Shown here: positions 1-10,501 of the stretch, one piece after another
Layout of the letters: every line of letters starts with the position of its first letter
Numbering within the stretch: the stretch's first letter is position 1
IMG/VR virus record: IMGVR_UViG_2681813225_000023
Location: 1 to 10,501 of that record
Direction: 5' to 3' (one strand)
Length of the DNA: 10,501 bases
Origin: a virus
Lineage: Duplodnaviria; Heunggongvirae; Uroviricota; Caudoviricetes
Position numbers and translations under genes: made by a program
The notes under the pieces: model-generated
Databases searched by the model: none
Seen by the model: the letters and a program-made list of their open reading frames with translations, nothing else
Told to the model about the DNA's origin: nothing

Positions 1-460
1 CCACGCCAGAGACGTGTTGCTGTGGCGACCGTCATCACTTCCGGTCAGCACGTCGTGCGTTTTCCCCTTGTTGTCAGTTACGCGGAGATAATCCCCGGAG
101 AAAGTCGACACACGGCTGTAAGCCATACCGCCTGACGCGGATGCGCCGCCACCAACAGCCCCGCCAATGGCGCTGCCGATACTCCCGACAATCCCCACCA
201 TTGCCTGCTTAAGCAGAATTTCTGTCATCATGGACAGCACGGAACCGGTGAAGCTACGCCAGTTCTGTTCACTGCCGGTCAGCATCGCCGCCATATTCTG
301 TGCAATACCATCAAAGGTCTGCGTGGCTGCACTTTTTACCTGCAACATACAGTCCGTGGCGCTCTCTTCCCACTCACTCCAGCCGGACTTCAGGCCTGCC
401 ATCCAGCTCCCGCGAAGCTGGTCTTCAGCCGCCCAGGTCTTTTTCTACTCTGACATGACG

Positions 461-480
<20 letters not shown>
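1..480 (-). pseudogene. H: Internal fragment of the tail tape-measure gene (lambda gpH-like); 5' two-thirds missing, in-frame TAG at 445-447, continues past window start
   Basis: Minus frame open from 444 to 1 (148 codons) reads KKTWAAEDQLRGSWMAGLKSGWSEWEESATD...AMVGIVGSIGSAIGGAVGGGASASGG..., which I recognise as the C-proximal part of lambda gpH. Codons 480-448 read NPLALNNVMSE in the same frame, then TAG. The frame is entered from a TGA at 481-483, so there is no start codon. Confidence 0.75.
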
Positions 481-3954
<3,474 letters not shown>

Positions 3955-3980
<26 letters not shown>

Positions 3981-4500
3981 TCAGCAACCCCGGTATCAGT
4001 TCATCCAGCGCGGCTGCTTTGTTCATGGCTTTGATGATATCCCGTTTCAGGAAATCAACATGTCGGTTTTCCAGTTCCGGAAAACGCCGCTGCACCGACA
4101 GGGGGATCCCGTCGAGAATACTGGCAATTTCACCTGCGATCCGCGACAGCACGAAAGTACAGAATGCGGTTTCCACCACTTCAGCGGAGTCTCTGGCATT
4201 TTTCAGCTCCTGTGCGTCGGCCTGCGCACGCGTAAGTCGATGGCGTTCGTACTCAATAGTCCCTGGCTGGAGATCTGTCTCGCTGGCCTGCCGCAGTTCT
4301 TCAACCTCCCGGCGCAGCTTTTCGTTCTCAATTTCAGCATCCCTTTCGGCATACCATTTTATGACGGCGGCAGAGTCATAAAGCACCTCATTACCCTTGC
4401 CACCGCCTCGCAGAACGGGCATTCCCTGTTCCTGCCAGTTCTGAATGGTACGGATACTCGAACCGAAAATGTCAGCCAGCTGCTTTTTGTTGACTTCCAT
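3955..4500 (-). CDS. Nu1: Terminase small subunit gpNu1, 181 aa, apparently intact
   Basis: 181-aa ORF MEVNKKQLADIFGSSIRTIQNWQEQGMPVLRGGGKGNEVLYDSAAVIKWYAERDAEIENEKL... matches lambda Nu1 in length and sequence. The N-terminal winged-HTH DNA-binding region is present. ATG at 4500-4498. Confidence 0.95.
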
Positions 4501-4677
4501 TGTTCATTCCACGGACAAAAACAGAGAAAGGAAACGACAGAGGCCAAAAAGCTCGCTTTCAGCACCTGTCGTTTCCTTTCTTTTTAGGGGGTATTTTAAA
4601 TAAAAACATTAAGTTACGACGAAGAAGAACGGAAACACCTTAAACCGGAAAATTTTCATAAATAGCGAAAACCCGCG
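4501..4677 (-). promoter_or_regulatory. cosB-like region (Nu1 R-sites and IHF site) between cosN and the Nu1 start
   Basis: The reverse complement of 4501-4689 reads GGGCGGCGACCTCGCGGGTTTTCGCTATTTATGAAAATTTTCCGG...GAAAGGAAACGACAGGTGCTGAAAGCGAGC...ATG(Nu1), which is the lambda left-end cos sequence with a few substitutions. Individual R1-R3 and I1 sites were not mapped. Confidence 0.65.
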
Positions 4678-4689
4678 AGGTCGCCGCCC
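4678..4689. other. cos: cosN: the 12-nt cohesive-end sequence of lambda
   Basis: AGGTCGCCGCCC on the plus strand is GGGCGGCGACCT on the minus strand. It sits 178 bp upstream of the Nu1 start in the lambda context (CGCGGGTTTTCGC follows). Confidence 0.85.
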
Positions 4690-4888
4690 CGTAACCTGTC
4701 GGATCGCCGGAAAGGACCCGCAAAATGATAATAATTATCATCTACATGTCACAACGTGCATCTACGCCATCAAACCACGTCAAATAATCAATTATGACGC
4801 AGGTATCGTATTAATTGATCCGCATCAACTTAACGTAAAAACAACTTCAGACAATACAAATCAGCGACACTGAATACGGGGCAACCTC

Positions 4889-5083
4889 ATGTCAACGAAG
4901 AACAGAACCCGCAGAACAACAACCCGCAACATCCGCTTTCCTAACCAAATGATTGAACAAATTAACATCGCTCTTGATCAAAAAGGGTCCGGAAATTTCT
5001 CAGCCTGGGTCATTGAAGCCTACCGTCGGAGGCTAACGTCAGAAAAGAGAGCATATACATCAATTAAAAGTGATGAAGAATGA
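4889..5083 (+). CDS. ylcI: Small YlcI-like protein, 64 aa, with a ribbon-helix-helix (Arc/CopG-like) pattern
   Basis: 64-aa ORF MSTKNRTRRTTTRNIRFPNQMIEQINIALDQKGSGNFSAWVIEAYRRRL... has a basic N-terminus, a short strand (RNIRFP), then helix-loop-helix, consistent with RHH DNA binders. Position (just outside cos) and length match the lambda/DLP12 ylcI-type ORF as I recall it. Confidence 0.55.
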   Translation: MSTKNRTRRTTTRNIRFPNQMIEQINIALDQKGSGNFSAWVIEAYRRRLTSEKRAYTSIKSDEE

Positions 5084-5247
5084 ACATCCCGCGTTCTTCC
5101 CTCCGAACAGGACGATATTGTAAATTCACTTAATTACGAGGGCATTGCAGTAATTGAGTTGCAGTTTTACCACTTTCCTGACAGTGACAGACTGCGTGTT
5201 GGCTCTGTCACAGGTTAAGTAGTTTGAATGATTAGCAGTTATGGTGA

Positions 5248-5454
5248 TCAGTCAACCACCAGGGAATAATCCTTCATATTATTATCGTGCTTCACCAACG
5301 CTGCCTCAATTGCCCTGAATGCTTCCAGAGACACCTTATGTTCTATACATGCAATTACAACATCAGGGTAACTCATAGAAATGGTGCTATTAAGCATATT
5401 TTTTACACGAATCAGATCCACGGAGGGATCATCAGCAGATTGTTCTTTATTCAT
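5248..5454 (-). CDS. ybcW: Small YbcW-like protein of unknown function, 68 aa
   Basis: 68-aa [74 protein letters not shown] at 5454 with GGAGCG about 7 nt upstream. Length and location match the DLP12/lambda ybcW-type ORF as I recall it. Confidence 0.55.
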
Positions 5455-5739
5455 TTTGTCGCTCCATGCGCTTGCTCTTCATCTAGCGGTTAAAATATTA
5501 CTTCAAATCTTTCTGTATGAAGATTTGAGCACGTTGGCCTTACATACATCTGTCGGTTGTATTTCCCTCCAGAATGCCAGCAGGACCGCACTTTGTTACG
5601 CAACCAATACTATTAATTGAAAACATTCCTAATATTTGACATAAATCATCAACAAAACACAAAGAGGTCAGACCAGACTGAAACGATAAAAACGATAATG
5701 CAAACTACGCGCCCTCGTATCACATGGAAGGTTTTACCA

Positions 5740-6150
5740 ATGGCTCAGGTTGCCATTTTTAAAGAAATATTCGATCAAGTGCGAAAAGATTTAAACTGTG
5801 AATTGTTTTATTCTGAACTAAAACGTCACAATGTCTCACATTATATTTACTATCTAGCCACAGATAATATTCACATTGTGTTAGAAAACGATAACACTGT
5901 GTTAATAAAAGGACTTAAAAAGGTTGTAAATGTTAAATTCTCAAGAAATACGCATCTTATAGAAACGTCCTATGATAGGTTGAAATCAAGAGAAATCACA
6001 TTTCAGCAATACAGGGAAAATCTTGCTAAAGCAGGAGTTTTCCGATGGGTTACAAATATCCACGAACATAAAAGATATTACTATGCCTTTGATAATTCAT
6101 TACTATTTACTGAGAGCATTCAGAACACTACACAAATCTTTCCACGCTAA
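5740..6150 (+). CDS. ybcV: YbcV-like (DUF1398-type) protein, 136 aa
   Basis: The track ORF 5617..6150 begins at a TTG. The ATG at 5740 has GGAAGG 8 nt upstream and gives 136 aa ([47 protein letters not shown]...), matching the length and position of ybcV-type genes next to bor. Confidence 0.65.
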
Positions 6151-6441
6151 ATCATAACGTCCGGTTTCTTCCGTGTCAGCACCGGGGCGTTGGCATAATG
6201 CAATACGTGTACGCGCTAAACCCTGTGTGCATCGTTATTAATTATTCCCGGACACTCCCGCAGAGGAGTTTCCCTGTCAGGGCTGCGGACATAGTTAATC
6301 CGGGAATACAGTGACGATCCTTCGCATCTGACATACATTAATAAATATTAACAATATGAGATTTCAACTCATTGTTTAGGGTTTGTTTAATTTTCTACAC
6401 ATACGATTCTGCGAACTTTAAAAAGCATCGGGAATAACACC

Positions 6442-6735
6442 ATGAAAAAAATGCTACTCGCTACTGCGCTGGCCCTGCTTATTACAGGATGTGCCCAACA
6501 GACGTTTACTGTTCAAAACAAACCGGCAGCAGTAACACCAAAGGAAACCATCACCCACCATTTCTTCGTCTCTGGAATTGGGCAGAAGAAAACTGTCGAT
6601 GCAGCCAAAATTTGTGGCGGCGCAGAAAATGTTGTTAAAACAGAAACCCAGCAAACATTCGTAAATGGATTGCTCGGTTTTATTACTTTAGGCATTTATA
6701 CTCCGCTGGAAGCGCGTGTGTATTGCTCACAATAA
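6442..6735 (+). CDS. bor: Bor outer-membrane lipoprotein (serum-resistance moron), 97 aa
   Basis: MKKMLLATALALLITGCAQQTFTVQNKPAAV... has a signal peptide with lipobox LITGC and is near-identical to recalled lambda Bor (97 aa). It is convergent with Rz, as in lambda. Confidence 0.93.
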   Translation: MKKMLLATALALLITGCAQQTFTVQNKPAAVTPKETITHHFFVSGIGQKKTVDAAKICGGAENVVKTETQQTFVNGLLGFITLGIYTPLEARVYCSQ

Positions 6736-6743
6736 TTGTATGA

Positions 6744-6765
6744 GTTGCCCATCGATATGGGCAAC
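6744..6765. terminator. Hairpin between convergent bor and Rz; candidate bidirectional terminator
   Basis: GTTGCCCAT-cgat-ATGGGCAAC is a perfect 9-bp stem with a 4-nt loop. It starts 9 nt after the bor stop and ends 1 nt before the Rz-frame stop (6767-6769). The flanking U-tracts are weak. Confidence 0.45.
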
Positions 6766-6766
6766 T

Positions 6767-7227
6767 CTATCTGCACTGCTCATTAATATACTTCTGGGTT
6801 CCTTCCAGTTGTTTTTGCATAGTGATCAGCCTCTCTCTGAGGGTGAAATAATCCCGTTCAGCGGTGTCTGCCAGTCGGGGGGAGGCTGCATTATCCACGC
6901 CGGAGGCGGTGGTGGCTTCACGCACTGACTGACAGACTGCTTTGATGTGCACCGACGACGACCAGCGGCAACATCATCACGCAGAGCATCATTTTCAGCT
7001 TTAGCATCAGCTAACTCCTTCGTGTATTTTGCATCGAGCGCAGCAACATCACGCTGACGCATCTGCATGTCAGTAATTGCCGCGTTCGCCAGCTTCAGTT
7101 CTCTGGCATTTTTGTCGCGCTGGGCCTTGTAGGTAATGGCGTTATCACGGTAATGATTAACAGCCCAAGACAGGCAGACGATGATGCAAATAACCAGAGC
7201 GGAGATAATCGCGGTTACTCTGCTCAT
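6767..7227 (-). pseudogene. Rz: Rz (inner-membrane spanin) gene with a 1-nt deletion frameshift near 6951
   Basis: From ATG 7227 the frame reads [45 protein letters not shown]...DDVAAGRRR (lambda Rz residues 1-92), then shifts into the Rz1 frame ([21 protein letters not shown]...). The true Rz C-terminus ([60 protein letters not shown]) is in another frame at 6950-6767. Confidence 0.85.
6826..7007 (-). pseudogene. Rz1: Rz1 (outer-membrane lipoprotein spanin) embedded in Rz, disrupted by the same 1-nt deletion
   Basis: ATG at 7007 follows AAGGAG and reads [19 protein letters not shown], then shifts at the lipobox Cys codon to [10 protein letters not shown]. The mature Rz1 sequence [41 protein letters not shown] continues in the Rz N-terminal frame down to 6826. 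Confidence 0.75.
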
Positions 7228-7700
7228 ACCTCAATCTCTCTGACCGTTCCGCCAGCTTCTTTGAATTTTGCAATCAGGCTGTCAGCCTTATGCTCGAACT
7301 GACCATAACCAGCGCCCGGCAGTGAAGCCCAGATATTGCTGCAACGGTCAATTGCCTGACGAATATCACCGCGATCAATCATCGGTAAAGCGCCACGTTC
7401 TTTAATCTGCTGCAATGCCACTGCGTCCTGGCTTTTGGGGGAGAAGTCTTTCAGGCCAAGCTGCTTACGGTAAGCATCCCACCAGCGTGAAAGAAGCTGA
7501 TAACGTCCGGCTGCTGTTGATTTGAGTTTGGGGTTTAGCGTGACAAGTTTGCGAGGGTGATCGGAGTAATCAGTAAATAGCTCTCCGCCTACAATGACGT
7601 CATAACCATGATTTCTGGTTTTCTGCCGTCCGTTATCCGTTCCTTCTGACCATGCCACCATATCGAGGAAAGCTTTACGCTGAGGATTAAGATTTTGCAT
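7224..7700 (-). CDS. R: Endolysin R (lambda-type lytic transglycosylase), 158 aa
   Basis: [61 protein letters not shown]... has the same length as lambda R and is near-identical except for the first ~15 residues. The catalytic Glu in WSEG is present. Stop overlaps the Rz ATG. Confidence 0.93.
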
Positions 7701-7992
7701 TTTTCACCCCTGTCAGTCGTTCCCAGAAGTATGTCAGTGCAACCGAACCCATCGCACCACTAATCCCCGCTGTCGCGAGAATCATGTAAATACTGAATCC
7801 ACTTTCGATACTGATCAGGCCACCAATAACACCGGTGAATCCCGACACCACTATCTGAGCCAAAGCATTTATCCAGCTCCACGTTGCTTTACTCTGCTTC
7901 ACATCTATCAGGTAGCGGACCAGACCGCCCCAACCTGCGATGATCAGCAAAACGAGCCAGAACGCTCCGGCAAGGCTCTCTTTTTCGTGCAT
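7687..7992 (-). CDS. S: Holin (class I, three predicted TMDs), non-lambda family; an in-frame TTG at 8004 lies 4 codons upstream
   Basis: The ORF lies immediately upstream of and overlaps R. The product MHEKESLAGAFWLVLLIIAGWGGLV...WINALAQIVVSGFTGVIGGLI...GFSIYMILATAGISGAMGSVAL...[11 protein letters not shown] has three hydrophobic segments and a charged C-terminal tail. It is unrelated to recalled lambda S. Confidence 0.75.
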   Translation of the reverse strand: MHEKESLAGAFWLVLLIIAGWGGLVRYLIDVKQSKATWSWINALAQIVVSGFTGVIGGLISIESGFSIYMILATAGISGAMGSVALTYFWERLTGVKNAKS

Positions 7993-8106
7993 ATGAATAG
8001 CCAATGTTTCGCCGCCGACAAAAGGCCGGGACGTTAAATGTCAGAAATCAGGCTCACGGGGTAATTTAACGACAAAGCACGGAGTTGATGCTCCCCGCAA
8101 GCCTGG

Positions 8107-8132
8107 AATAAAAAAGCCAGCATGTAGCTGGC
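8107..8132 (-). terminator. tR'-like intrinsic terminator between the Q-like gene and the holin
   Basis: On the minus strand GCCAGC-tacat-GCTGGC (6-bp stem) is followed directly by TTTTTTATT. It lies about 115 nt upstream of the holin start, matching the lambda pR'-tR' (6S RNA) layout. Confidence 0.6.
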
Positions 8133-8254
8133 AACAGAGGGTTAAGCAATATCAACTCAACAGCTGAAGACACCCTGGCTGGGGTACGTTGGAAGGATAC
8201 TCACCGCCCAGAAACAGAAAAGCCCAAGGCTTTAAACCTCGGGCTTGAATTTGG

Positions 8255-8283
8255 ATTACGGCCAGTGCGTACAACATTGGCAA
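8255..8283 (-). promoter_or_regulatory. Candidate late promoter (pR'-like) and probable Q-utilisation region
   Basis: On the minus strand TTGCCA (8283-8278), a 17-nt spacer, then CGTAAT (8260-8255). It sits about 30 bp downstream of the Q-like stop and about 120 nt upstream of the terminator. The -10 match is weak. Confidence 0.3.
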
Positions 8284-8313
8284 AATATCAGATTTACATA
8301 AAACATATGATTT

Positions 8314-8916
8314 TTAATCCAGTTTTGCAATATCTTGCTGTGAAAATGTGGTCTTTTGTTTTGAACGTGTTTTCGTTAAAAGCAATAAAGCTTGGCTATC
8401 AAGCTGTAGAAAAATGTGCTTCATTGCAACCCAGCGTTCAGTAAATGTCTCAGACCAGTTTTTTGATGTCACTCCCACCAGTGATGCCAACTCCTGGTAT
8501 TCATAGGTCTTACGCCCTGCCAGCTCGTTCTTCACATCCTGTGCCGCCAGCCAGATCAACTTCTTCAAACGTTCCAGTGTCTTACCTGCAATTTTCCTGG
8601 TACCCAACAGAGTCTTAAACTCGCTCCATGCCCACTGCGTTATGGTGACCTGATGTTCCCAGCGAACACTTTCGCTGTAACTCCACAGCAACCACGCTTT
8701 CTGATGTTCTTCGAGAGACAGAACCGCGCGGCGCCATGATGATGTTGAGAACTCGATCGGACTGACCAGGGCAATGGATGAGCCTTTCGCCCGTGACTGC
8801 TTACCGGGTATCGGCGGATTATCCAGCGTTATTAACCTGCCGGTCACTTCATCCAGAATGCGCGGTTTCTTTCGTTTGTATGTATGCTTGCCGACATGGG
8901 ACTTGTTCAATGACAC
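8314..8916 (-). CDS. Hypothetical protein in the position of late antiterminator Q; family not recognised; possibly 5'-truncated
   Basis: 200-codon ORF (VSLNKSHVGKHTYKRKKPRILDEVTGRL...YEYQELASLVGVTSKNWSETFTERWVAMKHIF...) directly upstream of the promoter-terminator-holin arrangement. It begins at GTG with no ATG and no clear SD; the frame is open upstream only to 8955. Confidence 0.35.
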   Translation of the reverse strand: MSLNKSHVGKHTYKRKKPRILDEVTGRLITLDNPPIPGKQSRAKGSSIALVSPIEFSTSSWRRAVLSLEEHQKAWLLWSYSESVRWEHQVTITQWAWSEFKTLLGTRKIAGKTLERLKKLIWLAAQDVKNELAGRKTYEYQELASLVGVTSKNWSETFTERWVAMKHIFLQLDSQALLLLTKTRSKQKTTFSQQDIAKLD

Positions 8917-9167
8917 CTCAGCAAGAAAACGCCCTTCGCAGTATTGCCCGTCAGGCTAATTATGAAATCAAAAAAGCCAGACAGCAGTTTCCGGATAAAA
9001 ACGTCGATGACATTTGCCGTAGCGTACTGAAGAAGCACCGCGAAACGGTAACGCTGATGGGATTCACACCGACTCATTTAAGCCTGGCGATATATCGGTC
9101 ACAAACTCCCTCAGCAGCTAAGAGGAGGACAAATGTCTCGACTAATCACTTTACAGGACTGGGCTAA
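8910..9167 (+). CDS. Small hypothetical protein upstream of xis, 85 aa from ATG 8910
   Basis: Track ORF 8778..9167; its first 44 codons run antisense through the Q-like 5' end, so the ATG at 8910 (MTPQQENALRSIARQANYEIKKARQQFPDKNVDDICRSVLKKHRETVTLMGF...) is more plausible. The 3' end overlaps the xis start by 35 nt. No family recognised. Confidence 0.35.
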   Translation: MTPQQENALRSIARQANYEIKKARQQFPDKNVDDICRSVLKKHRETVTLMGFTPTHLSLAIYRSQTPSAAKRRTNVSTNHFTGLG

Positions 9168-9369
9168 AGAAGAATTTGGGGACTTAGCACCAAGTGAGCG
9201 AGTTCTGAAAAAATACGCGCAAGGGAAAATGATGGCCCCACCCGCTATAAAAGTTGGTCGCTACTGGATGATTGACCGAAATTCCCGTTTTGTAGGAACG
9301 CTTGCAGAACCGCAACTCCCAATCAACGCAAACCCAAAACTCCAACGGATAATCGCTGATGGCTGCTAG
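9133..9369 (+). CDS. xis: Excisionase (lambda Xis-like), 78 aa
   Basis: MSRLITLQDWAKEEFGDLAPSERVLKKYAQGKMMAPPAIKVGRYWMIDRNSRFVG... shares the LTLQEW...PPP-K-GR motif pattern of lambda Xis. Strong SD AGAGGAGG 5 nt upstream. It overlaps the int start by 11 nt, as in the lambda xis-int arrangement. Confidence 0.8.
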   Translation: MSRLITLQDWAKEEFGDLAPSERVLKKYAQGKMMAPPAIKVGRYWMIDRNSRFVGTLAEPQLPINANPKLQRIIADGC

Positions 9370-10501
9370 ACCCCGATCTCACAAAATCTCTATACCCAAT
9401 TTATATTGCAAATTAGATAAGCGAACCGGAAAGGTATATTGGCAATACAAACATCCACTATCCGGTCGTTTTCATAGTTTAGGAACTGATGAGAATGAAG
9501 CAAAACAGGTTGCTACTGAAGCAAATACCATTATTGCTGAACAACGTACCCGACAAATATTAAGCGTCAATGAGCGTCTGGAAAGAATGAAAGGCAGGCG
9601 CTCAGACATTACGGTGACAGAATGGCTTGATAAATATATTTCTATCCAGGAGGACAGGCTGCAACATAATGAACTAAGACCCAACTCCTATTGGCAAAAA
9701 GGCAAACCCATTCGTCTCTTCCGTGAGCATTGTGGAATGCAACACCTCAAGGATATTACCGCACTTGATATTGCCGAAATAATTGATGCTGTAAAGGCTG
9801 AAGGTCATAACAGGATGGCGCAAGTCGTGAGAATGGTGTTGATCGACGTCTTCAAAGAAGCACAACACGCAGGACATGTTCCGCCAGGATTTAACCCAGC
9901 GCAGGCAACAAAACAACCGCGAAATCGAGTAAACCGCCAAAGATTATCACTGTCCGAATGGCAGGCAATATTTGACAGCGTAAGTAGACGGCAGCCCTAT
10001 TTAAAATGCGGGATGCTACTTGCTCTTGTCACTGGACAACGTTTAGGCGATATCTGCAATTTGAAATTCTCTGATATCTGGGACGACATGTTGCACATTA
10101 CTCAGGAAAAAACCGGTTCAAAACTTGCTATTCCGCTTAACCTGAAATGCGATGCTCTGAATATTACCCTTCGTGAAGTTATATCTCAGTGCAGGGATGC
10201 TGTTGTTAGTAAATATCTGGTCCATTACCGTCACACTACCTCTCAAGCAAACAGAGGAGACCAGGTGTCTGCAAATACTCTTACAACGGCTTTTAAAAAG
10301 GCCAGGGAAAAATGTGGCATAAAATGGGAGCAAGGAACTGCGCCCACATTTCATGAGCAGCGATCTCTGTCAGAACGGTTATATCGGGAACAGGGTCTGG
10401 ATACGCAAAAGTTGTTAGGTCATAAATCCAGAAAAATGACCGACCGATACAATGATGATCGTGGTAAAGACTGGATTATCGTAGATATCAAAACAGCATA
10501 G
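9359..10501 (+). CDS. int: Tyrosine integrase (lambda Int family), 380 aa, apparently intact
   Basis: MAARPRSHKISIPNLY...ALVTGQRLGDICNLKFSDI...TFHEQRSLSERLY...LLGHKSRKMTDRYNDDRGKDWIIVDIKTA aligns by eye with lambda Int (R, K, HxxR, H and Y catalytic positions present). The stop codon is the last three bases of the window. Confidence 0.93.
   Translation: MAARPRSHKISIPNLYCKLDKRTGKVYWQYKHPLSGRFHSLGTDENEAKQVATEANTIIAEQRTRQILSVNERLERMKGRRSDITVTEWLDKYISIQEDRLQHNELRPNSYWQKGKPIRLFREHCGMQHLKDITALDIAEIIDAVKAEGHNRMAQVVRMVLIDVFKEAQHAGHVPPGFNPAQATKQPRNRVNRQRLSLSEWQAIFDSVSRRQPYLKCGMLLALVTGQRLGDICNLKFSDIWDDMLHITQEKTGSKLAIPLNLKCDALNITLREVISQCRDAVVSKYLVHYRHTTSQANRGDQVSANTLTTAFKKAREKCGIKWEQGTAPTFHEQRSLSERLYREQGLDTQKLLGHKSRKMTDRYNDDRGKDWIIVDIKTA

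Follow-up and report, generated by a model that had tools for sequence, protein, structure and literature searches.

A base-precise portal-to-tape-measure deletion scar in a defective lambda-like prophage at the icd site of O177:H25 Escherichia coli

Most lambdoid prophages of E. coli O157 Sakai are defective, and all but Sp4 carry an intact terminase (Asadulghani et al. 2009, PMC2669165). Sakai Sp3 combines a defective portal gene and absent head genes with intact packaging genes, and trans-packaging among the defective O157 prophages has been reported (PMC2669165). The prophage analyzed here resembles the Sakai prophages, and Sp3 (PMC2669165) in particular: it is lambda-like, has a broken portal gene and no head genes, has kept the genes for terminase and lysis intact, and lacks repressor and replication genes. 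It differs in its O177:H25/O145:H25 host, in its location at the icd site, in the additional loss of the tail genes and in its lineage-specific breakpoints. A second point of reference is e14 of E. coli K-12, which likewise resides in icd, where the 3' end of the gene is duplicated (icdC, or icd' remnant), and contains chimeric ORFs that arose from internal deletions, among its chimeric pseudogenes being ymfN (oweE'-'aaaE), beeE and jayE. The late genes of e14 are not lambda-like, however, and it carries lit, mcrA and pin as cargo, whereas the late region of the prophage studied here is of the lambda type (cos-Nu1-A-W-B) and is accompanied by DLP12-like bor, ybcV, ybcW and nohD. Finally, deletions by short-homology illegitimate recombination in E. 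coli share with the junctions described below the seamless joins of 1-4 nt, the lack of a recombinase site and the loss of kilobases of sequence.

The stretch of DNA analyzed here, termed the window, comprises 10,501 nucleotides (positions 1 to 10,501 of IMG/VR record IMGVR_UViG_2681813225_000023). Its minus strand carries a lambda-type late region consisting of cos, Nu1, A, W and a broken B, with bor, the lysis genes, a truncated Q, xis and int located to the right of cos; an Rfam scan of the window gave nothing at gathering thresholds. The complete 2014C-3011 genome has the integrase gene directly adjoining icd and an icd' remnant about 26 kb off; the integrase is 60% identical to IntE, and the site is the one that e14 occupies in K-12. 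The element thus has the attributes of a cryptic prophage, namely integration at an att site with its own int and a duplicated target end, combined with loss of essential functions: repressor and replication genes are absent, Q is truncated, the portal gene is broken, and head and tail genes are gone. The features referred to below are as follows.

1-129, minus strand: 3' fragment of lom (Ail/Lom outer-membrane protein), 100% identical to phage Perceval lom from 19347
126-129, minus strand: second junction (H::lom), a 4-nt GGTA overlap, in frame, with about 6.6 kb lost, as seen when the parental sequences are compared side by side
126-480, minus strand: H' island, 355 bp of H, 98.0% identical to lambda and Perceval H and covering Tape_meas_lam_C
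445-447, minus strand: TAG nonsense codon at H codon 615 (CAG in lambda), on the O177:H25 branch only
461-463, minus strand: TAA closing the SAGAE tail after B codon 459, from reading of the sequence (ORF 461-868)
479-480, minus strand: first junction (B::H), a 2-nt AA microhomology without insertion, 8,140 bp lost
479-1855, minus strand: B' portal pseudogene, 98.1-98.7% identical to lambda-like portal genes, gap-free
917-919, minus strand: TAA nonsense codon at B codon 313 (E313*), GAA in lambda, Perceval and O157
1852-2058, minus strand: W (head-tail joining), an intact ORF of 68 aa
2055-3980, minus strand: A (terminase large subunit), open, 641 aa, with derived changes G49E, S192L and A622V
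3955-4500, minus strand: Nu1 (terminase small subunit; 'nohD' in PGAP), an intact ORF of 181 aa
4678-4689, minus strand: 12-nt cohesive-end sequence cosN, GGGCGGCGACCT, with lambda-like flanking cosQ and cosB
8314-8886, minus strand: Q' antiterminator pseudogene lacking about 40 N-terminal codons (PGAP 'missing N-terminus'); the alignment to intact O157 Q starts at position 20851 of locus L004
9089-9091, minus strand: third junction, a 736-bp deletion between xis and Q' with a 3-nt ATC overlap, O177:H25-specific, from the alignment with O145:H25

Direct reading of the sequence and BLAST searches against lambda, phage Perceval and an O157:H7 prophage placed the transition from portal gene B to tape-measure gene H at the same base each time, window 479-480 on the minus strand, in agreement with the sequence-only reading that had proposed a deletion junction at about 479-481. 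Window 479-1855 matches, on the minus strand, nt 1-1377 of a lambda-type B gene (codons 1-459 of 533; 98-98.7% identity, gap-free), and window 480-126 matches nt 1810-2164 of lambda H (lambda 12351-12705, codons 604-721 of 853; 98.0% identity, E = 1e-174); the E-values of the B and H matches rule out chance. When lambda (NC_001416) is read alongside, B can be tracked through position 4212 (codon 459, ...IDGLK) and H picks up at 12351 (codon 604, NPLALNN...). Megablast of the reverse complement of window 1-1900 against phage records gave gap-free matches of 98.4-98.7% to lambda-like portal genes, all of which end at query position 1422, corresponding to window 479. The B and H alignments share 2 nt, AA, at window 479-480, with zero inserted bases, so that the 1-2 nt of microhomology proposed earlier can be fixed at two. 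The segment absent between B and H amounts to 8,140 bp by the coordinates of both lambda and the O157:H7 prophage at the same site, and to 8,149 bp by those of Perceval; it comprises the 3' end of B, then C, Nu3, D, E, FI, FII, Z, U, V, G and T, and the first 603 codons (two thirds) of H, which bears out the anticipated loss of about 8 kb encompassing C through T and most of H. A longer breakpoint homology was also considered: MAFFT aligned a TATGGC(C/G)AT motif near both parental sites, but the join lies outside this motif, which was treated as coincidence. The B::H join is a real, base-precise deletion scar.

Beyond the junction, the B frame continues as ...IDGLK-SAGAE-TAA, an out-of-frame tail of five codons, while the H frame across the junction reads NPLALNNVMSE-TAG-KKTWAAEDQLRG, with the TAG at 445-447 taking the place of CAG (Q615) in lambda; both frames had been described in these terms before and were read directly here. 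Pfam assigned the two pieces of B to Phage_portal_2 (E = 3e-68 and 1e-24) and the H piece to Tape_meas_lam_C. B lies directly downstream of W and is not an intact frame of 533 codons, being interrupted by E313* and ending after codon 459. PGAP annotates it as 'internal stop; incomplete; missing C-terminus', the 'internal stop' appearing in both the O177:H25 and O145:H25 lineages. B is a pseudogene.

Alignment to lambda B and H was expected to break once near 480 and to resume in H. It does so, but it breaks a second time at 126-129, only 350 bp from the first junction, and what had been regarded as tape-measure sequence throughout window 1-480 is H in 126-480 and a 3' fragment of lom in 1-129. 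The H piece is therefore an island of 355 bp only, bounded by a second junction at positions 20872-20875 of locus L001, where the H and lom alignments overlap. Lost at this junction are the 3' end of H, then M, L, K, I and J, and the 5' part of lom; the fusion passes in frame from H codon 721 into the 3' end of lom, which extends about 119 nt outside the window on the left before reaching its natural stop (L001 21118-21120). In O145:H25, the chimeric ORF is uninterrupted and encodes 191 aa, with Tape_meas_lam_C followed by Ail_Lom (model positions 113-199 of 199; Pfam). RefSeq/PGAP names the H'-'lom ORF 'phage tail tape measure protein'; this CDS is an H'-'lom chimera and not a full H gene, as H is represented by codons 604-721 only, without continuity to the H stop and M, and lom begins at 126-129. 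The H island differs from lambda at seven positions, five of them non-synonymous (one being the nonsense codon) and two synonymous. Since O145:H25 strain CFSAN004176 shares the identical junctions but retains CAG at H codon 615, the TAG must have arisen after the deletion. The H::lom junction, B E313* and this post-deletion origin of the H nonsense codon had been overlooked in the sequence-only reading.

The latter had pointed to other genomes carrying this prophage as the place to look for the same junction, and it is indeed found there. With one probe spanning each junction, both junctions together were detected in 6 of 5,426 complete E. coli genomes, and separate evaluation of the two probes revealed no genome among the 5,426 that carries a single junction. 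Neither occurs in phage records, in GTDB species representatives or in JGI metagenomes, where the junction 39-mer had no match; this 39-mer, matched nowhere else, provides lineage-specific markers for the O177:H25/O145:H25 EHEC clade. Five of the carriers display the full lesion set of the window (2014C-3011, OkiPb01679, SMN013SH2, SMN152SH1 and SMN197SH3), the three SMN strains being bovine O177:H- isolates with fliC H25 (PMC5814490) whose chromosomes were assembled from PacBio plus Illumina data and verified against optical maps. The sixth is the O145:H25 strain CFSAN004176 (PMC5567499). An IS600 copy resides in the prophage int of CFSAN004176 (L007 3001-5410) and is absent from the O177:H25 genomes. 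At window position 6951 or thereabouts, in Rz (ORF 6826-7227), one T is missing relative to all five near-identical complete genomes; because the window differs by one base from all five O177-type genomes, it represents a seventh source. The missing T shifts the Rz frame (133 instead of 153 aa) and falls where Rz1 would be if positioned as in lambda. It reflects either further pseudogenization in the source strain or a sequencing error.

The prophage of O157:H7 strain PV15-279 (NZ_AP018488, locus L004) shows the region in its pre-deletion state. It occupies the same icd site with the same int-xis, is 97.9-98.8% identical, likewise lacks the early region and shares with the window prophage the order Q-S-R-Rz-bor-ybcV-ybcW-ylcI-Nu1-A-W-B, but differs in having kept full-length Q and B, C through H, M through J, and lom. 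Upstream of phoQ, PV15-279 also harbors a small integrative element (L004 1-10228) that is not found at that position in the window lineage; its products are two structural proteins (major capsid and head decoration), a small terminase, a RepA helicase, an Icd-like protein and an integrase, and it looks like a capsid-forming satellite (cf-PICI-like).

Two further strains, 2013C-4974 and OkiPb01713, have the same Q' truncation at 99.5-99.9% identity, together with other lesions in the late region. The Q' truncation junction is an older deletion that marks a common ancestral prophage. In 2013C-4974, gene A breaks off at nt 877 and continues as the end of L (3-nt overlap GTT; L008 28133-28135), and a second join leads from the start of J into lom (1-nt overlap T; L008 29583), with K and I kept; in OkiPb01713, according to the annotation only, bor is joined directly to a tfa remnant (L009 16504-16956) and cos and the terminase genes are gone. 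As these sister lesions differ, the common ancestor must have had a full late region that each lineage has eroded independently. The lom breakpoint in 2013C-4974 is located only 39 bp upstream of that in the window lineage, and an older shared J::lom deletion followed by a smaller H-to-lom' loss in the window lineage is thus possible. Prophage segments shared between the window-type locus L001 and L008 of 2013C-4974 are about 0.5% divergent, compared with about 0.1% for the flanking chromosome on the icd side. This excess suggests faster drift or recombination with co-resident prophages, the latter of which may blur a simple picture of vertical descent.

Within the clade, the order of events can be read from which lesions are shared. 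Common to O145:H25 and O177:H25 are both late-region junctions, B E313* and five of the seven differences of the H island from lambda, and these therefore predate the split of the two. Confined to the O177 branch are Q615* and R682G in H, G49E, S192L and A622V in A, and the 736-bp deletion, which takes out DUF4222 and TraR/DksA genes still present in O145:H25. The junction of this deletion falls inside ORF 8910-9167, which is probably a chimera created by the deletion; PGAP labels this ORF 'ZapA' (cell division protein), a designation that found no Pfam support and was rejected. Shared junctions, extra lesions in O177 and differing deletions in the sister strains together are the pattern of vertical inheritance with further lineage-specific decay.

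All five junctions of the prophage family that were mapped to the base are seamless, with overlaps of 1-4 nt (AA, GGTA, ATC, GTT and T), and at none of these five did we find an IS, an att remnant, an inverted repeat or a target-site duplication. They thus have the makeup of microhomology junctions: few shared nucleotides, seamless, and without an IS or recombinase site. Given the seamless B::H join with its 2-nt microhomology and the lack of an IS or recombinase remnant, RecA-independent illegitimate recombination is the most likely origin. A 2-nt overlap is weakly above what a random join would be expected to give, and the scar would not by itself betray the pathway. We conclude with high confidence that B::H is a fossil internal deletion of 8.14 kb, one step in the stepwise and apparently neutral decay of a defective lambdoid prophage at icd. 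An internal deletion would have joined B codon 459 out of frame to H codon 604, by way of replication slippage/template switching or microhomology-assisted end joining. The deletions would have become fixed without selective consequence, as the prophage was presumably dead already, with Q truncated and repressor and replication genes gone; both late junctions and B E313* became fixed prior to the divergence of O145:H25 and O177:H25, with vertical inheritance from then on. The B::H junction has no function of its own.

The alternative that fares best concerns the number of events: a stalled or broken replication fork might have switched template twice, from B to H and then on to lom, with a 355-bp patch of H copied in between, as one complex MMBIR/FoSTeS-like event. 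That the junctions always co-occur, no single-junction intermediate being present in 5,426 genomes, that the island is very short relative to the approximately 15 kb removed, and that microhomology is seen at both joins (2 and 4 nt) would all be in line with such an event. Two deletions that followed each other closely within a narrow lineage, however, would be expected to leave no intermediates either, the same prophage displays frequent independent deletions of a simple kind, and the sister lom breakpoint 39 bp away suggests that an older J::lom deletion may have come before the smaller H-to-lom' one, so that we consider the single event unlikely, albeit worth keeping in mind. Considerably less plausible still is that a mobile element or site-specific recombinase made the deletion, for instance by IS-mediated adjacent deletion. 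IS600, ISEc8 and IS3-family elements are active in or around the prophage in related strains, but no IS, inverted repeat or target-site duplication is associated with the base-mapped junctions, where parental sequence resumes directly with overlaps of 1-4 nt.

Returning to illegitimate recombination in a dead prophage as the preferred origin of the B::H scar, a related issue is the terminase. The sequence-only reading had regarded the retention of intact terminase next to a head-less remnant as unusual. This did not hold up: the Sakai prophages are alike in this respect, the sister lineages truncate or delete the terminase, the derived changes in A are all non-synonymous, and only about 7 substitutions separate A of O177 from that of O145:H25. 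The cos region (window 4600-4720) seems fully intact, cosN being that of lambda, with a few substitutions in cosQ and cosB. Gene A shows 6 non-synonymous and 33 synonymous differences from Perceval, compared with the 5 and 2 by which the H island differs from lambda (Fisher p = 0.005), and the non-synonymous excess in the H island would fit neutral drift after inactivation. In the window lineage, 3 of the 3 derived changes in A (G49E, S192L, A622V) are non-synonymous. With about 7 substitutions in A between O177 and O145:H25, a selection test is underpowered, and the polarized changes point to relaxed constraint rather than conservation; with so few substitutions after the two branches separated, chance would leave the frame open. 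The counts would likewise be too few to exclude weak selection on the terminase. Most likely, retention of the terminase is a matter of chance that is common in EHEC prophages, not of selection, and cos-Nu1-A-W is a part of the prophage that has not yet been hit.

It could be argued that cos-Nu1-A-W has been kept by selection as a working packaging module, akin to a satellite or gene-transfer system that uses heads from co-resident lambdoid prophages, with B::H as part of its streamlining. The cosN identical to lambda, the full-length open frames of Nu1, A and W, the many other lambdoid prophages in these strains (8-13 matching places per genome) and the trans-packaging reported for defective O157 prophages (PMC2669165) would be compatible with this idea. 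Yet packaging genes are not conserved across lineages, A being cut at nt 877 in 2013C-4974 and the whole cos-terminase region being lost in OkiPb01713; the derived substitutions in A are non-synonymous without exception, and the open frame is no more than the few substitutions since the split lead one to expect. Moreover, Q is truncated, the replication/regulatory module is gone, and no replication or regulator genes of the kind found in a phage satellite or PICI lie between xis and Q'. We therefore rate selection for such a module as highly improbable. Just as far-fetched would be that cos-Nu1-A-W might still work when trans-activated by co-resident lambdoid prophages, a milder departure from our reading being that both junctions stem from one double template-switch. 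If cos-Nu1-A-W did work, the terminase would cut the chromosomal cos and start to fill borrowed heads with neighboring chromosomal DNA (stf, catalase/ferritin genes, ompT side), and such packaging from a prophage cos would be a cos-type analogue of lateral transduction.

Weakest of all is the possibility, raised with the original proposal, that repeated lambdoid prophage sequence was collapsed during assembly into a false B-H join: the many near-identical lambdoid prophages per genome are a classic source of misassembly, but B and H share no homology that could drive a collapse, the identical junction is present in six complete genomes sequenced independently in different laboratories, with the window as a seventh source, and the three SMN assemblies carrying it are verified by optical maps, which leaves practically no room for this explanation.

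Taken as a deletion scar, then, B::H is a case of ordinary microhomology-mediated prophage decay in a dead lambda-like prophage of cattle-associated EHEC, a decay that PGAP had largely flagged already in the form of partial pseudogenes. It provides neither a new mechanism nor support for a special retention of terminase, and carries little weight beyond annotation, where the RefSeq 'tape measure' CDS is to be corrected to an H'-'lom chimera. With the sister strains and O157:H7 PV15-279 alongside for comparison, it forms part of a small natural series in which independent microhomology deletions erode one inherited prophage.

Follow-up and report, generated by a model that had tools for sequence, protein, structure and literature searches.

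The lysis cassettes kept by prophage remnants of Escherichia coli K-12 such as DLP12 (rzpD/rzoD), Rac (rzpR/rzoR) and Qin (rzpQ/rzoQ) are variously decayed according to EcoCyc/RefSeq annotation. In phage lambda, Rz1 lies within Rz in the +1 frame, and a knockout of either one blocks lysis, leaving spherical cells with the outer membrane intact (PMC6139136). The Rz protein is built of an N-terminal transmembrane domain (TMD, residues 1-24) and two coiled coils, CC1 (27-87) and CC2 (121-150); its C-terminal region is the binding partner of Rz1, and Rz1 is lipoylated at Cys20 (PMC5295617). Mutant hunts in the laboratory have yielded loss-of-function alleles of both genes, of the nonsense and the frameshift type (Cahill et al., G3 2017, PMC5295617). 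Lysis fails with nonsense alleles of Rz all along the periplasmic domain, codons 151 and 152 included; Rz1 alleles that block translation, signal sequence function or processing are defective as well (PMC5295617). A unimolecular spanin of the T1 gp11 type unites in a single polypeptide an N-terminal lipoprotein signal, which provides the outer-membrane anchor, and a C-terminal TMD (PMC5295617, PMC6139136).

The stretch of DNA analysed here (the window, 10,501 bases) carries on its minus strand a lambda-type Rz/Rz1 pair that is one base short at a critical spot, Table 1. We aligned the reverse complement of window positions 6760-7230 with positions 45963-46434 of lambda (NC_001416). The pairwise alignment has 472 columns, five substitutions and one gap, and the nucleotide identity over the 472 aligned positions is 99%. 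The sole gap changes GGTTGC to GGTGC on the coding strand: where lambda has ...CGT CGT CGG TTG CAC ATC..., the window has ...CGT CGT CGG TGC ACA TC.... One T of the TT is gone, so that CGG-TTG-CAC becomes CGG-TGC-AC; seen from the plus strand, an A is missing beside A6951. The position corresponds to codon 93 of Rz and codon 20 of Rz1. Four of the five substitutions fall inside Rz and leave the protein unchanged, residues 1-92 being those of lambda Rz. The alignment confirms the indel near 6951 that the preliminary description had proposed from the reading frames, and a single missing base does account for both frame jumps.

In all other respects the pair (PF03245 Phage_lysis and PF06085 Rz1) is that of lambda. 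Residues 1-92 and 94-153 of Rz, and residues 1-19 and 20-60 of Rz1, agree with lambda in every amino acid. The two genes lie downstream of a lambda-type R and are convergent with bor. The endolysin R is 96% identical to lambda R over an ungapped alignment, and the AWSEGT motif with Glu19 is kept. Two differences from lambda stand out. Due to the missing base neither full-length protein is encoded, and the holin is of the LydA type (PF16083), whereas lambda has S. The holin profile is fully covered. The holin and the endolysin are both intact, as had been claimed before. The holin length in Table 1 is counted from the ATG chosen by PGAP in the relatives.

Table 1. Features of the window. In the columns: the feature, its position in the window, the strand, and the evidence or remark.
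Feature	Position	Strand	Evidence or remark
1-nt deletion site	6951..6952	-	lambda alignment and base-by-base comparison with E. coli 2014C-3011
Chimeric ORF, 133 aa	6826..7227	-	Rz 1-92 + mature Rz1 20-60; translation, Pfam, PHROG
Truncated Rz1 ORF, 29 aa	6918..7007	-	translation compared with lambda Rz1
Orphan Rz frame, residues 94-153 (linker L2, CC2, C-terminal domain)	6767..6952	-	translation; PF03245 66-126/126
Endolysin R, lambda-type transglycosylase, 158 aa, intact	7224..7700	-	PHROG 90 endolysin; intact annotation in near-identical genomes
Holin, LydA / holin superfamily III type, 101 aa	7687..7992 (or to 8004)	-	PF16083 2-78/78; PHROG 785 4-104/107
Putative late-operon leader between Q' and holin	8116..8246	-	pattern scan only
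Antiterminator Q, N-terminally truncated	8314..8916	-	PF06323 34-217/220; PHROG 304 36-224/224
Excisionase xis	9133-9369	+	
Tyrosine integrase	9359-10501	+	adjoins icd in source chromosome
bor lipoprotein gene, 97 aa, intact	6442..6735	+	convergent with Rz
Portal gene, split	917-1855 and 461-868	-	PF05136 2-257 and 284-354 on separate ORFs
Tape-measure C-terminal fragment fused to lom fragment	1-444	-	PHROG tape-measure and Lom hits; PGAP pseudogene notes

The reading frames break as the preliminary description had stated. Translation from the Rz start gives lambda Rz up to residue 92 and then enters the Rz1 frame, ending at the Rz1 stop codon. The resulting chimera contains the Rz TMD (1-24) and CC1 (27-87; limits per PMC5295617), and it is matched by two Pfam families, PF03245 (positions 1-68 of 126) and PF06085 (1-40 of 41), and by two PHROGs, PHROG 13 (1-94 of 154) and PHROG 3198 (20-62 of 68). 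From the Rz1 ATG at 7007 the frame runs through the signal peptide of 19 aa and then through ten out-of-frame residues to a stop, so the Rz1 frame is lost exactly at the lipobox cysteine. This stub lacks Cys20 and the entire mature o-spanin. The remainder of Rz is left in an orphan frame that begins with HIKAVCQ and ends with EQCR; it is detached from the Rz start and TMD, and its sole possible start is a fortuitous GTG. Both the Pfam and the PHROG profiles break at the deletion point, as the reading frames do. A rescue of Rz by programmed frameshifting or slippage was considered and rejected by direct reading of the sequence, as CGG-TGC has neither a slippery heptamer nor a long homopolymer.

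The cassette still has the embedded two-component architecture, with the holin-R-Rz/Rz1 order and coordinates that match lambda. It is the ancestral state at this locus; with the frameshift, the two frames have become merged. An i-spanin has an N-terminal TMD with a periplasmic CC1, which the chimera has, and a contiguous periplasmic domain that runs through CC2 to the C-terminal residues in contact with Rz1 (to about 152), which is broken at residue 92. An o-spanin has its signal peptide, lipobox Cys20 and proline-rich mature domain in one frame, and here they are divided between two. Mature Rz1 (20-60) is encoded intact, but as the C-terminus of an Rz-initiated chimera, and therefore without signal peptidase II processing and without a lipid anchor.

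One missing base hits both subunits because the two genes share this DNA, Rz1 being read within Rz in the +1 frame; by the same arrangement, any 1-nt deletion in the 183-nt overlap swaps both frames. The Rz-initiated product is then always 133 aa long and ends at the Rz1 stop, and other junctions of this kind are seen in the database proteins P0044, P0054 and P0122 and in a sister remnant, L006. At the present junction, ribosomes starting at the Rz ATG slip into the Rz1 frame and produce an inner-membrane-anchored Rz(1-92)::Rz1(20-60), while those starting at the Rz1 ATG leave the Rz1 frame and produce a 29-aa peptide without the lipobox cysteine. The chimera lacks linker L2, CC2, the Rz1-binding residues of the Rz C-terminus and the outer-membrane lipid anchor. 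Neither product should be able to connect the inner membrane with the outer one or to fuse the two, and spanin function would be gone.

The double loss of function predicted in the preliminary description is supported by the lambda alleles (PMC5295617). Like some of these alleles, the locus has Rz cut within or after CC1 and Rz1 deprived of processing and lipoylation; on the grounds of the published lambda genetics the prediction that both spanin subunits are dead is well founded. The difference is that in the laboratory the genes were placed on separate plasmids and hit singly, while here one natural indel removes both and makes a chimera. A role like that of a unimolecular spanin was rejected on topology. 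Compared with the T1 gp11 type the chimera has the opposite layout, with an N-terminal TMD, no lipobox-processed N-terminus and a single membrane anchor.

The lysis genes belong to an element with the gene order int-xis-Q'-holin-R-Rz*-bor-ybcV-cos-Nu1-A-W-portal(pseudo)-H'/lom', adjoining icd; the gene that follows bor is a DUF1398 (ybcV-like) gene. The early region expected between xis and Q is deleted, and xis is joined directly to Q, which misses about 33-35 N-terminal profile positions and whose frame enters from junction sequence beside xis. According to PGAP, the copy of Q in E. coli 2014C-3011, a near-identical complete genome, is 'incomplete; missing N-terminus', and all differences between the window and this genome lie outside Q. 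At the other end, the portal gene is interrupted by an internal stop between 868 and 917. The tape measure is fused to lom, and therefore the head genes past the portal and most tail genes have been deleted. In 2014C-3011 the complete element is ~25 kb long and is located between icd and a partial icd copy, and in its PGAP annotation Q, the portal and the tape measure are all given as incomplete pseudogenes.

No genes for a repressor, for O/P replication proteins, for the capsid or for the tail tube are present in the window or in the ~25-kb element of the near-identical genomes. The same skeleton recurs in the gene tables of sister loci. An immunity/replication region, a full-length Q and complete head and tail modules, which characterise an inducible lambdoid prophage, are thus absent from the element. 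It is a cryptic remnant, with lysis genes under no obvious selection. As in the cryptic prophages of E. coli, the early, head and tail genes have been lost, the lysis cassette and bor-type cargo are kept, and the lysis genes are gaining lesions. In contrast to these, the remnant is located at icd in a chromosome of the STEC O177:H- type, and the spanin lesion is private to a strain and not fixed in a lineage.

Three further observations concern the structure of the element. Matches in many other genomes begin at window position 479, which marks a deletion junction. A plus-strand ORF over the xis/Q junction (about 8911-9168) is annotated by PGAP as 'cell division protein ZapA' in the relatives, a name that is probably spurious. 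The lambda cohesive-end sequence of cos, GGGCGGCGACCT, is intact at 4678-4689 on the minus strand, upstream of full-length Nu1 and terminase A, and the remnant thereby keeps a cos site that is potentially packageable despite the missing head genes.

The leader between the truncated Q and the holin contains two strong terminator-like sites, each a hairpin followed by a T run, at 8246-8220 and 8132-8116. In the region 6700-9400, 11 such sites are observed where 3.0 are expected. The two hairpins are placed like the Q-antiterminated terminator of lambdoid late operons, which is consistent with a Q-dependent leader that silences the cassette when no helper Q is available. Against a neutral reading of the lesion, the holin and the endolysin are still intact, and in principle a co-resident prophage could supply the Q for their expression.

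Over the whole window, four complete genomes are identical at a rounded 100% over 10,502 bases. These are 2014C-3011, isolated from a human, and SMN013SH2, SMN152SH1 and SMN197SH3, isolated from cattle, the latter three being STEC O177:H- with fliC H25 (PMC5814490). Compared base by base with 2014C-3011, the window has two differences, the missing base and a synonymous T/C at 9985. In all four relatives Rz is full-length and agrees with lambda Rz at every residue, the Rz1 frame is intact, and PGAP names this intact allele 'rzpD: prophage endopeptidase RzpD'. A 76-nt query centred on the lesion matches, by megablast, 4,697 records in 4,130 of the 5,426 complete E. coli genomes, as well as 84 phage records from GenBank. 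In all these genomes and matching phage records the best hit is always 98.7% (one gap) and never 100%. The exact 49-nt pattern with the deletion has no match in IMG/VR, the GTDB species representatives or the JGI metagenomes.

An exact-protein look-up of the chimera identified a single other carrier, the draft contig JABACX010000060.1 of GCA_013185785.1. This contig and the window agree at all 9,965 bases that they share, and the contig differs from 2014C-3011 over 16.7 kb by the same gap and the same SNP and nothing else. It ends at window position 537, i.e. 536 bases inside the window; since the two ends differ, the window is another assembly or version of the same clone, with the same lesion. 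Two 3.5-kb ENA contigs (L003 and L004), first taken as candidates for independent carriers, were rejected, as they have a neighbouring deletion instead, of the G of CGG. The SNP at 9985 lies in int (Ser209, AGT vs AGC) and is common to the window and the draft contig.

We consider it probable that the locus carries a recent, private, single-lineage 1-nt deletion that pseudogenises both spanin subunits, as a step of neutral decay in a dead prophage remnant. The main alternative is a sequencing or assembly artefact, i.e. that the strain truly has GGTTGC and that the base was lost by mistake when the consensus of a multi-copy prophage segment was called or polished. The Rz segment has up to nine matching places per genome in these strains (nine in 2014C-3011), and a segment present in so many copies makes mapping and polishing error-prone. 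The deletion is also unique, with no further carrier in the 5,426 complete E. coli genomes or the other collections scanned, and the relatives that are otherwise identical over 10.5-16.7 kb retain the base. In addition, the adjacent GG/TT is a recurrent indel site in noisy ~3.5-kb contigs derived from lambda, and more than 100 database clusters of Rz::Rz1 chimeras are found, nearly all on indel-rich ENA contigs of ~3.4-3.58 kb.

The quality of the surrounding sequence argues against such an error. There is no other indel in the 10.5 kb of the window or the 16.7 kb of the draft contig. Error-prone data would fail first at the homopolymer runs of 5-7 nt, and all 50 of these runs in the window are the same as in the finished genomes. 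The lone indel affects a run of 2 nt; the preliminary description had pointed to a homopolymer context, but the site is only a TT dinucleotide. The presence of the same lesion in two records with different ends favours a real mutation, although both records may go back to one read set and hence be non-independent. The contig comes to an end near the portal/tape-measure deletion junction, which other prophages share, and such breaks at repeats are typical of short-read assemblies; its structure would thus be short-read-like, and in assemblies of this type consensus indels should be rare. We therefore regard an artefact as possible but rather unlikely, and a real mutation as the likelier of the two.

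An independent 1-nt deletion in Rz/Rz1 was found in the sister remnant L006 (3631-4032; GCA_003015365.1, PVZZ01000002.1), where a run of six C is shortened to five, CCTCCCCCCGAC to CCTCCCCCGAC. The product is again 133 aa long and consists of Rz 1-117 and the Rz1 C-terminus. This lesion could be genuine decay or a long-read homopolymer error. An independent deletion is consistent with relaxed selection, and it counts in favour of a real mutation in the window.

As a protein, the chimera has many apparent relatives. Its own 90% cluster consists mostly, and the more than 100 neighbouring clusters almost entirely, of ORFs on the ~3.4-3.58-kb ENA contigs, and many of these ORFs carry the same RRR|CTSKQ junction. 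Examples are the contigs L003 and L004 (ENA ERZ22171710) and the proteins P0010-P0128, with PF03245 + PF06085 chimeras on indel-riddled sequence of the lambda right end. A contig size of ~3.4-3.58 kb is presumably that of the amplicon from the lambda right end which is added to nanopore libraries as a control. The ~3.5-kb contigs are probably sequencing-control DNA assembled in metagenomes, i.e. database noise that mimics a family. A homology search with the chimera gave no indication that natural Rz::Rz1 fusions form a conserved family. The idea of such a recurrent family was rejected: nearly every match is a singleton on a ~3.5-kb ENA contig, and the few chimeras that are borne on genomes differ in their junction. 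The vast majority of Rz::Rz1 chimeras in large protein sets from metagenomes are therefore indel artefacts on ~3.5-kb contigs derived from lambda and do not represent a protein family.

It is very improbable that the chimera is functional, either as an inner-membrane-tethered Rz1 that titrates the Rz C-termini of co-resident lambdoid prophages (a dominant-negative anti-spanin by which their lysis would be delayed), or by altering killing by holin and endolysin (spheroplasting or vesicle release in place of bursting). The idea draws on the Rz TMD, CC1 and the complete mature Rz1 being kept in frame, on the intact holin and endolysin, on the many lambdoid prophages with near-identical Rz in these STEC genomes, and on the binding of Rz1 to the Rz C-terminal region (PMC5295617). 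The form of the protein calls for no selection, however, as any 1-nt deletion in the overlap gives 133 aa, and there is no conservation: the allele belongs to a single lineage whose closest relatives are wild type. Among the other chimeras in the databases the junctions are scattered and most of the proteins result from errors, and the truncated Q together with the terminator-like hairpins before the holin makes expression doubtful. Very improbable, too, is that the chimera is expressed through the Q of a co-resident lambdoid (e.g. Stx) prophage and acts as a decoy on the Rz C-termini of that prophage; a cryptic-prophage 'anti-spanin' of this kind would delay or soften outer-membrane disruption and modulate lysis and toxin release.

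We return to neutral decay as the preferred reading. The frameshift is best understood as a further, neutral step of decay from which no phenotype is expected, because the remnant has no induction circuitry, its Q is truncated, and the co-resident lambdoid prophages presumably bring their own spanin pairs. The preliminary description proposed to compare induced lysis with and without Mg2+. Such a test presumes an inducible prophage, and the element is a remnant without immunity and replication genes, with an N-truncated Q, a portal pseudogene and absent head and tail genes. Since the element is not inducible, induction with or without Mg2+ would give no phenotype attributable to the lesion. 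The older 'only with divalent cations' phenotype of spanin mutants is itself a matter of shearing in shaken flasks.

The lesion is not novel, as it belongs to a familiar class of pseudogenising indels in cryptic prophages. Its biological significance is low, a verdict that is subject to confirmation from the reads. The locus is of some use as a clean example of how one indel removes both spanin subunits when Rz1 is embedded in Rz, and it illustrates that the lysis cassettes of cryptic prophages decay piecemeal. Annotation should label the 133-aa ORF a pseudogene instead of a 'lysis protein'.

If the deletion is real, it would provide a convenient clone-specific marker inside the lineage related to STEC O177:H-. 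The deletion creates a 6-bp palindrome at 6947-6952, GTGCAC, which is the recognition sequence of ApaLI and is absent from the wild-type allele, so that a simple PCR-RFLP assay for the deletion allele is possible.

Follow-up and report, generated by a model that had tools for sequence, protein, structure and literature searches.

A 5'-truncated phage 82-type antiterminator gene beside its late promoter region in a decayed lambdoid prophage at icd of Escherichia coli

A stretch of 10,501 nucleotides of viral DNA (IMG/VR record IMGVR_UViG_2681813225_000023, positions 1 to 10,501; hereafter the window, meaning this whole stretch) carries the remains of a late antiterminator gene Q. In our reading, to which we assign a probability of roughly 0.88, the window belongs to a decayed prophage at icd whose 82-type Q was broken by one deletion and persists as a pseudogene beside its surviving target of late promoter pR', pause element and terminator. 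The deletion at 8883/8884 left Q residues 41-229, to which 11 unrelated codons starting with GTG happen to be joined. The cis-acting target of Q is still present in sequence on the minus strand and is predicted to be active; it comprises pR' with a start at 8295, a pause at +25 (8271) and terminators at 8246-8220 and 8132-8110, with the holin, lysozyme, Rz, bor and terminase genes beyond them. A sigma-70-dependent pause element would hold RNA polymerase at +25 (8271). Without Q, transcription from pR' would stop at the first terminator, giving an IsrJ-like leader of about 80 nt and leaving the lysis and terminase genes silent, and read-through would be expected only with a cognate 82-type Q supplied by an incoming phage. 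The Q82 family, its promoter logic and prophage decay of this kind are already known, and public annotation marks the gene as a pseudogene.

Results

The minus strand of the window contains an uninterrupted open reading frame (ORF) of 200 codons at 8314-8916, which starts with GTG, has no ATG start and has the holin, lysozyme and Rz genes immediately downstream. A sequence-only reading of the same DNA had correctly described a 200-aa protein at the Q position lacking a canonical start, and had left it as a divergent Q, a truncated Q or some other regulator. The search of Pfam antitermination families which that reading had proposed gave a match to PF06323 with an E value of 8e-80 and 268 bits (cut-off 25), covering profile positions 34-217 of 220. 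PF03589, PF06530 and any non-antiterminator family gave no match to the ORF at E<=0.01. PF06530 corresponds to Q21, PF03589 to lambda Q and PF06323 to Q82 (PMC7171158). The ORF also matches phrog_304, 'anti-termination protein Q-like', at E 6.8e-87. It is a Q and it is truncated, as the PF06323 match and the survival of residues 41-229 indicate, and the third possibility, another regulator, falls away since no such family was matched.

From residue 41 onward, amino acid identity is 91% to phage 82 Q (X92588, REGQ_BP82) and 92% to the Q protein of PhiR47_2, with 540 and 544 of 571 bases matching in the DNA, respectively. In a large protein collection nearly all listed family members have 229 aa, among them the intact protein P0006, which is 100% identical across the shared part, i.e. 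95% of the query. Intact alleles cover PF06323 positions 1-217, the remnant only 34-217. Full-length members of the Q82 family have about 229 aa including profile positions 1-37, and from the remnant residues 1-40 are absent; at 27 of these 40 missing N-terminal positions conservation is at least 90% (alignment A5). The preserved part of the gene, codons 41-229 and the stop codon TAA (8316-8314), occupies 8314-8884 on the minus strand according to PF06323, phrog_304 and the Q alignments. The remaining stretch of about 11 codons at 8885-8916, with GTG at 8916 and TTG at 8910, is a fortuitous 5' extension of the ORF and runs antisense to phage-21-like intergenic DNA. Its residues MSLNKSHVGKH align with no Q, and the underlying DNA is identical to phage 21. 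RefSeq lists 8314-8886 as a pseudogene, 'bacteriophage antitermination protein Q, incomplete, missing N-terminus'. Judged by homology the remnant is a descendant of the Q82 family and an incomplete member of it.

Structural roles of the two parts of 82Q have been proposed: from an AlphaFold model, the N-terminal segment as a ring in the RNA exit channel, and the C-terminal part as a DNA-binding helix-turn-helix (PMC9371919). Our AlphaFold2 model of intact P0006 has a mean pLDDT of 63.6; residues 1-86 stay below 60, which makes the model unusable for the role of residues 1-40, and the C-terminal part consists of moderately well-modelled helices. A Foldseek comparison of this model with the PDB gave no match at E<=0.001, the top entry, antiterminator AlpA (7xyb_G), having an E value of 0.48 that is suggestive only. 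Searching PDB sequences for a solved Q82 relative returned a chance match alone (E 0.033).

Positions 7600-9400 of the window are 100% identical in five complete E. coli chromosomes, e.g. that of strain 2014C-3011, and in such matching chromosomes (again e.g. strain 2014C-3011) the element adjoins icd. On the minus strand, 3' of the Q ORF, follow the holin (PF16083), lysozyme, Rz, Nu1, terminase large subunit, W and portal genes; to the right of the Q ORF the plus strand carries an orf61-like gene, the excisionase gene and a lambda-type integrase gene. The holin gene (7687-8004, minus strand; PF16083 at 8e-22, phrog_785) is the first gene of the late operon and is annotated as intact. RefSeq annotates the portal and tape-measure genes of the matching chromosomes as truncated pseudogenes. 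Because the element adjoins icd and the portal, tape-measure and Q genes are annotated as broken, the window is best described as a decayed lambdoid prophage remnant at the icd attachment site of E. coli. The portal gene (917-1855 of the window, minus strand, and 4281-6255 of locus L001) has an internal stop, is truncated and abuts the truncated tape-measure gene, and the head genes and most tail genes have therefore gone via a further deletion. Tail-fibre genes are still present in the prophage remnant. A tRNA scan across the window found none. In strain CFSAN004176, which carries the Q junction described below, the integrase gene is also interrupted by an IS600 insertion (L002, 5496-7905). 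As a name for the remnant, Sp7/CP-933C of O157 Sakai was considered and dropped; Sp7 has a P4-like integrase (PMC2669165).

The point at which Q was broken can be placed to the base. In ungapped, base by base comparison, identity to the Q genes of phage 82 and PhiR47_2 ends at 8884 and identity to phage 21 begins at 8883, the two blocks overlapping by TA. Positions 8883-8884 are thus a deletion junction with 2-bp microhomology, having the Q gene on its left and phage-21-like DNA on its right. The right breakpoint precedes the intact ATG (8910) of the orf61-like gene, a member of the distal pL operon, by 27 bp. Comparison with phage 21 and PhiR47_2 identifies the lost block as the recombination, immunity, replication and nin genes; missing too are Q codons 1-40, the native ribosome-binding site and the whole early region. 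By this comparison, a single illegitimate-recombination deletion is shown to have taken out all DNA between the distal pL operon and Q codon 40. Among 5,426 complete E. coli genomes, 8, of cattle and human origin, contain a 101-bp sequence across the junction. Since it is shared to the base by eight genomes, the junction is no assembly artefact, and its distribution points to a single recent event within one lineage.

A second deletion, of 736 bp, has its junction at 9089-9091 with 3-bp microhomology (GAT) and is present in the window and in five of the eight junction-bearing genomes. Gone with it are a TraR/DksA zinc-finger gene, a DUF4222 gene and the end of the orf61-like gene, whose remainder is now joined to DNA upstream of xis in an ORF at 8910-9167 (plus strand). 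In RefSeq this fusion ORF is named 'cell division protein ZapA', apparently a misannotation. The E. coli O157:H7 strains PV15-279 and F3113 carry the same prophage at icd, with the same integrase, excisionase and Q-lysis-terminase block, and in them too the whole early region has been lost. In contrast to the window, an independent deletion has brought truncated ylcG and DUF4222 genes together in these strains, and their Q is intact with 229 aa. In PV15-279 this ylcG-DUF4222 deletion lies at 7371-7597 of locus L011. Two independent deletions mean that the early region has been lost at least twice, each time with int-xis and the Q-lysis-terminase block kept.

Downstream of the break, the region targeted by Q in phage 82 has survived. 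We aligned seven late regions from phages of E. coli, Salmonella, Klebsiella and Enterobacter, and the promoter block TTGCAAAACTGGATTAAAA..CATATATTT.ATGTAAATCTGATAT is conserved across these seven 82-type regions. In the window, all on the minus strand, the -35 element TTGCAA of pR', conserved in the seven, lies at 8325-8330 within the last Q codons; it is followed by the 17-bp spacer AACTGGATTAAAAATCA at 8308-8324 and the -10 element TATGTT at 8302-8307 (alignment A3), where all relatives have TATATT or TATACT. The spacer contains an imperfect dyad, TGGATT..AAATCA, as well as the Q stop codon. The Q-binding element of 82 is located between -35 and -10 (PMC4914094), and in Gifsy-1 the promoter block and the spacer are conserved though they lie outside any Q coding sequence; the spacer at 8308-8324 is our candidate for the Q-binding element.

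Transcription from 82 pR' starts at AAA; an extended -10 motif forms part of the -10-like pause element, which ends at +14 and is followed by GCC at +15-17 and an AT-rich stretch (PMC5001585). A one-base insertion at +18 moves G to the pause site, hence wild-type +24 is G; the next base, +25, is U, and +26 is not G (PMC5001585). The minus-strand sequence AAATCTGATATTTTGCCAATGTTGTA from 8295 fits every one of these published features. The mapping uses this verbal description of 82 pR' (PMC5001585) together with conservation. It places the presumed transcription start at 8295, where AAA begins 7 nt beyond the -10 element, and the sigma-70-dependent pause module at 8270-8290, with the extended -10-like motif TGATATTTT at 8290-8282, GCC at 8281-8279, an AT-rich stretch, and the pause at +25/+26 (8271/8270). 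TGATAT of the pause module is conserved in all 82-type leaders.

In the sister lineage CFSAN004176 a consensus scan called TTGCAA-17-TATATT in exactly the same place. The sole difference between the window and CFSAN004176 over 8005-8345 is G8304 (minus strand), a derived substitution that turns TATATT into TATGTT and by which the -10 of pR' falls below the scan threshold in the window. The change may weaken pR', and the leader RNA would then perhaps be poorly made. On the plus strand, G8304 also takes the final T from a promoter-like site, TTGGCA-16-TAAAAT, which was called in CFSAN004176 and points antisense into Q.

Three terminator-like structures follow on the minus strand. The first intrinsic terminator (8210-8246), supported by scan, fold, conservation and the end of the isrJ model, has a 12-bp stem AAGCCCGAGGTT/AGCCTTGGGCTT at 8246-8220 (+50 to +76), then TTCTGTTTCT; the U-run after the hairpin is UUCUGUUUCU, and the predicted leader has about 80 nt. 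A hairpin with a U-run is found at this position in all seven aligned 82-type leaders, with differing stem sequences. The second intrinsic terminator (8107-8132; scan and fold) has the hairpin GCCAGC-TACAT-GCTGGC with a 6-bp stem and a 5-nt loop at 8132-8116 and T6 to 8110, about +164 to +186. At 8078-8099 a third, weak terminator-like hairpin was called by consensus scan alone. In 7993-8359 there are more terminator-like sites than in shuffled sequence (4, against 0.5 +/- 0.6), and the minimum-free-energy fold computed for +1 to +196 contains the first two hairpins (z = -3.3). From these features promoter activity, pausing and termination are predicted.

The sequence-only reading had recognised the architecture of a late antiterminator module here, and this stands, with corrected coordinates. 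The terminator it named, at 8107-8132 on the same strand, with its hairpin and TTTTTT, was confirmed, but the stronger, conserved terminator at 8246-8220 precedes it, which makes it number two of two or three. The promoter sits some 45 bp further upstream than proposed and partly inside Q. A promoter at 8255-8283, as claimed, was not called by the scan, and its -10, CGTAAT, is without the A that is essential at position 2. In the 82-type late transcript this segment corresponds by homology to +13 to +41, the supposed -35 TTGCCA (8283-8278) being +13 to +18. A transcribed '-35-like' sequence had been taken as the promoter and the second terminator as tR', which misled this first interpretation.

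The predicted leader resembles a small RNA of Salmonella. At 8298-8219 it matches RF01393 (isrJ) over the full model length with E 0.003 and 27.8 bits, against a gathering score of 37, so that 8219-8298 on the minus strand is listed as a sub-threshold, IsrJ-like leader RNA. The model begins at 8298, 3 nt upstream of the presumed start, and its terminator end is the first terminator. Counterparts at the equivalent place score 63-100 bits in Klebsiella KO-TP1, Enterobacter ENT1 and Gifsy-1; these isrJ matches lie at 1834-1908 of L007 (Gifsy-1), 933-1009 of L009 and 933-1006 of L010. An Rfam match to Hrs12 in the window, with 19.5 bits against 70, is noise and was discarded. The short IsrJ RNA ends at a Rho-independent terminator (PMC4825925). 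The window RNA and IsrJ (RF01393, Salmonella Gifsy-1) are alike in the 5' end UGUAAAUCUGAUAU, in the position and type of the terminator hairpin, and in lying downstream of a TTGCAA-N17-TATATT promoter of a Q82-family module; they differ in the central part, and the window RNA scores 27.8 bits against the family threshold of 37. More generally, isrJ and Q82-type leaders share the AAATCTGATAT start, the pause element and the terminator, and in Klebsiella and Enterobacter phages isrJ sits directly after Q82-family genes. In Gifsy-1, unlike the window, Q and isrJ are separated by IsrK and the antirepressor-like gene anrP (PMC4825925). Between Q and anrP of Gifsy-1 (L007, 985-1183), Rfam finds isrK, a C4 antisense RNA and a1/b1 targets. 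This isrK/C4 set amounts to an antirepressor control module of the P1/P7 type inside a lambdoid late region. The Rfam family isrJ is described as an island-encoded, Hfq-binding sRNA of Salmonella, and its place is that of the promoter-proximal leader in Q82-type late operons; in the literature searched we found no statement of this link.

Short terminated pR' RNAs of phage 82 and other lambdoid phages have long been known, and StxS is a regulatory sRNA (PMC7547250). One could suppose that the remnant is kept for its pR' leader, a constitutive, IsrJ-like and possibly Hfq-binding sRNA that regulates host genes in the manner of StxS in Stx phages. In a remnant without functional Q, promoter, pause element and terminator do survive, the leader matches isrJ over its full length, if below threshold, isrJ members occupy exactly this position after Q82-type genes in other genera, and PR' leaders can turn into regulatory sRNAs (PMC7547250). 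Even so, we hold this explanation to be unlikely: the score of 27.8 bits is below the Rfam gathering score, the middle of the leader RNA is unrelated to IsrJ, and the lone substitution relative to the sister lineage lowers the match of the -10 to consensus, which is unlike selection for expression. Moreover, the deletion is recent, so the survival of neighbouring DNA needs no selection. Equally doubtful to us is the wider proposition that the surviving pR' fires and yields a stable IsrJ-family RNA of about 80 nt acting on host mRNAs, and that IsrJ in general is nothing but the leader, with its pause, of Q82-type late operons, which would explain its retention in remnants that have no Q.

For the Q remnant itself, a scan found no promoter-like site on the minus strand upstream of 8916, and a terminator-like hairpin was called at 8994-8977, upstream of the Q ORF on the same strand. 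Some translation of the truncated protein is possible if antisense transcription occurs, and nothing suggests such a transcript. The 100% identity to intact alleles is a mark of a recent deletion, in our view, and says nothing for selection on the gene. Because there is no upstream promoter-like site, the native ribosome-binding site is gone and the identity reflects the youth of the deletion, we treat the Q remnant as a pseudogene and infer that it makes no active antiterminator.

Conceivably, a product of 200 aa (198 aa from TTG 8910) does exist and functions as a Q short of its N-terminus, whether as an antiterminator or by binding the Q-binding element without modifying RNA polymerase and thereby interfering with incoming 82-type phages. 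The frame is intact, with 189 residues identical to intact alleles; the C-terminal part with its moderately well-modelled helices, the proposed DNA-binding helix-turn-helix (PMC9371919), is kept; an SD-like GAGG happens to lie 5 nt before TTG 8910; and older annotations list a protein (P0001, P0003). We nevertheless consider such a function quite improbable. The minus strand lacks an upstream promoter-like site, and the terminator-like site at 8994-8977 is in the way. The 40 lost residues are among the most conserved of the family and belong to the proposed antitermination ring (PMC9371919). Start codon and upstream DNA, including the GAGG, are a product of chance, antisense to the leader of another gene. 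Identity to intact alleles reflects recency alone and not selection, and the junction occurs in just 8 of 5,426 genomes. That the junction is an assembly artefact, or the ORF a different, non-Q regulator, has nothing in its favour except the missing canonical start and is already refuted by the base-exact junction in eight independently assembled complete genomes and by PF06323 as sole family match (E 8e-80).

To look for a second Q that might stand in for the remnant, complete E. coli genomes (chromosome records) were searched by megablast with a 1,617-bp tag from the int side and with the same tag extended by the 120 nt of Q codons 1-40. Adding codons 1-40 left the number of matches unchanged in all eight junction-bearing genomes; each of the four control genomes listed just below them gained one match, and the whole collection gained 798 places. 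The megablast search, which divergent Q82 alleles would escape, thus revealed no further 5' end of a close 82-type Q in the eight junction-bearing chromosomes. The resident Q presumably cannot activate late transcription, because 40 conserved N-terminal residues, the ribosome-binding site and every upstream promoter are missing. On this result pR', if still active, would most likely make only the short leader, and the late genes probably stay silent until an infecting phage brings in an 82-type Q. Complementation between prophages of this general kind has been documented in O157 (PMC2669165).

Discussion

Two of the closest known counterparts of the remnant are phages. With phage 82 it shares 91% amino acid identity over Q residues 41-229 and the position of Q directly upstream of the lysis genes, as well as the pR' features (PMC5001585), from the AAA start and the extended -10-like pause element to GCC at +15-17 and the predicted pause at +25, with an intrinsic terminator ending the leader. 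Unlike phage 82, the window is without the first 40 codons of Q, the ribosome-binding site, ylcG, rusA, the nin genes and the early region; its -10 has a G unseen in relatives, and the gene is not expected to work. The intact lambdoid Escherichia phage PhiR47_2 (PV340567) has 96.6% DNA identity to the window over 7630-8884 and 98.2% over 8005-8345, and the same gene order of Q, holin, lysozyme, Rz and bor. It differs in its full Q of 229 aa, preceded by ylcG, rusA and nin genes, and in its -10, TATATT. Lambda 6S RNA and StxS, pR' RNAs ended at tR' in lysogens, resemble the predicted leader in arising from a constitutive late promoter at a terminator that is overridden only by Q (PMC7547250), whereas they belong to another Q family and are unrelated in sequence, and for the window RNA a function is only putative.

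The finding matters little beyond correct annotation. As we read it, the holin, lysozyme, Rz, Bor and terminase genes of the resident prophage cannot be turned on by the prophage itself, which alone poses no risk of lysis; if a phage carrying an 82-type Q infects, the remnant could still react to it. The point with a broader bearing is the coincidence of the Rfam isrJ family with the leader of Q82-type late operons.

Follow-up and report, generated by a model that had tools for sequence, protein, structure and literature searches.

In the window, by which we mean the whole 10,501-nt stretch analysed here, the ORF listing places a Q-like ORF of 200 codons on the minus strand (8916 to 8314) and, on the plus strand, xis (9133–9369) and int (9359–10501), whose products matched the Pfam profiles Exc (PF07825) and Arm-DNA-bind_1 (PF09003) together with Phage_integrase (PF00589), respectively. 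The initial annotation had placed the Q-like ORF beside xis-int with one small ORF between them, and the positions agreed with this: the interval (8917–9132) is 216 bp long and is crossed by a single small ORF (8910–9167, plus strand). It had also stated that the window carries no repressor, N or replication gene, and indeed no repressor, N, O or P gene was found in the window by the ORF listing, the Pfam scan or the annotation. The window is 99.98% identical to Escherichia coli 2014C-3011 (NZ_CP027591.1), and its features are listed in Table 1. The holin start given there (7992) is that of RefSeq, while the mechanical ORF listing starts it at 8004, and the cos region is expected immediately upstream of Nu1. 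The segment from 4747 to 6384 carries ylcI (DUF3950), ybcW and ybcV (DUF1398), and its counterpart in Escherichia phage PhiR47_2, the reference used below, amounts to a 112-bp match only; as judged from its DLP12-type gene names, this block is a mosaic replacement between cos and bor.

Table 1. Features of the window and blocks aligned to PhiR47_2 around the deletion junctions (positions in nt of the window)
Feature	Position	Strand	Basis and remarks
Tail tape-measure remnant (H-like, C-terminal part)	1–478	-	Window 126–480 = PhiR47_2 32821–32479 within gene H, 93%; PGAP tape-measure pseudogene in 2014C-3011
Junction J3, tape-measure fragment/cut portal gene	479–480		PhiR47_2 24314–32478 lost, ~8.2 kb
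Portal (B-like) pseudogene	479–1855	-	GAA to TAA at 917–919; C-terminus removed at J3; PGAP 'internal stop; incomplete'
Head-tail joining protein W, intact ORF	1852–2058	-	ORF listing, annotation, PhiR47_2 alignment
Terminase large subunit (A-like), intact ORF	2055–3980	-	98% identity to PhiR47_2
Terminase small subunit Nu1 (nohD-like), intact ORF	3955–4500	-	ORF listing, annotation, PhiR47_2 alignment
bor lipoprotein gene	6442–6735	+	ORF listing, annotation
Rz/Rz1 spanin gene, frameshifted	6767–7227	-	1-nt deletion 6951/6952
Endolysin (GH24), intact ORF	7224–7700	-	ORF listing, annotation
Holin (Phage_holin_3_3)	7687–7992	-	Pfam, annotation
Candidate late promoter pR', phage 82 type	8210–8330	-	Predicted from sequence, terminator scan and description in PMC5001585
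5'-truncated Q antiterminator (Q82 family), codons 41–229 only	8314–8884	-	Pfam, alignments, PGAP pseudogene 'missing N-terminus'
Junction J1, microhomology TA	8883–8884		13,605 bp of early region absent relative to PhiR47_2 (2485–16089)
exo-xis-region gene remnant (orf61-like, phrog_303)	8885–9088	+	25 bp of upstream sequence and codons 1–60
Junction J2, microhomology GAT	9089–9091		733 bp absent: orf61 3' end, TraR/DksA-like gene, DUF4222 gene
Chimeric 85-codon ORF made by J2	8910–9167	+	61 orf61-like residues and 24 new; RefSeq 'ZapA'
Excisionase xis, intact	9133–9369	+	Pfam, annotation, strong Shine-Dalgarno
Lambda-type tyrosine integrase int, intact	9359–10501	+	Pfam, annotation; icd and attL just outside the window
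Aligned block, bor to Q nt 120	6385–8884		PhiR47_2 18586–16090; BLAST
Aligned block, orf61-like gene	8883–9091		PhiR47_2 2484–2276; BLAST
Aligned block, xis and int	9089–10501		PhiR47_2 1542–130; BLAST

The Q-like ORF matched PF06323, the profile of the Q82 family (PMC9388147), with 268 bits (cut-off 25; E 8e-80), profile positions 34–217 corresponding to residues 8–191, as well as phrog_304 ('anti-termination protein Q-like'; E 7e-87), and a closely related full-length gene, with 97% identity in the DNA common to both, showed 98% DNA identity to the phage 82 Q record X92588. These comparisons sharpen the earlier Q-like call to a phage-82-type Q antiterminator and rule out the possibility, also raised at that stage, that the 200-aa ORF is an early or b-region gene. 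Residues 41–229 of the window Q are 93–99% identical to full-length Q82-type proteins. When compared with the full-length 229-aa Q of O157 PV15-279 and PhiR47_2, identity begins at T41 and is preceded by 10 unrelated codons; profile positions 1–33 and the first 40 of the 229 codons are missing, with 119 nt absent relative to PhiR47_2. The ORF had been described as devoid of an ATG and a Shine-Dalgarno sequence, and this was borne out, as no ATG occurs in it before residue 164 and no spaced Shine-Dalgarno was found for the GTG at 8916, while xis, by contrast, has AAGAGGAGG. This GTG, at which the mechanical listing starts the ORF, falls in sequence foreign to Q. In contrast to members of the phage 82 Q family, the window gene therefore lacks its first 40 codons, its own start codon, a ribosome-binding site and a promoter reading into it; it is a pseudogene, and RefSeq (PGAP) annotates it as such ('incomplete; missing N-terminus'). 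A PDB sequence search with the full-length Q82-type protein returned no solved relative.

As in the phage 82 family, the window Q lies directly upstream of what appears to be a phage-82-like late promoter, a pause element, a terminator and the lysis cassette: its stop codon at 8314 is followed by terminator-like hairpins at 8246–8220 and 8132–8116 and by the holin gene from 7992. The candidate pR' has a −35 element at 8330–8325, a −10 element at 8307–8302 (TTGCAA-17-TATGTT) and a putative +1 at 8295, followed by a candidate pause-inducing element resembling an extended −10 (TGATATTTT, 8290–8282), GCC at 8281–8279 (+15–17), a candidate pause at +25 (8271), which is a U, and a strong hairpin terminator with a T tract at 8246–8220. 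These positions fit the description of the 82 pR' (PMC5001585), and the assignment of promoter, pause and terminator, made against this textual description rather than an aligned published sequence, is a putative one. A sigma-70 consensus scan of 7900–9450 found two promoter-like sites, compared with 2.0 in shuffled sequence, and missed the presumed pR' because this site matches at 8 of 12 positions only. The region is conserved in relatives save for one −10 base, at window 8304, the hexamer being TATGTT in the window and 2014C-3011 and TATATT in CFSAN004176, O157 PV15-279 and PhiR47_2; this base is the sole difference between the window and CFSAN004176 within 7900–9091.

Comparison with an intact relative had been advised as a way of mapping the breakpoint beside Q. 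As reference we used PhiR47_2 (PV340567.1), an intact relative that contains both sides of the junction and whose record is in prophage order; the window was aligned to it by BLAST and the lost genes were read from its annotation. Since PhiR47_2 is a stand-in for the true ancestor, the size and gene content of the lost segments are estimates. Except for the gaps, the window is collinear with this complete lambdoid phage, with six blocks in the same orientation in which int, xis, the orf61-like gene, Q, S, R, Rz, bor, Nu1, A, W and B are 93–99% identical, and the icd-type att region is common to both. Identity is 98.6–98.9% for int, xis and orf61 and 94.9% from Q to bor, and the moron block at 4747–6384 is wholly different. 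PhiR47_2 differs from the window in that it keeps a 13.6-kb early region, a 733-bp TraR/DUF4222 block and an 8.2-kb head/tail block, and in that it lacks the ylcI-ybcW-ybcV block.

The alignment puts J1 at 8883/8884, at a 2-bp microhomology (TA), with its two sides 13.6 kb apart in PhiR47_2. The 13,605 bp lost there comprise orf63, orf60a, exo, bet, gam, kil, a toxin-antitoxin pair, cI, cro, cII, O, P, ren, accessory genes, ninB, ninE, ybcO, rusA, ylcG and the first 119 nt of Q. At J2 (9089–9091; microhomology GAT, 3 bp) a further 733 bp are missing, namely the last 10 codons of orf61, a TraR/DksA zinc-finger gene and a DUF4222 gene, which brings the total for both junctions to ~14.3 kb relative to PhiR47_2. 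Short microhomologies of this kind are typical of illegitimate recombination. The initial annotation had proposed that a deletion endpoint removed the 5' end of Q, and codons 1–40 are indeed missing at J1. Its deletion reading holds as regards the loss of the early region but not as a single event, as there were two successive deletions; likewise, a large early region is gone, as its figure of 15–20 kb between xis-int and Q implied, although the size relative to PhiR47_2 is ~14.3 kb.

The small ORF between Q and xis is a by-product of J2. Its 85 codons comprise 61 orf61-like residues (phrog_303) and 24 new residues derived from the sequence upstream of xis, and the phrog_303 counterpart in PhiR47_2 is annotated as 'orf61' and located between xis and exo. 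In lambda, the exo-xis region (described in PMC7093339) contains orf61, orf63, orf60a, ea8.5 and ea22; the chimera shares its first 61 residues with phrog_303 and differs from these genes in that the C-terminal 10 residues of the orf61-like protein are swapped for 24 unrelated ones, and its N-terminus would be cut as well should translation start further upstream, giving 93 codons. The ORF is thus a chimeric remnant of an exo-xis-region (orf61-like) gene. RefSeq names it 'cell division protein ZapA' (WP_244504765.1). We rejected this identity, since no Pfam profile matched at E<=0.01 and the only NCBIfam match was a chance one to pfkB (E 0.16); the label is a naming error on a chimera made by deletion.

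Decay is not confined to the early region. At J3 (479/480), ~8.2 kb have been lost, comprising the portal C-terminus, C/Nu3, D, E, FI, FII, Z, U, V, G, T and most of H; this junction is also present in CFSAN004176 and absent from O157 PV15-279. Besides its truncation, the portal gene carries a nonsense codon (GAA to TAA at 917–919, codon 313). In Rz, a 1-nt deletion at 6951/6952 (CAAC to CAC) shifts the frame into the embedded Rz1 and yields a fused Rz'-Rz1 ORF; it was found in none of 5,426 complete E. coli genomes (best match 99.7%), so that it represents a mutation of the source strain alone or an error of sequencing. The essential lytic genes lost from the prophage thus include cI, cro, O, P, nin, the 5' end of Q, C/Nu3 to T and most of H, in addition to the portal gene interrupted by its nonsense codon.

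Beyond int, where it had been suggested that immunity genes might lie in a non-canonical arrangement, the host gene icd was found instead, 114 bp from int in 2014C-3011. The icd attachment site has been described for e14 (PMC6379469). No attR was found in the first 20-kb flank; after a further 49 kb, an icd fragment was located beside iraM, 25.75 kb from the phage-derived icd 3' end, of which it repeats 217 bp in direct orientation with 95% identity. The search for attL and attR proposed in the initial annotation thus ended with the icd 3' end beside int and its repeat near iraM, and both att repeats are present, outside the window, so that the prophage occupies an attachment site bounded by direct repeats. 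The element extends over 25.75 kb and, from the tail-fibre genes to attR, carries non-phage cargo (2014C-3011 extracted loci 1–8100 and 45850–49001), which includes ompT, an alpha/beta hydrolase, a methyltransferase, an ISEc8/IS66 element, a GNAT acetyltransferase, a frameshifted HTH-cupin regulator and a cluster encoding a general stress protein, two ferritin-like proteins and a Mn catalase. The HTH gene near attR was considered as a displaced immunity repressor and rejected, as it encodes a frameshifted XRE-HTH and cupin regulator beside the GNAT acetyltransferase, without a repressor-type peptidase domain.

Chance statistics do not apply to gene adjacency, and the relevant test is whether the junctions are real. 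When the 5,426 complete E. coli genomes were searched, both J1 and J2 were found in five of them, with 100% identity over 1.5 kb, from human stool, cattle and bovine faeces. Three further genomes (CFSAN004176, 2013C-4974 and OkiPb01713) carry J1 only and keep orf61-TraR-DUF4222 intact. This distribution indicates that the junctions are real and that the deletions occurred stepwise: because the genomes with J1 alone still hold orf61-TraR-DUF4222, the sequence comparison shows J1 to be the earlier event, with J2 and an IS600 insertion following in separate lineages. The insertion splits int in CFSAN004176, the only one of the three J1-only genomes that was examined in detail; IS600 lies there at 14302–15566 of the extracted locus, equivalent to window 9562–9564, with a 3-bp overlap at the insertion point. 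In 2013C-4974 and OkiPb01713, the same 2,237-bp span as in CFSAN004176 was observed. Genomes that share J1 differ from each other by only ~0.1–0.3% and the divergence from PhiR47_2 is older than the decay, so dN/dS on the retained genes is uninformative on selection after the deletion.

Related prophages at icd have lost the same region by other routes. In O157:H7 PV15-279 and F3113, the same int-xis module and the same Q-to-terminase block lie at icd with a different junction, at which a truncated ylcG meets a truncated DUF4222 gene (ylcG'/'DUF4222; PV15-279 extracted locus 9001–9227); Q and portal are full length there, and in PV15-279 the Q-lysis-terminase block is 97.9% identical to the window. 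Strain A10 shows yet another set of junctions (Q'/rusA'/'DUF1382; extracted locus 8045–9027). The O157 arrangement could not have given rise to that of the window, nor that of the window to the O157 one. Among 11 genomes with deletions between the exo-xis region and Q in icd prophages, we counted three independent events, so that this prophage family has lost its early region on at least three separate occasions.

These data bear on the possibility that two resident prophages recombined or were rearranged, joining an icd-integrating int-xis module to an unrelated Q-lysis-terminase module. Lambdoid phages are mosaic, these STEC genomes harbour several related prophages (six matching places per record), and the identity to PhiR47_2 is unequal on the two sides of the junction (98.6–98.9% for int, xis and orf61 versus 94.9% for Q to bor), as would be expected from such an exchange. 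However, both sides are collinear with PhiR47_2 and in the same orientation, the 2-bp microhomology fits an illegitimate deletion, and the same two modules occur together at icd in O157:H7 PV15-279 (97.9%) with another junction. Independent losses imply that the icd prophage already held both modules, which argues against a chimera of two prophages and leaves it, in our judgement, a small probability.

The compact int-xis-Q-lysis-terminase arrangement could instead be a natural functional architecture, that of a phage satellite or a PICI-like cos element, given that the lysis genes are kept along with int, xis, cos, Nu1/A and the two att repeats and that early-region loss beside this xis recurs independently in three lineages. 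This is highly improbable. Each of the three breakpoints interrupts ORFs (Q at codon 40, orf61 at codon 61, and portal/tape measure), where a satellite or PICI would have its boundaries between genes; a nonsense codon interrupts the portal gene, int is split by IS600 in a sister lineage, and the window contains no replication, primase, helper-interference or capsid-redirecting gene of the kind that such an element would carry. An artefact of assembly or sequencing at the junction, for which the private 1-nt Rz deletion, with its hint of errors in the source sequence, might be cited, can practically be dismissed in view of the identical junction sequence in five complete genomes of separate sources and of J1 alone in three more.

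Taken together, our results identify the window as part of a decaying lambda-like prophage within E. coli icd, from which two deletions have stripped ~14 kb of genes for control, replication and recombination, so that a Q without its 5' end now adjoins xis-int. We are confident that the segment 8884–9091 bears the scars of two deletions, produced by stepwise loss from a PhiR47_2-like ancestor, and that the prophage is a defective lambdoid one at the icd 3' end. That ancestor would have had the prophage order int-xis-DUF4222-TraR-orf61-orf63-orf60a-exo-bet-gam-kil-...-cI-cro-cII, continuing with O-P-ren-nin-rusA-ylcG-Q-S-R-Rz-bor-cos-Nu1-A-W-B-.... Illegitimate recombination at TA first took out ~13.6 kb, from just upstream of orf61 to Q codon 40, and a later deletion at GAT took 733 bp more between orf61 and xis.

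With pL, pR, cI, N, O, P and the start of Q gone, no Q would be made, and in its absence transcripts from pR' would end at the terminator before the lysis genes, so that holin, endolysin and terminase would remain silent; the loss of pL, pR, cI, N, O and P would also leave the remnant with neither immunity nor replication. We agree with the initial annotation that such a remnant could probably not run a lytic programme on its own, as the lost genes suggest, and the head/tail deletion, the portal nonsense codon and the Rz frameshift point the same way. It is possible that the Q fragment, started at the GTG, has residual function, or that the Q of another prophage activates the late genes in trans. 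Still present are int-xis and the two att repeats, pR'-terminator-holin-endolysin, bor and cos-Nu1-A-W, and this cryptic remnant would be active only with help in trans, or as a recombination substrate for incoming lambdoid phages. A more far-reaching reading is that a remnant with intact int-xis, att repeats, cos-Nu1/A/W and an apparently intact 82-type pR' unit is not inert, in that its late genes could be switched on in trans by a co-resident or superinfecting lambdoid phage with a Q82-type protein and it could itself be mobilized by such a phage or recombine with it, the recurrent deletions being a favoured, selectively safe route to domestication; we regard this as doubtful.

The same kind of decay is seen in the cryptic prophages of E. 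coli K-12 (DLP12, Qin, Rac and e14) and in the defective pool of O157 Sakai, which are likewise integrated lambda-like prophages that lost essential genes by deletion, IS elements and point mutation and which, as in the window, keep int/xis, lysis genes, bor and terminase. Several genes of the window bear DLP12 names (rzpD, nohD, ybcV, ybcW and ylcI). The K-12 prophages differ in their breakpoints: DLP12 presumably keeps ren, nin genes, rusA and an intact quuD, whereas in the window Q abuts xis because the whole block from the exo-xis region to Q codon 40 is gone. As regards location, the prophage lies, as do e14 and phage 21, in the icd 3' end, for which it provides a replacement (PMC6379469).

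According to the established view, deletions disarm prophages by taking out lytic control along with immunity and replication, and the modules at the periphery stay (reviewed in PMC6379469). The window is a case of ordinary stepwise prophage decay; the biology is known, Q was already flagged as a pseudogene in the public annotation, and the import beyond annotation, where a ZapA misnaming has been exposed, is small. What is gained is that, for one cryptic icd prophage of a group of E. coli isolates that are Shiga-toxin-related or bovine, the breakpoints are placed to the base and the events put in sequence, and that three independent early-region losses are added within a single prophage family.
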